Assembly: GCF_041956535.1 (NCBI RefSeq)
Contig: NW_027192197.1
Span: forward strand, 1,178,341 to 1,242,340
DNA: 64,000 nt
Reading direction: 5' to 3'
Source of the DNA: Calcarisporiella thermophila CBS 279.70
Lineage: Eukaryota; Fungi; Calcarisporiellomycota
Positions 1 to 64,000 of the stretch are shown here, piece by piece. The translations under genes and the position numbers were made by a program. The notes under the pieces were generated by a model that was not told the DNA's origin, did no database searches, and saw only the letters and a program-made list of their open reading frames with translations. How positions within the stretch are numbered: the first letter of the stretch is position 1; each line of letters begins with the position of its first letter.

Positions 1-389
1 CAAGCGCATTGATGCCTTGGGTTTGAATTTTTTTACCACAAATAACTTCCAACTGAGGACGTTATTTACGGAGTCGGAATTTGCGAAGCTTTTTTTTATA
101 TCATTTTACACTGCTTCAACGCACCTATTCTCTCTCTCCTTTTTTATCAACCTACACATTCCGTCTTGATTCGTCGGCTGATGTGTGGGGGGATGAAAAA
201 CGAGACTCTACGGAGATTCGTTTTTGATTATTGATCGATCCTTATAGCAGACATCCCCCCCCTTCAAATTCATTCCATTTCTCGTCGTCTCCCATCATTC
301 CTTCCATACTTACTCTTTCTCACTTCTCTCCTTTTGCCCTCCTTGCTCTTCCTGTCTAGCTTCGCATTTCTCTCTACATAAGAGAGAAG

Positions 390-3300
390 ATGAGCTCCGC
401 TGCACTTACAAGTTACGATGCCCCTTCTCTTCTCTCTGGATCGGCACAAGCAGACAGCTTGATATATAAACTCAAGTTAGAACAGCATATAAATAATGAG
501 CGTGCTGCACGTGATTTCATAGAACGGACGTTGCGATGCCAGTTATCATCGCAAAGTTTACAAACGATCCTGAAGGATGGATCTATTTTATGCAGGTTGG
601 ATCTGGTGATTTTGGGGGCATGGATTATCTGAGAATCCTGACTTGCTTCTCTGTAGGTTGGTTAATGAATTGAGCCCTGGGACATTGCCTGTGAGAACAC
701 CGAAGAAAATGGCCTGGGAACAGGTATCACGAATTTATTTGTTCTGTTACATTGCAGTCGAGATTAATTCTGAATTTATTTTGCTAAACACTTTAGATGG
801 AATCGATCAGCCTTTTCCTGGATGGGGCACGTAAACTTGGTCTCAAGAATTCAGAGCTCTTCCAGACTCCCGATTTGTTCGAAGGACGTGATATGGCTCA
901 AGTGATTCTCACACTTTTGACGCTTGAACGTGTAGTCGCTTCCAGTAAACAAAAAACTTCCACGTCAAGAAGACCCAGAGCATACTCACAGTTACAAACG
1001 AAAAACGAGCAACGGAGGATTTTCCGAGAGAACTTTCCGCTTCGAAGCAGAGTTGAAATAGGTCCACTGCAGCAACCTCCGCGGTTAAATAGTAGAGTGC
1101 ATCGCCAACAAGTGTTGGAACCGTGTCAGAAACCTCCATTGCTCCCCTCAATCCCATCCTCTAGCTCTGTTACATCAATTCCGAGTATGTGTAGACAAGC
1201 AACAGATATGCTACCAAAGAGAAAAGCCCTTGTGGAACGACGCTCCGGCTTTTGGAATCGGCCAGCCCTACATAATTCGCCCAGCTTCCTACAACATGAC
1301 TCCCCACAATCTCCCCCTCGATCACCAACCTCCCTAACCTCGGTCGCTGAAAGCAAGAATCGTTCCCTTTCTCCCTCAATTCGTGAGGAAGTGGATAATG
1401 ATGAAGAGCCTACTACCCCGAAGCATCAACGGTATAGGCGTCCTAGTGTCATACCGGCTCATTCGGCGCCGCCTATTCGCCATGGTCGGCGACCCTCTGA
1501 ATTGGACAACCTCTCTCCTGTATCTCGGGGCAGTGTTGAGTCAATCCAATTCTCACCGACCAATTCTTCCACAAACACCTATAGATACCAGAGAGAAAAG
1601 CCTGAAAGAGTAAAAGGCAATACTCTGGTTCTGCTATCCGACGATAAACTAGTTGCTCAGTATCAGCTAGGAAACTGTGTAGGAAAGGGTCAATTCGGAG
1701 CTGTTTATCGTGCTTTGAATATGGGGACAGGACAGATGGTCGCGGTCAAACGGATCAAACTTGAGGAGGACCAGAAAGATAGGGTGGACTCTTTAATGAA
1801 GGAAGTCGAGCTTCTGAAAACGTTGTCGCACCCTAGCGTGGTTAAATATGAGGGCTTCATCAAAACCGAAGGTCACCTAAACATTATTCTAGAGTTCGTA
1901 GAGAGCGGGTCCCTCCTAGATGTTCTCAAGTCTTTTGGAACCTTTCCTGAAAAACTCGCTGCCTCTTACACCGCAAAAATCCTCGATGGACTCATCTATC
2001 TACACGATCGGCAGGTGGTACACTGTGACCTGAAAGCGGCCAACCTTCTCACTACCAAAAACGGGAATGTCAAGCTGACAGATTTTGGGGTGTCCTTGAA
2101 TCTGAAACTTCGGCCTGCGGATAGCGATGTAGTAGTAGGAACTCCCTACTGGATTGCTCCCGAAGTGATACAGCTGATGGGGGCAAGCACTAAATCAGAT
2201 GTTTGGAGTCTCGGCTGCACGGTGGTAGAGCTCATCACTGGGCAACCACCATATGCTGACATGATACCCCTAACGGCTCTGTTCCATATCGTAGAAGATG
2301 CGCATCCTCCAATGCCAGACGGCATTTCCAAGGAGCTGGAGGGGTTTTTGCTCCTCTGTTTCCGGAAAGATCCGGAACAACGCGCCACGGCCCGTGAACT
2401 GCTTGAACATCCATGGATACGAATGCACTGTGGGTCATTTGAAAAAGCACTAAGGCGACAAGAGAGTTTTCCGCATTTCCGAAGAAGCGCTCCTGTTTAT
2501 CCACCCCATGGGCTGATCTCTCCCACCTTGCATGCCACTGTATCAGACAAGGGTCTGCAAGGAGACGCTCCAACCCTCAACCTAGACGACCCGTGTCCTT
2601 CGACCCCTGAGCCACCTTGTACCATCGATCAGATTATGCTTCCTCCCTCTTCACCTCCTTCCATAAAGATGCGTCGCCATCTATCGGAGACCTCAAAGCT
2701 GGCACATGAATTTGTGAAGAGCTCTTTTGGCAAGGCAGTAGTGTGCAAAGTGTGTAATGAAGCGCTGAAACGAGGCGCAGTTTTTTGTCAGGCCTGCGGC
2801 CTTTACTGTCATGAAAGATGTCGATTCGAGCTTGGACGAGAGGACTGTACACCCAACCTTGAATTAAGCTTTTCGAACACACCAATCAAGCGGAGGCCCC
2901 CCCCAATCCAGACTAGCGGCTTTTTCACCCCTATCAAAGCGCTTTGTTCCCCAGTGCGCTCTCCTACCTCACGAAAGGATGTCTCCGTAAAACCCAGTGA
3001 TCCTACTAGTAAGCGCACACGAAAACTGTCAGAGGTATTCTCCTTCCATTCCCGCAACACGTCCAACGCCAGTATCACTACCAATTCCAGCACTTATACG
3101 ACAGATGGCAGCACTAAGAGCTCTCAGCACAACCGCTCTAGGCGTCGAGACCATTCTCAATCTATGCCCACTTCTCCTTCCGGGATCTTCTGGAGTCCGT
3201 TCTCTAGCGGCGGCATTGATATTGGAATTGGTGCCACCGGAAAAAAGGAGGTGAAGGAGAAAGGCCGTTTCCGTGCCAACTCCATGAGCCGAGAAGAGCT

Positions 3301-3439
3301 GGGTTCAGAGAGGAGCGGAGATCGGAGTCCTTCCTCTTCCGTGAGCGATGCGAGCACCATCACCATCCGTGACGAGATTCGGTCCAAATCCAAGTATAGG
3401 GGCCGCAGCCTACCAGGCGGTGATTGTGTATTCCAATGA
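390..3439 (+). CDS. Cdc15/SepH-like STE Ser/Thr kinase with an N-terminal calponin-homology domain and a C-terminal C1 zinc finger (3 exons: 390-595, 657-723, 797-3439)
   Basis: GT-AG introns 596-656 and 724-796 join the frames into ...LKDGSILCRLVNEL...WEQMESISLFL...LFQTPDLFEGRDMAQV (CH-domain pattern). Kinase motifs GKGQFG, VAVK, HCDLKAAN, DFG and GTPYWIAPE are intact. C1 pattern HEF...CKVC...CQAC...CHERC...C is present. Confidence 0.85.
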
Positions 3440-4017
3440 GTTTATCCCCTTCCCCCTTCTATTTCCACATCGCTACTCGAAATTATGATATTCCCCCTTT
3501 TTATTCCCTAAATTTATCTTGGCTGTTCTTTATCCATGTTGATTGTTAAGATAATCACTTTATTTTATACCCCCTCCCCCTCCTCCTTTTATTCAAGAGG
3601 CAATCTAGTATTATCTAGTGTTTTACTTTATGGATAGGACTTTTATTAAGACTCCCCTATATTATTCTTTCACTTTTCTTTCCTTTACTATATCTATTTC
3701 CTTCTACTCTCTCGTGCACTTCTTTTTTTTTTATCACGCCACCTCCCATTTCCTCTATTATAACCATTCGTTTTTTATTTTATTAAAAGTTTTATCTTTA
3801 CTGCTATCTGCTTTTTTTTTTAAAAATAAGATGGATCAACATACGCAAGAGTAACGTGGATGGCATAGATAGGAGTAATAATAGTAGTAGCAAAGGGGAA
3901 GGGGAGGGAAGTCTAGATGGAGCTTTTAAAAGGGGAGAAAAATACATTAAAAAGAAAGAGAATATTGGAAGACCTACGAATGTACAATAAGCAATAAGTT
4001 TTTTGGTTTAAATTAAA

Positions 4018-7000
4018 TCACTGGCCCTCGACAACTCCTGAGGCGGTGAAAGGCGTGAGCGCCTTCCTGGCACCCATGATCCGCTCCGCAAGTTTGCGCA
4101 CATTCCGATCCACGCCAACCACTTGCCACGCAAAGTCCACTCCAAACACATTTCTAATCACATAGACTATCCTCTTAGCATACTTTTCCTTCATCCAATC
4201 ATCGTCAAACTCCTCTTCTGGGGTGGTGAGGGCAGCGTCGAGAGGTAGGCAGCGATTTACAAGAGGCAAGAGCTGATTCACCAAACTTTCGTAGGACTCT
4301 TCGTCCTGCACGGGAGGGGGAAGCGTAATTTCGAAGGCCGGAGAACACGCCATGACGGTGTGGGTTCCGGAGTGATGGTAGCGGAACTCGTAGGTGCCAA
4401 CCCGCCATGGGAGCTTTTCGCCTCGGAAAACAATGCTTCCGCTCACGGTCTCGCCTCCTTGCAGGACCTCATAGGAGACCTCGTTGGTCTCTGCTTCGCT
4501 GGCAGGGTCTTCCTCGGCCATCCCTGGCACAACCCAGCTCCACTGTCCCTTGGAGCTGACGGACGTGATGGTCGGAAGTCGGTTATCCGTTAATTTGTAA
4601 AGGCCAATCCAATCTTTTTTCGCATGGTTGGCCGGCGCTGTCCATTCAATGGTGATTTGCTCCCCGTACTCAAACCGAGTTCTCTTTGGCAGCCTAAGTG
4701 TGTATTTGGTTAAGTCATACTGGTCGATATCCTGTGCAATCACCGGGATCAGAATCCGGGTTCGGGATGCCTCGATGAGCGAACGTGTCTCCTCCACCAT
4801 TTCTTTCAGGGTAGGCTTTGCAGCCTCTACTAGTTCTCCGATGGTATCAGCCGTCTCCTCCACCACTCGCTCCACTTTATCCACCACCTCCTTCACAAGC
4901 ATCTCGGCCATCCGTGTACTCTGCAGGGCAAGTTGGATCTCTGGGATTCTTTTGGAGACGTCCGCCTGTAGGAGTTTATCAAGTGGAGGCAGCGTGGCGT
5001 TTTTGATCGTGCGGGTAAGACCAGCTTCTTTGCGAAGTTGAGCACCGTAAAGCTTTTGCATGTGAGGGCTAAAGTAACCGAAAGAACGGCGTTATGGTCT
5101 CTGAATGACTAAATAACTTAAACACATCAAAAAAAAAACAACTTACTATTCAACATAATTCAAAAACAAAAAGTTGGACACCTGTGAGAAGAGTGCAAGG
5201 CCAAAGATGACTGGGTGATTGGCGATGAGGGTCATTCCCCAGAAAGCAGCATGGCCCATGATCTTTTCGGGATTGTTTAGATATCTGAAGAGATGCGCAG
5301 AGGGAGAAAATTGGTTAAGAGTGGGGAGGAGGAAAAATAGCGAGGCATATAACGCCTGACTGACCTGTATATCCCATTATAAATCAGGTGGGGTGGATGC
5401 TCGTCGATAAAGAAGTCGCCGTAGAACCAGCCGTAATCGCCAAGAGTTTCGAAGATACTCATGCTCGTCCAAACGTGTAAAACGACCAGCAGCTATAGAT
5501 AGCAATCAATGAAGCGTGTTTCAGGAGCCAAGAAGACCATAGAGTTGATTTATTACCACTCCCATTGTATGACGAAGAAGGGTGGTCCCATAGGTCCAAT
5601 CATCCGGTAATGTGTAGAAGCTGAAGCATGCAACTATGAAGCTCACGTAGGTCATACAGTTTGACAAATTATAAATCCTAACACATCACATAGCCCGAGA
5701 GTCAGTCAGTCTCTGATCAAGCCCTCCTCCAAACAAACCACACACTTACACCTTCCAATTCTGGAACGCGTCCTGGGGAGTAAAGCCATACTTGATGTAA
5801 TGCTTGGTAAAATGCTTACTCCGACTCTGTACGAGTAGCACAGCTCCAAGGATATAGGAATGGAAAATCCGCCAAAACAGAGCCTGCCCGATCACAAATA
5901 GCCAGGCTTGGCTGCCACGCATTAAAAATAACGGTATCACGGTTGAGTAGAAGATGATCATGGCAACGAAGAGATCTGTGGAACGCCACCAGTCGAAATT
6001 TTTAAATACAATTAGATCACGTCGGAAATAGGTGTGGTAAATGTCGCGGTTCGGACTAGTGCCATGAGCATCTTCGTGCTGGTTATCCTGATAGGTAGCA
6101 TCATTAGTCTTATTTTTGCATTTGTCCTTGGAGGAAACTGGCTTGCTATTGTAAGTCTTTTCGATGTCTACAATAATTGATGGAGTGTTAGTATTTCTTG
6201 GTTGCAAATTGGTAATAGCGGTTCCTCCTCTTACGCGGATTCTCAACATAGGTCAAGAAAACAAATTGTGCCACGTGCGCAATCAGACTCACATACAGCA
6301 CCGTATAACTATGCGTGATAAGCGACACCCCATAGTATCCTGCATATCCAACAGAGTACATCGGATGCGGTGCCATTTCAAATACCCCGTCGAAGGTTAG
6401 CGATTGCTCGATAAGGAAGAAAAAGTCTCCCCAGTCTGCATATACAAGCCGAGGTAAATGGTGAGAAGAGAAAAGCGAAAACGAAAAAGAATAGCGATAC
6501 ATTACACCAAGCAAAGTCTTTGACTACACGATGAGCATCCAATTTCACCCACACGTTGAACAGCACTAGCACAAGCCCGCCAATCCAACGCAGCGCCAGA
6601 CGAAGCCAATTTTCATCCGCAGGCGAATGCAGCCATGCGATTGCGAAGCAGACGTAGGCAGTGAAGTCATTGAGGAGGATGAGGTCAACAAGCTCGCGGA
6701 AAAGAAGCCAGGTATTGAACTCGACAGGCACCTCCTAAGAGTAAGAAAGACGGGTTTGGTGTTGAATACTAGTCTTTGGCATATAGATCGGATATTCGAT
6801 GGGCACGCAAATTCAAATCATTATTACCTCAAATTTGTAATCTTTACCCATTTTGGCGATCAATTCTCTTCTAACCCACTCCTTCTCCAACAATCCCCAC
6901 CTTTTCACAACCCTCACCAACAAGTTTCTCTCACTTTGTCTCTTCAAAAGATAGCCTAGTCCTCCATTATATGCCGCGCGCCACAAAAGAAACACGGTAA

Positions 7001-7400
7001 GGAAGAAATATTGCCGCAGGGTCGAAGGAAGAATGAGGAAGAACATGATCTGGGTGACCATGACGCCGAGAATTAAGAAGTCGAAAAATGACTTCTTGGA
7101 AGAGAGGGAGAAGAGCGATCGGAGCATATCGTGGGTCTCTGGCACTCTAAACACTGTTCAGGAAAAGTGAATAAAACGTGCTCAGGAGTGAGAATGGAGG
7201 CTCTCATGCTAAACATGACACCTAGCCATCGTACCTTTGCCATCGGACGTTTTTCCAAAGGTAACATTATTTTCAGTGACCCTCTTCAGTACCTGGGCAT
7301 CTATCATATCTCTCTCGTTTTCTACCAAAATCTCGCCATTTCCGGCCTCGTTGGCTTTTAAGACCTGGTCCCCATGTCGATGACGAAGCTCGTTCGCCAT
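4018..7400 (-). CDS. CHO2: Phosphatidylethanolamine N-methyltransferase (multi-exon)
   Basis: Exon translations include [68 protein letters not shown] and a C-terminal Ig-like segment (DWIGLY...YEFRYHH), all characteristic of Cho2. Confidence 0.93.
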
Positions 7401-7932
7401 TTCTAGAGTTGACTTACTATAAATTTCGGGGTATTGTCGACTGCTTCTGTTTATAAGAGCAGTATAAAGTTTGGATACTGCTACTTTTTTATTTTTGCAA
7501 ATCTTCCACTTGTCCTCACGTGTAAGCGGTGTTCAATGAATTTTGAATGATTCCTCTCACGAATATTAGATCATAACTTAGATTATTGGAGGTAAAGAGA
7601 ATAACATAAAACAGATAAAATGAATGGAGGAAGCCGGCCGAAAGCGGGAGAAATAAAAAAAAAATAAAGGCATGTAAAATAACGAAAGAATAAACAACAA
7701 CAGATCGTAACATTACTATCGCTAAAGATATATAAAAATAACAGTACTCAAGTACTCAGTAATACTATATATAATTTTTTTATACCTCCCCACTTGTAAC
7801 CCTACATTGCGCAAATTTTTCCTTTGGCATTTTATTCTTCAAGAAAAAGAAAGAGAAAAAAAAGTAAAATACTGAGAACTCTCTATTGTCTATAGTCGTT
7901 AAAGAATCGGGGGATATCTTGAGGGGACCAGC

Positions 7933-9403
7933 TCAGACCATGCCGTTCATCCAACATGCGACCCAAACTGCAACAGCAGAGACAACGATTGTGATGGCAA
8001 CTAGTGAGGGATATCCTTGTTTCTCTGGTGCAGGTTGATACTTGGGTAAATTGACATCGCACCACTTCTCAATCTATTACCAGATCAAGAGATCAATTAG
8101 TCTCAATCGCACGGCCTAGACCATCACATCCAGTAAGATTACCTGGCCACATGCAATGCTGATTTTCAAGAAATTTGGATCCCGGGTATCATTCTTTTTC
8201 GCAATCATCCTGGCATACCGCCGGAACACGTTCGCAACAGAGACGATATCGGTGCATTCGTAGATCAGCTGCACGGCTTCGCCCTTGCGAATCTTGACGT
8301 TACGCTTGAACACCTCGGGATTGCGCAATAGCAGGGCTAGGGTAGCGATAGCCATCACCTGGGGAATGGCACAAAAGTTGAAAACAGATTGATTCTTGAG
8401 CATGGAGAGATAGGTGAGGCAGTCGGGGACATGGGCTAGAGCATTGGCACACATATGGGAAAGACATGCAAGTGCCTGGAAGGAAAATTTCATTAAAAGA
8501 AGTTACGAATGGGGCTCTTTCTAGTTCTCGGTTTTTGAGTGGAATATGCGACACTTACTGCATCCGTGTTTTTTGGATCTTTGAAGGCGGCAAAATCGTC
8601 CGCATATTGTGACCAGATGTCCTTGGGCCAGAACTGGCGTTTGTCGATTAAATCCTCGAGATAGTCACGGATGATATTCGTTTTCTGGAGGAAATAACCC
8701 ATGGTGATGGCAAGCTGTGATTCCTCCAAGAGCCGTTCATCTAACAAAAGAACAAAATGATAAGTGCCCTGCATGGACATATGCCCGAAACAACGTGAAA
8801 TGCAATGTTACCTTCAAGTCCACTCTTCACGAATAATTCATTAAGCCCTAGCCCAACCAGGCCAGCAACGTAGTAGCAGTACAGGTCGAAATCCTTCACA
8901 GTTGCAACGCTTGTCTCAATCCTGTGCTCGCCATTCGCATACTTTGCCATACCCTCACCCATCTCCTTAGTAATTCTCGCAATCACGTCCTGCAGCGGTG
9001 GGCGTAGTGCTAGGAACTCGCTCACCACCACCTGAAATTCTACAAGAAGCTGTCTATCCTTTTCGTTCGGGCCGCTTTCGGTGAAGTTCCAGCCTTCCCG
9101 GCTGATGAGTTTGTGGAACTCTTGGAGAATTTCGGTTTTCCGTGAGAGCGGGAGCGTCATATCATCCTCGATGGTATCCAGCCCACGAAGCACAAGATAG
9201 AAAAGGCAAACTGGATCGCGCAAGTCCTCATCAAGCTCTTGGATGACGGCCGCAAATGAACGCGATGTTTGATTAAGGAATTCGTAGCAACGCTTCTTAT
9301 TTCCGGAAAAATTGGGTAAGGGTCTGCGAGGGGAGAGCTTGTATTGGATGAGGGCGGCGATTTCAGAGGGATATCCCGCCGATTGTATAAGAGTACCCAG
9401 CAT
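7933..9403 (-). CDS. ERG9: Squalene synthase (4 exons, C-terminal membrane anchor)
   Basis: Motifs [45 protein letters not shown] and [13 protein letters not shown]. Last exon IEKWCDVN...[22 protein letters not shown] ends at TGA 7933-7935. Confidence 0.95.
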
Positions 9404-9735
9404 CGTATAGGATTATTTTATAAGAGATTAAAGATGAAGATAATAAGCGAGTATTAAGGAACAGAGCGGGAAAAAAGAAGTTTTGTTCACGAATAAACAA
9501 TAGAACGGTCAATCTGCTGTTAAATTTTTCACCAATTAGAAATCAAAGGCCTCCAAAGTCCCTTGCAGTCAATTTCGGAAGGAAAAAAAAAAAATAATAA
9601 AAAAAGCTCTCATAGAGGGGGTATAACTCGCCTTTTTCCAGCAAGAAATGTGTATAGAATATGCATTTATTAGAAAACGAAGATCGTTGCGTTGAGAGAA
9701 AAATAGAGGCTGAGCAAGGAAGAAACAGCATAAGC

Positions 9736-12700
9736 TCAAGTTTCTAGCCTTCGGCATACAGTGTCCACTAACTCCTTGGAATCTAACGAATATAGTTTGA
9801 TTAAGCTCAATAATTCCTATCTCTCCTCCCCAAAAATCTAAATTTCCATGATCTCTCACCCTCCTCACGCACGTAAACAATCATATATGGGTTGGCGGTG
9901 GTGCCACTATCCGTAAATACCTCCTGCTCACTCACCTAAGAAAATCGTTGCGTACAGCCATCGTCAAGAGCCATCCACACACTAATTGGGCCGTGTTCGA
10001 CTCGAAGCAAAAGAGAAAACAACATACCTCCGTTACCGAAGCATCGTCGTATTTCAACCAGCGATCCCGCTCAAAGTCATGAATGTATATCCAGTAGTGC
10101 CCAAACTCTACTCCGCCTATCAGCGAAATTCCACCGATTAGCAGCTGACTAGCCATGCCAAAATTTCCCCATATAAGTACCTTGATGCATAAATACAGCA
10201 TGTGCTCGGTATGCGTGCTCTCTCAAATCACTAAATTGTCCTTTTAATTTTGGAATAAGCTCTTCAATTCGCTTTTGCGCTTGAGTCAGCTTCTCTCGCG
10301 CCCGATTTTCCTCCTCCACTAGTCCATTTATAACCTGCTCCACTTCAAGCCTTCGCGCGGTATCTGTATAGGTGGCGAGCTCTTCACGGAGAATGGCGAT
10401 CGCTGCCGAAAGCATGTCAGGCACAGGCAGCGGATATGTCTACCATTGGACAAGAATGCAGGAGAGGAAATGGTTAATAAGCGGGAAACAGTAGATACGG
10501 GCGATGCCCTACCTTGTTTTTAGTGTACTCCCCGACTAGTTTTTGACAATGCTCCAGCTCCTGTCTCCATCCCAGGACCTCTCGATGGCGATCCGCAAGC
10601 CTGTCTCGGTTCTCTGCGAGGTATCGATCCATGTAGACGACCTTATCAAATCGGAGAAACGCGTTCGACTTGTACGCATTGGACGTGGAGCGGTCGAATT
10701 GAACTCTCTGTATAAAGCATATGGGTGAGAGTCGTCGGCCTGCAAAAACGAAGCCGGCGCGTATTTACCTGTATCTGGATCTGCAATACAGGGGGCAGCT
10801 GGCTAATATAAACCTCACGGGTTGCCTCGGTCCCCTCGACCTCCACCTTTGCCGGCCCGAAATACGCGTCCAACCCGTCATACAAATCGTACCCCTCACG
10901 CGCATCCACAAATAGATGGATGAAGGCCTCCTCTTTTGCGCGACAAACGGGCTCCCCACTCTTGGTGTCGATGTAGGACAAGAGCTGCTTGGTTTTGCCG
11001 AAGAAAAGCTCGCGTACAATATTTTGTCGTTCGCCATCGGCCCCTGCGGAGGTCGGTTTCAACGCAGCCTCTATGAGGCACATGACATTATCCATACACT
11101 CGGTGACATCCTGTTGTACACCAAAGGTCATGTCAGTGTGATGGGTTGGGATTGATGTAGACATATTTGATGCTGCTGCGGTGGTTGCGGTGTTGGTAAC
11201 CGTCGCAGCCTTATCCGACGATGATGCCGGAGCGGAATAGCCCAAGAGTGGAGCAAGATCACTCGCTTCCCAAGCCTCTCCGGTCGACATCTTATCCTTG
11301 CTAGATATTACCAAGTCTCCCGTAGCGAAATCTTTGCCGGCGGCTTTTTGTGAACCCAATATCATCTCTTGGGGTAATGGTCGCTCTGGCCCCTTCATCC
11401 CAACTCCCTCCGTTTTATCCACCTCCATGACTTGTGCAGCCTCACTCTCCACTAAGTTGACATTGTCTTCACCCTTCATCTGCGATAGCTCATCTATGCA
11501 ACCTCTACTTCCCTCCTCTCTTGAAATCGGCGGCTTTTCAAGGGCCATTCGCGCCAGCTCCAGGTTGGGGGTGACAGAGCGCTGCCTCGAATAGATCATG
11601 GTCACAAACAACTCGCTCAATAGCCCGACAAATTTTTTGGCAAGTTTCACTTCTTGCCGCGATATTTCCCTTCCATAAATCTTTTTCCCGACCAAGGACT
11701 CCTCCTCCACGTGCTCATCCATGCGCATTACCGCCTCGCGAAACCCACGTATAGTGAAATAATATTGCAATAGCGAATTTAGATAACAAGTATTGCCCAC
11801 ATTTTCGAGACCAGCGGGGAGTTCGCCGCGAGAATGGTCAATCATCTCTATATCTCTGCCCAAATCACCACCAGCTCCTGCTTCAAATTCCTGCGACAGC
11901 TCTCCAAGATCAAGGAACCGCCATATCACTTGACTACTACGCGCAGAGGCAATGATACGAAGCGCGTCCTTCAACTCTCCACCGATTTCCCAATTTGCCT
12001 AACAACAAGCAAACATCTCAGGTGAATAAGCTCGAAATCCAAACGAATATGCACGGACAAACCTTTTCCTTATAGGCCTGAACCACCTCCAAGTCCTCTG
12101 CTCCCGATTCCACCCCCAGGCGTTCATACGCTGATTTTATATCTGATCCGCTCACTATCCCCTGAGATTTTAGAATCGCCACCTCCTCTTGCAAGGTCAT
12201 TGCTTGCCGTTCGTTTGCGATCTCAGTAAGCGCATCTAGATATTCGGGTGTCTTGCCGGGGACATGCTCAACCGCTTTGTGATAAGCCCATTTTATGAGA
12301 TCGTCGGACATATCGCTCATCACTCCAAGTGAATTCAAAGCCGCTTTGAGGCCAGAAGTGGGCACCGATGAAGAGGCGATCCAATGGCGAGCATAGGCGT
12401 TGACAACATGAGCATTTAATACAGGTTCCGCCTTCTGGAAAAGCTCGCGCCCTGCGGACACATTACCCATTTGCTCGCGCGCCACATGGAGTGCCAGAGA
12501 CAGATCAAGATAACCACGCTTCATTATGGGTTCTCTATCGGGAAGCGACTTGGCGGGTGGAGAAATTGCACTCTCTCCAATTTCGTACCCAAGTGCCTCA
12601 AAGCATGCACGACTTCCCTCGTCCAGACCTACTCGCTGCTTGAATGCGTTGCCTGTAATTGGGATGGCTCGATCGTCGCCTTCAAGTGCATTTCGTACAT

Positions 12701-13351
12701 AGCGCGAGATTGTTTCAAGCGCTAGGTTGAGGGTTGTTTTCCTATCCACCCCACTATTTCCGCTTCCTACCCGCGTAGAGAATGAATCGACGGGTCTTGT
12801 CCGCTCCAGGGCCTGGAAAACAGAGAGTGGAATTTGCGGTGCATGCACATCCACCTCCACTCGAAAGTAACACTCACAACAACGCCATACAGCTTTTTCG
12901 TTCTCCTGTCCCTGCGCTTGCGCCGGGTGAAAGTGGTGAATTTCCGACTCGGAAGAGCAACGACGCGTATCCATTTGAGAGTGGGTATTCACGTGAAACC
13001 ATTGCCGACATGAACCGCAGATTACAATCAGCGTTTCACCGGAAGTTTCGCTCGCAGCGAGCAAAGTGTTTAAATATTCCGCGAGTTCCGGTGAAGGATA
13101 GAGGAATTCGTGGACATGTGGAACAGGCCCAAGCTTATGCACAGTGAGAAGGTGATTCACCCAGAAAGGTGTAGTGATTCCCTCTTCAGCATAAATGTAG
13201 CGGGTACTGCGTGGAGGAAGAATGGGAAGCTTTGGTGAGGATATCAATGAAGCCGACTTGCCACCGGGATATACTTCTTCTAATGAATATATTTATCAAG
13301 ATATTTTACTAGATCTGGGACAAGAGAAAATATACCTTGCGAGTGGACCAT
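9736..13351 (-). CDS. UBP2: Ubiquitin-specific protease, Ubp2-like (multi-exon)
   Basis: Cys box GLENVGNTCYLNSLLQYYF, QQDVTEC, His box AVFMHQG...GHYWIYIHD...WLKYDD and NPYMIVY. A short first exon MVHSQ (13351-13336) splices to EEVYPGGKSASL. Last exon is DSKELVDTVCRRLET*. Confidence 0.88.
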
Positions 13352-14506
13352 CTTTTAAGTGCGTCTAAGCATTAGATCTCTATGGAGAGCGACGATTGTA
13401 CATAAAATATGTGGTCAGTCAACCTAGTGTCGAATTGAATAATTAAGTCACGCGGTCACGAGTACATTTAATAAACCCGCCAATCTTTCGTCTAAGAATG
13501 CTGTATATGTATTTATAATGGCGAAGGAATATACAATAAGAAAGAGAAGATGATATAAAAGGGAGGAAAAAGAGTATAGAATGGATGCGATATAGGCTGT
13601 TGTAGAATGGAGGGAAATTGCAGAGGCCAAGGTCTAAAGTTAGTCGGCGATTGATTTATGGGTGGCTTTGTGCATGGTTCACCCTCTTTAAGGTACCGTG
13701 AAATCGTAAAATAAAGACAATAGCAACTTTTATATTTCGAATATTTCGTTGTAGACAGTATGTAATAATTTTCATTTTGCTATTCCGATAACCTATCACT
13801 TGGCAACGCTGTTGCACGTTGTTAATAATAGCGCTGTTTTGAGGCGGTCAACTCTGTCTTTCTTACAAAAGAAAAAAAGGTTGTTTTCCGCGAAAGCTAA
13901 TCGTTTTAGCCCCATTGTTTATCATTGTCAGCGACCATTTTACAAAATAACATAGTGGCCAATTGAGCAAGTAATAGCCAACTGCCATATATACACAACC
14001 TATAAATACAGAACACCCAAGCCGTTAGAGGTGAACTAAATATTACTTTCGCCCCTGCTCCGTGTATCAGTTAATGGAAAAATTTTGAACAAATAAAAAA
14101 ATCTTTATTTTTTTTTTTTGTTATAAAGCTCCTACTTAGAATACTTCTGTTTCTTGGATATTTCAAAGGGAGGAAAAAAAGTAAAAGAGAGAGTACCTAG
14201 ACTAAAGAGAAGGGAGAGCTAGAGAAAATAGGAAAATAAAAACAAAACAAGAGTCGTGAAAGCACGCACAAAGTCAAAAAAACTAATATAATACTATATA
14301 ACCCACACACAATTGTATCAAAAAGTATAAAAAACTATCGAAGGTCTTTTTTTTGGGATTTTTTCGTAATACTTCTTAAATTTTGAACATAGAGAAAACA
14401 TTACCACATATGGGTTCATTATAAAAAACTAAGTAAAGCGTGAAACGGAGAACCTCTCCCCCTCATAACGACAATAAAATCTCTGTCTGTGATCTCCATC
14501 ATCCGA

Positions 14507-15487
14507 TCAATTCTCCTTCACCTCCGTCTGCTTGGCAGCCGGAGCGGGCTCGGGGACTGCAGCAGCAAGGATTCTGGCAGTCAAGGCGCGATGTGCCTCG
14601 CTAAGTTGCTCCTCAAGCTTCTTGACCCGCTCTGTGTGGTCTTTGTCACGCTGCTCCAGCGATCCTTTCTCACTCTCAAGCACGGCTACCTTTAGCTGCA
14701 GCTTGGAGTTTTCGCCCTCGAGGTCGGCGACGCGACGTTCCAGCTCCTCCATGCGAAGGAGCTTTTTGAGGCGCGAGCGACGGGCAGCGTCAGTATTCTT
14801 CTGTCGCTTCAGAGCAAGCTCCTCCTGGAAGGCGGGGTCGCTGGGATCGCGGGTTTCCTCGACGCGTGTGCGCTTGCGGCCACGGCGGCTGCCCGTGGTA
14901 GTGGGGACCGCAGCATTAGGGGTCGGGGGCATAGGCATGAGGGGCGCCGGGGTCGAGGTGGTCGTGACACGTGGGGAAATGGATCGAAGAGGAGGCGTGG
15001 GCAACTGGGCGTATTTGCGGGGAGCCGTGCCTTGGGTCGCTGCTTGAGGAGACAGCTGCACGGTGGACCGTGCCGGGGATGTGGCCGGATTAGCCGGGAT
15101 CGTAGACGGCTTGAAAAGGGCAGCGGCCAGATCGGGGAAAGCAGCGATAGCGGCATCGAGCCAAGGGCTTCCGTCGACCGAGGCGGAGGGAGTCACAGGG
15201 GACGTGGCGGCCGATTCATCAAAGAGCTGTTTGGAGGAGGAATCCGGCGAGTCCGGGGCTTCCCTAACCGCGGGGGTGCCGATGTTGGGGGTGGGCGGGA
15301 CAGAGGTGCCGGAGGCCTCAGGAGAGGAGAAGATCTCAAGGTCCTTTTCGGAGATGATGCCGGCCTGGTGGAGGCCAGTCGCGAGCCACTCGTCGAACAG
15401 CGAAGAGTCGGGCGACTCAGCGCTGAAGAGCGGAGGGGGGCTGTCGGTAGGGGAGAGTTCTGCGTGTTTCACGCTAGCAGTGGCCAT
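14507..15487 (-). CDS. GCN4: GCN4/CPC1-type bZIP transcription factor (cross-pathway control)
   Basis: C-terminal basic region and zipper ALKRQKNTDAARRSRLKKLLRMEELERRVADLE. Acidic activation region with SLFDEW and PW...FPDL motifs. Two AUG uORFs in the leader. Confidence 0.85.
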   Translation of the reverse strand: MATASVKHAELSPTDSPPPLFSAESPDSSLFDEWLATGLHQAGIISEKDLEIFSSPEASGTSVPPTPNIGTPAVREAPDSPDSSSKQLFDESAATSPVTPSASVDGSPWLDAAIAAFPDLAAALFKPSTIPANPATSPARSTVQLSPQAATQGTAPRKYAQLPTPPLRSISPRVTTTSTPAPLMPMPPTPNAAVPTTTGSRRGRKRTRVEETRDPSDPAFQEELALKRQKNTDAARRSRLKKLLRMEELERRVADLEGENSKLQLKVAVLESEKGSLEQRDKDHTERVKKLEEQLSEAHRALTARILAAAVPEPAPAAKQTEVKEN

Positions 15488-15614
15488 AGTTGTGTTGGTA
15501 GTAATGGTAATATTCTTCCTTTGAGGAGGCTGCGATAGCTTAAACTTAATAATACTATAGTTCTTGTATGAGGGCAGTTTTCTGCGCTAAGTGAGTGCGA
15601 GACGACTTCTGATT

Positions 15615-15752
15615 TTAGTGCTGTTGGCTGGAGGAGAGAGAGTGAGACGTGCGTCGGGAGGCGTCCGTCGGTTGTTGCTGGGTGTTAGCGTTGGTGTGCT
15701 GGGTGGTTGCTGTGAAGCAAGGTGCTGATTTTTGAGGCGTTGTGTAGGCCAT
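15615..15752 (-). promoter_or_regulatory. uORF2 in the GCN4/CPC1 leader (45 aa, MAYTTPQK...SSQQH*)
   Basis: ATG at 15752 in strong context (caccATGg), TAA at 15617-15615, ending 127 nt before the main ATG. Confidence 0.75.
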
Positions 15753-15835
15753 GGTGGACTACGTTGATTTTCTGGTTGGCAAGATTAAAAAAGGTTGAGT
15801 TGGGAAAGAGCCCTACAGACGGTGTCCGCGGGAAT

Positions 15836-15865
15836 TTAGCAGAGGAAGAGAGAAGAGCAAGACAT
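15836..15865 (-). promoter_or_regulatory. uORF1 in the GCN4/CPC1 leader (MSCSSLFLC*)
   Basis: ATG at 15865 in caccATG context, 9 codons, then TAA. It and uORF2 are the only minus-strand ATGs between 15488 and ~15960. Confidence 0.7.
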
Positions 15866-16835
15866 GGTGAGATAAGATGCTCAAACCACTTATTGATGTG
15901 GCGAGTTAATAAGCTTGGAAACAATAAGAATTAATTAATGTTAATTAAGAGAATTCTAGCGTTTAGTTATCTTCCGGTTATCTTCTATCAGAGCCAGAAG
16001 AGAAGAGACTAAACGACAAGGGGTTTAATTAATTAAAAAGTGGGCGCGAAAGCGAGCGAAGAGATGTGGAGGGGGTGGAGAAAAGAGCGTTTGCCAGCAA
16101 TGACAAGAGAAAAGAAAACCAACCAAGGTGTTTGATGGAGAATAAAAAAAAAAGGAAGAGAAAAGATGCGATGGAAAAAATTTTTTGATTGATAAGACAA
16201 AGCGGGGGAGTCAAAACAAATGGCTAAGCCCCCGGTCCCCGTGATCATTCGACGGAGCTAGCATCCACGAGTAAGCGTACAAAGAGGAGTAAGTATTCGA
16301 CAAGAATGATCCGGTACCCTAGAAAATGATGGTACAAAGCAGTAATATAAGGGAAAAAGTATCGGCTGCGAATTCTAGCACCTGCGAGTGGATCCGGCAA
16401 GGTTTTCATATGGAATCTAGATATATGAGCTTCCCGAAAATGCTCAACTCTCTCTATTCTCTCGGAGCTGACCGTCGCCCCCCTCTCCTCAACTCAATCG
16501 TGAGCCACCTACATGCTTACATGCATTGGGAACTCAATCATCTTGGCGCATCTCAAAGTTATGGGTGTGGAAAGAATATATTATTATTATCATTGTAAGA
16601 CTTCACGAAAATGATAAACATGGTCAGCTCAACCGAAAATATTATAAGAGGAATGAGGTGGTATGTTCAACGAAGAGGCAATAGGGGTGCGGGGAACAAG
16701 GGAGACTTGCACAAAATATACAACAATATCAAAAAAAGTATAAAAGATAAAGGGAAAATTGTTTTTACAGCCCTTTCATTATGATACAATTAATCAACAC
16801 TATTTACTTATGCATCAACAAAACAAAAATAATGT

Positions 16836-17654
16836 TCAAAAGGAGGAGGGGAACTCCCAATCAGCAATGGTCGGGACGGGGGCGATGGTCTTAGTCATGC
16901 TCGGAGCAAGAGCTGGCAGACGAGCTGACCGTGGTGATGTAATCTCCTCGGAGTCTGATGACGCAGCCGAAGAAAAGCACTCCAGTTCCCATTCTCCAAG
17001 CTGTTCATCGTCCGCGTCTTCAATCGCATCCAGCTCTATCTCCTGCTCCAACAAATCGAACTGCGGAGTCTGAGAATATAAGGTGGGCGTGGTCAACATG
17101 TTCTGATCAGAGAGCACCACGTATTCTGTCTCCTTGGCAACACGAGGAGGGGGTGACGCGGACGGCGCCGCGGCCCTCTCCACTCGAGTAAGCAGGGGAG
17201 TCAGGTGACGATACAGCTCCTTCTCGGAAATCTGCAGATCAAAGTCCAACAGCCACAGAAGCTGCCTCTCCATCAGATTCACCTCGGACAGAGAGAAGAT
17301 CCCGCTGCATTTTGCCCAGAAACGATTGCGAGGAGAGATGTCGTTTGTGATTTTCGCAGCAACGATAAGCGCAGCGAGGAAGATGCGGTGTCGTGTGCAG
17401 GCCATGCCGCGGGCGTCGGCGGGCAGTTGATGGCGGAAGCGGTCAAGAAGCGCAACGGTGGTAAGGAAGGTGCTGGTGTTTGCGTTAGATCGGAAGAGAA
17501 CCTGCTCGATGAATGTTTCAAGAGAGGGGATGGAGAAGGAGGGAGGTGCGCTGCACTCGATGACGCCGCGTGTCTTGCACGCAACGAAGGAAATCATGTC
17601 TTGGGTGATGGGGCATTTTAAGAGCCTATGTAGAGAATCTTCAAGGCGCTTCAT
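16836..17654 (-). CDS. Pho85 cyclin, Pcl1/Pcl2 family
   Basis: Cyclin box GMACTRHRIFLAALIVAAKITNDISPRNRFW...SEVNLMERQLLWLLDFDL; acidic PEST-like tail; intronless. Confidence 0.88.
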   Translation of the reverse strand: MKRLEDSLHRLLKCPITQDMISFVACKTRGVIECSAPPSFSIPSLETFIEQVLFRSNANTSTFLTTVALLDRFRHQLPADARGMACTRHRIFLAALIVAAKITNDISPRNRFWAKCSGIFSLSEVNLMERQLLWLLDFDLQISEKELYRHLTPLLTRVERAAAPSASPPPRVAKETEYVVLSDQNMLTTPTLYSQTPQFDLLEQEIELDAIEDADDEQLGEWELECFSSAASSDSEEITSPRSARLPALAPSMTKTIAPVPTIADWEFPSSF

Positions 17655-20378
17655 GGTGGGTGGGATTGGCTGTGCTATCAGGTGTTATCAGGTGGGTGGA
17701 GAATAAGGGGTGTGGTGATGCTGGAGGGGGAACGAGAAAGAGTGGTATAACACGGGATTGAGCGTGGGAGTAAAGACGTGCTATGCGAGGAAGGGGAGGG
17801 GGGGAAGTAGACTCTTTGGAAGGGGGAAATGACAGGGAGTGTAGAAAAGAGCAGGCAAAGTGCAGAGTTGGTATTTTATAACCGATATCGGAGTCGGGTG
17901 GGGATAAGCTAAGCAAAACGCCTCCCCTTTGGGGAACCCGTCAATACATTTTCATAGCCATGGAAACTAGGATGAAAATTTTCAAGCATAATACTTAACA
18001 CGGACCAGAATACATATCGTTTGAGCCGGACTAGAAAGTTAGTACCAGTTTTAGTTTCAGGCGTAGTACTATTTTTTCATTCGGGTTGCGCTCCAATCAG
18101 AGCCGCCCTGCTGAAAAATCCAGGATTGAAAATTTGGAATAGGATCATTCCTCCCTAAAATTAGGAGGGTGATTAGGCAATAACCCTCCCTGCGTGCTAT
18201 AGGGCCGCCCCTACTTCGCCCCCTCTCCTTCCCACCTCCTGTTTCCTTCCCTTCGCCGCGACCCACACTCATTATCGCCTGATGGGGAGAAGGAGGCGAC
18301 CCGATTCCCCCCCCCCCCTCTTCGTAGGCTCGCCGGGCCATGCGGATCGATGGCGGGCTAATGGTATTGGATTGCCAATATAACGAGGGCTAAGGCAAAA
18401 GAGGGGGGATATTGGCAATGTGCCAAGGTGCCAACGTTAGCCATTGTAGAGAAGGGGGGTCGGAGGCTGAAATCCGGATAATATGCGAATTTGCCGCTGA
18501 ATCAATCTGGATTCCGCCAGCACGCAGAAGGCGTTGGGATACTTTGCCACAAAGAATGAATTCAGAACATCCTGTCAAGGCGTAATATCTAGAAACGGAT
18601 TGTTAATTGTTTTTCTTCTGGCTCATGCTCCCTCCCCGCCTACTCACTAGGCTTCCGAATTTTCAGGAAAAACAATTTTGGATTTCCCATTGTACAAACG
18701 GCCATTTTCATGAAAAGGGAAAAATTTCAGTCGCTTTCTACCTCAAGATAAAACTTCATTTAGGCTTGGGGCGTAAGGATTGCGGCCATTGGGGAAAAGT
18801 CGGATAGGCCAGCTGGGAAATTTTTATTTGTCTAACACCATTAGCATAGTGGCGGTCCAAGAGCCTCAAGTGTCTAGACCGCCCTCGGCCTGAAGTATCG
18901 AGAGTGCAGCCGATATTTTCCCGATATAGTTCGGTGCTCTTCCGATAACTCCTAATTAAGGATCTCTCGGACATAGTGAGCTAATGGCCGAACTTCGCGG
19001 GTTATCTGCGATTTGCTAGCCTCCCTCCTAATTACATAGAAACAGTCAAGGTGAACCATGTTCTAATAAATACAGATCTCCCGACATACTCGTCTTTCGC
19101 ACTTGCCAAATTCATTCGCGAGCAGAATTCAAGATCGAAAAGTGCCCCTGGTCCAAGGTCTGCGGGTCTCGTTGCTGTAAGCCCCTCGTATAGGAATGGA
19201 TGCCATAATTAGAGGCAGCTTTTGCTTATTCATGATCGGCTTGCCGTGACTTCAACTTTTCCGTCTTCCGAAATTTCGATCTGTCTAGAAATAATTCCCG
19301 ATCATCTGTTTTATTGTGGGTATAATTAATTATGTAGGCATCGGCCAACTTGCGAGGGGCTAAAGGGGACTAAAATAATAGAGCGCTGGTTTTGCATGCG
19401 GACTCACGCTTGATTCTATACTGACTTCTCTTAAATGCCTAGAAGGTTCCCCCATGGAACTGTGGAATCTATCTAAACTTACAAAATCCTACTATTAGTT
19501 ACTTGCTGCACTCTCTCGTCTCCAACAATGAGCATACGTTTTATGCATGTTCAAACCATTAGCTGTTGACCGGATCATACGATTGAAGGTGAATCCATTG
19601 TGCTATGTAGTTTGTGTGCTTAAACACGCTTGCCGCGTTTTTTTTTGGCTCTCACAATGACTCAACCAATGCTATCGAACCGATAAATAAAAATTAAAAA
19701 CCGAAATTTTATGGTCTAGGTCGCTGTTAGCGGCACTGCTAATAGACCACACTTTGGTATGATTACATTTTATCAGAAAGGAATTGACGTGATGCCCTTC
19801 GTTTCATCTTGGTATTGTGTATTCTAGTGGGAATGAAATCTAATGTCGAGTTTGCCAATTTTGTTAAACTATCTGATTATCAAAGACCTTGGATCGGAAC
19901 TCATGATTACACTAATAAAAGGGTCCAGTTTACTCTGAAAAGCCAAAAGAAAATATTCTAACTACTATGATATTACAAAAATTTATATAAAATAAATCAA
20001 TAGAGCGATTTTTCTGAATGCTGCACATGGTGTTTATTCGTATCAGGGTTTTTGTCCATCTGCACACCTTTTCTCCTCTCTTTGCTATTATTGCTTCCAT
20101 CGGGTGGCTGAGCGACTGAGCTGGAAATTGGACGAAAAACAACTTGAAAGACAGTGCATACTCTAACGTCCTCAAGCTACCTCATTGTTCGCTTCAAAAT
20201 TCCGATCGATTAGTCAGATACCTCCATCTCATCATTCATTTCGCTTCTCCTCAATTGTGTTCACCTGAAGATTTATGTGTTTTGGTTTTGGGGACTACCA
20301 TCTCGTCAATTATTATCCATTTGTAGTACAACTTGATAGCTAAATAGTGCGAGGAATTAAGCCATTTCTTTTGCCATC

Positions 20379-23300
20379 ATGGCCACAGTAAGTTTCGAAT
20401 GCCACTTGACTCCTATCATCTATCATCCAAAGAGCTAAACGATCCTTTTTCTAACCCGTTCTAGAGAAATCCGCTGCCCACCTTTCGTGGCCGAGCCTCG
20501 AATCTTGTGATTCCGCGCCGCTTTCACCTTCCTCTCCTCTTTTTGCGCGTATTGTCTCTAGCGCCAGCAGCATATGGTGCGCTGCGTAATCTTTCCTTGG
20601 CTAGAAGTTTGGCATGGCGTAATAATAGCAGCTTGCTCGCCGTTAAAAGCACGGAGATGGATTTTTACTTGGGGGCCGCATGGGTAGATGTCTACATCTT
20701 TATATCCAACCATCTCTGGTTGCTAATTCAACTCGACCATTTCTAACTCCACTCCTTTTTTATGCCACTGCTTACTCTGTATAGTGTTGCTTGGCCGGGC
20801 TTTGGAGTTGGTGGCTCACCAATGGTATGCTGCGCCGTTGGTTCTATCACTATGAGCTAGGCAATGTCATGGTTCGGTTGCTCACGCTCGTGGCTGTCTA
20901 CTGGGCCCTTACTGTTTTTGTGACCTCACACTATGGCCCGGATCAGCCGGTGTGGGCCTGGATGGTGATCTGTTTACTTCTCGCCACCGCTAATGTTTTC
21001 AAAACCCTCTTCATATCCAACCCAAAATACCATCACAAGTCGGACGGGCTTGAAGACCGCAAGCCCTTCCTCATCTCTGCCATTTTACGCACCATCGTGA
21101 TACCATCCAGTATAGTTATGTTCGTGACTCTGCTCGGTATGCTTCACCAGCAGGCGGGAGAGAGATATGCGCCCCGCACTGCCATCGCACCCGTCGCTCG
21201 GGTCAATGCGACCCTAGCTCTGTCCGATTTAAGGTCGGATGCCCACACCAAGATCCTCGTTCTGGTGATTTCCTCGTGGACCCAGCGCAGTTTTGAGAAA
21301 CGCCAGGCGTTCAGAGACACCACTCTCCGCCTTCGCCCCCAGAATTCCGATCGAGTTTCCATGGCATACCGCTTTGTCGTTGGGGAGCCGCCTTCCGCCA
21401 GTGCTCACCTCAAAATGGGCCCCAAAATATCTGCCGAATCGGAGCGCTATGGCGACATTTTAATGGTGGCTTCGCCCGACACTTATACCGGACTTAGCCG
21501 CAAATTCCACAAAGGTCTCGAGTGGGCTGGCAATTATAACTTTGACTACTTGATCAAGACGGATGACGATATTTTTGCCCGTTTGGATGTCATCTCGAAA
21601 GAGTTGTCGTCACAGCCACACCAGTCATTTTATTGGCGTGGGCTAGGATATTGGTAAGGATATATTCGACACTCCGTTTATTTCAATGAATCCAATCTTT
21701 TCAGCGGGCTGATGGTTTAATTTATTTCCATTCCTCTTTATTCTCCCTTCTTCCTCCCCCCTCCTCGCTTTTTTAGGAATATCCCGCCTATTCACAATAA
21801 GAATGATAAAAACTGTGAGTTCGACTACACGTTGCCCATGTTTCCACCGTTCACCGCCGGTGCGCTCTATATTCTCTCGCGTGACATCATTGATCTGCTT
21901 GTGAGCGGAGGCCCGCGCCTCTACACAAAAAACGAGGACCAAAACCTTGGCATATGGCTCTATCCCCATAACATTCGTCCGATTCATGACCGCCGTATTC
22001 AACAGGCAGATGTGTGCGAGGATGATATGATTGCAAAGCACTTCTCGGATTCCTACGAACCGCGCGAGAGCATGTATGCGATGTATGAAAATATCGTGTC
22101 GGGCCGCAGGATGTGCGAAGGCTTCCGGCAGAAGTACTGCGCGGTGTGTTACCCGTGCAGGGGCCGGGTGAATCATTGGCGAGATTGGAAATACGATTGC
22201 GATGAGGTTAAGGGGATCACCCTGCTTCGGCAGGAGGCCTCGGCGGGCGCCGATGAGGTGGCGGCCGTTAAAGACGCCCCCGAGCAGTTGGTCATTGGGC
22301 AGAATGACGCGTGGATCGTTCCTGATCTGCTGAGCCAGCAGACGTCTGTGTTGTCGGAGACCGAGGACTGGCACCTGTTACACTGGGTGTGTTGGACCAC
22401 GCCGCCATCCACCTTTATGGACCGGCACTACAAGACCCTCGAGCTCGTGTGGGCCCATCAACCTCGCGCGATCATCTTCATGCTGACCACGACGCTCCCG
22501 CCCGACTTTTTCGACGCCTATCGCCGTCGCGGCTTCCGCATCCACATCATCCCATTCGGACGCGACCTGCTTCTGGAGCGAAATTGGTATCTGGGGCCGA
22601 ATTCGAAGGCATGGGTGCGAAATTGGGACCGATGGGCGAACTCGCGCTACTTTTTCTCGCATCTGACCGACTACATGCGGTATCTGTTGCTGTACCGCTA
22701 TGGTGGCATGTACATGGACATGGACGCGCTGTGGATTCGCGCGCCGCCCAGTGACGTGGAGTTTATCGGCGCGGATCGCACGAACAACCCGAAGGACCGC
22801 GACTGGACCCTGGATGGGGAGAACATGTACGTGGCGCCCGGGGTCATGCGCTTCCGTAAGGGATGGAGCATTTTCCGAGAGGTGGCCGAGAGCGCCTTTT
22901 CGCCGCACTACTCGCCCGAGTGTTTCAATTGCGTGGGGCCGCGTGCCATCACGAGTGCCATTCGGCAGCGGCGGCAGCAGCTGGAGAACAACGGGTTCAC
23001 GATTCTCCCCACCCCAGTCCTCTATCCGCTCAACTACATGGACATTCACCGGCTCCTGAAGCCGTCGCGGTCGCCCAAGGCCGAGCTGCAGGGCCTCGAG
23101 GAGTCCTCGTGGTCCATCCACCTGTTTGGCAAGATGACCAACGGCCTGCCGGTGGAGAGCGGGTCGGTGGTGGAGTATGTGTTCGAGCGATTTGGGCTCG
23201 GGATTCCCGTCACGGCCGGGGCACGACCCGAGCCCTTCAAGGTGGTGGGCCCCACGAAGTACACCCGGATCGTGCGAACTCCTCCGCGAGGGCCGTTTGG

Positions 23301-23823
23301 CGGTTTGATCCTCGTGGATCCGGCTCGAGCCTCGGAGGCGATCACCGGGAAGCAGCTGGACGCATTCCAGGGGCTCGACATCATCTACTGTCGCGGGGGA
23401 GCACCCTCCGTGGCCGAGGCGGTGGTTGCAGTGAGGGCCTTGAAGGGCTGGGTGCATTTCGAGGAGGGTGTGGGGCGGGCTGCGTCGAAGGGCTTGACTC
23501 AGGCCACTCCTAATTCTAACGTGGCCGGCCACCGGCCTGACTTCCGGTCCATCCAGGTGCGCATCCCCCGTGCAACGCAGGCGGACGTGAACGCCCTCCT
23601 CTCGACGCTGCGGTATCGGCCGCCTCAAGAGGTGCTTCCTGGATACGCCGGGGAAAAAGACCTGGGTGAGTATGAGGAGGATGCTGATTTGGTGGGAGTG
23701 GAGGATGGGGAGGGCGCTGGGCGCGTGCTAGGCACAGACGAACTCTCCATCACGGTCGAGTATGGGGACGCGGTCGGCAAGCTAGCCTTTGAGGTGGATA
23801 TTGTCGCGGAGGCGGAGCGGTAG
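20379..23823 (+). CDS. Membrane glycosyltransferase fusion: EOS1-like TM domain + GT31 (galactosyltransferase-type) + GT32 (DXD) domains; exons 20379-20387, 20465-20683, 20785-21653, 21777-23823
   Basis: GT-AG introns keep the frame. EOS1-like AWCCLAGLWSWWLTNGMLRRW...VMVRLLTL; GT31 motifs RQAFRDT, ESERYGDIL, KTDDD, PPFTAGALYILS, EDQNLGIW; GT32 motif HLTDYMRYLLLYRYGGMYMDMD and GPRAIT. Confidence 0.8.
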
Positions 23824-24144
23824 CACCTGCGGTAGCTTTTGTGTTTCAATCTCTAAAGATTTTTATTATTCCCTACCCCCATCACCCCCCCTCCCCCTTC
23901 GACTACTTTCTAATCTCTCTACTTTTTACCTGGAGAACACCCTGTTTTTATTAGACTCTTTGCTTCTTTTTCTTTTTTTCATCTTCTGATTCCTCCTTTT
24001 TCGTTTGTGGAATATGGTTTAATGCTCTTTTTTTTGTATGTCATACTCATGTTGTCAATTTTTTGTCTCTTAAAAAATTACAATGATCGTAATACTTTTC
24101 TCCCAACAAGACTAAGAGATCATGTTGAACGAGTCAAGCAGATA

Positions 24145-24190
24145 GACACACAAACAAATAAACAAACAAACGAACAATCAAACAAACAAA
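24145..24190. repeat. Imperfect (ACAA)n microsatellite
   Basis: acacaaacaaataaacaaacaaacgaacaatcaaacaaacaaa. Confidence 0.7.
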
Positions 24191-24900
24191 TTGACGGATG
24201 AGCACGCTAACCCGGTCTTGCCTATTAGGTTGGAGCTGATCATGGATTAGAGTGCCCCTCTGGTTGGCTGCTTATTTGTGGAGCCGATCGCGGGTAGAAG
24301 TGCCAGAAGAGCCGTCCCACTGGTTCGCTTCTTTCCCCGCATCAAACTCTAATCCGGCTGCTTCTCGTGACCCGACGCCAAGCGTAAGCTTGGGTGATGG
24401 AATCTTCCCAGCGTTATTTAGAATTTGGCCTAAACCCTTTATACGCAGATGAGGGAAAGGGAAAGGAAGGTGAAGGTTCTATTAATAGCCTGTAAGACTC
24501 GAAAGATTACAAAGCCTATTTCCTAGGGTCACATGGTGCAACCTCTGAGGAGCCAACTTGAAACCCTTCCCATTTGAGCATTTGGTTCCCATGAATTTGT
24601 TGGGAAGGCACTGCTTATTGCCTCGAGGGATGGGCTCGGGGGCTCCGCACGCATCAGCAGAAACTGCAGTCGACCATGTTTGGAAAAAGCGAATTCTTAA
24701 TAGACAAATCCAGCACAAAAAGGAAAAGAAAATAAAACATATAGAGACAAAACTTGGGCGCGGTAGTAAAGAAGATAATGGCATATGTCGAATTACAATG
24801 GTATAGAAATATCAAAACAACAGGAGGGGTGGGGAGAGACGGTTTTCACACAAAAACAATATACAAGGGGGGGGGGGGGGGAACACCCGATCCCCTTTGG

Positions 24901-26791
24901 TTAGAATTCTTCCGAGTCCATGATCTTGCGGTATTTGTACTGGTCCTCGAGCATTGCCTTGAAAACCCTGTATTTGCCCTCGTTCAGCCGGATCTTCTCC
25001 TTGTCCTCGGTGGGGAGGATGACGCCCCCCGCCGTGCCCATGCGCTTCATCACATTCCAAATCTCCATGGCCCCATCGTCTTGGCCGAGGCTCTGCTTCT
25101 CGGAGCGGGTCATGTGGGTCTCGGCCGAGCCGGGCGGGGTCGATTGCGAGCGGGTGGAGGACTCGGCGGCGCGCGCCCCAAGGATGGCAGCCCCAAGGAC
25201 CACGGCCCCCTCCACGTACTTGGGCAGCACGGTGCGGCATCGCGTGATGTTGGCATGCAAGGCCACAAACACGGGGTTCTTGCACAGGCCGCCCGACAGG
25301 AACAAGGTGTCGATGGTGTGGCCCGCCGAGTTTAGCGCCTCGATGATGTGCCGTGTCTGGCAGGCCACCGCCTGCAGCGTCGCGTAGTACTGCAGGGCAA
25401 GGTTGTCGAGCGAGTTGTCGAGGGAGAGACCCACAATGGCCCCGCGCAGGTTGGGGTCTGCCACCGGGGAGCGGTTGCCGTGGAAGTCTGGGTACACGTG
25501 GTAGTGCCGCGTGAGCTCCTCCATGTGCTTGAGCTTGCGGACCTTGATGAGCTCGTGCAGATAGTCGTTGAGGAACTGGTAGATCGAGACGCCTCTGTCG
25601 GCCGCTTTCTCCTTGGCAACATGGGTGCTTGGGTGGTTGAACACGATGTAGTCGATGAGCTGCCCAACGGAGGACTGCCCAGGCTCCGCCATCCACATCC
25701 CAGGGATCATGACGGAGAGGTAGGGGCCCCACACTCCGTCGACAAAAATAGGCTCGCGCGAGAGGGCGATGTGGCAGCTAGAGGTTCCGCAGATGATGGC
25801 CAGGCGATTCTGCGGCGGGGTCTCAAGGAGCTCGCCGTTGGGCGAGGGGCTGGGGTCCTGCTGCGGAACGTCGGCCCCCATCGTTGCAATCGCCCCGGCG
25901 TAGGCGTCGATAACGGCAGAGCCGACGGGCAGCCCCGGCAGGAGGCCCATTTGCTCGGCGGCCTCCTTGGAGAGTCCGCCAATGGCTTCTCCAGCGTAGT
26001 GGATTTTCCCATGGCGCCCGCCCAGCTTCTGAAAGCCTTCGCCGGCCAACTCACCAAGCCCAATCTGTTCGAAGAAGTCGTCGTTCCAGCCGGTGGACCA
26101 CTCAACCTCACGGGGCACATAAGAGCACTTGCACACGAGTGAGCACTGCGAGCGTGCGAGCGAGCCAGTCGCTCGGAAGGTCAGAAAGTCCGGAAGATCG
26201 AAGAAATGGGAGATGTTCTCCCATTTCTCGGCAGGCATGTTCTCCTTGAGCCAGAGGATCTTTGGCACCTCCATCTCAAGACTTATTTTGCCGCCGACGT
26301 ATTGCAGTACGGGGTGGCCTGTTGCGGTGATTCGCCGGGCCTGATCCTCTGCCCGGTGATCGGCCCACAAGATGATGTTGCGATTGTGGTCGTTGAACTC
26401 CGATTCAGGATCGACCGACACTCCATTCCCTTCCGCATCCACAACCGCTAGTGAGCATGTTGCATCGAAGCCTATGCCCTTAATTTGCTCGCTCGTTACC
26501 CCGGGGGTCTGAGCTATCGCCTCGCGCACAGTAGTGCACAACTTATCCCATATCTCGGCGGTGGATTGCTCGTAATAGTCGGCTCGTGGGTGAAAGGTGG
26601 TGGTGGGGCTGGATGCAAGGCCAACGATGTTGCCTGCAGAGTCCACGACGGCAGCACGCACAGAGCTGGATGAAGGGTTCAAGAGGAGGGGTTAGCGCCC
26701 TAATTCAGCGGGGGAAAGGGAGGGAGTAGGAAGCTTACCCTGTGCCGACATCGACTCCTATGTAGTAAGCTTCTTGTCTTTCTATGGTCAT
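24901..26791 (-). CDS. FGGY-family pentulose kinase (D-ribulokinase/YDR109C-like), 2 exons
   Basis: Exon 1 MTIERQEAYYIGVDVGT joins GSVRAAVVD; motifs GIGFDATCSL, WADHRA, DLPDFLTF, ICGTSSCH, GVWGPY, PDFHGNRSP. Confidence 0.92.
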
Positions 26792-27377
26792 CTTTGTTGA
26801 TGGCCGGCGTGTGGTTCTACGCTAAATAAGTTCTAGGGCGAGGGGGGAAAGGAGAGCAGGAGGGAAAACACAAACAAAAGAAGGCAAGAAGGAAGGGGAA
26901 AGTGGAAAACGGTCCCGCTTATATTTGCAAAATTTTCGACCCTTCGGCGTGAGAACTCCAATAGGAATGTTAACATCCAGCTGCAGTACGGATTGTTTCT
27001 CCCGCCTCTCCGGGATTATGCTGGGGAAAGCGACTTGTCCCAATTAATCCTAGCTGCCACGAGGATTTGCCCATCAACTTTCAAAGAGCGCAATGTCACA
27101 AGGTTCAACAACGGAGGGTATTTTTAGCACCAACAAAACGGGGTTGTTCGCGACCTCGGCCCTCCCTCGTGCCCACGATTGACACTAGAATGTGTACCCT
27201 GAGGCGCAGCTGCACATCGAATGCCCACCATGTGGCTTGCTAAGTGACTTCATGGATGCGTCACTGAGTCTGTTTGCGTCACAGAAAATGGGATTGCATC
27301 TTCACTCCGTTGCGACTCTGCGCCAATTTCCCTATTTTACCCTAATTCCACTTATATTACGCGACCTATTTCAGACT

Positions 27378-28262
27378 ATGGAAAATATACCATTGATCGA
27401 GAGTCGGGGCCAGAAGCGCGCATATGGACAACAGGACCCGCCAGTCAAACCTCCTCTCCGAGCAAAGTCGCCTCCTGAACATGGTTTAGCCGACAAAGTA
27501 AGAGATCGGCCGGGTTGAATTGGATGCTGAAGACTACATCGATCTGATTTATTGCCTCTTTCCTGTTTAGCACGTTCCCCTTGCAACCATCACAAATCGG
27601 CAGATATTACAGCCCGCGGGCAAGGTAATCCGTTTGGTCCACTCGTGTTAATTTAGTAAATTTTAAGCATATATGCTGATTAGCCAACGCCCAAACGCGC
27701 TCGCTCCGGCACACCTCGTGCTACTCGTCGATCTGATCAATCCCTCCTCCTCTCTCCTTCTTCAAAACATACTCGCGATGACGTCTGTGATACATGCCAA
27801 AAACATTCCATACGTATACGCGAACTCACAGAGCAATTACGCGAGCAGCACAGGATGATTGAATCTTTACAATCACGATTGAGAAAGTACGAGAATCTTG
27901 GCGATCAGCAGGATGGAGAAAGCAGAACAATGGCCAGGGAGAAAAGTGAGGATGCGAGGGAAAATGGGCAGCGGATTCAAGAACTGGAAACCCTGGTGCA
28001 GGAGAAAGATGAGGCACTTATGCGGCAGGAGGAGAAAATTATGCTTCTTTATGAAACACGAGTTCCGATAGAGGAGTTGGAGGAAGCACGGCGGGAGAAG
28101 GAGGTCGTGGAGCAGGAGCTTAGGGAGACAGAAGAGCTACTGCAAGAGTGCAAACAGCTGTTGATTGAGTTGGAGGAAGGGCAGGCGCAGAGTGAGGCCG
28201 AGGATGAGAGGGAGGCTGCACGGGACGCAGTTGGCCATAGTGAATCTGAAGTAGCATTATAG
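27378..28262 (+). CDS. Hypothetical coiled-coil protein (exons 27378-27497, 27571-27624, 27684-28262)
   Basis: Two phase-0 GT-AG introns join a basic S/T-P-rich N-terminus to an E/Q-rich heptad region (ORF 27855..28262). No family recognised. Confidence 0.65.
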
Positions 28263-28468
28263 GGTTACAGTCCCTTTTTTCCACACATATTTGCAATTTT
28301 CGCCCTGATTCTTGAGCAAAATAAAGTGAAATCCGTTCTTCTGCTAGCATACATCTCAGCCTTGTTCAAATTCCACCTCGTCTCTGAATACTAATGGATA
28401 AGGAGAGAGTTTGGGACAATTTTTTTTTGAGTAAAGAAAAGATTAAAAAATGAATACTGAGAGAGCAT

Positions 28469-28510
28469 GTACACACATACACACACACACAAACATACAA
28501 ACACACGCAC
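28469..28510. repeat. Imperfect (AC)n microsatellite
   Basis: acacacatacacacacacacaaacatacaaacacacgcac. Confidence 0.7.
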
Positions 28511-28582
28511 TTATATGAAGTATGCACGTAATAAACATATCTAGACAAAGATAATGCCAAGATATTGCCAGGTGGGAAGAAT

Positions 28583-30824
28583 TTACTCCTCCTTGGCATG
28601 CACCGCCTCTCTGGCTAGCTGCTGCTGTTTCGTTCCGACATCTTTGGGCAGAACCTCGCGCCGTGGCTCTTGCCTTTCCGTGGTGGGGGTGTACTGATTA
28701 TTCCGCGCAACTTTATCGAAGCTCTCGGGGAATGCTTTGTCGCCCCCGAGTTCGCTGCGCAATTGGTCGTAAATGGTGTGGTCAAACATCTGGCGATACT
28801 CTTCACGAGTCTGGTAGGTGTAGGAGTAGGAGCCTTGGTAGCCTCCCACGCGTCGGAGGAACTCTTCGAGCTGTGGGATAACCTCGACGGAATAGTTGGG
28901 TGCATGGGGGGGACCAATGATAGCAAAATCAACTAGAAAGACAGTGGCGCTAGGTTAAAGGGATTACGTGACATGAATAATAAATGTGTCTGATACATAC
29001 GATAATGTCCCCATTCTCCGGGCTTCGTTCCTTTAGGTTTGCGCATTTTCCCTTGCACATCACCATAGTTAAATAGTTTGAAACCACAGATCCACACGGG
29101 ATACACGGCCACCTTGCGCTCGCACTCGGTGATGGTTTCTTTATTAAAGTAACAACAAAAAAGAGTGAGTCAAACGGAGCGCTGAATATGCCAGGAGAAG
29201 GCATATCTGTGAAGAGGCACATAATGCATTTCTTTTACCTTCCAAGGCTTCCACAGGAACCAGTAGATCCTGGATGACATAGTTGGTCTCATAGAATTTG
29301 GTCATCTCATCCGACTCGATCAATTTCAAGAATGGAACCTAATAAAGAGTGGGATTAGCCTTATGCCCCTTCACCCTCAATGATTAATAAAAATATGGAC
29401 CCTTGGTGGCAGGGCCCATCCAAACAATAAGCGGAAGAGAGGATTGTTGCTGATGGGAATTTGGTCCTGAAGCACCCAAAACACACTACGATTGTGTCGG
29501 CGATAGTACTATCGAACAAACAGAATCAGGTTGGACTCTTAGGAGAAAGAGGGGGGGAGCAAGCCAAACACCACTTCAACTTACGGCCTTCAGTGGGATA
29601 AGTTCCATTCCACGGCGATGACGCCGCAAATACCGTTCACATTGCTTGAAGAAATAAGGTGTCCACCAGCGTGTGACATCGTTGATGACATCTCCGGGCT
29701 TCACCTCATTTTCATAATGTCCAACACAAATTACCGCCTCATTTTCGGAGAATTGGATCCCCTCGAGGAAATCGGGTGGAGAGCTGGCTGTCTGATACTT
29801 GGTCCAGGTCTGGACAATGTCCTGCTTGGAGTAGATGGGGATATACTCATGACGAACAAAGCGTGACGCCTTAATAACGGGGAGCTCGATGGCGGTCAAA
29901 AAACCTAAAGTTCCGAAAGACCACTAGAATAGAGGAGGGTGAGGCGGGACACGTCAATGAGAAGAAGACTTAATAACTTCTCCTTACATTTATCTGATGG
30001 AACAGTTTATCGCCTCGAGTGACCCGCCGAACACTTGCATCCGGCAAAACAATCTCGTAAGCAATGGCGATATCCGACAACAGTCCGTGCACATGGCTAG
30101 TAGTCTCTATACCGTAACCACTCACAAGTCCACCTAAGTCAAATTGGAATGGAAGTGCAATGAAATTCAGTTTGAATTCATATACCGAGGCCATGCACTT
30201 CCAACGGAATCATTACCAATGGTCAGCTCGTCCATTTCAGGAACCACAGGGAGGGTCACTCCGCGTGGAAGCAAATAATCTAATAGCATTTTAACAGTGA
30301 CCATGGGCTCTACCTTGACCGTGTTGTTGGCCAAATCTAGTTCCAGAATGTCGGTCAGATTCAAGTTGACCGTCCACATTTGGTTTTTATAGCTCGCGTG
30401 TCGAGGAGAGGCGGTCAACCATCCCGGTCGCGCTGTGCACATGGGCGTGGGTTTGCCAGCATTAATCCACTCCTGAACACGATTCTGGATGCGGCTGACG
30501 CGTTTCTGGTGGTCTTTGGGCGAAGACTTGACGTGAATGTTGTACCTAATAATGCATTACAAAGGAGAGGTGATTTGTCATGCATGAGAAATGAGCAGGG
30601 AGACGGCAGTCTAATGATACCCACCAATTCAAAGCAGCATTATAGAAGTCAAAGGCCAGCGACAACGGCAACACCACGAACATGACCAGAAGCGACCGCT
30701 GGTGGGTCATTAAATAGGTCATGAATTTCCAGATCAGTCCGGCAATGCCAGTGGCTCGTAGAATGTCGCCTGCTATGTTGAACAGGCTCCGGTTCTTGGT
30801 CGTCTCTTGCTGCGGAGAAGGCAT
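28583..30824 (-). CDS. DHCR24: Delta(24)-sterol reductase, DHCR24/DWF1 type (FAD-linked, multi-exon)
   Basis: [16 protein letters not shown]...[58 protein letters not shown] and [16 protein letters not shown] match the DHCR24/DIMINUTO pattern. Confidence 0.88.
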
Positions 30825-31521
30825 GGCGGTGCTGATAAATAGCTGAGGTTGAAGAGTGAGAAGAAAGAATGCAAAACGAGAGGAATGCTGTGGGAAAGGG
30901 GGATATATAGTGTGGGATTTTTTAATGCTTTATGTTCCGAATACTTCGGTCGCTGTGGCAAACTCAGTCCAGGGCTCATTTTTTTCCCCGATTTGAAAGG
31001 CGTGAATGACGAAACGGAGCTCATACCCTCGAGGCAGAGAAAGTTTAGGTGATTCTCAGATATTCCATAACGGGAAGTTGCCCCCTACTGTCTCCATCAC
31101 TGACTCATAGGCCAAAAAAAAAATCGCACCATCATCGAGAGATAGTAGCTGGGAGGGGAGAGCAAAGAAGCAACATCGGATGTTTCGAGCTTGACCCATT
31201 TCACATGGACGCGATCGAAAGATAGTGTGGCTTAGGAATCCTGGCCCGAATTCATTTTCACATCCCGTAGGAAGATTTTCCATTCCCACTTGAACAAACA
31301 GTGGAAAGAAACTAGAAAGTGTCTTTATTCATAATACCTTTGCGCTAATTTCTTCTCGATTATTTTGGGAACGTAAAAATAAAAATAAAAAGGGGTAGAA
31401 ATAGAAAGGACAAGCATAAATTATGGGAGAGAAACTAAGACCAAGAACATTCAAAACGTAGAACTATTACAAAAAAAAAAAAATAAAACGCGCAGAAACA
31501 AGGAAATAAATAATGCGTGCC

Positions 31522-33177
31522 TTATCGAATCGACATTCTCATCGAGGTAGAACCACTCTCGGCGCTCTCTTTCGGCTTGACAGACTTGGCCTGCGGCTTC
31601 GACTCGAAGATTTTCCAGAACTTGAGATTCTCGTCGCTCGCCCCCGTTGCCACGGTTTGTCCATCGGGGCTGATCGCGGTATGCAATACTCGCGTCTCGT
31701 GCGCAGGGATATCGATCACCTTGTTGAGAGATGGGTAGCTCCAGACGGCCAGGTGATGGTCGGGGAATCCGTGGGAAGTCAGGAGCTCCTTGTACTCTTG
31801 CGACCAGATGATCGACGTCACTTGAGAGCCGGTGTCGACAGAGTTCACACGCGCGGCCGTCGTGGTGTTCCAGAAGTGGATATGGCGATCGTACGAGCCG
31901 CCCCCCGTGGCCAGGAGATTGGTTTGCCACGGACACCATGCAACCGCCTTAACGGCAGCCGTGTGATTTGCCTTAGTGAAACGAGGGACCGAAGAGCGCG
32001 CATCCCAAATATTGACAAGATTGTCGTTGCCTCCACTCGCGAGCTGCTGGCCGTCCGATCTCCACTTGAGACCACATACCTCTGATGTGTGTGCGAGCAG
32101 TTCGGCGACTTTGTGTTGGGCAACGCGAACGTCATGGTGCCAAATGCTACCATCTCGACAGCCTGACGAGAGCAAGCTCTTGTCCCACGAGAGCACTCCT
32201 ACGCGGGCTTGGTGGCCAGTCATGGTGCGAATTTTTGCAGCGGACTCTGCGTCCCATATCTGGACATCTCCCTCGAAGGTACCTATGGACAAGAAGTTGC
32301 CGTCGGGCGACCATGTCAAAGAAGCGATCTGATCTTCCTCGGCGACCGTGCACAGACAGTTTACATCCCCCGAATCCGCGTTCCACAGGTAGACACTGCG
32401 ATCGAGCCCTACCGCCAACACATTCAGGCATGACCAATCGAGCAGATTAAGATAGTAATCATCCACGAGGCCAGGGGCATCGAGAACGCGTTCTGGCGCA
32501 GTTAGGATACGACGTCGAAACTGGGCACCCGTCGCATCTTTCTTCAGCGGGCGATTGTACATGGTCCTCAGGTCCTCTTTGTCGTTAGAGGGAGGCTCGG
32601 CATTAAAGGCGAGGATACGCTTATCGAGAGCAATTCCGCACGCTTTTGCTACCTGCTCCTGGTATGCAATCGTTGCGCTGTCAAGATAATCCGGTTTCGC
32701 TTCCCGGCGACCAATGTTAAGCTGTGAGGAGGGCATATCCATCGCGGTGCGGTTGGGTATATAACGGTCATACTTGAAAGAAGAAAAAAAATACAAGTAT
32801 TCAATAGATTAGATAAGAGTGCACCGAGAAAAATAGACGTCCATCAATAGGAAGGATCCAATATTGGGAGTATGGCTTACGTGAGCTTTTATTTTTTTCC
32901 CTTTCTTGGGGGAATTGCCTAAGCCAAGCCAGTCCTTTCCGACGACATCGAACTGGGGAGGGGGACCACCCAGTTGCGCAGAAGATTTTTTATTGATGCC
33001 CTTGTTTAACGGACTCCTTCTCTTTTTTGCCGATCGGAGCAGCTTGAGAAGAGGAGCTGTTTGCTTGGGGCTGAGGGGGCTGTAGGAGGACTTATTACCC
33101 GAAATGGGCGAGAGAGAAAATGAAACAGGCGTGCTGTTTTGGCAAGGAAGTGTGCGAATGGTGGTTGGCGTTGCCAT
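31522..33177 (-). CDS. CDC20: APC/C activator Cdc20/Slp1/Fizzy (2 exons)
   Basis: C-box DRYIPNR, KRILAF, PERVLDAPGLVDDYYLNLLDW, WD40 repeats and a terminal IR tail (MRMSIR*). Confidence 0.95.
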
Positions 33178-33434
33178 CTTTTAAAAATGGGGAATAGACT
33201 AAACTAATGACTATGACTAAAATGAAAATAAGTGGTGGGCTATATATGAATGGAAGCAATAAACTTAATTATCGCCTAATAAACACAAGTTGGGTTGTAT
33301 AAGAATTCGATTGTACAGACAAGAATAAGTTGAGTGTTTTGGAATGAGTATATAGTATGATTTATTGGGGAATATGGTCTAGGGAGCTAGTGGAAAGAAA
33401 AAAAAATTACAGAGGAAAGAGAAGAGAAAATAAT

Positions 33435-33472
33435 TTTCGCGCCGGTTCTTTTTTACGCGTTTTTTAACGCGG
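33435..33472. promoter_or_regulatory. Cluster of E2F-like and MCB-like cell-cycle elements in the divergent CDC20/CDC37 promoter
   Basis: TTTCGCGC at 33435-33442, ACGCGT at 33455-33460 and AACGCG at 33466-33471, within an otherwise AT-rich spacer. Confidence 0.4.
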
Positions 33473-33662
33473 ATCCATAACAAGAAAATTTTTAGACGGG
33501 TAGATTTTCAAAATTATGGTTGGTAACGTATACCTGTGGCGTCATGCTCTTCATCAATGCTGCAAATATCCCAGGTTCCTATCGCATAAGTATCCCATAC
33601 CTCCGATAGAAAACCAAAGAATGAACACTAAAATTTTCCCATTGCAACAACCTCGAACAAAC

Positions 33663-35337
33663 ATGCCCCTCGATTACAGTAAATGGGATAAGCTCGAACT
33701 AAGCGACGATAGTGATATTGAATGCCACCCCAATGTCGATAAAGCCTCATTTATCCGCTGGAAACAGCAAGCGATCCACCAGGAACGCGAAGAAAAGCGG
33801 CAAAGGCTCGAGGCATTGCGGCAAAAAGTGCAACACACACGAAATATCATCGCTCATCTTGACACGTTAAAGTCCAGCCTTAGCAAAGGAGGATGCGATG
33901 CAGTGCTTTCGGAATTATCAGGATTACAAAATAAAATGGGGAGCGATTCGCAAGCTGATTCTCCCGACGCAAAGCGGGCCAAAGAGGCACTGGAGGAGCT
34001 TGCGAAGCAGCTACGGGAACAGCTCGCAAAGGAGAGCGCTGAAAATACCGGAGAGCGCATTCTTGCCAATATTGCCAAAAAACAAGATGCGATGCGACAG
34101 CAACTCGAGGAGGCGTCCAAAGAAATGGAGAAGCTAGATCGCGAAATCAACTCTAAAATTACGAGCGAAAACATTTTCAAAGAAGGATTCAATAAAACTG
34201 TAACTATAGATAGGGCTTTTAATCCTTTAATTGACATACCTACTTATCGATCTATTACTGTTCAAGGTCGTGAACAAGGCCACCACGCCGAAAGAGCCGC
34301 CAAAACCATTTGAAAAGGCAACAAGTACAGAGAAGAAAATCGAGGTGCTTAATCCCGAATCGGTATCGAAAGTAATGCCCAGATGAAAGCAGCACTAACC
34401 TGAACAAGCCGGCGAACTAATATTTATAACAACTGTATGCTATCTAGTCCACCGAATCCTCCTCTTCCTCCTCCAAACCTGCCAAGTCGACTGCTGAAGA
34501 GGACGATGACGAGATTTTCCTCTCTGATACGGCCAAGAAATTTGCGAGCTTGAATGGGTTTGACGAAAGCTTCCGTTTCATTTCGCAACATCCGTACCTG
34601 GTTAACCAGGAAACTTCAGACGCCATTCTTGCCGAAGGGTTTAACGCCGAGTTAAATGGCAATACCAAGTATGCGAAGAATTGCGTGTTTCAAGCCCTTA
34701 TTCTGCAATACTGCGCTTCCCTCGGCAAGGACGGAATTCGACTTTACTTTGCACGGTAAATTTACCAGTGTGTTACGAGAGCTTTCATGTTTAAACATCT
34801 AGTAATTTTTTATTTCTCAATCCCTCAATTTTGGCGGAAATCAGAATGAACCAGCAAGATGGTAAGGCACACAAACTCTTTATGAATGACGTTTCCGATA
34901 CCTACAAGCGCATTAGTGAGCGTTGCAAGGTTCTCCGCGTTGAACGAGAGAAAGAGGTAGAGTCCATCCAGCTTGCGCCTATGGAGCCAGATGCCCCCCT
35001 GAGTATATCGATACCAGAGGAGCATCCAAATATGACGGAGGAAGAACGTGCGCGCCTTGAGGCATTCCGAGATCTCCCGCTTGATTTCCAAGAGGCATTG
35101 CACAAAGGCACACTAGAGGCTGTCAACGAAGTATTCGGGAAGATGAAGGGCGAGGACGCGGAAAGGCTGCTAGAGATATGTGGAAAATTCGGGTTCCTAT
35201 CGATTTCTGGTGTTATTGAAGAAGGAAGTGAGGAATATCGCGAATGGGAGCAAGCCCGTGATGAGTACATGGCACGTCAACGCCAGCAAGGGCCGACAGA
35301 AGACGATGGGGTGGAAGCTGATGTAGAGGAGCCGTAA
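33663..35337 (+). CDS. CDC37: Hsp90 kinase co-chaperone Cdc37 (multi-exon)
   Basis: N-terminus MPLDYSKWDKLELSDDSDIECHPNVDKASFIRWKQ; QALILQYCASLGKDG; LPLDFQEAL...LEAVNEVFGKM. Confidence 0.95.
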
Positions 35338-35546
35338 CTAGCATTTATGGAAAATTGTGAATATTTTTTTTATGTTTCCCTTTAATCGTGTTTGCACATT
35401 TTTATCGATTCAAATCAATGAAGGAAAAGAGTGCCACTGAAGATTCCATAGTAAAACGAGAAAATACAATTCAATTTTATTTTAACCCTTTTTTATTTTC
35501 AGGGCTTATACAATCCTCACAAAAAATAAATTTACGAATGCATTAA

Positions 35547-36793
35547 CTACAAATTAGCAATGTGTACATAGGCCTTGCCGAAGTTTTTACCCTGGAATAA
35601 ATCAATAAGCCCTTGAGGAGCGTTTTCAATGCCTTTGACTTCATGTTCACGATAGCGCATCTTCCCCTCACGCAGCCATTGTGAAACATCTCTAAAGAAA
35701 GCGTCGGCATACTGTGAAGCTAGATCCGAAACAATGAAGCCCTCAAAGCGTAAACGCTTGGCGACAATCTGCAACAAATTCTTAACACCATAGGGGTTTT
35801 GAGTGTTGTATTGGGAGATCATTCCACAGGCAATGATGCGACCAAAATCATTCATGTGATTGATGGTGTTTTCGAGAATCTCACCACCCACGTTCTCGAA
35901 ATCTAGGGTACAAAATAACACAGACGACAAAAGGAATTAGTGTCAACACTCAAGAACGGTAGTTGCTCCTCTGCGACTGCCTCGCCGTAACCAGTCATCG
36001 CTGAGCAGTTAAGAGTAATGTACTTACAGATATCAATACCATTAGGGCAATATTTCGACAATGCCTCATCATGGTTCACCTTCTTATAGTTGAAAGCGGC
36101 ATCGAACCCGAGATCTTTGGTGAGATACTCCACTTTAGCATCCTCGCCAGCAGAGCCGACCACACGAAGCCCCTTTGACTTGGCAATTTGCCCGACCAGC
36201 TGACCAACAGCGCCAGCGGCCGCAGTAATATAGATCGTCTCGCCAGCTTTGGGGTTTCCGATATGGAATAACCCAGCGTACGCAGTCATGCCCGGCATTC
36301 CCAAGACCCCAACGTAGTAGCTCAATGGGAATCCTGAGGTTTTTGCATCCTTAATGACACGGAAGCCCAGAGGTTTAATGTAGGCCTCCCTGACCACACT
36401 GTATTCTTCAAAGCTAGTTAAACCGTACACGATTTCCCCTTCAGGGAATGATGAGTTCTTAGATTTAATGACCACCGACACTCCATAGGCCAGAATGGGC
36501 GCCCCGAGTTGGAAGGCGGGCGTGTACGATTTAATCTCAGCGGAACGCATGCGTCCACGCATATACGGGTCCAAGCTGAGACGAAGGGCCTTTTACCGGT
36601 GGATCGTTAGTTGTAGACAATTGAAAAAAGACTAAATCTATTATGCTTCAATAGTCACCTTGATGGCAAAATCACCTTCTCCGAGAGAAATTTGGTCCAG
36701 GTTGAATTCCCGTGTCTCGACTACCAGGTGCTCACCAATGACCGGAAAATCGGTGGGGATCTTTTTGAACACAACGGCGGAATTTTTAACCAT
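35547..36793 (-). CDS. NADP-dependent alkenal/prostaglandin reductase-like oxidoreductase (MDR family), copy 1, 3 exons
   Basis: LSLDPYMRGRM, GVLGMPGMTAYAGL, AAAGAVGQLVGQIAK, FENVGG, GRIIACGMISQYN, GKNFGK. Confidence 0.9.
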
Positions 36794-37478
36794 GTTAGCT
36801 ACTCTTTGTCTTTTCTTTTCTGTTCTTAGAATATTGAATTCAAGAATTTTTTTCGGTGGCCAGGAAAACGAATATATATATTCTCGGCTATTATTAAATG
36901 AGGTAAGGGAATTTGACTTTTTTTTCCGAATTCTAAAGGAATTAGTTAATTCCGAAGGTTAGCACTACCTTACCAAAAGCACATCATTAAAGTAATTAAT
37001 AATGATTTCTAATTGATGCCATCGTATTCCCGCCGAATTGAACTCTTTCCATTAGCTGGAAAATACCACTTCGAAAATAGATTCCATGGGAGATTGAAAA
37101 CCCTCTATCCATGCTGAGAATTGCTGACTAGAAACAGAAAGGAAGCTAAAAGCGAAGGCGTTCGAGACGAGTGCGGCTGCTGACTTTCGAAATGGCTGCT
37201 GCCAAGGTGGAATATGAATTCTCTTGCCCATTCGTGCCAGGCAGCCTAGCTTGGATCCTGTTGACTCCTAATAGCATCCTGTATAATCGATTATTCTAAT
37301 TATTAATTTTGGTCAGCAAAAACAAAAAAAAAGTCGAGTGGTTGGCAATGCTACAGAAGAGAATATTAGTTTATTTAGATCAGTTCCTTAAAACTAAAGA
37401 ACATAGGAATATAAGAATAAGAATTTAAGTCATTGCAGCTGAATATGAAATACGAGAAGTACAATTGAAGGACAAAAT

Positions 37479-38723
37479 CTACAATTCAGCAATATTGGCA
37501 TAAGCTTTGCCGAAACTTTTGCCTTGAAGCAAATCAACAAGAGCCTGCGGAGCATTCTCGACCCCCTTCACCTCTTGCTCCGCATATCGCATTCTCCCTT
37601 CCTTTATCCATTGCGAAACATCTTTTACGAAATCAGAAGCATACTGCGGCCCCAAATCCCTAGCTGTGAATCCGGCGAAAGTCAAGCGCTTCCCGATGAT
37701 CTGGATGAGATTCTTGATGCCATAGGGTTCTTTACTGCTATATTGCGAGATCATTCCACATGCGACGATTCGGCCAAAAGGGTTCATGTGCCCAATCGTA
37801 CTTTCAAGGATCTTTCCCCCAACGTTATCAAAATCTATTATCCCAACAACAAAAGCAAAGAGCATATGAGTTAGCTGCTTCTTGTGCGATGTGCATGAAT
37901 GCAAGGATCCCATTTATGACTAGATCCGACAAACTTACAGATATCGATCCCATTTGGACAATACTCAGACAATGCTTCATCGTGATCCACCTTCTTGTAG
38001 TTGAAGGCGGCGTCAAATCCGAGCTCCTTGACGAGGTACTCGACCTTTGCGTCTTCGCCAGCCGAGCCGACCACCCGGAGTCCCTTTATTTTGGCTATCT
38101 GTCCAACCACTTGCCCGACTGCCCCGAAGGCCGAGGAAATGTAGATCGTCTCACCGGCTTTCGGCTTTCCGACATGGTGCAAACCGATGTATCCAGTCAT
38201 ACCAGGCATTCCCAAAATCCCGATATAATAGCTCAATGGAATGTTGGAGGATTTTGCTCCCGGTATGACACGAAGTAGAGCAGGCTTAATGTCCTCCTCT
38301 CTGATGACACTGTATTCTTGCCACCCGATAAATCCGTAAGTGATCTCTCCCTCGGGAAAAGATGGGTTTTTCGATTTAATGACGACAGCCACCCCATAGC
38401 CTTGAAGGGGTTCACCAAGCTTGAAGGGAGCCGGACCGGAGCCATGGGAAGCTGGGAGCATTCGCATGGATAGAAAAGGGTCTAAGCTCAGTCGAAGATT
38501 CTACAACCAAGAAAGGTATACGATTAGCCATTAATATCCGTTACATTTGCCATAAGAACTTGAATAAACTATCTCGATTGAAGCACCCCACCTTGATAAT
38601 GAAATCGCCTTCCTTGAGCTCAAGGTTATCAATATCAATTTCCCAGTTTTCTATGGCAAAGTTCTCACTGCCAATGTTTCCGGATGAGTATTGCTTGAGG
38701 GTGACGGTGGTGTTCTTAACCAT
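37479..38723 (-). CDS. NADP-dependent alkenal reductase-like oxidoreductase, tandem paralog (copy 2)
   Basis: Same motifs (LSLDPF, GILGMPGMTGYIGL, AFGAVGQVVGQIAK, FDNVGG) and introns at equivalent positions to copy 1. Confidence 0.9.
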
Positions 38724-39099
38724 TTTGTTCACTTTATTACAGTTAGAATGTTCTAGTATGCTAGTCAAGTTTGAAGGCTGTGAGCCGCTTTATATGTGAA
38801 TTCATCGGTGCCAAAATATTTATCTCATTTTTAAGTTGGATCACGTCAACTACCAATTCGAACGAATTGCTCTTATAATTATTCAGCAATGCTTACAATT
38901 CAAAGGGCAAATGAAATGGAACCGGGGAATACAAGGCGACAAGGTTGGAAAAATCGGGAAATTCGCAGCGGTCGCAAACACTTTATTTAGCGGTAGTGAT
39001 GAAATGAAATTATTTCTATATATATACTAGTCATTGGGGTGTAAAACAAGTTGAAGAAACGAACTCCACCATGGATGGTTTGCCACGAAGCGAACTCTC

Positions 39100-40410
39100 T
39101 TACCCCCCGCGAACAAAATAGCTGGTGAAGTAAAGAACACTCCCGAAAACCCGGAACACTAAATTTCGTATTGAGGCCCACCACCAATTCTCGATGAGTA
39201 GCAATTTCATGGTTTGTAACGATTCACCGACCGCTTTGAATCCATACCCCACCATCTCTTTCTCATACTCCGCAACAGCAAGGATCAAATCTTTCTCCTC
39301 TTTATGAGCTGCGATGATGGCATGCGACAACAGTTGGGAATCTTTCAAAGCCATGTTCGCTCCTATACCCTTGAATGGCGTCATACTATGAATGGCATCA
39401 CCCAAGAGGGTCACGTTGCTCGTCTTCCATGTAGAAACGGGTAGGGATGTGCGGATTGGGAGCGGCGACAATGTTGTAATGTCGGATTCCTTGACTAGAC
39501 GAACTAAATCTGGATTCCAATCCCTGATTTTCTCAAGGACTTCGGCGCGCAATTGCTCGTGTCCGAGTCCCTCGATGTCGTGACCGTGTTTATGAAACGA
39601 ATAATTCTCTCGACGAGAGGTGAAGGCCCAGAAGATATAATCTTTTGTGTTGTCGAATAAAAATCCAAGATCCTTATACTCGCGCTCGTTTCCGCCGATT
39701 TCACCGTCGGCCTGAGTAGGAGCCTGGTTGAATTGTTGCGAGGCCACAAAGAGCATTTCTCCCCGCTTGGATGTCACAATACTAACCCGCTGGAGCATTG
39801 CTTTGGGCAGCCATGCTCTTGTTTCGTCTGTCAGGGGAAGTTTTGCGGCAACCCCTAGTACTCCCGTATCGATACGTTGTGCATGCGGCAGTAGTTGTTG
39901 GCGCACGCGTGAATTGCCACCATCGGCTCCAACTAAAAGATTCCCCGAGGCCCAAGTGCCATCTTCAAAGTAGGCCACCACCGTTCCGTTTTCCTTTTGC
40001 TCGAAGCGCTCGAATCTCTTACCAAATTTCACATGATCTTCTAGTCCTGAGAGGAGAACTTGACGTAGTGTAATTCGGCTCACCGATTTGTGTCCATCGA
40101 TCTTGGCTTCATACCCGGGTTCAGCTTGCAATCTGTGATCCAACATTGGATTAAACTCCTCATCGTAAATGCAAATCCCGCCTCCCGTTTTGCCCGAAGT
40201 CGCAATTAGAGAATTCCATAGTTCGGGTGAAAGCGCCTCATGAAGTGCTGCAGAGCCTTCGGGACCAATGTGAATGCGATAACCTTGCAAGCGATCAGTC
40301 CGGGTACGATCCCGCTCATAGACCGTAAAAGACACTCCCGCCTTTTTGAGAGCCTGGGCAAGGCAGAGGCCTCCCAGACCACCACCGATAATGATTACAT
40401 GAAAAGTCAT
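39100..40410 (-). CDS. FAD-dependent monooxygenase (class A aromatic hydroxylase type), intronless
   Basis: GGGLGG dinucleotide-binding motif, YERD...LQGYRIHI, LVGADGGNS, TLLGDAIHSMTPFKGIGANMALKD. Confidence 0.9.
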   Translation of the reverse strand: MTFHVIIIGGGLGGLCLAQALKKAGVSFTVYERDRTRTDRLQGYRIHIGPEGSAALHEALSPELWNSLIATSGKTGGGICIYDEEFNPMLDHRLQAEPGYEAKIDGHKSVSRITLRQVLLSGLEDHVKFGKRFERFEQKENGTVVAYFEDGTWASGNLLVGADGGNSRVRQQLLPHAQRIDTGVLGVAAKLPLTDETRAWLPKAMLQRVSIVTSKRGEMLFVASQQFNQAPTQADGEIGGNEREYKDLGFLFDNTKDYIFWAFTSRRENYSFHKHGHDIEGLGHEQLRAEVLEKIRDWNPDLVRLVKESDITTLSPLPIRTSLPVSTWKTSNVTLLGDAIHSMTPFKGIGANMALKDSQLLSHAIIAAHKEEKDLILAVAEYEKEMVGYGFKAVGESLQTMKLLLIENWWWASIRNLVFRVFGSVLYFTSYFVRGG

Positions 40411-40749
40411 AGTTGCTTGTTGAAATTGTATATTGAAGGAGGATTGATTTCAAAGAGCAGCTTTTCGTGTTTTTGAGAGCTATATATTGTTCTGACATCT
40501 GGGGTTGGCATATTTCTCTTGGCTCAAAATTTTACCGAGTCTTTAATGAACACCAATCGTTTCCCTGCCAAGATTGATTGCGTCACATGTTTAGGTTAGG
40601 TTTTTCAATTCTACGAATCTCTCTATGAATGTACCCATTGACCCATTATATTGCAATCCAATCCAATGGCTACTATCTATTTTCAGACGGAAATCAAAAA
40701 GGAACAGCTGAGAAATAATGTATTGAAAATAAAAAATTGTTCCGAATTT

Positions 40750-40833
40750 TGGACGCTATGGGGATTGAACCCATGGCCTTTCGCATTTTTGCTATATTGC
40801 AAAGCGAACGTGATACCACTACACCAAACGCCC
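40750..40833 (-). tRNA. tRNA-Ala(TGC) with a 12-nt canonical intron
   Basis: Minus strand reads GGGCGTT TGGTGTAGTGGTATCAC G TTCGC TT-TGC-A [ATATAGCAAAAA] T GCGAA AGGCC ATGGG TTCAATC CCCAT AGCGTCC A. The acceptor stem has the G3:U70 alanine identity pair, and a T-run follows downstream. Confidence 0.93.
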
Positions 40834-41153
40834 ATTTCTGATTCTGCTGTTTGAATAAAATTTATAACTAGCTGAATTTTTTTTAAAAAACCCCAGCAAA
40901 AACCATTTGATATCAACCCTGCATTATTATTTAAGTAATATTATATTTGAGAGTTATTCAATAAGAGTATATCTGTGAATTGAGCCGTTTGATTTTTCTT
41001 TAATTGAATTTCAATAACAAGTTGGCCAACCAATATCAGGCGAATTTGCCACACTAAATCCCCTAGCCTTTTAAAAAATGAACTCCATGGGTTGTAGAGT
41101 GATAAGTAGCAGACAAGAATAAAAATATACACTACCCTTTTTTTTCTTGCAAA

Positions 41154-41558
41154 ATGGTAATTTATAGTGTAACGGTCTTCATCCTTTTTCTCTCTGCTGT
41201 TACAGTATCTGCTGTTCCACAGCAAGATTTTTCACAACACCAATTAACGGAGCATGCAACTGAGGGCTTATATGGTGGTGTGAATGGTTACGAAAATGAG
41301 CTGAGCAAACGTGACGTAAGAATAGGGGGCAATAACATGGTGGAAGGGGATCAGCAGATAGGAATGGTGAAGTATCCTTTTGATGGAGTGGTTGTGAAAA
41401 GCTGCTAACTCAAATACCATTAGAATAAGATTGACAAAGCAGCGAGTAAAGAAAGTGGCTCCGGTAGCTTGAACCAGAATATTCGTAACGAAGAATCAAA
41501 GAGTGCTCCGGCCCAAACTTCCCCGAGTGCGACTCCTTTCATCAATTCACTGTCATGA
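41154..41558 (+). CDS. Small secreted protein A (115 aa) carrying the shared N/Q/G-rich module plus a short S/T/P tail; exons 41154-41366, 41424-41558
   Basis: Signal peptide MVIYSVTVFILFLSAVTVSA; KR site; intron GT 41367, branch GCTAAC, TAG 41423; mature part DVRIGGNNMVEGDQQIGM|NKIDKAASKESGSGSLNQNIRNEESK...SLS*. Confidence 0.8.
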
Positions 41559-43563
41559 ATATCGAAAAGTGCGTAGTTTTTGGGTTCAGCTGTCGAGGTT
41601 ACCTGTCATTGACATTGCTTTGGTGGCATTTTCAGTTACCTCCCTAATATTAGCTAGGACGTGTCGCCATAAATTTTATTATTTCTATCCAGTGCTGTCT
41701 TTGACGTCAAAATAGAACGAACAGCTAATATACATATTCGATAACTCATATCGACCTCTCAAGCTTGAAATTGCTCATTTTAGCATTCTTTATTCATTAT
41801 AAGTAGAATGGGGAGGCAAACTGGATTTGAAGCAACCAAAACATCAAAAATCAAACACGATTATTATACCCATATTGCTTTCTTATGCAGTATACTTGTG
41901 AGCTATTCATGATCGCCTACTATATGTATATTCGGGCATCTTTAATCCTATTGATTCTAGTTGCAATTTATGGCCATGCTAAGCCATGTAGCATATATCA
42001 CGTTAATCAATGATGGTCAATTGTTTTGCATTGGTCGCTCGAACGGCTGGAAAATATTGGACGCGCTAATCTACGAGTATTCTTGTGATTTTCGCGCTCT
42101 GCTGAAAAAAGCTGCGTACATGCTGTAATTGCATATGTACCTTGCTTGGTTATTTAGCTAAAATTATATCTGTTGCACATCTTTGATAGCAGAGGTAAGG
42201 TGGATGGTCGAGATGGCCTCAAATTCTCCAAGTTTGATACATGCATGAACATTGGAGTGATGGCTATGGCTTCGAAATAAATTGGTAACTCGTGCATGTT
42301 GCCCTTTTCTAGTAACTATGCCCGAAGTTTCTGGGGCTTGGAATTGCAGGGGACAAAGCACCCTGACTCTGACCATGACCAGAAAGCACAATGGCTCACT
42401 GAGTCTATTATGAGTTTAAATTGGATATCGCTCCTGTATTCTAAGCATATCAAGTCCTCCCCCATTCTAATTTTCTCATCCTGTCTATCCGATGACCTCA
42501 GCATTGTCACCCCATCTCCGCTAGCAGCAGATCCGAGTAGCAGTTCATTCCGCCCTTACCAGATTCCATTTGCTATAAGCTCATTGTCGGGTGGATTACA
42601 TTAAGTATTAAGATGGTCAAGCATACTACAAAAGGGTTAAGTTAGTAAGATACTACTGGACATACTTTGTACCTTTATTTTACTCTCCACTTTGGCTAAG
42701 CAGTATTCCAGTTATCCAAGTGTAATCTACTGTTGGATAGAGGGAAATTCTCCTTGGAAAAATAATTGAGGTTGGGAAAGGACAGGGTGCCTTAGTATAC
42801 AAGACAGAAGCTTTTTTTTGGGGAGGGGGCTAAAGTTTGTCCATAAATACAAATATTGGCTTAGCGTGCTGTCTTTTATTTCTTGTCAAATTCTAATGCG
42901 TATAAGCTTTTCTCTGGATATGGAAAGCTAGTATCGCCCCTTATCATCACTTAACTTTGAATTAGGTTTAATTCCAATTTGTGCCTCGGAACACAAATTT
43001 CTTGCTCTCATAATGCACGCCTCTTGAGGATAAGCTTTCATATCCCAAAAACCAAAAGGGTGATGTCTCTGCAAATGATCGAGTCAGTGTTGTATAGACG
43101 GCACTTGAAGATAAGTGTCTAAGCGGGTCCCCAAGCGTCTTCGATAGATTGTGCACTACTTCAGCTTTTCCAAGGAAGCAAACGAAGAAGCTTCAGAGAA
43201 CCAATCGTTGACAAGGTACTGATCCGATAGAAACAAGGGAGCTAGCCAAACCAGGGGATTGTATATTGGATATATTCATAGGAATGCTTGTCAGCAGCAA
43301 TATCGAGTCGTCTCTCAGGATAGCCAATAGAAAATGTCGTCCATTAAAGCTCTGTTAGAGAAAAGCAATGAGGAACGTGAAGGGAGGGGGAAGAGAGGAC
43401 GCGAAAAAAATAGAACATGCCAGAGCATAAAAACAATATAAACTGTGTCAAACTCTATGCTTTTTCTTTTAATATATAAATAAAAAGACAAATAAACAAG
43501 CAAATAAATAAAGGGTGTTTATAAACTATACAGCCCGACCGGTATTTTTTTTTTCATCTAGGA

Positions 43564-44314
43564 CTACTCGCGCGTGTACTTTTGGATCACCTCTTTGATC
43601 TCTGGGTCGGATGCATTGGCGAAGGTGTTCAAGAGGAAGGTGCGGTTCAAGAGAGCAAAATCATTGAAGTCGAAGGCAGGGGACGTGGTGGTTCCGATCA
43701 AGGCATAGTCCTCCTTAGCGATCTCGCCCTCGGGATACATGGCAAAGTAGATATTGGTACGAATCAGATGCTGGATCCTGCCCACGCTCGGGTTACTGCT
43801 GAGGCGGATTTTGGTCAAAGTCTGCTGCTTAGGGTCCAGCTCTAGGACAACAAGCGGAACGGTGCCAACATAGTAGTGCAAAAGTTCCTCCGACACGGTA
43901 AGAATGTGGAATGCGGAGAAGTTGGGGACATCCAGGAGGAAATACTACCGTGGAAACGGGTGAGAGGAGGATTTAGGCATGGGCAGAGTTCACAAGAGCG
44001 CGCCGATGTCGCCCATGAGGGAAGGAAATGGGAATACTTACGATGGCGGTGGCAAGATTGCGGACCTTTGGCTTGCCCTCCGCATCATTCACGGCGGTCG
44101 TGGAGGGATCCGGGTAAGTCAGGCTGCTGAGTGAGAAGGTTCTATTGTCGCGGTAGGACTCGGCGTAGAATCCGCCTTCGGGATGCGGGGTCATGTTGTA
44201 GACCTTGGTGAGCTCTTCTACCGTGGGGATTTGCTCATGCAATCGCTGTGCAATTGTTGTGCCCAACATGGCTGAGACGAGGGAAAAGAGAAAGAGGAAT
44301 TTCGCGGCCTTCAT
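43564..44314 (-). CDS. Secreted DUF985/Cupin_5-family cupin (exons 44314-44042, 43944-43564)
   Basis: Signal peptide MKAAKFLFLFSLVSAMLGTTIA; motifs PHPEGGFYAESYR, TAI|YFLL, SAFH, EELLHYY, PAFDFNDF; several N-x-S/T sequons. Confidence 0.8.
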
Positions 44315-45817
44315 GATGAGGGAGGGAGCAAGTCTGGTAAGAGGAGAGTCTGGGTGGCTGTACAAGAACAAACAAGAAGACTTTCGATCTGTGTGGTTAG
44401 GTTTTATAGTGTCGCTTTGTTTGAAGTGGCCCGATTTCAAACTTAATATAGATGCGGGAAGCACCCCGATTGGAGATGGAACAAACGGCTGCCGGACTCG
44501 CGCATATCCCAAACCGAGCTGGGGACGGAATGCGGTGGCAGGTTCCGCGCGGCTTTGGATCGCAAGTCTCCTCCCGCGAGGCCTCGAATGTTTTTGGGGC
44601 CGGTTCAGTATCACCTGGGCAACAACGTTTAAGCGGGAGGGGAGAGGAAGAGGGGAGGGCATCCAAGGTCCTCATGGCGTGAGAATGGCGCCTAGGCCTT
44701 ATGGGGGTGAGTCGATAGCATAAGCATGCTCAAGGCGACTCAGGAGTCCACACCATGGTTACAAATGCACGCGCTTCATAATCCACTTGGATGCTATGGC
44801 TCTGTGTAATGGCTGCTCCACAAAGTTGAGCACAAGCCTTCCAGCTCCTTGCGCCCGGCTGACAAGGAGCCCAAAGCAACTCGGCCCGGGTTTGGAAACG
44901 ATCAAAGCGCTGAGTTTGATTTCGGGGCCGAGCGCCAGAGCTGAACTCTCTTCTCAATAAGCCCTGAGAGCCACACCGCTCACAAGCGATCGGGAGAAAA
45001 ACGAGAGCGCACTCAGCAGGAAGTTTATTTAGGACGCAGGCTTCCAGGAATTTTCCGCCGTCAAAGTCGGTCTGGATTAGGCTCTGATAAATTTGATAGG
45101 GGCTGGCAGGCGTGAGTAGAAGCCCCCTTAGACGGATATGGATTTCGAGGAGGTCGCGTCATACCTCCATGAAATTTTAGGTTGGGTTCACACACAAACC
45201 TAGAATGTTTCAAGCTCTATGTTTTCCTTGGTACAAAACCCCAGGCCTGTTTTTTTCTCTGTTTCATCCCCTTTCGGCAGTTTGTTTTTGTTTGCTATCT
45301 TATAAAGCAAACCACGGGCTCTCGTCAATACAGCAGATTGCTCTCTTTCTTCTCTGCCTCCTTTCTTTATGTTTTGCACAGCTACTTGTTCCCTGTTGTT
45401 TATCGGGTTAATTTTATCCATACACCTAATATAATCACCTCCCAACCGTCTAGTCTTCGATTGCTACAATATCTTTCCTTTTCCTTGACGAGAGCCTGCA
45501 ACCTACTTCGGCTGCTGTTCGCCTTCTTTTTTTTTTTGGGCCGAGGGTAACGTAGCTGGGTGCTCCAGTTGATTTTACCCGTTATTTATACGGACCTTCT
45601 TTAATTTTAGAGCTAGGAAACGATACAAAAATATAATATATATTTTTTTCGGTACCTCTCCCCCACACTGGTGCTCGTCTGTCAAGTGCTATTCTGTAAT
45701 AGTAGCGGTGGATCGCTAGTAGTAATTCGCTTGCGCTTGGTTCCAGTGGCCGGCTATCTCTTTATCCTTATATCTCTGTACATCACTAGCTGTTATTAAC
45801 ATAATCATTACGTAGCC

Positions 45818-47086
45818 ATGGGATCACCGACAGATTCCGCTACAAGCAGCTTTGCCCTGACGAACGAGGAGGCTGGCATCATCATGGCAATGGCCAAACC
45901 ACTTAACGTGGTTGCAATCAGCTCAGCCTCGCTCGTCGTTGCTTTTCTACTGATGCTTCGATTCACGAATCCTCAGATAACTAATCGAGTGTCGTTGCGG
46001 TTGGCTTTCTCGATCTCATTGGTGGACATCATATATCACTCGGGCCAACTTCTCGGGCTCACTAACAACAACGGCACTTCGTTCTTCTGTGGCTTCGGTG
46101 TGTGGATCTTTCTCTTTACCTCGCTCTTAGCAACCTTCCTCACCACCATGATCGCCGTCAACCTGCAGCTTGTCATTGTCCACCACAAGTATAGAACACG
46201 CCAGCTCGAAAAATGGTACTACATCATCTCCGTGCTTGCCGCTCTAGCCATCTCTTTACCCCCCTACTTTACCGGCTATCTTGGATACAACGCCGCAGAG
46301 AAGACGTGCTGGTTTGTCGGGCACGATACTCACGCCTTCCTTGTGCAGATCTTCATCTACTTGTTCTGGATCTATTTATGCGTCATCATCTGCATCGTCG
46401 CGGTCTCACTCGTGATTTACCAGCTCCTAAAAGCCCGCAATACGCTGCAAGAAATCCAAGGCATGGCTGGGAATGCATCCGGCGTCAGTCATAAAAGCGT
46501 CACCGTCACCAACCCAGTCTCCGAGAAGGTGTCACGCTGTGTGCGGCGCATCATTCTCTATCCAGTCGTGCCTATATTTGTGCAAACCCTAGTGTTGGCC
46601 TCCGAGGCCCAGATTTACGCCGAAAAACACATCCTCTTCTGGTTATTTGTGGTGTCATATATCGGAACAAGTTCCCAGGGATTGATCAACGCTATTATAT
46701 TCTTCGGCTTTGACCCCGTGATTCTCTCGGTGTTTGACTCTGTCAAGCTTGGGTGGTCCTCTTCTCGGCGTAAAAAGAAGGCCTTTTTCAGTTCGAGCGA
46801 CACTGGCGACTATAGGTCACGTAATTCTGGAAAATTCACGCAAATTCTAGATACAAGTGTGGAAGGAGACGAAAATTCAGATGGTGACGGCCTGCACGCT
46901 ACTTATATTCAGATGAATGAGAGCAGCCAATTTACCCAACCTGGTTTCCCACACGCAGGGAATGTCTACCATCAGCAGTCGCCGTCGGGGAATCGGCGAC
47001 CGGCTTCAGAAGCATGGCAGTCTGGTGTTCCTAGGAGCTCGGAGGATGGCTCCCTCAACTCGGAAAAACTTGTACGGCTACTTTAG
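45818..47086 (+). CDS. 7-TM G-protein-coupled receptor, cAMP-receptor-like/Git3-related
   Basis: Seven hydrophobic segments; RVSLRL, IAVNLQL, LEKWYY, GYN...CW, RIILYPVVP, SQGLINAIIF...DP; S-rich cytosolic tail. Confidence 0.85.
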   Translation: MGSPTDSATSSFALTNEEAGIIMAMAKPLNVVAISSASLVVAFLLMLRFTNPQITNRVSLRLAFSISLVDIIYHSGQLLGLTNNNGTSFFCGFGVWIFLFTSLLATFLTTMIAVNLQLVIVHHKYRTRQLEKWYYIISVLAALAISLPPYFTGYLGYNAAEKTCWFVGHDTHAFLVQIFIYLFWIYLCVIICIVAVSLVIYQLLKARNTLQEIQGMAGNASGVSHKSVTVTNPVSEKVSRCVRRIILYPVVPIFVQTLVLASEAQIYAEKHILFWLFVVSYIGTSSQGLINAIIFFGFDPVILSVFDSVKLGWSSSRRKKKAFFSSSDTGDYRSRNSGKFTQILDTSVEGDENSDGDGLHATYIQMNESSQFTQPGFPHAGNVYHQQSPSGNRRPASEAWQSGVPRSSEDGSLNSEKLVRLL

Positions 47087-49892
47087 GTAACTACAATCTA
47101 TGTCATAGGTTTTGTTTGGAGAGTTGATTAAGCCTTCGTTCCCCTCCTGTCCTAAATAATAGATTGTCTCATGGTGTTCCCTATATACCATATATCTTCC
47201 TGTGAAGTACTGGTTAAAAAAATTGTCAGGGGGCCTATGAAAATGTTTTATTTATCCTTGTCAATAATAGTGTGTAAATATTGAATACATAGATTCACAT
47301 CTACTCCTCATTTAGCTTATATCATTTCGATACTTGGGGTTAACCATTTTGATGTGATTCGAAAACTCTTTTATTAAGTCTTTCTGTTTATCACTTTAGC
47401 TTATCTTATTGTTATTATTTTTCCCTCAATAATTATGATGTTTATCTGAGGGGGAGAATTCCCCTTGAAATCCTGCGATAATTTTTTGACTACCTACTAG
47501 AATCAAATTCTCAAACAAATCAAGTATTCCGCTGGATTTAATTGGACAAAGCCCTCCTCTAAACCCTCAAATCCAATTCAGTATTCTATAAACACATCAA
47601 TCTAACAAAAACATCTGTTGAAATTATACGAGAACAAGATCTCCTGCTGGAGTTGCACTAAACTCATGAGAAGTGTAGCAATTAAAAAATATGGCACTTA
47701 TTTTAAAACATTTTCCGTCACAAAGAACATGAAGCTATACATTTATTCAGGTTCATTTATTTTTATTCTCTTCACCTATTACTTTTGTCGCAATACCTGA
47801 TGCACTTGTGGTGATGTACTCAGCAATACTTGCAATAATCTGGGGTAAAATACTCGCAAGCATTATATAATTAAAGGTAAGTATAATTCGGATTACAATT
47901 AAAATAAGATCGCTCGTTATTTCGAACGATCTCATCACGTTTTGTAGTCTATTCTTTGGAGAAACGAAGGCAGATTGTGGAGTCAATGTTTCCGTGAATA
48001 AGCAAGATCCAGCTTACTACAATGTTATTTGGTTAAATTTTGAACTTCAATTACCCATCACAACATTGCCAGCCAGAAAGCATGCACCTCTCCTGCTGTA
48101 AGTGCAATTGGTTTCTCACCCCTAAAAAATCGATTCGGATTCCCAGTGGTTTCTCTGTCAAGGCTGATATATTCTCCGTCGAATCAGTAAAATGCTTGAT
48201 AAAGTTCCCAAGTTTGAATGCACGTATAGCTAGACCAAGCGTGAGAGCTTCATCAGTCCTTGCACACCAATTCATGAGATTTAGTATTCATTTTGAATAT
48301 CTATATGCATCAAAATGCATACTCAGCAATCGGAATGGTTAATTGCCAAGCTATGCTTATATTTAATCACTTTTCTAGAGGACGCCTTGCTTCGAAAGCA
48401 GGGCTGAAAGCCTAAGCTCTTTGATCACATCACCAGAGTTGAACCATGATCATAAAAGGAGGAGGATAATTGTAAGAAAATTTAATTTTAATGACATATA
48501 ACATGCACTTCTTCATATGCATTCTAATTTAATTCAGTTTAAAAGCATTCATCCATAGTATGGATGTCTTGATATACTCTACTCACAGATGGGCTACTGG
48601 TCTTGCACGCACTACATCCAATTCTCTAAGGCTCCTGGATATTGTTTGATGTTCAATATACGGGTTAAAGTTGACTAATAATATTAATTTACCTTTTTTA
48701 TCCACATTTCTGTTTGGTTGGATACTTGATAGATACATTTTGATGCATTTGAAAGATGCTAAAAAAATCATGCGATGATATCGCAGCCATAAAGGAGATA
48801 TCAATTATTAAAGAAGAGGGGAATTACCTACGGAATTAAGGTACTGTATATCAAAAGGATGTATCCGATTTCTGAATATCAAGTGGGGGTCCTAGTTAGC
48901 CTCTACCAAGTTCACTGGTTTCAAAGGGGTCTCACTTTTGATTTTTAAAAAGAGGTTGATTAAAGAACAGTCTTTTTGCTTCATGTATCAAAAGTTTATT
49001 AAAATCGTAACATTATATTGCTATTAAATGATTTAGAACTTGGGAAGTTGATTTTCCTTTTACTGTCGCAAAAAGTTTTTTTTTCAGCTGTAGAACAAAC
49101 AACCTATTTGGAAAGTATGGGTTTGACAAAGCTGATGTATCAAATACGCCAAATACTTTTGCAAATCTACAGGATATTAAGAAAGTCAGCTTATAATAGT
49201 GCCATATTTTTCTTGGCAATACTTTGCAAAATCATAAATGGTAATGTTAGTGGTAATGGTAATTATAGAGGGCAAACGCAAATACCAGTTTAATTGCGAA
49301 TTGGTAAAGTATTAGCTAGATTTTTTTTTTCTTGGTGTAGAATATCAGGAGATGTATTAGGAGTAGAATTCAAGGAGAAATCTCAATTTTGAATATCCCT
49401 ACAATCTAGGCAGTGACGCAATACTAATAAACTTCTTTCATTTTTAATACAAAATGCTGCAGTTTAAAGGCAATAAATACAATTTGATCTAATAACATCT
49501 TAAACATTATTTTTTTTAAAGATATTTTTAGTAGTAAAACCTTTTAAATTCAGTTGAGACATGGTTTAGATTTCCGATAGTTTTTTCCAGGTATTTGAAA
49601 TTTAAGACGATCAGTCTTGCCTAGAGTTTTGCTGAGACCCCCCTAAAATTTTTTAAGGTTTTCCATCGTGAGAAACTGTTTCTTATGAGCTGACATATGA
49701 ATTTCCAAGAAATTTGATAATTTTCTCATTCGTCACCTCAATAACATAAGCATTTTACAAAGTTTTTGAGAGTATTTGCCAGTTTTTAAGATTCATGCTA
49801 AGAGTTTAGCTTTCGTAAATTATATAAACCTCCAATTTCTCGTCAATTAACGATTAAGTCCAATTCAATTTAACTCTACACTTTATCTAATC

Positions 49893-50873
49893 ATGAAGAT
49901 CTGCACACTAATTTCTTTGGCTACCCTTTATTTCGTGACTTTCTTCGATGCCGCGAACTTTGTTCAAGCTAACCGTATCCTTGTAGAGCGACAAATTAAA
50001 ATCAATGGAAATAACAGTGTTGAAGGAAATCAACAAATTGGAGAGGTAACTTTTTTTGGAAAAAATTCTCCAACTCATGAGTTGTTTAACTGTGTTTGAA
50101 CGAATGATTAGAACAATATTACAAACTCAACTAATAGTGGAGACAATAGTGGTTCTTTGAATCAGAATATCAATGCGGGAAATGTTGATGAAGATGCGGA
50201 AGGGGGCGGAGATGAGGTATCAAACCAAGCATCAAATCAGACTCAAGTTAGGTCGACTGGAGACACTTATAGGAATTTTGCAGCACTAATGGAAGCATGC
50301 AAACAAGACAACACTATTAAGTACTCCATTGACGCACAGGAAAGAGGAGGGAATATGATTGTTCTGGGTATCCACGGTGGAAATATTGAATTGGGAACGT
50401 CCGAAATAGTTAGAGCCATTGCAAATTATGCAGATAAGCCGCAGCTACCATACTATTTGTTTGAGTCCCATGTCTCACCGAGTAACAACCAAAGGAGATA
50501 TAATTTACATATAACGTCAACACGTTTTGACGAACCTAATGCGATCGAAATGACCACTAGGAAAACTACTGTCATCTCTATCCACGGCGCAGCTAACGAA
50601 ACTAATATCGTATATATGGGAGGATTAGATGAAGATTTGAGCAGGAAAGTCGGAGGTCAGTTAAGAAACGCAAATCTCAGTTTCAAGTTTGAGGTCAACT
50701 TCAACCCACCACGTGGGTTGACTGGGAAAGAGCCGAACAATATCGTGAACAAGGGTCGGACTAGAAAAGGCACACAGCTGGAAATAACCCGGGGGATGCG
50801 AAGAAGGCTTACTCGGAATCCTACGGATCTTTCGAAATTTGCATTGGCAATTAGAAAGGCTTTAGACCAATAG
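49893..50873 (+). CDS. Secreted protein B (304 aa): shared N/Q/G-rich module fused to a poly-gamma-glutamate hydrolase domain (PghP/DUF867 family); exons 49893-50045, 50112-50873
   Basis: Signal peptide; ER site; QIKINGNNSVEGNQQIGE|NNITNSTNSGDNSGSLNQNI; acidic linker; then DTYRNFAAL, IHGGNIELGTSE, LHITSTRFDEP, ISIHG, YMGGLD, GKEPNNIVN, GTQLEIT. TATATAAA at 49821. Confidence 0.88.
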
Positions 50874-51118
50874 TAGCTTTGTATCCTCGAATTACTGTTC
50901 ATTATGAAATTATAAAGAGTAAATAGGATAATTAATCGAACCATAATTTGTTGTTTGCTAATTAAATTGTAGGAATAATATAAAAAATAAAATTTTAAAC
51001 ATGAATAGTATCCCTTAGTCTAACTCAAAGTTACTGGATTATCATAAAATTTTTAAATATAGTATTGTATTTACCTATAAATATGGTAAAACCATTAAAA
51101 TTTTCTCAGTGAAAACAA

Positions 51119-51313
51119 ATAGATAACATATGGAAGTAAAAGGATTGAGAGCTTTAGCGATTCCCGAGATAGTTTTTAAATTTTAACGTATTTTTTCGTA
51201 CTTTTATTACAGTATATTGGGAGAAGTTTACAAATTATAGTAATATTGTAGGAAAATTATAGGAAAACGCGAACGTTCTCAATCCCTTCTATATGCTCCT
51301 ACACGTTATCTAT
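51119..51313. repeat. Degenerate ~195-bp fold-back (MITE-like) element
   Basis: Left end atagataac...ggattgaga...ttagcgattcc mirrors the reverse complement of the right end (atagataac...ggattgaga...ttcgcgttttcc) with mismatches and indels. Confidence 0.4.
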
Positions 51314-52516
51314 ATGATATCGCACGGTAGACTTTTTGTAGGGCTACATCTAATAATATCTATCTTCTTGAATTACTTTATTTTAGTTTCAATTAAATAG
51401 AGCTTATTTCTAAAATATTTTTTGCATATTTGCATATGCCAATATTTTGTGTGATGTACTCATTGTGTTAGGCTAAATCAAGTTCTTTAAACATTTGGAA
51501 TATGGCTGAATATTTTAATTACTCCGGTATGAGAAATTAGTATAGCCTATAATCGTTTACCGCAAGGGCCAAGAAGTATAAAGAAGCCTGGATGAAACTG
51601 GCACTACTTACTTTAGCCTGAAAGTTTATCCTAAGAGAATAAAGTAATAGTCAATGACTATTCGGTATGATTTATTACTTTGCCCTTAAAAAACAAACCA
51701 TGGGAATTGAATCCAAAAATACAACTTTCAATAGTGTCATTCCTAATCTCATGTCATTACATTATTTGATAATCTAGTTTGAAATTTGTGAATCTCCAAA
51801 TTTTTGGTAGTAAAAGGGAGTTTGATATCCTAAATCCAGAGATCTTCTAGATTGATATTATAAACTTTTTGCCAATTAAAAAAGGCTAATGTATCATGTG
51901 AATCAACGCCAGAGCAACCTAATGAGATCGCCAAGATTTTCCCAAATAACTAAACAAACACAACAATATCTAGATCTTTGTATACCTGGTAAAGGCTCAT
52001 ACTCTAAATATACAACATGTATAGCTTGTTATACATATATATCTCTAAAATTCCTCAACTTGTAAATCTAGTGTCTAAGAGGTAAATAAGTGTTTAGTAG
52101 TTGTTTTTTTTAGGATATTCAACAGTTTGAAATGGATGAAAGCATGTAATAAGGCTCTTCGACAATTATTAATCCCAACTTCATATTCCAAGAAAAATAC
52201 TATTCTGTAATTTCAAACTGCCTTATTTTGTTTTGAGGTGGTAAATACAAAGTCGTGTCTGGAAACGATCCACGATAAGCCCATAGCTATTTACTTCGGT
52301 TTGAGGCAAAAGTGAAACTTTAATAGGCTATTCTCTTGGTGAAAACTAACAAATTAAAGAGAATTGCCATAATAGACTAATTAAAATTTTGCGCGTATCC
52401 GTAGTATATCAAGAGTGTATAAAAAGGACACATTTTACAATCATTTTTTATTCATTACCAGATCAACTTTTCAATTCAATTTCAAGTATACAACAACGTC
52501 TCTATTTTTGCAGAAA

Positions 52517-53084
52517 ATGAAGTCCGTTATTCTTTCAGTTGCAGTTCTCTTCGCCACCATTGCCAGTTCTCAGGCCGAACCGGTTCTTAAACACATAGGT
52601 GAACGAGGCATTAATGTCGGTGGGAGTAATAGTGTTGGCAGTAATCAACAAATGGCCGATGTAAGTCCATTATTATAAGATAAATCTTTTATCGGCAGAG
52701 CGACTAACCAGTTTGATATTGTAGAATACAAACCAGAATTCTAACAACAGCGGTACTGGTGCAGGTAGCTTGAACCAGAACATGGTCGGTTGTGCCAACT
52801 GTCCTCCGCAACAGACAATTACTATAACTAGATCTTGCTATCCACAACCTACTGTTACCGTCACTAAGAGCTTCGTGTCCACTTATACGCCACCCCCACA
52901 AGTAATCACGGTAACTAAAACCGTTGCTTCACCTTGCCCTACCCCACCGACCTATCCCACCAAACCTGCATGCCCGCGCTCTTATTGCCCACCCTGTCCA
53001 CGCCCTAACAACAATGTCGGAAATGGCATTTTGAATCTCGGAAATGGGGGTCGGGATGGTAGTCTCATTAGGATTTTTAGTTAA
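52517..53084 (+). CDS. Secreted protein C (167 aa): shared N/Q/G-rich module + Cys/Pro/Thr-rich stalk + N/G-rich C-terminus; exons 52517-52660, 52725-53084
   Basis: Signal peptide MKSVILSVAVLFATIASSQA; ER site; GINVGGSNSVGSNQQMAD|NTNQNSNNSGTGAGSLNQNM; intron GTAAGT 52661, branch ACTAAC, TAG 52724. TATAAAAA at 52418. Confidence 0.85.
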
Positions 53085-54566
53085 ATTCACGATAAAATGA
53101 TATGATGCTATTCGATTTATCGTTGCTCTTACATTTTTTTTTCATTTAGAACGATAGGATATATATATTTTTGACACAATTAATGAATGTGTTAGATTCT
53201 AATTTTAAGTAACTAAGTCCACTTTTTAGATATTTGTGAAATTAATAAATGAATAATTCCGGTCCATGCTTCAATATTATCGTACAGTTTTTGCTTAAGG
53301 CGACAGCGTAAGGGAAATGGACAAAGTCAGCAATCCACGCTTCATTTCCCCTCTTCTCATTTTTTTTTTGGTTGATAGGATTTTTTTTATGATTATTTCG
53401 GGACGGTCGAGGAAACATCTCCTTGGAAGATTAATATTTATAGTATCATCATATTCAAATTATCGTACGATTTTATTTTTTTATTTTAATCTCTATTTCT
53501 TTGTATCAGTTCACTTTATCCAATAAATCGGCCTCATAATCGTGAAGCGTTGACTGCCGGCTTTGTCTTGTCAATTTCCCTTGAGCCGTTGCTTAAGAAA
53601 AAAAAATTTTTGAAGATATAATTTCGAAAAACAGATAAGTTTAGTTTTCTATATATTGATCACCATTTGGAAACACAGCATTGTTTAACAAAAAACGGAG
53701 CCTAAGATTACTCTGATATTATATCACCAATTTACTAAAGAATAAAAGGCTGGTACCGATTATCCCGGCAAAAAATTGAAAGCATATTCTTTTAAGTACC
53801 ATTAATAATTAAAACTTCACATAGATATCGCAGCCCATGTCTGGCTTGCGTTGCTTTATTTACCGTAGTCAGCCTGAGCTGGTTTGGCAGTTGAATATCC
53901 AGAAGATATTTAAGCTTATTTATGAAATCAGATGATTGATCTCAGTTGACTAGCCTTTTGTAATAGATTGATTGAACGAATAAGATGTAGATTGGGTTTC
54001 CTTCTTTTGGTTCATTTTATGTTAGTGTGGCTTTTTTTTAGCACTCTAAATGCTGATTGATTGATACACAAACTTTAGAGCAGAGTAGTAAAGTATGACT
54101 CATTTTATCTGTATTGCCAGACTACAGCCATAATTATAAAAGCCCCTTTGCTCATATCAAGTCCGTAAAAAAGTACCACTATGTCATATTTTATTATCAA
54201 TTCGCCTACATCTTACGGAGGTTTCAGATTAGATTTCTATGAAAGTATCCGACTCCTTAAAATTCCCCGTAATACAAGTCACAGTCTTAGCCACCATTAA
54301 CGAAATCTATAAGATTTAACCTATTTCCCACACAATAATACATGAAAGGGGCGGCCAATAAAACATAAATCTAAAAATAACTGGCCATAGATCAATCTAA
54401 TGGAACACGTAAATTTCCGAGTTGTATAAATGCAGACCGATACCTGCATCAAGCTAGGTCTCCTTTTACTTTCCTTTCAACAAGAGAAAAGTAAGCTCTC
54501 CTGATTGTAAATAATAACCCTCTTCTCAAACTTTGGACACAAGCGTTAAGCTTTAGTACTTAGCAT

Positions 54567-55274
54567 ATGAAGAGAGTTTGGTGTTTCTTGCTGACACATG
54601 TACTAGTTATTATGTCTACAACAGGCGCCAACTTCCGTTCCCGCTCCATTGGCATGGTTGTCTTTCCTGGATTTGAAGTACTTGATGTCTTTGGACCTTT
54701 AGAATATTGGAATATACTCCCGCTCATTGCACCTACTGGTTTGAGTGTTTCGATTATCTCTCACAAGGTTGGACCAGTGAGTTCGATCCCACCAATTAGA
54801 CCTGATGCAATTGGACAGAGTATCTTAGCAACTCACTCTTTTAGTAACCCTCCCAATCTCGATATTCTCATAGTACCTGGAGGTATTGGCACACGGACAA
54901 TGATCAATGACACCGTTCTTCTCAATTTCATCAGGGATACCTATCCCACATTGGAGTATTTGGTGACCGTATGCACAGGTTCGGCGTTAGTTGCGAAAAC
55001 TGGCCTATTAGATGGTAAAAATGCGACATCCAACAAAAAATCGTTCGATTGGGTTATGCAACAAGGACCTAACGTTAAATGGATCCGCCGTGCTCGCTGG
55101 GTTGAAGACGGAAACATCCTCACCAGCTCAGGTGTCCAAGCGGGTATGGACATGACCAATTATCTCATTGGGAAGCTATACAGCGAAGAGATAGCGAAGC
55201 AGGTCAGCGATCGCATGGAATACGCACCTCACACTGATCCCACGTGGGATCCCTTTGCTGACCAAACGAAATAG
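54567..55274 (+). CDS. DJ-1/PfpI (ThiJ) family protein, isonitrile-hydratase-like subgroup, intronless
   Basis: FPGFEVLDVFGPLE, DILIVPGGIGTR, nucleophile elbow TVCTGS, GLLDGKNATSNK, RWVEDGNILTSSGVQAGMDM, MEY...DPFA. The start is either Met1 (hydrophobic leader) or Met16. Confidence 0.9.
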   Translation: MKRVWCFLLTHVLVIMSTTGANFRSRSIGMVVFPGFEVLDVFGPLEYWNILPLIAPTGLSVSIISHKVGPVSSIPPIRPDAIGQSILATHSFSNPPNLDILIVPGGIGTRTMINDTVLLNFIRDTYPTLEYLVTVCTGSALVAKTGLLDGKNATSNKKSFDWVMQQGPNVKWIRRARWVEDGNILTSSGVQAGMDMTNYLIGKLYSEEIAKQVSDRMEYAPHTDPTWDPFADQTK

Positions 55275-55711
55275 TTTGCTTAACTTGTTACACCGGATTT
55301 TTCTTTGAATGATTAATTTATATTTATATCATACATTAATGTATCCATTCACCATGATCGTTAGTAAAATACTAAAGTATCAATAGTCGGATCCTCTATG
55401 ACAGTCGCTAATTTAGAAGGATATATGAATTAATATTCATTTTACTTTGCTTCATATTATACCTTAGAGTATCCCAGCTTGTTTAAAACACGCCTTTTCA
55501 CGTAGAATTTATTTTATATATTACTCCTAGTAATTCAAGCATGAAGAGAGTAGTACTGCTTTCACGCCACTCTTCCGCATTTATCAAACCAGCATTACCA
55601 CTTCACAAGGTGATACTTAACATTTTCTGTTACATCTGTAGATTCAGTTTATGGGGGTATTATCATATAGAACGAGTAGTGTTGTGTGATTAAACAGTCT
55701 AGCTCCTCTTT

Positions 55712-55764
55712 ATTGTTTGATTCTAGGTAGAGAAAAGAATTTTCTCTACCTAGAATCAAACAAT
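55712..55764. repeat. Perfect 25-bp inverted repeat with a 3-nt loop
   Basis: attgtttgattctaggtagagaaaa-gaa-ttttctctacctagaatcaaacaat. Confidence 0.95.
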
Positions 55765-56898
55765 GTCTAATTATCAGGAACATTAGTTATGAAAATAAGA
55801 TCGAATACAAAATTTGCTTATAATCAATGTTCATATCTCCAAACATCAGTGTAGTTGACATATCAGAGGTACACAACAGCTTTGGCTTACAATGTTGTTT
55901 TCTATTATATTCGAAAACTGTATAATTGCACTTGAGAAGACAAGTTGAGCTAGAATTTAATAAAATTGAGTATGCCTTGTATTCCGGTTCAAATAGACTT
56001 TCCACTCAATATGATTTCGTAATTATATAATCTTACGTATTCTGCTGGTAAACATATATTCAACATTAGCTGATACCTGGGAAGTTGTAGTGCAGAAACC
56101 ATGACTACTTTATCACTGTAAAACAATGGCACTTGATCACAATATAATAAACCACCATCATGGAAGATATAAAGAAAAGAAATACTTCAAACTCATTGCA
56201 TCAAAAAACATTGCTCGAGAATAACTAGATAGGCTTCGACAAACCAATCCAGTGCAATAATACGCCCATCGATTTCAAAATGTTATCAACGATATTCCAG
56301 ACAAGTCCCACGAAGAATTGATTCATTATTTCCTACGAGGAAATAAGTCAAATACTTGTTTCGACGTCAAAATTCGTCAACCATATACTTTGGAAGAGGC
56401 CACCAACTTCGTCAATATGTTCGATCAAGTATCATAATCCTTATAGGAGACAATTCAACAAGCCTGCTCCCTTGCGTTCCCACGTTAAATCAGATTCAGT
56501 CAACGTCACATCCCATGTAATCGGACTCAAATCAAACATCAAGACTCAAGAAACTGATCGATGAAGATTGTCAATACCTTATCAAAATTGGCGCTTGCTT
56601 TCGATGCCGCAATAAAGGTCATTTTGACATCATACATGCCCACTCAATAATCGATCTTCGCGAAATCTCGAACATTTCACCAGACATACACCCACATTAA
56701 AGGATAAATATTTCGCAGGATTATCTACAAAATTATTCCGAAATAGCGACTTCCACCTATTCCATCACTCAGGATTAACACTGAGAACACGGAAGAACCT
56801 CTGCTATGCTACAGCGGAATTCTTGAATGACACCCAGTTATGATCTTCGTCGACGGTGGATCAACTTGCAACTTTATCTCTCGCCAACTTTTCAAAAG

Positions 56899-57158
56899 TG
56901 TAACTGAAGCCAATGTATCTGTGTTAAGTAAAAAAAAAATCAAGGAATTATTAAGGATAAAACTTTGACTATTGCTATAAAAATTAACTAAGAAACACAC
57001 ATTTATAACATGAATTGTTAATAATGTGGTGGGTAATGACTTAAAAGTGTGGCTATAAAACCAAGAAGACTATCAAACAAGATAAAAGTTGAGGTTGTTT
57101 CGCAAAAAGATCGTCTTGGCGTCCTTCGCATATCCATAATAAAACGTATCCTCTTACA
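56899..57158. mobile_element. Solo LTR #1 (260 bp) nested in the Gypsy protease region
   Basis: Ends TGTAA...TTACA, flanked by 5-bp TSD AAAAG (56894-56898 and 57159-57163). Excision restores FISRQLFKSLYIRVMAIDPFQLTFATG. Confidence 0.85.
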
Positions 57159-57869
57159 AAAAGCCTTTATATAAGAGTGATGGCCATCGATCCATTTCAA
57201 CTCACTTTCGCCACTGGTAATTCATTAAAATGCAATCAATAAGTTCGAGGCATCGCTCTTCTAGTCAACGACCTCCGTGAAAAGCTAAATCTTATCGTGA
57301 TCGACCTTCCACGCCTTGACATTATCTTGGGAAATCCTTGGCTTGCAAGACTCCAACCCGGCAACAATTGGGTAATTTACGATATTAAATTCCAACACCA
57401 TAGTAAAACCACCCACTGGAAAAGCAAGAACAGCATAACCATCGCTACTTTGTCAGCGCTGCAAATGCAACGCAGCACCTGTGATCCAGACAATCAATTA
57501 TTTCTTTATAATTTCATCAACAAATGATTGTAACAACAAAAATATCAACCAGCACGACGACCAGAATATCAACCAGTTACTTGATGAACTCCAAGATGTT
57601 TTCCCCTCTAAAGTTATTGCCACCCTCCAGAGCCGTGGATCACAATATAGAATTTTTATCCAATCATGACCCTCCATTTAAACAAGTTTATCACCAGAGT
57701 TACGCTGAACTGAACGAACCTCGTAATTAACTGCAAGGGCTTCTTGATCATGGATTCATTTAACCAAGTAAATCACCATTTGGAGCAATCATTTTCTTTG
57801 TCGAAAAGAAGGATCGTAACATTCGAATGTGTTTTGATTACCATTCAATCAACAAGATCACTATAAAGT

Positions 57870-58148
57870 TGTTGGAGGACGACCAGGCGTGACCTAAGTC
57901 TGAAATAGTCTAGATATTCTTTGTGTTACAATGACTGATATCATATTTATACAAGCATGCACCATACATGTATAAGCATGCATCTCACCATCACTATTAC
58001 GCCTTATCTCTTTTATTTCCTATCCTTTTCTATCATATATATAGGATGTGATCTATCTCTCTTGAGTTCTTTGGTGTATTTGAGTTGTGTTATCCCTTCT
58101 GCCTGTCTTCTTTCCTTTTTATCAATATATTATTATTAAAATCCAACA
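57870..58148. mobile_element. Solo LTR #2 (279 bp) nested in the Gypsy RT region
   Basis: Ends TGTTGGA...TCCAACA, flanked by 5-bp TSD AAAGT (57865-57869 and 58149-58153). Excision restores INKITIKYRYPPPKIND. Confidence 0.9.
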
Positions 58149-60268
58149 AAAGTACAGGTATCCACCGCCCAAAATCAATGATATTCTGACCGGTTCGCAG
58201 AAGCAAAAATATTTTCCAAATTTTGACTTGCAATCTGACTATCAACAAATCAGAATCGCAGAACAGGACATACTCAAGAAAGCTTTTTGAACTCACTAGG
58301 GACGCTATGAATTCAAAGTACTTCCATTCTGTTTATCCAATGCTCCCGCCATTTTTACGACTCTTATGAACAATATCTTTCACCCTTTACTCGATGAATA
58401 GATTATTGTATACTTAGATGATATCTTAGTATACAGTATGAATATTCATAAACACCAAAAACATCTTCGCCTAGTTCTTCAAATTTTTCGTGATAATAAA
58501 TTATATGCCAATGCCGGTATATGCGACTTCCTTTGCATTGCAATTGAATTTCTTGGTCATGTCATTACCCAGAGGGAATCCAAGTTAATCCCAAGAAAAC
58601 CATTGCATTTCGACCTTAGCCACCTCCTCACAACATCAAGAATCGGTTTTAGAACTTGCCAATCACTAGAGGAAATTCGTTAACAACTTCATTTCAATTG
58701 CTTTTCCTCTTACTACTCTCCGCAAGAACACTCCTTTTTCCTGGACCCAGAAATGCTACAACGCTTTTGTTCAGATTGTTCTGTTTCATAGCTACACTTT
58801 CAAGCCAGCAGCCACCACATTATTCTTTATGTTATACACATGTATTTCCTAGTTAATTTTACTAGCAATAACCATACTTTTTCTCGGAAATTTCTTTGAT
58901 TTGCCAACTGAACATTTACAAATCGACTCTAGTTACAGAAATCATAACAAGATCTTCTTCATCACTTTAAACCAATAATAGTTAATAATAAAATATTTTG
59001 TGGTTATTTGGTCTTTAGAATCGCATGGATACTAACTCTCTCTTGATTCATCAAAACTTCAACTGGTCGTACCAATTAAACGATTTTTATCAATATTCTT
59101 AACAGATCCTTTATCCTTAAATGGATATGCGAATTTCCAAAATTTTAAGAATACGGGTATTCTAGAAGAAAAGACAGTACACCATTGATGAAGCATTTTG
59201 ACAATATTTTGACGTCATGTTGATGTGAACATATTCATAAAGGAATCAAATAATCAAAATTAATGATATTCAGAGGAACAAAAGTAACATGATAATATTA
59301 TCGGATTTTTTTATGTGTTAATATTCAGATTACATATCATGTTTGAGTTTAAGGAATTAATCCAGGCTTACATAATACCTGTAAGGCTTTACACCAAAAT
59401 GATTAGTTGTGAAAGGAAAAGTTGATACCTTTATAACATTGAGCTATATACTATATTCACCCAGTTGAATTTATGAACGATGTATTAGCTGTTTGTCGAT
59501 AATCCGAGAATATGACGATTTTTCTAACCAGTCAAATTCATTTTATACTTGTTCTCGAATACCCATTATGTGAACGGCGAGTCACAAGAATCTTCCAACT
59601 CTGTAATTTAGAACTTTTAGTATGGGTTAAATAATATGGCTTTTTACTGGTTCCAAGTTTAAATAAAGAGACACGAATCCAAGAAATTCATCAAATAGAG
59701 TCGAATAATATCCATTAATAGATAAATTTATCTGGTATAAGATTTTCCAATCAGCATATATAATTAAATCAAATTTGAATGTGCCTAAGAAGGTTTGCGG
59801 CTACTCGAATTTATCTTGGTGAACCATTCACACTTTTGTTCTGATAAAGAGACCAAAAGAGGGAATTTTATGGTTTAACCTTGAGTGTATGGATTTTCTG
59901 TATGGAACTAAAGGGTTTAATGAGGTTTAGATCATCATCAAGTGGTGTTTATAAATTTTAGTCTTCTAGAAGGCTAGGTTGTAAAACAGAAACTGCGAGA
60001 TGATGTAGTCAGGATATTTTTCTTATTTCTCATGATTATATGTCATTTTCACGTTTCCACAAGAGAAGCAACTATCCTGCATCAAAACCCTTCTTGACCA
60101 TTCTCAGTCATTCTTCTTTGTCCAACCTTTTTAACTGGAATATATATATAAGAGGGATTTGGGCCCTATTTTTTTTGCTGTATTAAAGCTGATAGCAATT
60201 AACATCAGTTTCCCTACGACCATTACACAATCTATATTTAATCTGATTATCCTTTCAACCGTTTCAAG

Positions 60269-61483
60269 ATGAAATTATCTGGCTATGCAGTTTGGTTTAC
60301 CTGCATAATACTTATTGTATCCTCAATAACTCAAGCAACCCCTCTTAAGAGAGAGATAAGAGGAGTAGGACCCAATGGATTGGTAGATAAGGAAGCGGCA
60401 AATAGTCCAGAAGCGATTAGGAGAAATGAAGAATTGAATGCCATATTTAGGAAAAAGCATCCAGAGTTTTTCCAGAAAGCGACCCCCCATGAGCAAAAGA
60501 AAATGGAAAGTTGGATCACTAAGATAGAGGATATCGCAGTTAGATATGGTCTTCCAGCAGTAGGGAGTTTCTTAGGAGAGCTTATTGATCCTGCAGGAGG
60601 TGGTGTAGCAGGAGGATTATTGGGAGATACCTTAGCGAGATACGTGGCTGTGAAATTTGGATTGGAAGAACACTTTGACACATCCCTACCGGTTGTCGGT
60701 CGCATCGGAAAATTAGCAAAAGCATTGGAGGAAGGGGCTGGTGTTGTTGGCGAATTGCCAAAGGGTTCGGCTACCCCAGGAAAAGGAGCGACAGCACCTG
60801 AGAATAACGAAGTCCCAGTAAATCCAGAAGAAAATGAAGTAATTCCCCCGGGTGAAAAGAACGGAAACGAAGCAACTGGTAATACTGAAGTAGAAGGAGA
60901 GGCTTGCTTAAGGAAGAGGGGCTCTGGTTCTCTTAATAGGCGGCAGATGAACTGTAATCCAAATCAAGCAGGACCGAGCGGAAATCGACCCAATAAAGCA
61001 CGACCGGGCCAATCGGTTGAAGCCAAGAGTGCCCTTAAGACCTACTTTCAAACCGGGTACAAGAACCTAATATTTCGAGCTTCACAAAGTGCCCACGAAA
61101 TGATAAACCACATGCGCGATTTTGGCCTAACTCCAAATGAACCAACAGATCTTCCGGCCAATATCGAGTTGAATAATAGGAGCTATACTACGGCCGTGCG
61201 TAGCTATCTTGAGAATCTCAAATCGAATCCTGGAAATGTAGCTTATTTTGAAGGCAGATATCAAACCGGGACGAAACTGTTGAAAGGAGGCAAAACTGGA
61301 CCAAGTCAAGTCGTGAGTGCACGGTTCATAGTCGAGGATGGCGGAAAAAAAGGTATAAAGCTGTTTGCAATCGGAAAAGATGGAAATAGAGCAAATGAGC
61401 TATTGTATGCCGGAAATATATCGAGAACTAAACTTGGAATTCTTGAGGAAAAAGGCGAAGTTTGGTTTGGAAAGAAACCGTAG
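60269..61483 (+). CDS. Secreted toxin-like precursor (404 aa): signal peptide, glycine-zipper region, acidic linker, Cys-dibasic-Cys loop, putative colicin-D-like RNase C-terminus
   Basis: Intronless ORF with signal peptide and KR site; GSFLG...GGGVAGGLLG; LPVVGRIGKLAK; CLRKRGSGSLNRRQMNC; basic C-terminal domain with HMRDFGL. TATA-like run at 60141. The ORF is secure; the function is inferred. Confidence 0.7.
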   Translation: MKLSGYAVWFTCIILIVSSITQATPLKREIRGVGPNGLVDKEAANSPEAIRRNEELNAIFRKKHPEFFQKATPHEQKKMESWITKIEDIAVRYGLPAVGSFLGELIDPAGGGVAGGLLGDTLARYVAVKFGLEEHFDTSLPVVGRIGKLAKALEEGAGVVGELPKGSATPGKGATAPENNEVPVNPEENEVIPPGEKNGNEATGNTEVEGEACLRKRGSGSLNRRQMNCNPNQAGPSGNRPNKARPGQSVEAKSALKTYFQTGYKNLIFRASQSAHEMINHMRDFGLTPNEPTDLPANIELNNRSYTTAVRSYLENLKSNPGNVAYFEGRYQTGTKLLKGGKTGPSQVVSARFIVEDGGKKGIKLFAIGKDGNRANELLYAGNISRTKLGILEEKGEVWFGKKP

Positions 61484-62479
61484 ATAAAGTCATTTTTGTT
61501 GTGTAATTTAAATAAACATTCAATTAGGACAATAATTAATTCTTTATCTTATAAAATCAATACCTCCATATCCTTTTGTAAAATTTGAATTGGATGAGCA
61601 TGTGAAATTTTAAAAAGAAAAATAAAATAGAGGGCTCACACTAATACTTGAAATATACTTCAACTAATTTAAATAAGATTAACTAAAACACCGAGTAATT
61701 GAAATTGAAAGTAATGGTATATTATAGCTTTGCGAATGTCTCATATACAAGGTTTTCTGCAAATCTAAAATGCAGAGGATAGAATATACGATACCTAAGT
61801 TACATTTGTTAGTTTCAGAGCGAAATAGCGCATTGTGATTGGTTAATGATTTTTAGTAGCCAGTTAAAATGCAGAATTTTGCTTAAAAATAAGCAAAATA
61901 ATCCGAATAAGCCTCCAATTGTTACTCTCCATTTTCTTTCCTGCAATATCGATTCAAACTGCAAGAATCGCGAAAGAACACATAATTTCTCATCTTCATC
62001 AGCACTTGCCTTTGTATTTTACTGGGTGATATCTAAATTCTCTTGAAGCTGGTTCTCTAAGATTTCCAATGGGGATCGGGAGAGTATATCAAAGTTCCAG
62101 GCTAGATATCTGGAAGGACTTGTCAGCTATTGATAAGTGAGTTTGAGGAACATACAAGTAAAGAAAGGTAAATTGTTAACTTCAGGTACACGAGCGCTCT
62201 GATAGGTAAGTCTTCCCTGCTCAAGAAAGCGAGACTTATATTTGACTGCTTCTGAAGAATAATTCACAGAGATGAAATTTAACTAGTAGATTACTGTACG
62301 AGACCAATTTTTTTGAATAAAACTTTTTCGGACATTTATACCCAAAGGTTAAGCTCGTGAATTTAGTATATTTACGTAAATAGAAGAATGCATATTTAAA
62401 GAAAATATTTCAACACGAAAACCATGGAGATAAAGACAATAGTAGCTTATTTATTTTGATATTCCGTCGTCATACTAAC

Positions 62480-62904
62480 TCAACAACGACGTGCGCAGAC
62501 GGAGCGATCGGGGCCGAGATTGCAACATTTTGTGCCCGGCCAGCAGGGGTAAGGGCTGGGACCAGCGATGCCTGAACAGAGCCCTCCCTCTGGTATAAAT
62601 TTTTCTGGACACTTAGTTCCAGCATAGCATAGGCCAACATCAGGGAAAACGTTACAACAGACCCCCTTTGCACATTTTCCTATTGGTCCTGCAATACTCG
62701 AGCATTGCTCCCCCTCAGGTATAGCTAGAGAAATAGAAAAGCAAATAAAATTTTAACCGTTTTCACTAAAAACACCAGCCGTAGTTGATTCGTACTTTTT
62801 GTCTGTCTTTTTTCATGGTCGAGCACAGGGCGAGGACTCGCTGATACAATTTGCTGAAGGGTCAATACAACCACGACATTGGCAACTAATTTAAGAAGAT
62901 GCAT
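62480..62904 (-). CDS. Secreted cysteine-rich peptide precursor (117 aa) with two tandem knottin-like 6-Cys repeats; exons 62904-62796, 62724-62480 (not in the ORF track)
   Basis: MHLLKLVANVVVVLTLQQIVSASPRPVLDHEKR-QTKTIPEGEQCSSIAGPIGKCAKGVCCNVFPDVGLCYAGTKCPEKF-IPEGGLCSGIAGPSPYPCWPGTKCCNLGPDRSVCARRC*; 71-nt GT-AG intron. Confidence 0.88.
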
Positions 62905-64000
62905 TTTGCTTGATTCTTATTCTGTTCAGAAAAGCGAGTTCTTTGGAGTGCAGATCGTATCAAACCAAACAATGATTTTATCCTGAGCTATCAGACTTCC
63001 TTTTTATAACATTTTATAACGTTCAGGCGAGTTGATGACTCTGAACGAGTTGCTTCAACGAAATATGTAGATTAGTTTGGTTGCCGCAAACATCATCATA
63101 CGGGCTTCTCAGAGGGTTGCAAAATGATGGGCAAAATATTACTGATGGGGCGCCCGATGCCCAATCAGAAGCGCAGTTATTTTGGAACAGTGTGTGCTTC
63201 CACGCCTAAAGAGGTATTATTGACTCTTCCAGGCTTAGTACATGGTTACGTGGTATGCAAAACAAGGAAGATTTCGGAAGAGGATGGGAAAAAACACGAG
63301 TTTAGTGCTAAATCGGGTTGGGATTGCGCTGTCCTGCTAAGCAAATGCTTATTACCCAGCTTTTTAGGCAAATCAGCGGTGAGATGCATAAAATGGTAAA
63401 CTGTGGTGTCCCTACGCAGCGATCAGACAAAGAATGAATGCAACCCATGGCTAAAAGCGGCAATGAATACCGGATTATTTCTTAGCAACCAGCATTATGA
63501 AATGTACCACAAACTGGCCTCCACATTTATTTAAGCGTGTGCTTCACCAACAATGGAAGATTTCATACATCATTGCCATATATCTACAGTCGAATTTTGC
63601 TTCGATATTTCCATGCGGATCTTTATGGCTCATTTTTAGGAAATTCAATTGGTTTTGTGACTCAGCGTTGCTATGTTAGGGTAACTTCGAGTAAAGTTTA
63701 AGAAAGTAGACAGAAACTGTAAATAGCAGAAACAATAATTAGTCTAGCATAGAGAATCACTAGCGGAGTCTAGAGATTCAGCTTGTTGGTGGAATGTTAA
63801 TCTAAGTTGTGCAATGAATTGCAGCCAGTTAGAGATGCTCTTTACAAGTATTTCTGTAACTGGAGAGAGTATGTCATTGCTCAGTGGGAAAATCAAGGAA
63901 TTAGTAAGGAGTAAAAACTATGTTTGTTTTTAAAATCAACTAAGAAATACATATGGGAGTTTCCAGAATGAATCAGACAATAAATATATAAGGAAATTAT

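Follow-up and report, generated by a model that had tools for sequence, protein, structure and literature searches.

Here we describe a 38-residue protein module that is so far confined to one deep-branching, heat-loving fungus, Calcarisporiella thermophila, has not been described before and, judged from its sequence, is probably a lineage-specific functional unit rather than a pro-piece. In the predicted gene products, this module stands by itself, is repeated in tandem with Lys-Arg sites in between, or precedes Cys/Pro/Thr stalks or one enzyme, and the tag probably helps secreted proteins to assemble at, or adhere to, the cell surface. Three carriers, genes A, B, and C, lie where the original prediction had placed them, all on the + strand of a 64,000-nt window (the whole stretch of DNA analyzed) that contains no further module copy.

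Gene A (exons 41154–41366 and 41424–41558; 115 aa; public model VTP21DRAFT_10796) encodes a signal peptide, a propeptide ending in Lys-Arg, and module residues 1–18 (41313–41366) in exon 1, followed after a 57-nt phase-0 intron (41367–41423) by module residues 19–38 (41424–41483) and a 24-aa Ser/Pro/Thr tail in which a GPI-type end is absent. Gene B (exons 49893–50045 and 50112–50873; 304 aa; VTP21DRAFT_10800) starts with a signal peptide, a short propeptide ending in Leu-Val-Glu-Arg, and module residues 1–18 (49992–50045), and continues beyond a 66-nt phase-0 intron (50046–50111) with module residues 19–38 (50112–50171), an acidic Gly/Asn/Gln linker predicted to be disordered (50172–50261), and a predicted poly-gamma-glutamate hydrolase domain of the PghP/PghL type (PF05908; 50262–50873). 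The stretch linking module to enzyme lacks a dibasic site. Gene C (exons 52517–52660 and 52725–53084; 167 aa; VTP21DRAFT_10801) combines a signal peptide, a propeptide ending in Ile-Gly-Glu-Arg, and module residues 1–18 (52607–52660) with, past a 64-nt phase-0 intron (52661–52724), module residues 19–38 (52725–52784), a 99-aa Cys/Pro/Thr stalk (7 Cys), and an Asn/Gly-rich end of which no second copy was found in the genome.

The three introns are of the GT..AG type, sit after module residue 18, and each contain a YTAAY branch-point-like site 19–26 nt from the acceptor. Their splice sites, first proposed from the DNA, are identical in the public gene models: the public C. thermophila proteins match the predicted A, B, and C lengths exactly, with the module contiguous over the splice junction, and two intronless paralogues (contigs C26 and C28) encode the module in one uninterrupted piece of genomic DNA. 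Aligned without gaps, the modules share 21/38 (A–B), 14/38 (A–C), and 20/38 (B–C) residues, identities beyond anything seen in 100,000 shuffles per pair (maxima of 13, 13, and 15, respectively). The proposed homology of the module in A, B, and C is thus confirmed by identities beyond all shuffles, a common intron position, and selection (see below), which also rule out a chance low-complexity match as the source of the likeness.

A search of this genome, suggested along with the original prediction, yielded at least 18 module genes with 21 modules on 15 contigs, the partners being stalks, short tails, and a single enzyme. The family includes genes encoding little besides the module, one Kex2 repeat precursor with four modules, nine stalk proteins of the Cys/Pro/Thr type, and the two intronless paralogues. 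Products made almost solely of module are those of the C19 gene (3-aa tail), C41, C11, and C36, the C12 gene holds four copies with a Lys-Arg site at each of the three junctions, and the remaining 17 genes, A, B, and C among them, hold one each. A hydrophobic N-terminal stretch was seen in A, B, C, and their paralogues from hydropathy and reading of the sequences, while none of the 17 C-termini tested was GPI-like. A, B, and C are not mutual closest relatives by identity, nor are they grouped in the family tree, in which such a grouping is not rejected either (p-AU 0.10). The linked genes had been taken for one system; they are instead three of at least 18 dispersed paralogues, which rules out a self-contained three-gene cluster. 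Likewise, a display or assembly system with an enzymatic payload is an extrapolation, since enzymatic cargo occurs in only 1 of the 18 genes, i.e., gene B. Dispersal by means of a symmetric exon was rejected because the intron sits inside the module, with only the C12 tandem fitting a 0-0 exon duplication.

The module evolves under purifying selection (pN 0.33 vs pS 0.84; pN < pS in 136/136 pairs), and that of gene B does so against every paralogue. Signal peptides, propeptides, and introns of the family have diverged to background, the introns being unrelated among genes and the module flanks ~10% identical. The 21 variants average 52% identity, 17 of them are exactly 38 aa long without gaps, Gln36 is invariant (21/21), Gln15 is found in all 17 full-length modules, and Pro is restricted to positions 7 and 29. 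Conserved positions are occupied by Gly, Asn, Gln, and beta-branched residues, with aromatic or charged ones almost absent. Conservation alternates with period 2 (p about 0.01–0.02) and hydrophobicity has a period of 6 over residues 1–30 (p 0.008; several lags tested, uncorrected); the sequence pattern is compatible with beta-arch assembly. An internal two-rung pseudo-repeat did not reach significance (of 28 lags, lag 6 was best at p 0.036); for an HRAM-type pair of pseudo-repeats of about 21 aa, lags 22 and 18 gave p 0.067 and 0.16. An AlphaFold model of the single module (pLDDT 57, no strands) is uninformative on the fold and is not counted as support.

We next consider processing. A Kex2-type site with Arg at P1 precedes 20 of the 21 module copies, and P4 is Leu, Ile, Val, or Phe in 15 of these 20 sites, matching the published Kex2 cleavage rule (PMC8528282). 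The genome encodes six proprotein-convertase P-domains. These data agree with the predicted Kex2-type exposure of the module at the mature N-terminus, and by their hydrophobic N-terminal signal and the Arg-ending site before the module, its carriers are predicted to be secreted.

No module relative outside C. thermophila was detected in a profile search of 1.84 billion protein representatives, which returned ten C. thermophila proteins plus two others, long and of repetitive sequence, whose partial matches (E about 8e-5) were treated as compositional noise. Word-index protein searches gave no candidate or a paralogue only, scans of metagenome and prokaryote contigs gave no confirmed relative, and no usable match was obtained in Pfam (at E 10), PDB sequences, or ESM Atlas clusters, in agreement with the initial reading, in which no named domain was recognized. 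The resemblances to RHIM and curli claimed alongside did not hold, and for HET-s PFD no Pfam or PDB match was obtained. The RHIM/PP core reads (I/V)-Q-(I/V/L/C)-G, the curli CsgA repeat Ser-x5-Gln-x-Gly-x2-Asn-x-Ala-x3-Gln, and the left-handed beta-helix hexapeptide tandem [LIV]-[GAED]-x2-[STAV]-x. Each was found in 0/21 modules, the curli repeat even with a loosened pattern and the hexapeptide despite the period-6 hydrophobic spacing. With the PIR core pattern (as in PMC12359137) also at 0/21, membership in all four families was rejected.

The gene B enzyme was confirmed as a predicted poly-gamma-glutamate hydrolase: its C-terminal domain scores 146.9 bits against PF05908 (gathering cut-off 22; Pfam E 6e-43), its fold matches 21DC, 3A9L, and 5ONJ in Foldseek (E about 1e-14, TM 0.80–0.83 by target), and the predicted zinc ligands His/Glu/His (H139, E144, H209), catalytic Glu (E275), and substrate His/Thr/Ser (H184, T186, S187) are all intact. 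It thus shares the fold and the zinc-binding and catalytic residues of PghP/PghL (YndL) hydrolases (PF05908; 3A9L, 5ONJ), but is fungal, intron-containing, and module-fused, and lacks the C-terminal extension of its closest relatives, which are from Thermoactinomycetaceae. The enzyme is separated from its bacterial relatives, which are devoid of the module, by 1.09 changes per site, whereas the branch length of its module from the family centre is about 0. Most likely, a hydrolase domain that came from Bacillota joined exon 2 of a family member already present, where it would have taken over the signal peptide, module, and intron; PghP-like genes have already been noted in a few eukaryotes, two fungi among them (PMC4497714). 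In the AlphaFold model, the module does not pack against the enzyme (pLDDT < 50 for residues 44–99), and an inhibitory pro-domain of the hydrolase was rejected. Because the module appears to have been kept since the fusion, the enzyme is plausibly held at the surface, with bacterial poly-gamma-glutamate as its presumed substrate there.

How might the module act? We tentatively favor a self-assembling beta-arch surface unit, a reading that falls a little short of an even chance and fits the alternating conservation, fixed length, and invariant Gln. Specifically, Kex2-type cleavage would expose the module as the mature N-terminus, and the monomer, presumably disordered, would fold when it meets further copies, giving a stacked beta-arch (cross-beta or beta-solenoid). 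In that stack, Ile/Val at positions 2, 4, 10, 16, 21, 34, and 38 and Asn/Gln at 8, 14–15, 19, 26, and 36 would point inward or form ladders, and variable charged residues would lie on the outside. Hyphae or spores would thereby gain a coat or matrix that keeps the non-GPI stalk proteins at the surface, in analogy to repellents, chaplins, or chorion paralogues. The fuller version, i.e., a Kex2-activated amyloid tag co-assembling ~18 proteins into a hetero-polymeric coat that displays an acquired anti-capsule or anti-slime hydrolase, is unlikely; if true, it would constitute a natural eukaryotic amyloid display system. With at least three hydrophobin matches in the genome there is no coat gap to fill, and replacement of hydrophobins by the module family was rejected.

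Several known systems share part of this architecture. Ustilago maydis Rep1 repellents and Hum3 are Kex2-processed surface peptides with imperfect repeats of 31–55 residues, which Hum3 fuses to another domain, and amyloid has been demonstrated for Rep1 alone (PMC4617103). Signal peptide and Kex2 sites are common to both and the C12 gene has a Rep1-like build, but no sequence similarity was detected, and most of the 18 genes keep one module on a stalk or enzyme. The C12 gene likewise matches the build of KEPs (PMC6339444, PMC7329392), defined by a signal peptide and ≥3 repeats of 8–100 aa between Kex2 sites (PMC7329392), whereas the 17 single-module genes, A, B, and C included, lack the repeats and are not KEPs; reuse of a KEP peptide as the N-terminal domain of many proteins lies outside that definition. 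Amyloid signalling motifs (HET-s PFD/HRAM, PP, RHIM) are cytosolic and NLR-linked (PMC7889193). Like the module, these motifs and curli/FapC repeats are short, rely on Gly/Asn/Gln and beta-branched residues, and occur on unrelated domains; unlike HRAM, module carriers have signal peptides and no NLR or HeLo-type effector domain. In Streptomyces chaplins, many secreted paralogues share a conserved assembly domain with variable arms, and short forms are found next to long ones. To our knowledge, neither chaplins nor chorion proteins carry enzyme cargo. Lepidopteran chorion proteins are likewise numerous secreted paralogues with one conserved assembly domain, variable arms, and both short and long forms (PMC13252134), and for both systems the likeness to the module family is one of analogy, without homology.

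Other readings must be weighed against self-assembly. An unlikely one is a wall-anchoring tag that does not polymerize: by binding glucan or chitosan, or through a PIR-like covalent link at the invariant Gln, it would fix stalks and hydrolase alike. Yeast Pir proteins (PF00399) indeed have the same overall build, i.e., a pre-pro region with a Kex2 site, a Gln motif, a Ser/Thr region, and a Cys-rich end, and no GPI (PMC12359137), and the constancy of Gln36 and Gln15 points the same way. However, the module spans 38 residues with another conserved pattern and no PIR core in any copy, PF00399 had no match in the genome in a search run without a positive control, and a fixed register of this length exceeds the need of a linear reactive site. 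A tag with nothing to anchor, as in the C19 product or the four released C12 copies, is also hard to explain.

We consider a ligand or recognition peptide improbable: here the module, free (C12, C19) or on stalks, would fold on a protein partner (receptor, self/non-self, or microbial target), to which the fusion would also direct the hydrolase. Kex2-released peptides are often signals or effectors (PMC6339444, PMC7329392), and a module disordered alone, strongly conserved by position, and exposed N-terminally would be in line with this, but the near lack of aromatic and charged residues among conserved Gly, Asn, Gln, and beta-branched ones is unusual for a receptor ligand, the variants average only about half identity, and no partner gene was identified. 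Least probable, in our view, is a pro-domain, secretion leader, or hitch-hiker, in which the 5′ end of a secreted gene with high expression was taken up again many times, and the module, at least that of B, is either removed or neutral. The intron within the module and the joining of cargo inside exon 2 are as expected for such 5′-end reuse, only one carrier has an enzyme, and a basic cluster directly follows the module in the C20 product, with a basic pair ≤15 residues from it in C10 and C28. Yet the module comes after the cleavage site, not before it, gene B offers no dibasic site for its removal, and purifying selection acts on the B module while the surrounding signal peptides, propeptides, and introns are at background. 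That the module is a product in its own right is made more likely by the existence of module-only genes and of the four-module C12 precursor.

The module thus appears free as a peptide, repeated within a tandem precursor, and at the N-terminal end of stalk proteins and one enzyme. Should it self-assemble, its 21 naturally occurring variants would represent a new functional-amyloid motif of thermophilic origin, from which rules of stacking and cross-seeding could be learned and which could serve as a short display tag; an enzyme would then also have been recruited by a secreted assembly domain. Independent of amyloid, gene B is a probable case of a bacterial enzyme domesticated by fusion behind the signal peptide, module, and intron of a resident secreted gene. 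How non-GPI proteins are retained at walls is poorly known in Mucoromycota, and 38-mer peptides make this question testable. N-glycosylation sequons are present in 13 of the 21 modules, three of the sequons being in gene B; their total is no different from chance (22 observed, 22.2 expected), and glycans on them could hinder tight stacking.

All three predicted genes were recovered in the window on the + strand, at 41154-41558 (gene A), 49893-50873 (gene B), and 52517-53084 (gene C). A listing of GT..AG introns whose removal yields a single open frame confirmed phase-0 introns of 57, 66, and 64 nt, respectively, after residue 18 of the module, each with a branch-point-like site. The public models VTP21DRAFT_10796 (A) and VTP21DRAFT_10801 (C) cross the same junction, and the best match of B exon 2, VTP21DRAFT_10800 from C. 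thermophila (Mucoromycota), is 304 aa, i.e., the length of the spliced model. The junction is independently supported because paralogues on contigs C26 and C28 carry the module without an intron. That the three proteins share the module also held, with ungapped identities of 21, 14, and 20 of 38 residues reached by none of 100,000 shuffles for each pair among A, B, and C. Downstream of the module, these genes encode no dibasic site. The end of gene C (53006-53084, +) is an Asn/Gly/Leu-rich stretch with no second genomic copy.

The system is not limited to the three linked genes: searching the C. thermophila genome by protein, pattern, and profile identified at least 18 genes, carrying 21 modules and spread over 15 contigs, and the window accounts for just three of these modules. 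Cataloguing their C-terminal partners revealed an enzyme in one gene (B), tails of 3-24 residues in six (A, C11, C19, C36, C41, and C42b), Cys/Pro/Thr/Ser-rich stalks of 42-300 residues in nine, several with Cys-containing repeats, a basic Gln-rich tail in one (C28), and a four-module precursor with Lys-Arg sites between modules (locus L014, C12:33700-34620, minus strand). Every module copy in this precursor is intron-split, its inner exons being symmetric phase 0-0 units; it alone in the family has the KEP build, and it did not appear in the protein databases searched. Stalks are barely alike among themselves and have no Pfam match at family cut-off, and none of the 17 C-termini tested resembles a GPI signal. 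The C20 gene is described from its readable part, the rest reading N. By identity, A, B, and C are not each other's nearest relatives (B is nearest to C38, C26, and C10), and the 38-column module tree is a star in which their monophyly is neither shown nor rejected.

The intron sits at the homologous position in 18 of the 21 modules, is shifted three codons earlier in C19, and is absent from two. It was apparently lost twice: C28 (locus L052) lacks it while its sister C36 (L089; 100/100 support) retains it, and C26 (L021) is also without it. In the public protein P0022 (VTP21DRAFT_8934, contig C42), the donor lies 12 nt beyond the site used across the family, so that the module is lengthened internally by four residues; this is probably an annotation slip.

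We evaluated the distribution of the module with a 42-position profile, whose rows were restricted to database-returned spliced proteins, genomic exons, and the two intronless paralogues. Database queries came from the same three sources, and our own spliced translations served for alignment statistics only. Among 1.84 billion representatives, the profile matched ten C. thermophila proteins and, weakly, two repetitive sequences, and no relatives were found in Pfam, PDB, Atlas, metagenome, or prokaryote scans. This one-species distribution is a lower bound, since short genes split by introns often escape annotation and sequencing has hardly reached the fungus's near relatives. The module is an unnamed orphan unit whose range of uses is unusual.

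The predicted Kex2-type exposure of the module is supported family-wide by the residues at the putative cleavage site. Arg directly precedes 20 of the 21 copies, within Lys-Arg (11), Glu-Arg (4), Arg-Arg (2), Pro-Arg (2), or Gln-Arg (1), and in the exception, C41, Lys-Arg lies two residues further upstream. P4 is Leu, Ile, Val, or Phe in 15 of the 20 Arg-preceded modules, and these P1/P4 residues match the extended Kex2 rule (PMC8528282). Together with six proprotein-convertase P-domain matches in the genome, the Arg-ending site predicts that the module is the mature N-terminus and not a propeptide. A module-only gene (66 aa, C19:554575-554770) lies ~3.3 kb from one P-domain match (C19:558104-558436), which is broken by stops with an intron probable and is perhaps the KEX2 orthologue; this adjacency may be chance. 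The five other P-domain (PF01483) matches lie in long open frames (C5:1110032-1112179, C7:757755-759762, C17:258385-258645), where four of them form two closely spaced pairs on opposite strands, and would represent an expanded family of convertase-like or bacterial-type peptidases.

pN was lower than pS in all 136 full-length module pairs (means 0.33 vs 0.84, with saturation at synonymous sites), while flanks of 20 residues on each side share ~10% identity and intron sequences are unrelated. Module length is exactly 38 in seventeen copies. Positions 2, 4, 10, 16, 34, and 38 are hydrophobic in all or nearly all modules, and 21 commonly is; Asn/Gln dominate at 8, 14, 15, 19, 26, 35, and 36, and Gly at 6, 28, and 32. 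Gln36 is invariant (21/21), charges fall mainly at variable positions, and Pro is confined to 7 and 29. Without correction for the various lags that were tried, conservation showed an alternation of period 2 (p about 0.01-0.02) and hydrophobicity one of period 6 over residues 1-30 (p 0.008). This pattern resembles a strand-arc-strand unit, as judged from sequence; a two-rung pseudo-repeat was not significant, and AlphaFold gave a single module pLDDT 57 and no strands. Sequons occur at chance level, with their Asn at variable positions in full-length modules. The suggested resemblance to RHIM and curli failed both motif tests, and motif tests for PIR and beta-helix membership failed as well.

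By sequence and structure comparison, the C-terminal domain of B is a PghP/PghL-type poly-gamma-glutamate hydrolase of predicted activity, which keeps all residues reported essential (PMC6506827). PghP-like genes were noted earlier in a few fungi (PMC4497714). The B domain is closest to secreted proteins of Lihuaxuella and Thermoflavimicrobium (46-47% identity) and clusters with them (support 94/93); its branch is long and the sampling sparse, which leaves room for long-branch attraction. In these bacteria the signal peptide directly precedes the enzyme domain, without a module, and a C-terminal extension is present that B lacks. The simplest history would be that the enzyme domain was acquired horizontally and then fused into exon 2 of a gene of this family. 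Few copies match the consensus as closely as the B module (mean 21.9 of 38 identities, branch length about 0), yet its synonymous sites are far from those of all paralogues, so selection has preserved it. AlphaFold predicts a well-folded enzyme with module and linker unpacked, which offers no hint that the module acts as an inhibitory pro-domain.

We tentatively favor a reading in which Kex2 cleavage would expose the module, which would fold upon stacking and build or join a surface coat; this coat would hold the non-GPI stalk proteins as well as the one enzyme, hydrolase B, which could then strip bacterial poly-gamma-glutamate. Such action would liken the module to Ustilago Rep1/Hum3, and the family to chorion, where paralogue families have one common assembly domain; it is not homologous to either. 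The original, fuller claim of co-polymerised enzyme display appears unlikely. A PIR-like or lectin-like wall anchor acting through the invariant Gln has a precedent in carrier architecture (PMC12359137), but the PIR core is absent from the module, and we consider this explanation rather unlikely. That the module is a ligand or recognition peptide seems distinctly unlikely, and that it is a leader or hitch-hiker, improbable. Nor would the favored coat simply replace hydrophobins, since this fungus has them: three matches (PF01185) exceed the cut-off in this Mucoromycota genome, at C25:89122 and C18:373349-375051.

Elsewhere in the window, an intronless 436-aa FAD-dependent monooxygenase-like ORF (PF01494; 39100-40410) and a DUF985 cupin with an apparent N-terminal hydrophobic leader (PF06172; 43564-44314) lie on the - strand. 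On the + strand, an intronless 422-aa GPCR-like membrane protein (GPR_Gpa2_C match; 45818-47083) lies between A and B, an intronless ORF of the DJ-1/PfpI family (54567-55274), hydrophobic at its N-terminus, is possibly secreted, and an intact 404-aa secreted-looking ORF (60269-61483) carries Lys-Arg/Arg-Arg sites and a basic C-terminal domain.

Follow-up and report, generated by a model that had tools for sequence, protein, structure and literature searches.

The gene VTP21DRAFT_10800 of Calcarisporiella thermophila probably represents a captured bacterial poly-gamma-glutamate (PGA) hydrolase that has been set on a host leader and is secreted to digest Bacillus slime as food. The gene is real and its enzyme is probably functional, with an activity that we predict from sequence. 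PGA is the slime of Bacillus species, and C. thermophila is an early-branching, thermophilic and saprotrophic fungus placed in Mucoromycota. We analysed a window of 64,000 nucleotides (the whole stretch of DNA), part of a 1.25-Mb contig in an assembly totalling 28 Mb. The features of the gene, and two related genes in the window, are:

49821..49828, + strand: TATA-like box read from the sequence, 65 nt 5' of the start codon; putative function
49893-50873, + strand: VTP21DRAFT_10800, NCBI gene model, 304 aa, Calcarisporiella thermophila
49893..50045, + strand: exon 1, 51 codons, with a signal-peptide-like N-terminus and the first half of the host module
49893..49970, + strand: signal peptide predicted from hydropathy, about residues 1-26
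49989..50045, + strand: first half of the N/Q/G-rich host module; the QQIGE at its end abuts the splice donor
50046..50111, + strand: GT-AG intron, 66 nt, phase 0, AG at 50110-50111, from the sequence and its agreement with the NCBI model
50112-50873, + strand: exon 2, 253 codons in one open frame
50112..50174, + strand: second half of the host module (21 codons), with the SGSLNQN motif, opening exon 2
50175..50258, + strand: acidic Gly/Asn/Gln-rich linker, 28 residues, in which the host-to-bacterial junction probably lies
50259..50873, + strand: PF05908 poly-gamma-glutamate hydrolase domain (PghP-type Zn peptidase) and stop codon
50373..50390, + strand: HGGNIE, Zn ligands His139 (codon 50373-50375) and Glu144 (codon 50388-50390), matching PghL His41/Glu46 and PghP His40/Glu45
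50463..50507, + strand: 15-residue loop ahead of the second His motif
50508..50519, + strand: substrate-binding His184, Thr186 and Ser187 (PghL His77/Thr79/Ser80); LHITSTRFDEP His codon at 50508-50510
50583..50585, + strand: SIHG His209, third Zn ligand (PghL His102)
50781..50801, + strand: catalytic Glu275 (PghL/PghP Glu165; QLE Glu codon 50781-50783) and Arg281 (PghL Arg171, essential for activity)
41154..41558, + strand: paralogous module gene with a short tail and no enzyme; intron 41367-41423
52517..53084, + strand: paralogous module gene with Cys/Pro/Thr-rich cargo, 1.6 kb downstream; intron 52661-52724

The exons of 51 and 253 codons that we read from the sequence give a protein identical in length and sequence to the 304-aa NCBI model. 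Exon 1 opens at the ATG at 49893 and closes at the splice-donor GT at 50046, and its N-terminus is hydrophobic (11-residue hydropathy of 1.5-1.9 across the first windows). Module half and linker together carry a net charge of -6, and the linker has no match in the bacterial relatives. The original prediction had set the enzyme at 50220-50873; the domain does lie there from about 50259 on, but the first stretch, 50220-50258, belongs to the linker, and the start of the gene is at 49893. Its description of an intron-free catalytic domain with HGGNIE, LHITSTRFDEP, SIHG and QLE, joined to a fungal signal-peptide leader and a shared module, was accurate: the four motifs stand in one uninterrupted frame, and half of the module shares exon 2 with the domain. 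Family, structure, homologue and genome searches were made with single exons or the domain alone, while full-length protein queries used the NCBI model VTP21DRAFT_10800.

Membership of the PghP/DUF867 family, as proposed at the outset, is borne out by profiles and by structure. The domain matches PF05908 with an E-value of 6.2e-43 and 146.9 bits (cut-off 22; span 50268-50819) and PHROG 4175 with an E-value of 8.3e-35; an NCBIfam search gave no match. Its AlphaFold model (pLDDT 91.7) adopts the carboxypeptidase-like alpha/beta fold of PghP and PghL. The only solved structures matched by the domain are PghL/YndL, the phage PM1 enzyme and PghP, which are the top three Foldseek hits (5ONJ, 21DC and 3A9L; TM 0.81, E<=1.2e-15), with the next match at 3.4e-4 and other Zn peptidases far behind.

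PghL binds Zn through His41, Glu46 and His102 and uses Glu165 as its catalytic residue; its substrate is bound by His77, Thr79, Ser80, Asn151 and Arg171, and mutating several of these abolishes activity (PMC6506827). The fungal enzyme keeps every residue whose need was shown by mutation in PghP/PghL: Glu275, His184, Thr186 and Arg281 are the equivalents of catalytic Glu165 and of essential His78, Thr80 and Arg171. Asn261 corresponds to PghL Asn151. The HGGxIE His and Glu, the SxHG His and the QLE Glu, said to be intact, are indeed so, as His139, Glu144, His209 and Glu275. At the Thr168 position the fungal enzyme has Arg, the commonest residue of that column (111/262). Among 262 relatives, 30 columns are conserved in 90% or more; the fungal enzyme retains 29 of these and matches 20 of 80 among the most variable columns. 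Over 53 conserved columns it scores 0.89, the bacterial median being 0.91. This pattern is that of a working enzyme and suggests that the protein is probably functional, although part of the constraint may predate the transfer and have been maintained in a bacterial donor outside the sampled set. With a pI of 9.7 the domain is basic; its two N-glycosylation sequons are too few for any reading.

The leader, made up of exon 1 and the opening 21 codons of exon 2, is shared with a host family of secreted-protein genes, and the fusion gene conforms to the layout of that family (signal peptide, QQ(I/M)(G/A)x, phase-0 intron, SGSLNQN). The module is shared, as had been claimed, and genome-wide: profile searches gave 16 matches to one half and 11 to the other, in at least 13 genes. 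Most of these genes have the intron, and in the eight genes for which a script recovered both module halves it sits at the same point and in phase 0; paralogue introns measure 57-86 nt. The other paralogues that we read carry Ser/Thr/Pro/Cys-rich repeats or short tails, and VTP21DRAFT_10800 alone has enzyme cargo. A paralogue at C26:269998-270198 (minus strand), with a 248-codon frame and PVTVT-type repeats, lacks the family intron, possibly as a retrocopy or through intron loss. Another gene, at C12:33857-34330 (minus strand), holds at least four tandem N/Q/G modules, each with its own intron and with KR sites between them, and resembles a Kex2-processed repeat precursor; processed surface peptides have repeats separated by KR sites. 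Searches for module relatives outside the C. thermophila genome, among proteins of similar length, found none, and an Atlas structure search for the module returned no usable match and no fold; both are weak blanks.

Because the second half of the module, the linker and the domain are all in exon 2, the junction between host and bacterial sequence is inside an exon. The exon fusion that had been proposed does not fit this arrangement, as the domain junction does not coincide with the intron. Bacterial sequence replaced a cargo region instead of being spliced on, and the host leader brought the intron along. At the DNA level the leader resembles its paralogues only in short patches (68-90%), so no parent gene can be named.

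The window is free of N and both flanks of the gene are fungal genes; the C. thermophila genome contains no second copy of PF05908. From 47000 to 64000 GC drops to 30-42% and genes become sparser, secreted-protein genes among them, with a decayed retroelement near 56100-58800. Past the window the contig continues for another 7 kb, and its last 9.4 kb contain 2,900 N and no telomere repeats. Other intron-free genes in the window are a DJ-1/PfpI-family gene with a hydrophobic N-terminus (54567-55274, + strand; PF01965), an FAD-dependent monooxygenase (39100-40410, - strand; PF01494) and a 404-codon ORF with a signal-like start, KR/RR sites and no Pfam match (60269-61483, + strand). A tRNA-like sequence spotted by eye at about 40735-40815 (- strand) adjoins the first module gene.

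Sequence comparison makes a firm case for bacterial origin by horizontal transfer. The best matches are secreted Thermoflavimicrobium and Lihuaxuella proteins with 47% identity, followed by Bacillus sp. FJAT-53711 and metagenomic kin; the top scores in this donor group are 153-154 bits, against at most 126 for rows outside it. All other named matches are prokaryotic, in a set where many matches are unnamed and rare eukaryotic kin could be missed. A 2015 survey of PghP listed only three eukaryotic entries (PMC4497714), and we found no orthologue of the fungal gene and no second assembly. The acquisition proposed originally is upheld by these prokaryotic relatives together with the intron, host leader and fungal flanks seen in the assembly. 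The named matches show no broad eukaryotic spread, and in the trees suggested as a check the placement of the fungal gene next to a donor clade varies. GC3 is 0.42 in the domain, 0.35-0.45 in neighbouring genes and 0.32-0.52 in bacterial relatives, and base composition does not date the transfer.

The donor was likely a Thermoactinomycetaceae-like lineage of Bacillales. The loop before the second His motif has 15 residues in the fungus, 16 in the Thermoactinomycetaceae/Bacillus group and 11-12 in 182 of the 204 scored members, and the lengthened form of 15-16 residues occurs in the fungus and exactly this group. A FastTree phylogeny of 263 rows joins the fungus to the donor group with a support of 93, and a further tree with 98/95; leaving out the loop columns gives 87/97 and 96, and adding phages gives 65/96. 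The fungal branch is long (0.8-2.0), and in three quick mixture-model trees it falls elsewhere or has no resolved position. The type of source first suggested, a phage or Bacillus prophage, is the less likely one on these data. The closest relatives are chromosomal and have their own signal peptides, the three nearest bacterial loci contain no phage genes, and the best phage enzymes reach 38% identity to the fungal domain. Forcing the fungus together with five phage enzymes, which the best tree groups apart from it, lowers lnL by 29.75, a cost that falls short of formal rejection (p-AU 0.0985). A Thermoactinomycetaceae-like donor would also fit a shared warm habitat.

As for the substrate, the family members that have been assayed attack gamma-DL-PGA rich in L-glutamate but leave all-D capsule intact (PMC4497714, PMC6506827). 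The capsule stripping that had been envisaged is hence tenable for gamma-DL-PGA but not for all-D capsules, judging from these relatives. Since tested members spare the latter, the likely target narrows to loose slime of the DL type; B. subtilis and S. epidermidis make such slime. We found no PgsB in the C. thermophila genome, so PGA would be a substrate foreign to the fungus. In this genome without PgsB there is a single CapA/PgsA-family match (PF09587, 260 bits, in a 457-codon frame) at C21:565856-566713, about 64 kb from a gamma-glutamyltransferase (GGT) locus on the same contig. The genome has four GGT loci, two of them with signal-peptide-like N-termini:

C15:247185-248761: GGT gene with a signal-peptide-like N-terminus
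C2:269985-271476: GGT gene with a signal-peptide-like N-terminus

The two others are on contigs C8 and C21.

Taken together, we propose the following scenario. A pghP-like gene of bacterial origin would have entered the fungal genome and replaced the cargo-coding part of exon 2 in a host small-secreted-protein gene; its source was most likely a Bacillales lineage with chromosomal, secreted enzymes related to those of the Thermoactinomycetaceae, and the order of these events is our reconstruction. This replacement would have supplied a promoter, signal peptide, intron and N/Q/G module at once, and the product would enter the secretory pathway and act outside the cell. There, by analogy with PghP/PghL, His139, Glu144 and His209 would bind Zn and Glu275 would cut the gamma-glutamyl bonds of L-rich gamma-DL-PGA, presumably yielding short gamma-glutamyl oligomers that the signal-peptide-bearing GGTs could finish to glutamate. 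The saprotroph may in this way gain carbon and nitrogen from Bacillus slime, with biofilm loosening as a by-product. Scavenging of slime has been proposed for non-producers (PMC4497714).

Other readings differ in what the enzyme does. With the same origin and activity, its main role might be antagonism or access: the module would hold it at the surface of hyphae or spores, and there it would strip PGA from colonising bacteria or open biofilms for other secreted factors. We regard this as unlikely. In its favour, the module is intact, there is no dibasic site between it and the enzyme, paralogues bear wall-protein-like Ser/Thr/Pro/Cys repeats, and the C12 gene consists of modules split by KR sites. 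Against it, no homologue or fold was found for the module, which may be a mere passenger of the leader. Equally speculative, and if anything slightly more doubtful, is the idea that the lineage-specific module is a surface-display tag on a captured bacterial depolymerase, making it a cell-surface anti-biofilm enzyme, possibly heat-stable, against thermophilic Bacillales. It is less probable again that the enzyme, though real and secreted, has shifted in specificity or serves a different substrate, gamma-glutamyl or polyanionic. Identity to assayed members in structural alignments is only 28-32%, the long loop after Arg171 that gives PghL a backbone contact (Leu180) is missing, the sequence deviates at six conserved columns, and its branch is long. 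Yet the equivalents of the PGA-specificity set His77/Thr79/Ser80/Asn151/Arg171 are all kept, many bacterial members also have the short C-terminal form, and a basic domain with a pI of 9.7 suits a polyanion.

The gene could also have no current function, as a silent or recently captured passenger. Its location would allow this, a gene-poor and AT-rich region near a contig end, with 30-42% GC from 47 kb on and decayed retroelements, but the in-frame fusion, the intact splice sites, the 253 codons without a stop and the retention of all catalytic residues at 47% identity to the nearest bacterium leave this reading very improbable. The genome was assembled from 454 data with SOAPdenovo (PMC11393059 supplement), and short reads of this kind could in principle produce a chimera or incorporate bacterial contamination. 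Either is nonetheless very unlikely, to the point of carrying almost no weight, given the absence of N and the in-frame join to a host-specific, intron-bearing leader between fungal flanks. Domain and module half share one exon, the gene has an intron-bearing paralogue on either side and no bacterial neighbours on its 1.25-Mb fungal contig, and no bacterial sequence is closer than 47%. Secreted digestion of slime as food remains the reading we favour.

Among the closest known systems are PghP of Bacillus phage phiNIT1 (PDB 3A9L; MEROPS M86.001) and PghL/YndL of B. subtilis (PDB 5ONJ), which have the same fold (TM 0.81) and share with the fungal enzyme the Zn ligands, the catalytic Glu and the substrate-binding His, Thr, Ser, Asn and Arg. 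Compared with them, at 28-38% identity, the fungal gene adds an intron, signal peptide, host module and linker, its loop before the second His motif is longer, and the long loop after Arg171 is missing. Closer in sequence are the PF05908 proteins of Thermoflavimicrobium daqui, T. dichotomicum, Lihuaxuella thermophila and Bacillus sp. FJAT-53711 (41-47% identity), which share the lengthened loop, the short C-terminal helix region and predicted secretion, and have a non-prophage setting at the three loci read. In the fungus, their bacterial signal peptide is replaced by the host leader. A C-terminal domain of about 105 residues in the Thermoactinomycetaceae is absent from the fungus and also from Bacillus sp. 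FJAT-53711; this domain is uncharacterised, with only a sub-threshold Pfam match. We found no assay of these closest bacterial relatives in the literature.

Fungi commonly acquire secreted hydrolases from bacteria, and members of this family had been listed in fungi before, so the surprise is limited. Indeed, PghP-like proteins of Aureobasidium melanogenum (KEQ57754.1) and A. namibiae (KEQ75168.1) appeared in 2015 (PMC4497714 S1 Table): the same family in a fungal genome, though in Ascomycota and not Mucoromycota. They are missing from the named best matches of the C. thermophila enzyme, which suggests that the Aureobasidium and C. thermophila copies are probable separate gains. A literature search that included few subscription papers gave nothing on VTP21DRAFT_10800 or on the PF05908 family in Mucoromycota, and neither is mentioned in the accessible parts of supplements to fungal genome and HGT surveys. 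At the level of activity, a gamma-PGA endohydrolase is reported for another fungus, Myrothecium sp. TM-4222, according to the title of Tanaka et al. 1993 (cited in PMC4914496). We found no PF05908-family gene shown in the literature to underlie fungal gamma-PGA activity, and VTP21DRAFT_10800 is a testable candidate gene for a breakdown reported decades ago. Such an enzyme from a thermophile may be of use in removing PGA slime or in producing glutamate oligomers. A fungal PghP-like copy is thus not unprecedented. The novelty lies in the lineage, in the probably independent acquisition and in the fusion to a secreted module specific to this lineage. By replacing the cargo of a host secreted-protein gene, a bacterial gene without introns seems to have turned into a secretable fungal one in a single step, and the locus records this clearly at the molecular level.

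Follow-up and report, generated by a model that had tools for sequence, protein, structure and literature searches.

In diphtheria toxin, Pseudomonas exotoxin A and the Shiga toxin A chain, a basic protease site lies in a short, disulfide-closed loop between the enzyme and delivery parts. In zymocin-type toxins, a disulfide ties the nuclease subunit to its carrier subunit. The genes of these toxins lie on killer plasmids or on nuclear relics of them, alongside genes for a chitinase-like carrier and for immunity, and the toxins are known only from Dikarya. The group, which comprises the K. lactis gamma-toxin, PaT and their relatives, consists of secreted fungal toxins that kill by cutting tRNA, as described in PMC11848437 and bioRxiv 10.1101/2024.10.25.620242, and its nuclease fold lacks bacterial homologues (PMC3482391). 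The K28 killer toxin arises from a Kex2p-cut precursor that yields an alpha/beta pair joined by a single disulfide (PMC5666379). In colicin D, the catalytic motif is Hxx[ED] and five residues are listed as essential, K607, K608 and S677 among them, and Tox-ColicinD domains have already been reported in fungi (Ascomycota) (PMC3482391). The colicin-like group of BECR toxins is defined by the elements pre-alpha, alpha and beta1-4, with the catalytic His in pre-alpha (bioRxiv 10.64898/2026.08.28.747851).

We analysed a 404-codon intronless open reading frame (ORF) with an ATG start and no internal stop, located at 60269-61483 on the + strand of the window, the whole 64,000-nucleotide stretch of DNA under study. 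The ORF and its putative expression signals are as follows; here and below, features were read from the sequence unless another source is given.

60140..60153, + strand: TATA-like run ATATATATATAAG, putative core promoter, 116 nt upstream of the ATG
60269..61483, + strand: whole precursor ORF, 404 codons plus stop, intronless, single-copy in the genome
61511..61516, + strand: AATAAA, putative polyadenylation signal, 28 nt past the stop codon

The neighbourhood of the ORF is a low-GC stretch (0.33-0.39) adjoining dead retroelements. The GC content of the ORF is 0.44, versus 0.33-0.37 in its flanks, and its GC3 is 0.35, while most long ORFs in the window range from 0.44 to 0.79. The low-GC setting, the dead retroelements alongside, a GC3 well under that of most long ORFs and the failure to find a homologue anywhere (1.84 billion representative proteins; metagenome contigs) would all fit a non-working gene, namely an ORF that is young, decaying or never expressed and that a gene caller picked up in AT-rich DNA littered with transposons. 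We consider this very unlikely, since 404 open codons in 38% GC DNA would hardly be expected without selection, the GC of the ORF is well above that of its flanks, the signal peptide, domains and linker form a coherent protein, and the TATA-like and AATAAA signals stand at sensible spacing. We tentatively take the ORF to be a genuine gene, specific to its lineage, that encodes a secreted pre-pro-protein, and we hold this, at somewhat less than even confidence, jointly with the two-chain, colicin-D-like toxin reading set out below.

The protein is a sequence orphan. Scans against Pfam, NCBIfam, PHROGs, PADLOC and PDB sequences returned nothing significant, and a word search recovered no protein beyond the query itself. 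A HMMER search of 1.84 billion representative proteins revealed no true relative, returning the protein itself and a bacterial TPR kinase (P0002), whose match to residues 29-64 ran via eight repeats and was judged spurious. Similarly, no relative was found in the metagenome contigs scanned. A metagenome match (L129) was rejected, as it spanned 33 residues of the signal peptide and, on the unrelated contig, lay in a frame that does not code, and weak rows for Rhomboid_N (E = 0.034-0.15), Turandot A (E = 0.14) and a phage tail PHROG (E = 0.065) were treated as noise. In its own 28-Mb genome, searched at E <= 1, the gene matched itself alone, with no paralogue. The original prediction had called the protein polymorphic-toxin-like, a label that found no support: the search of this genome for paralogues sharing the N-terminus (E <= 1) found none, and kin of the N-terminal part went undetected. 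By contrast, one bacterial genome (G215) encodes two proteins with an identical N-terminus and different colicin-D tips. The accompanying claim that no immunity gene is adjacent was borne out, as none was recognised at the locus and ImmD (PF09204) matched nowhere in the genome. Within 1.6 kb downstream, the sole sizeable ORF is a 66-aa frame at 61846-62046, and the next noted downstream gene encodes a secreted knottin-like peptide on the opposite strand.

The N-terminal half of the precursor carries the following features.

60269..60337, + strand: predicted signal peptide, residues 1-23, ending T-Q-A and containing C12
60338..60352, + strand: short pro-peptide TPLKR with a kexin-type K27-R28 site followed by Glu; cleavage predicted
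60353..60778, + strand: N-terminal domain, residues 29-170, pI 6.0 (near-neutral), candidate 'B' (binding/translocation) part, a role suggested by its position alone
60545..60664, + strand: Gly-rich hydrophobic stretch, residues 93-132, with G99xxxG103 and the glycine zipper G111xxxG115xxxG119
60686..60721, + strand: LPVVGRIGKLAK segment, residues 140-151, no significance established

The N-terminus is hydrophobic (GRAVY 1.26 for residues 1-24), and the translation agrees with the signal peptide and KR site that had been proposed, with K27-R28 following hydrophobic residues 1-23. The proposed glycine-zipper hydrophobic region and the LPVVGRIGKLAK segment were likewise located, at residues 93-132 and 140-151, respectively. 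With Asp and Glu among its residues, the Gly-rich stretch does not make a clean membrane helix. Gly/Ala-rich hydrophobic stretches also lie directly upstream of colicin-D domains in three bacterial loci (L122, L123 and L124), a resemblance that is an analogy, not homology. We looked for relatives, family matches or fold matches of residues 29-170 in Pfam, NCBIfam, PHROG, PADLOC and the ESM Atlas, and none were detected; the Atlas search, run with residues 28-170, gave no match, with PT-TG at cosine 0.76 only.

The C-terminal part comprises a spacer and a candidate enzymatic domain with three motif blocks.

60956..61018, + strand: N/P/G/Q-rich basic spacer, residues 230-250, predicted disordered (AF2: pLDDT ~30-40, no secondary structure)
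61019..61480, + strand: basic C-terminal domain, residues 251-404, candidate colicin-D-like (BECR) RNase (Atlas neighbour, predicted elements, profile alignment z = 4.5)
61109..61132, + strand: H281-M-R-D284-F-G-L-T block, aligned to the catalytic H611...D614 block (KH-A-x-DFG-V-T) (alignments; roles from PMC3482391)
61184..61216, + strand: Y-T-T-A-V-R-S-Y-L-E-N block, predicted core helix, aligned to the family F-E-R-A-V-R-S-H-V-D-D (alignments)
61247..61261, + strand: F-E-G-R-Y, end of the first predicted strand, aligned to the family I-N-G-T-Y (alignments)

Residues 230-404 have a pI of 9.9, in agreement with the basic domain described after the loop. We compared this region with real Colicin_D domains taken from Enterobacterales and Actinomycetota. 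The fetched domains read KKF-KH-A-x-DFG[VI]T, G-T-Y-R, G-E-F-[VI]-S-G-W-[KR]-L and L-x-x-G-x-L, and the colicin-D motifs that the original prediction had given are thus genuine. The results showed that three collinear blocks, HxxDFG[VL]T, AVRS[HY][VL][DE][DN] and GxY, align with the colicin-D domains, and HMMER, hhalign, MAFFT and profile alignment all placed H281/D284 on the Hxx[ED] block (H611, D614). As had been suspected, neither the nearby Lys nor the Trp is conserved: the columns of K607, K608 and K610 hold E277, M278 and N280, and no Trp aligns. Over its second half, the alignment depends on the gap penalties chosen, and no alternative puts Ser/Thr at the S677 (S-G-W) column. By these alignments, three of the five essential residues of colicin D seem to be lost.

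We made a custom HMM out of 27 Colicin_D members, and it matched residues 273-292 with 2.9 bits (E = 0.007 for one target), a score equalled by 29/5000 shuffles and 5/622 natural decoys (p 0.006-0.008). In a semi-global profile alignment of the whole domain, the protein scored 8.5 compared to -20.7 +/- 6.5 for shuffles (z = 4.5), and this score was equalled by 3/6000 shuffles and 0/622 natural decoys. The sequence downstream of the HxxDFG motif was marginal (z = 1.8, p = 0.05). These alignment tests are not independent of the hypothesis, because most of the signal is the motif first used to choose colicin D. Pfam PF11429 gave no match at E <= 10 with either the whole protein or its C-terminal part (curated cut-off 25 bits), and none across the whole genome in six frames. 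Additionally, hhalign against colicin-D domains returned 2% probability, and BLASTP and phmmer comparisons of the protein with 77 colicin-D proteins gave nothing under E = 0.03 in that small set. At database scale, none of the sequence methods (Pfam, hhalign, phmmer) was significant for colicin D.

When residues 245-404 were submitted to the ESM Atlas structure search, the top row was a Colicin_D/WXG100_2 cluster with 78% PF11429 members (TM 0.55 by query, 108 residues aligned over 251-400), and the second row was BrnT, another BECR toxin. An Atlas feature search returned bacterial toxin-sized proteins, including Ntox35 and EndoU_bacteria, which we treat as leads only. The Atlas model has a mean pLDDT of 0.57, and the language model may have keyed on the same HxxDFG motif. 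AF2 single-sequence models were poor, with pLDDT 47.7 for residues 235-404 and 43.8 for residues 248-404. Both runs predicted a helix at 273-284, which carries H281, a helix at 304-319 and strands at 324-332, 348-357, 363-369 and 378-384; overall, these low-confidence models place three helices ahead of a run of strands. At a pLDDT below 50, this predicted order fits the colicin-like BECR topology. When these AF2 models were compared with PDB by Foldseek, put through two wide VIA-align searches and used as shape queries in the Atlas, no BECR structure came up, a result of little weight given how poor the models are.

Taken together, the C-terminal domain probably, but not provably, resembles colicin D. 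In the proposed colicin-D-like domain, the HxxDFG[VL]T block, the whole-domain profile score and the Atlas neighbour stood up, whereas PF11429, hhalign, the K607/K608 pair and the AF2 models did not lend support. Like colicin D and other Tox-ColicinD proteins (PF11429), the protein has a basic, toxin-sized C-terminal domain after a linker, HxxDFG[VL]T at the position of the catalytic H611...D614 with the AVRS and GxY blocks next in the same order, and a similar predicted succession of a pre-helix, a helix and at least four strands. However, it falls under every sequence threshold, and it is without the K607/K608 pair and the Trp and apparently without S677. The loop linking the motif to the core helix is longer, as is the one joining strands 1 and 2, and ~20 extra residues follow at the C-terminus. 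It also carries a eukaryotic signal peptide in place of the bacterial export module, and neither ImmD nor another neighbouring immunity gene was recognised. The host is an early-diverging fungus, whereas the fungal Tox-ColicinD cases reported so far are from Ascomycota.

The incomplete catalytic set (K607 and K608, and apparently S677, have no equivalents), together with the GxxxGxxxG zipper and hydrophobic stretch at 93-132, would also suit a different division of labour. The N-terminal Gly-zipper domain could itself be the active part of a secreted, kexin-processed protein, either an antimicrobial or a toxin that acts on membranes or forms pores, and the C-terminal domain could be no nuclease, serving instead for targeting, for binding nucleic acids or polyanions, or as a chaperone of the N-terminal part. 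We regard this as rather unlikely, because the acidic residues in the stretch argue against a clean membrane helix, pore-former families were unmatched in the family scans, and both the HxxDFG[VL]T match and the Colicin_D structural neighbour would be left unexplained.

The two domains are joined by a linker and a cysteine loop.

60779..60901, + strand: acidic P/E/N-rich linker, residues 171-211, pI 4.05
60905..60955, + strand: loop C213...C229 around RKR (215-217) and RR (224-225), predicted nicking loop with a predicted disulfide (sequence; analogy with K28 and furin-nicked A/B toxins)

The linker has the acidic P/E/N character ascribed to it, and a DNA tandem repeat was looked for within it and not found. 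The whole protein contains cysteines at positions 12 (within the signal peptide), 213 and 229 and no others. The original prediction of a secreted A/B-style precursor, with the only two mature cysteines bracketing two dibasic sites, therefore holds at the level of sequence: C213 and C229, with 15 residues between them, enclose RKR and RR at exactly 60905-60955, and this dibasic loop together with the signal-like residues 1-23 reproduces the K28-type layout. When cysteines were placed at random with the sequence fixed, a pair <=25 residues apart enclosing >=2 dibasic sites arose in 0.3% of trials, a post-hoc figure. The genome contains six kexin/furin-type P-domain loci whose products could potentially cut the loop. 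GSGSLN within the loop is also the end of a tag common to other secreted proteins of the window.

The protein resembles K28 and K1 in its signal peptide, short pro-region with a dibasic end, predicted internal dibasic cuts and predicted single inter-chain disulfide, while similarity to them in sequence and fold is absent. K28 is encoded by a dsRNA satellite, loses a large glycosylated gamma segment and bears an HDEL(R) retrieval signal, whereas here the gene is chromosomal, ~8 residues are predicted to be excised and the C-terminus is GKKP. Furin-nicked A/B toxins have a similar disulfide-closed loop with a basic protease site between the enzymatic and delivery parts. However, their domains are unrelated to those here, the domain order of diphtheria toxin is opposite, the enzyme candidate here being C-terminal, and nicking is performed by the furin of the victim, whereas here it would fall to the producer's own kexin.

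Dibasic sites number eight and are scattered over the protein, the GSGSLN of the loop recurs in the tag of other secreted proteins, the colicin-D sequence support is modest and partly circular, and orphan status leaves the function open. These observations would be compatible with a non-toxic secreted or surface protein, involved in adhesion, wall remodelling or signalling or serving as a pro-peptide precursor, in which dibasic processing is ordinary and the resemblance to colicin D is due to chance. We judge this unlikely: nicked A/B toxins are specifically laid out in this way, with a single disulfide loop carrying two dibasic sites precisely at the junction of two domains, the best of millions of structural clusters was the family picked independently from the motif, and a wall-anchor signal and repeat structure are both absent from the sequence.

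Our preferred reading, to which we give somewhat less than an even chance, is that a secreted pre-pro-protein matures to a two-chain toxin with a highly diverged colicin-D-like ribonuclease chain. In the endoplasmic reticulum, the signal peptide (1-23) would be removed and the C213-C229 disulfide formed. Golgi kexin would then cut after R28 and, in the loop, after R217 and/or R225, leaving an N-terminal chain (~29-217), which bears the Gly-zipper stretch and the acidic tail, joined by one disulfide to a basic C-terminal chain (~226-404). The latter would be a highly diverged colicin-D-like ribonuclease of the colicin-like BECR group, in which H281 and D284, located where the helix preceding the core helix ends, would act as H611 and D614 do in colicin D. 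The N-terminal chain may assist binding or membrane passage, and the nuclease would be freed in the target cell by disulfide reduction. The producer would be protected because the protein stays within its secretory pathway, and this proposed confinement would make an immunity gene unneeded; as for K28, self-protection without a separate immunity gene is conceivable here.

As proposed, the toxin would share with the zymocin type a fungal, secreted origin and a candidate tRNA-cutting chain disulfide-linked to a carrier, while the zymocin-type nuclease fold is unrelated to the candidate domain here. Ribotoxins (alpha-sarcin, RNase T1 group; barnase-like BECR) also belong to the wider BECR superfamily; they are basic RNases that fungi secrete, and they require no immunity gene. 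In contrast to the protein proposed here, they are single-chain, have several disulfides in the catalytic domain and a different catalytic His/Glu/His set, and are without a delivery domain. No ribotoxin similarity was detected in Pfam and other family or PDB-sequence scans.

The protein is a plausible variant of known toxin kinds. A more far-reaching interpretation, which we put forward as doubtful, is that a mucoromycote, early-diverging fungus carries a chromosomal, kexin-nicked, disulfide-linked A/B toxin with a colicin-D-type anticodon nuclease of bacterial ancestry, an unrelated Gly-zipper delivery domain and no immunity gene; as part of that same doubtful interpretation, the nuclease would be too diverged for sequence search to see. 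If the reading fails, the gene would be an ordinary lineage-specific secreted orphan. The case also tests how far language-model structure neighbours can be trusted for true orphans. If the interpretation is true, a nuclease with a new catalytic set might be revealed, one that retains His and Asp but not the Lys pair, and the protein would offer a small, tractable model of nuclease passage across a target membrane. It would join two well-studied designs, the colicin-D tRNA-cutting warhead of bacterial warfare and the Kex2-cut, disulfide-tied format of yeast killer toxins, in a combination not known so far, with bacterial toxin domains rebuilt in a eukaryotic secretory A/B format. It would also extend bacterial-type RNase toxins to early-diverging fungi and represent a third independent route to secreted tRNA-cutting fungal toxins, beside zymocins and ribotoxins.

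The candidate toxin gene is an uninterrupted frame of 404 codons (G000:C7:1238609-1239820 in the 28.2 Mb assembly of the source genome) in the window's last quarter, which is AT-rich and littered with retroelements (GC 0.33-0.39). Its GC content was 0.44 vs 0.33 and 0.37 in the flanks, and its GC3 was 0.35, well below that of the majority of long ORFs in the window (0.44-0.79). GC3 was also low in a poly-gamma-glutamate hydrolase gene (50112-50873; 0.40), and an accessory compartment rich in AT, or else a foreign origin, could lie behind the low values of this pair. The sequence and its translation gave the following features:

60269-61483, plus strand: candidate toxin ORF
116 nt upstream of the ORF: TATA-like run
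28 nt past the stop codon: AATAAA
Residues 1-23: signal-like hydrophobic segment ending T-Q-A
Residues 24-28: TPLKR, with a kexin-type KR, then Glu
Residues 29-170: near-neutral domain (pI 6.0) with G99xxxG103, G111xxxG115xxxG119 and LPVVGRIGKLAK (140-151)
Residues 171-211: acidic P/E/N linker (pI 4.05)
Residues 213-229 (60905-60955): C213/C229 loop around RKR (215-217) and RR (224-225)
Residues 230-250: N/P/G-rich disordered spacer
Residues 251-404: basic C-terminal domain (pI 9.9 for 230-404 taken together)

For a frame with this anatomy, we consider a non-functional ORF quite improbable. Every element of the layout in the original prediction (signal segment, KR site, zipper, acidic linker, two-cysteine dibasic loop and basic domain) was present in the translation. 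The only other cysteine, C12, lies within the signal peptide. When two cysteines were placed at random in the fixed sequence, 0.3% of the trials put them at most 25 residues apart with two or more dibasic sites between them, a post hoc figure. The GSGSLN of the loop (60920-60937) reappears in a tag that two further genes for secreted proteins in the window have in common; the end of the tag reads (S)GSGSLNQNI or NSGSLNQNI at 41457-41474 and 50148-50162, immediately past an intron-like break. This six-residue sharing may be accidental or may mark the edge of a shuffled exon. An enzyme for processing the product would be available, since six P-domain loci of kexin/furin type are present in the genome, in these stretches:

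G000:C5:1110032-1112179
G000:C7:757755-759762
G000:C17:258385-258645
G000:C19:558104-558436

For a fungus, six such loci in 28 Mb make up an unusually large complement of proprotein convertases. In each of two pairs the members lie close together on opposite strands, and two in-frame stops interrupt one locus.

The product proved to be a genuine orphan. No significant match came from scans of Pfam, NCBIfam, PHROGs, PADLOC or PDB sequences, a word search recovered only the protein itself, and HMMER, run exhaustively on 1.84 billion representatives, gave the self-match and one spurious, repeat-driven match to a bacterial TPR kinase. A lone metagenome-scan match was likewise rejected, and the fungus's own genome held no paralogue. 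Because these searches found no relative or paralogue, there is no protein set with a common N-terminus and alternative tips, and the label "polymorphic" therefore does not apply. Neither sequence search nor Atlas search found kin of the N-terminal half; Turandot A of Drosophila (PDB 8pbv) gave a weak, non-significant match (E = 0.14, 81 residues) to residues 41-121 (60389-60631), spanning the helical region and the beginning of the Gly-rich stretch. The glycine zipper is real, and Gly/Ala-rich hydrophobic stretches also directly precede the toxin domain in the bacterial colicin-D proteins that we fetched, a likeness that is analogy only because alignment does not support homology. That this N-terminal part is itself an active membrane agent seems unlikely.

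To compare the C-terminal domain with the colicin-D family, we took PF11429 (Colicin_D) domains from two genomes each of Enterobacterales and Actinomycetota and gathered their relatives, 77 proteins in all, of which 27 were left after filtering to less than 80% identity. The motifs named in the original prediction occur in these real domains: KKF-KH-A-x-DFG[VI]T, G-T-Y-R, G-E-F-[VI]-S-G-W-[KR]-L and a last L-x-x-G-x-L. With all filters off, the family HMM aligned only residues 273-292, including H281-M-R-D284-F-G-L-T, at 2.9 bits (single-target E = 0.007). Scores as high came from 29 of 5000 shuffles of matched composition and from 5 of 622 natural decoy segments. MAFFT and semi-global profile alignment added two collinear blocks beyond the HxxDFG motif, Y-T-T-A-V-R-S-Y-L-E-N opposite the family's F-E-R-A-V-R-S-H-V-D-D and F-E-G-R-Y opposite I-N-G-T-Y. 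The whole-domain semi-global score was 8.5, compared with -20.7 ± 6.5 for shuffles (z = 4.5), and was matched by 3 of 6000 shuffles and none of the 622 decoys; with the motif block taken out, the remainder gave z = 1.8 (p = 0.05). Since the family had been picked by the same motif, none of these p-values is an independent test of the hypothesis. Comparison by hhalign gave P = 0.02, yet a probability of only 2%. Five residues are essential in colicin D, K607, K608, H611, D614 and S677 (Zhang et al. 2012, PMC3482391). The His and Asp are kept, and E277/M278 stand in place of K607/K608; no Ser or Trp aligned at the S677/W679 columns, in a strand region whose alignment shifts with gap penalties. 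The predicted loss of the nearby Lys and the Trp agrees with this. As the product gave no PF11429 match in the Pfam scan and appears to lack three of the five residues essential in colicin D, we did not class it with the family.

A model of exactly this protein is available in the ESM Atlas (mean pLDDT 0.57). The nearest structural neighbour of residues 245-404 was a cluster with 78% Colicin_D and 65% WXG100_2 members (TM 0.55 by query), with 108 residues, about the length of the whole colicin-D domain, aligned over 251-400. The second structure row was BrnT, another BECR toxin, and the feature search returned toxin-sized bacterial proteins, Ntox35 and EndoU_bacteria among them, as leads only. 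The Atlas neighbour is the strongest support for a colicin-D reading because the original prediction had no part in the search, although the Atlas language model may have responded to the very motif that suggested the family. Two AlphaFold2 single-sequence models of low pLDDT agreed on a helix at 273-284 containing H281, a helix at 304-319 and strands at 324-332, 348-357, 363-369 and 378-384, followed by a terminal hairpin. This modelled order is that of colicin-like BECR domains, defined by pre-alpha, alpha and beta1-4 with the catalytic His in pre-alpha (bioRxiv 10.64898/2026.08.28.747851). The claim of a colicin-D-like domain was supported by the catalytic block, the whole-domain score and the Atlas neighbour, but not by PF11429 or hhalign, and we judge it somewhat probable that residues 251-404 form a diverged colicin-D-like BECR domain. 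A secreted protein without toxicity appears an unlikely identity for the product.

The claimed absence of an adjacent immunity gene was supported. No ImmD-type gene was found anywhere in the genome, and over the 1.6 kb downstream a 66-aa frame (61846-62046), within an AT-rich spacer and without visible gene features, was the one ORF of any size; the next gene noted lies on the other strand and encodes a knottin-like secreted peptide. Ribotoxins and K28 have no separate immunity gene, and a missing one is expected here because the toxin would be made within the secretory pathway. A useful contrast is an Enterobacterales genome (G215) encoding two proteins (L122:709-2071 and L124:694-2072) that are almost the same over their first ~250 residues but end in different tips of colicin-D type. 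Behind each comes its own small acidic ORF (102 and 95 aa), which differs between the two and overlaps the stop codon, a textbook polymorphic toxin/immunity pair.

Tentatively, we read the product as a secreted pre-pro-toxin. The signal peptide would be taken off, the C213-C229 disulfide formed, and the chain cleaved by kexin following R28 and inside the cysteine loop. The disulfide would then tie the resulting Gly-zipper/acidic N-terminal chain to a basic C-terminal RNase, which may use H281 and D284 for catalysis and would be set free in the target cell through reduction. In layout the product resembles K28 and the diphtheria-type nicked A/B toxins; in chemistry it is possibly like colicin D, from which it differs in the apparent lack of those three essential residues. 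Colicin-D domains have already been recorded in Ascomycota (Zhang et al. 2012, PMC3482391). Fungal colicin-D domains and Kex2-processed killer toxins are each already known alone; what would be new here is that the two are joined, along with the lineage of the host and the change in the catalytic set.
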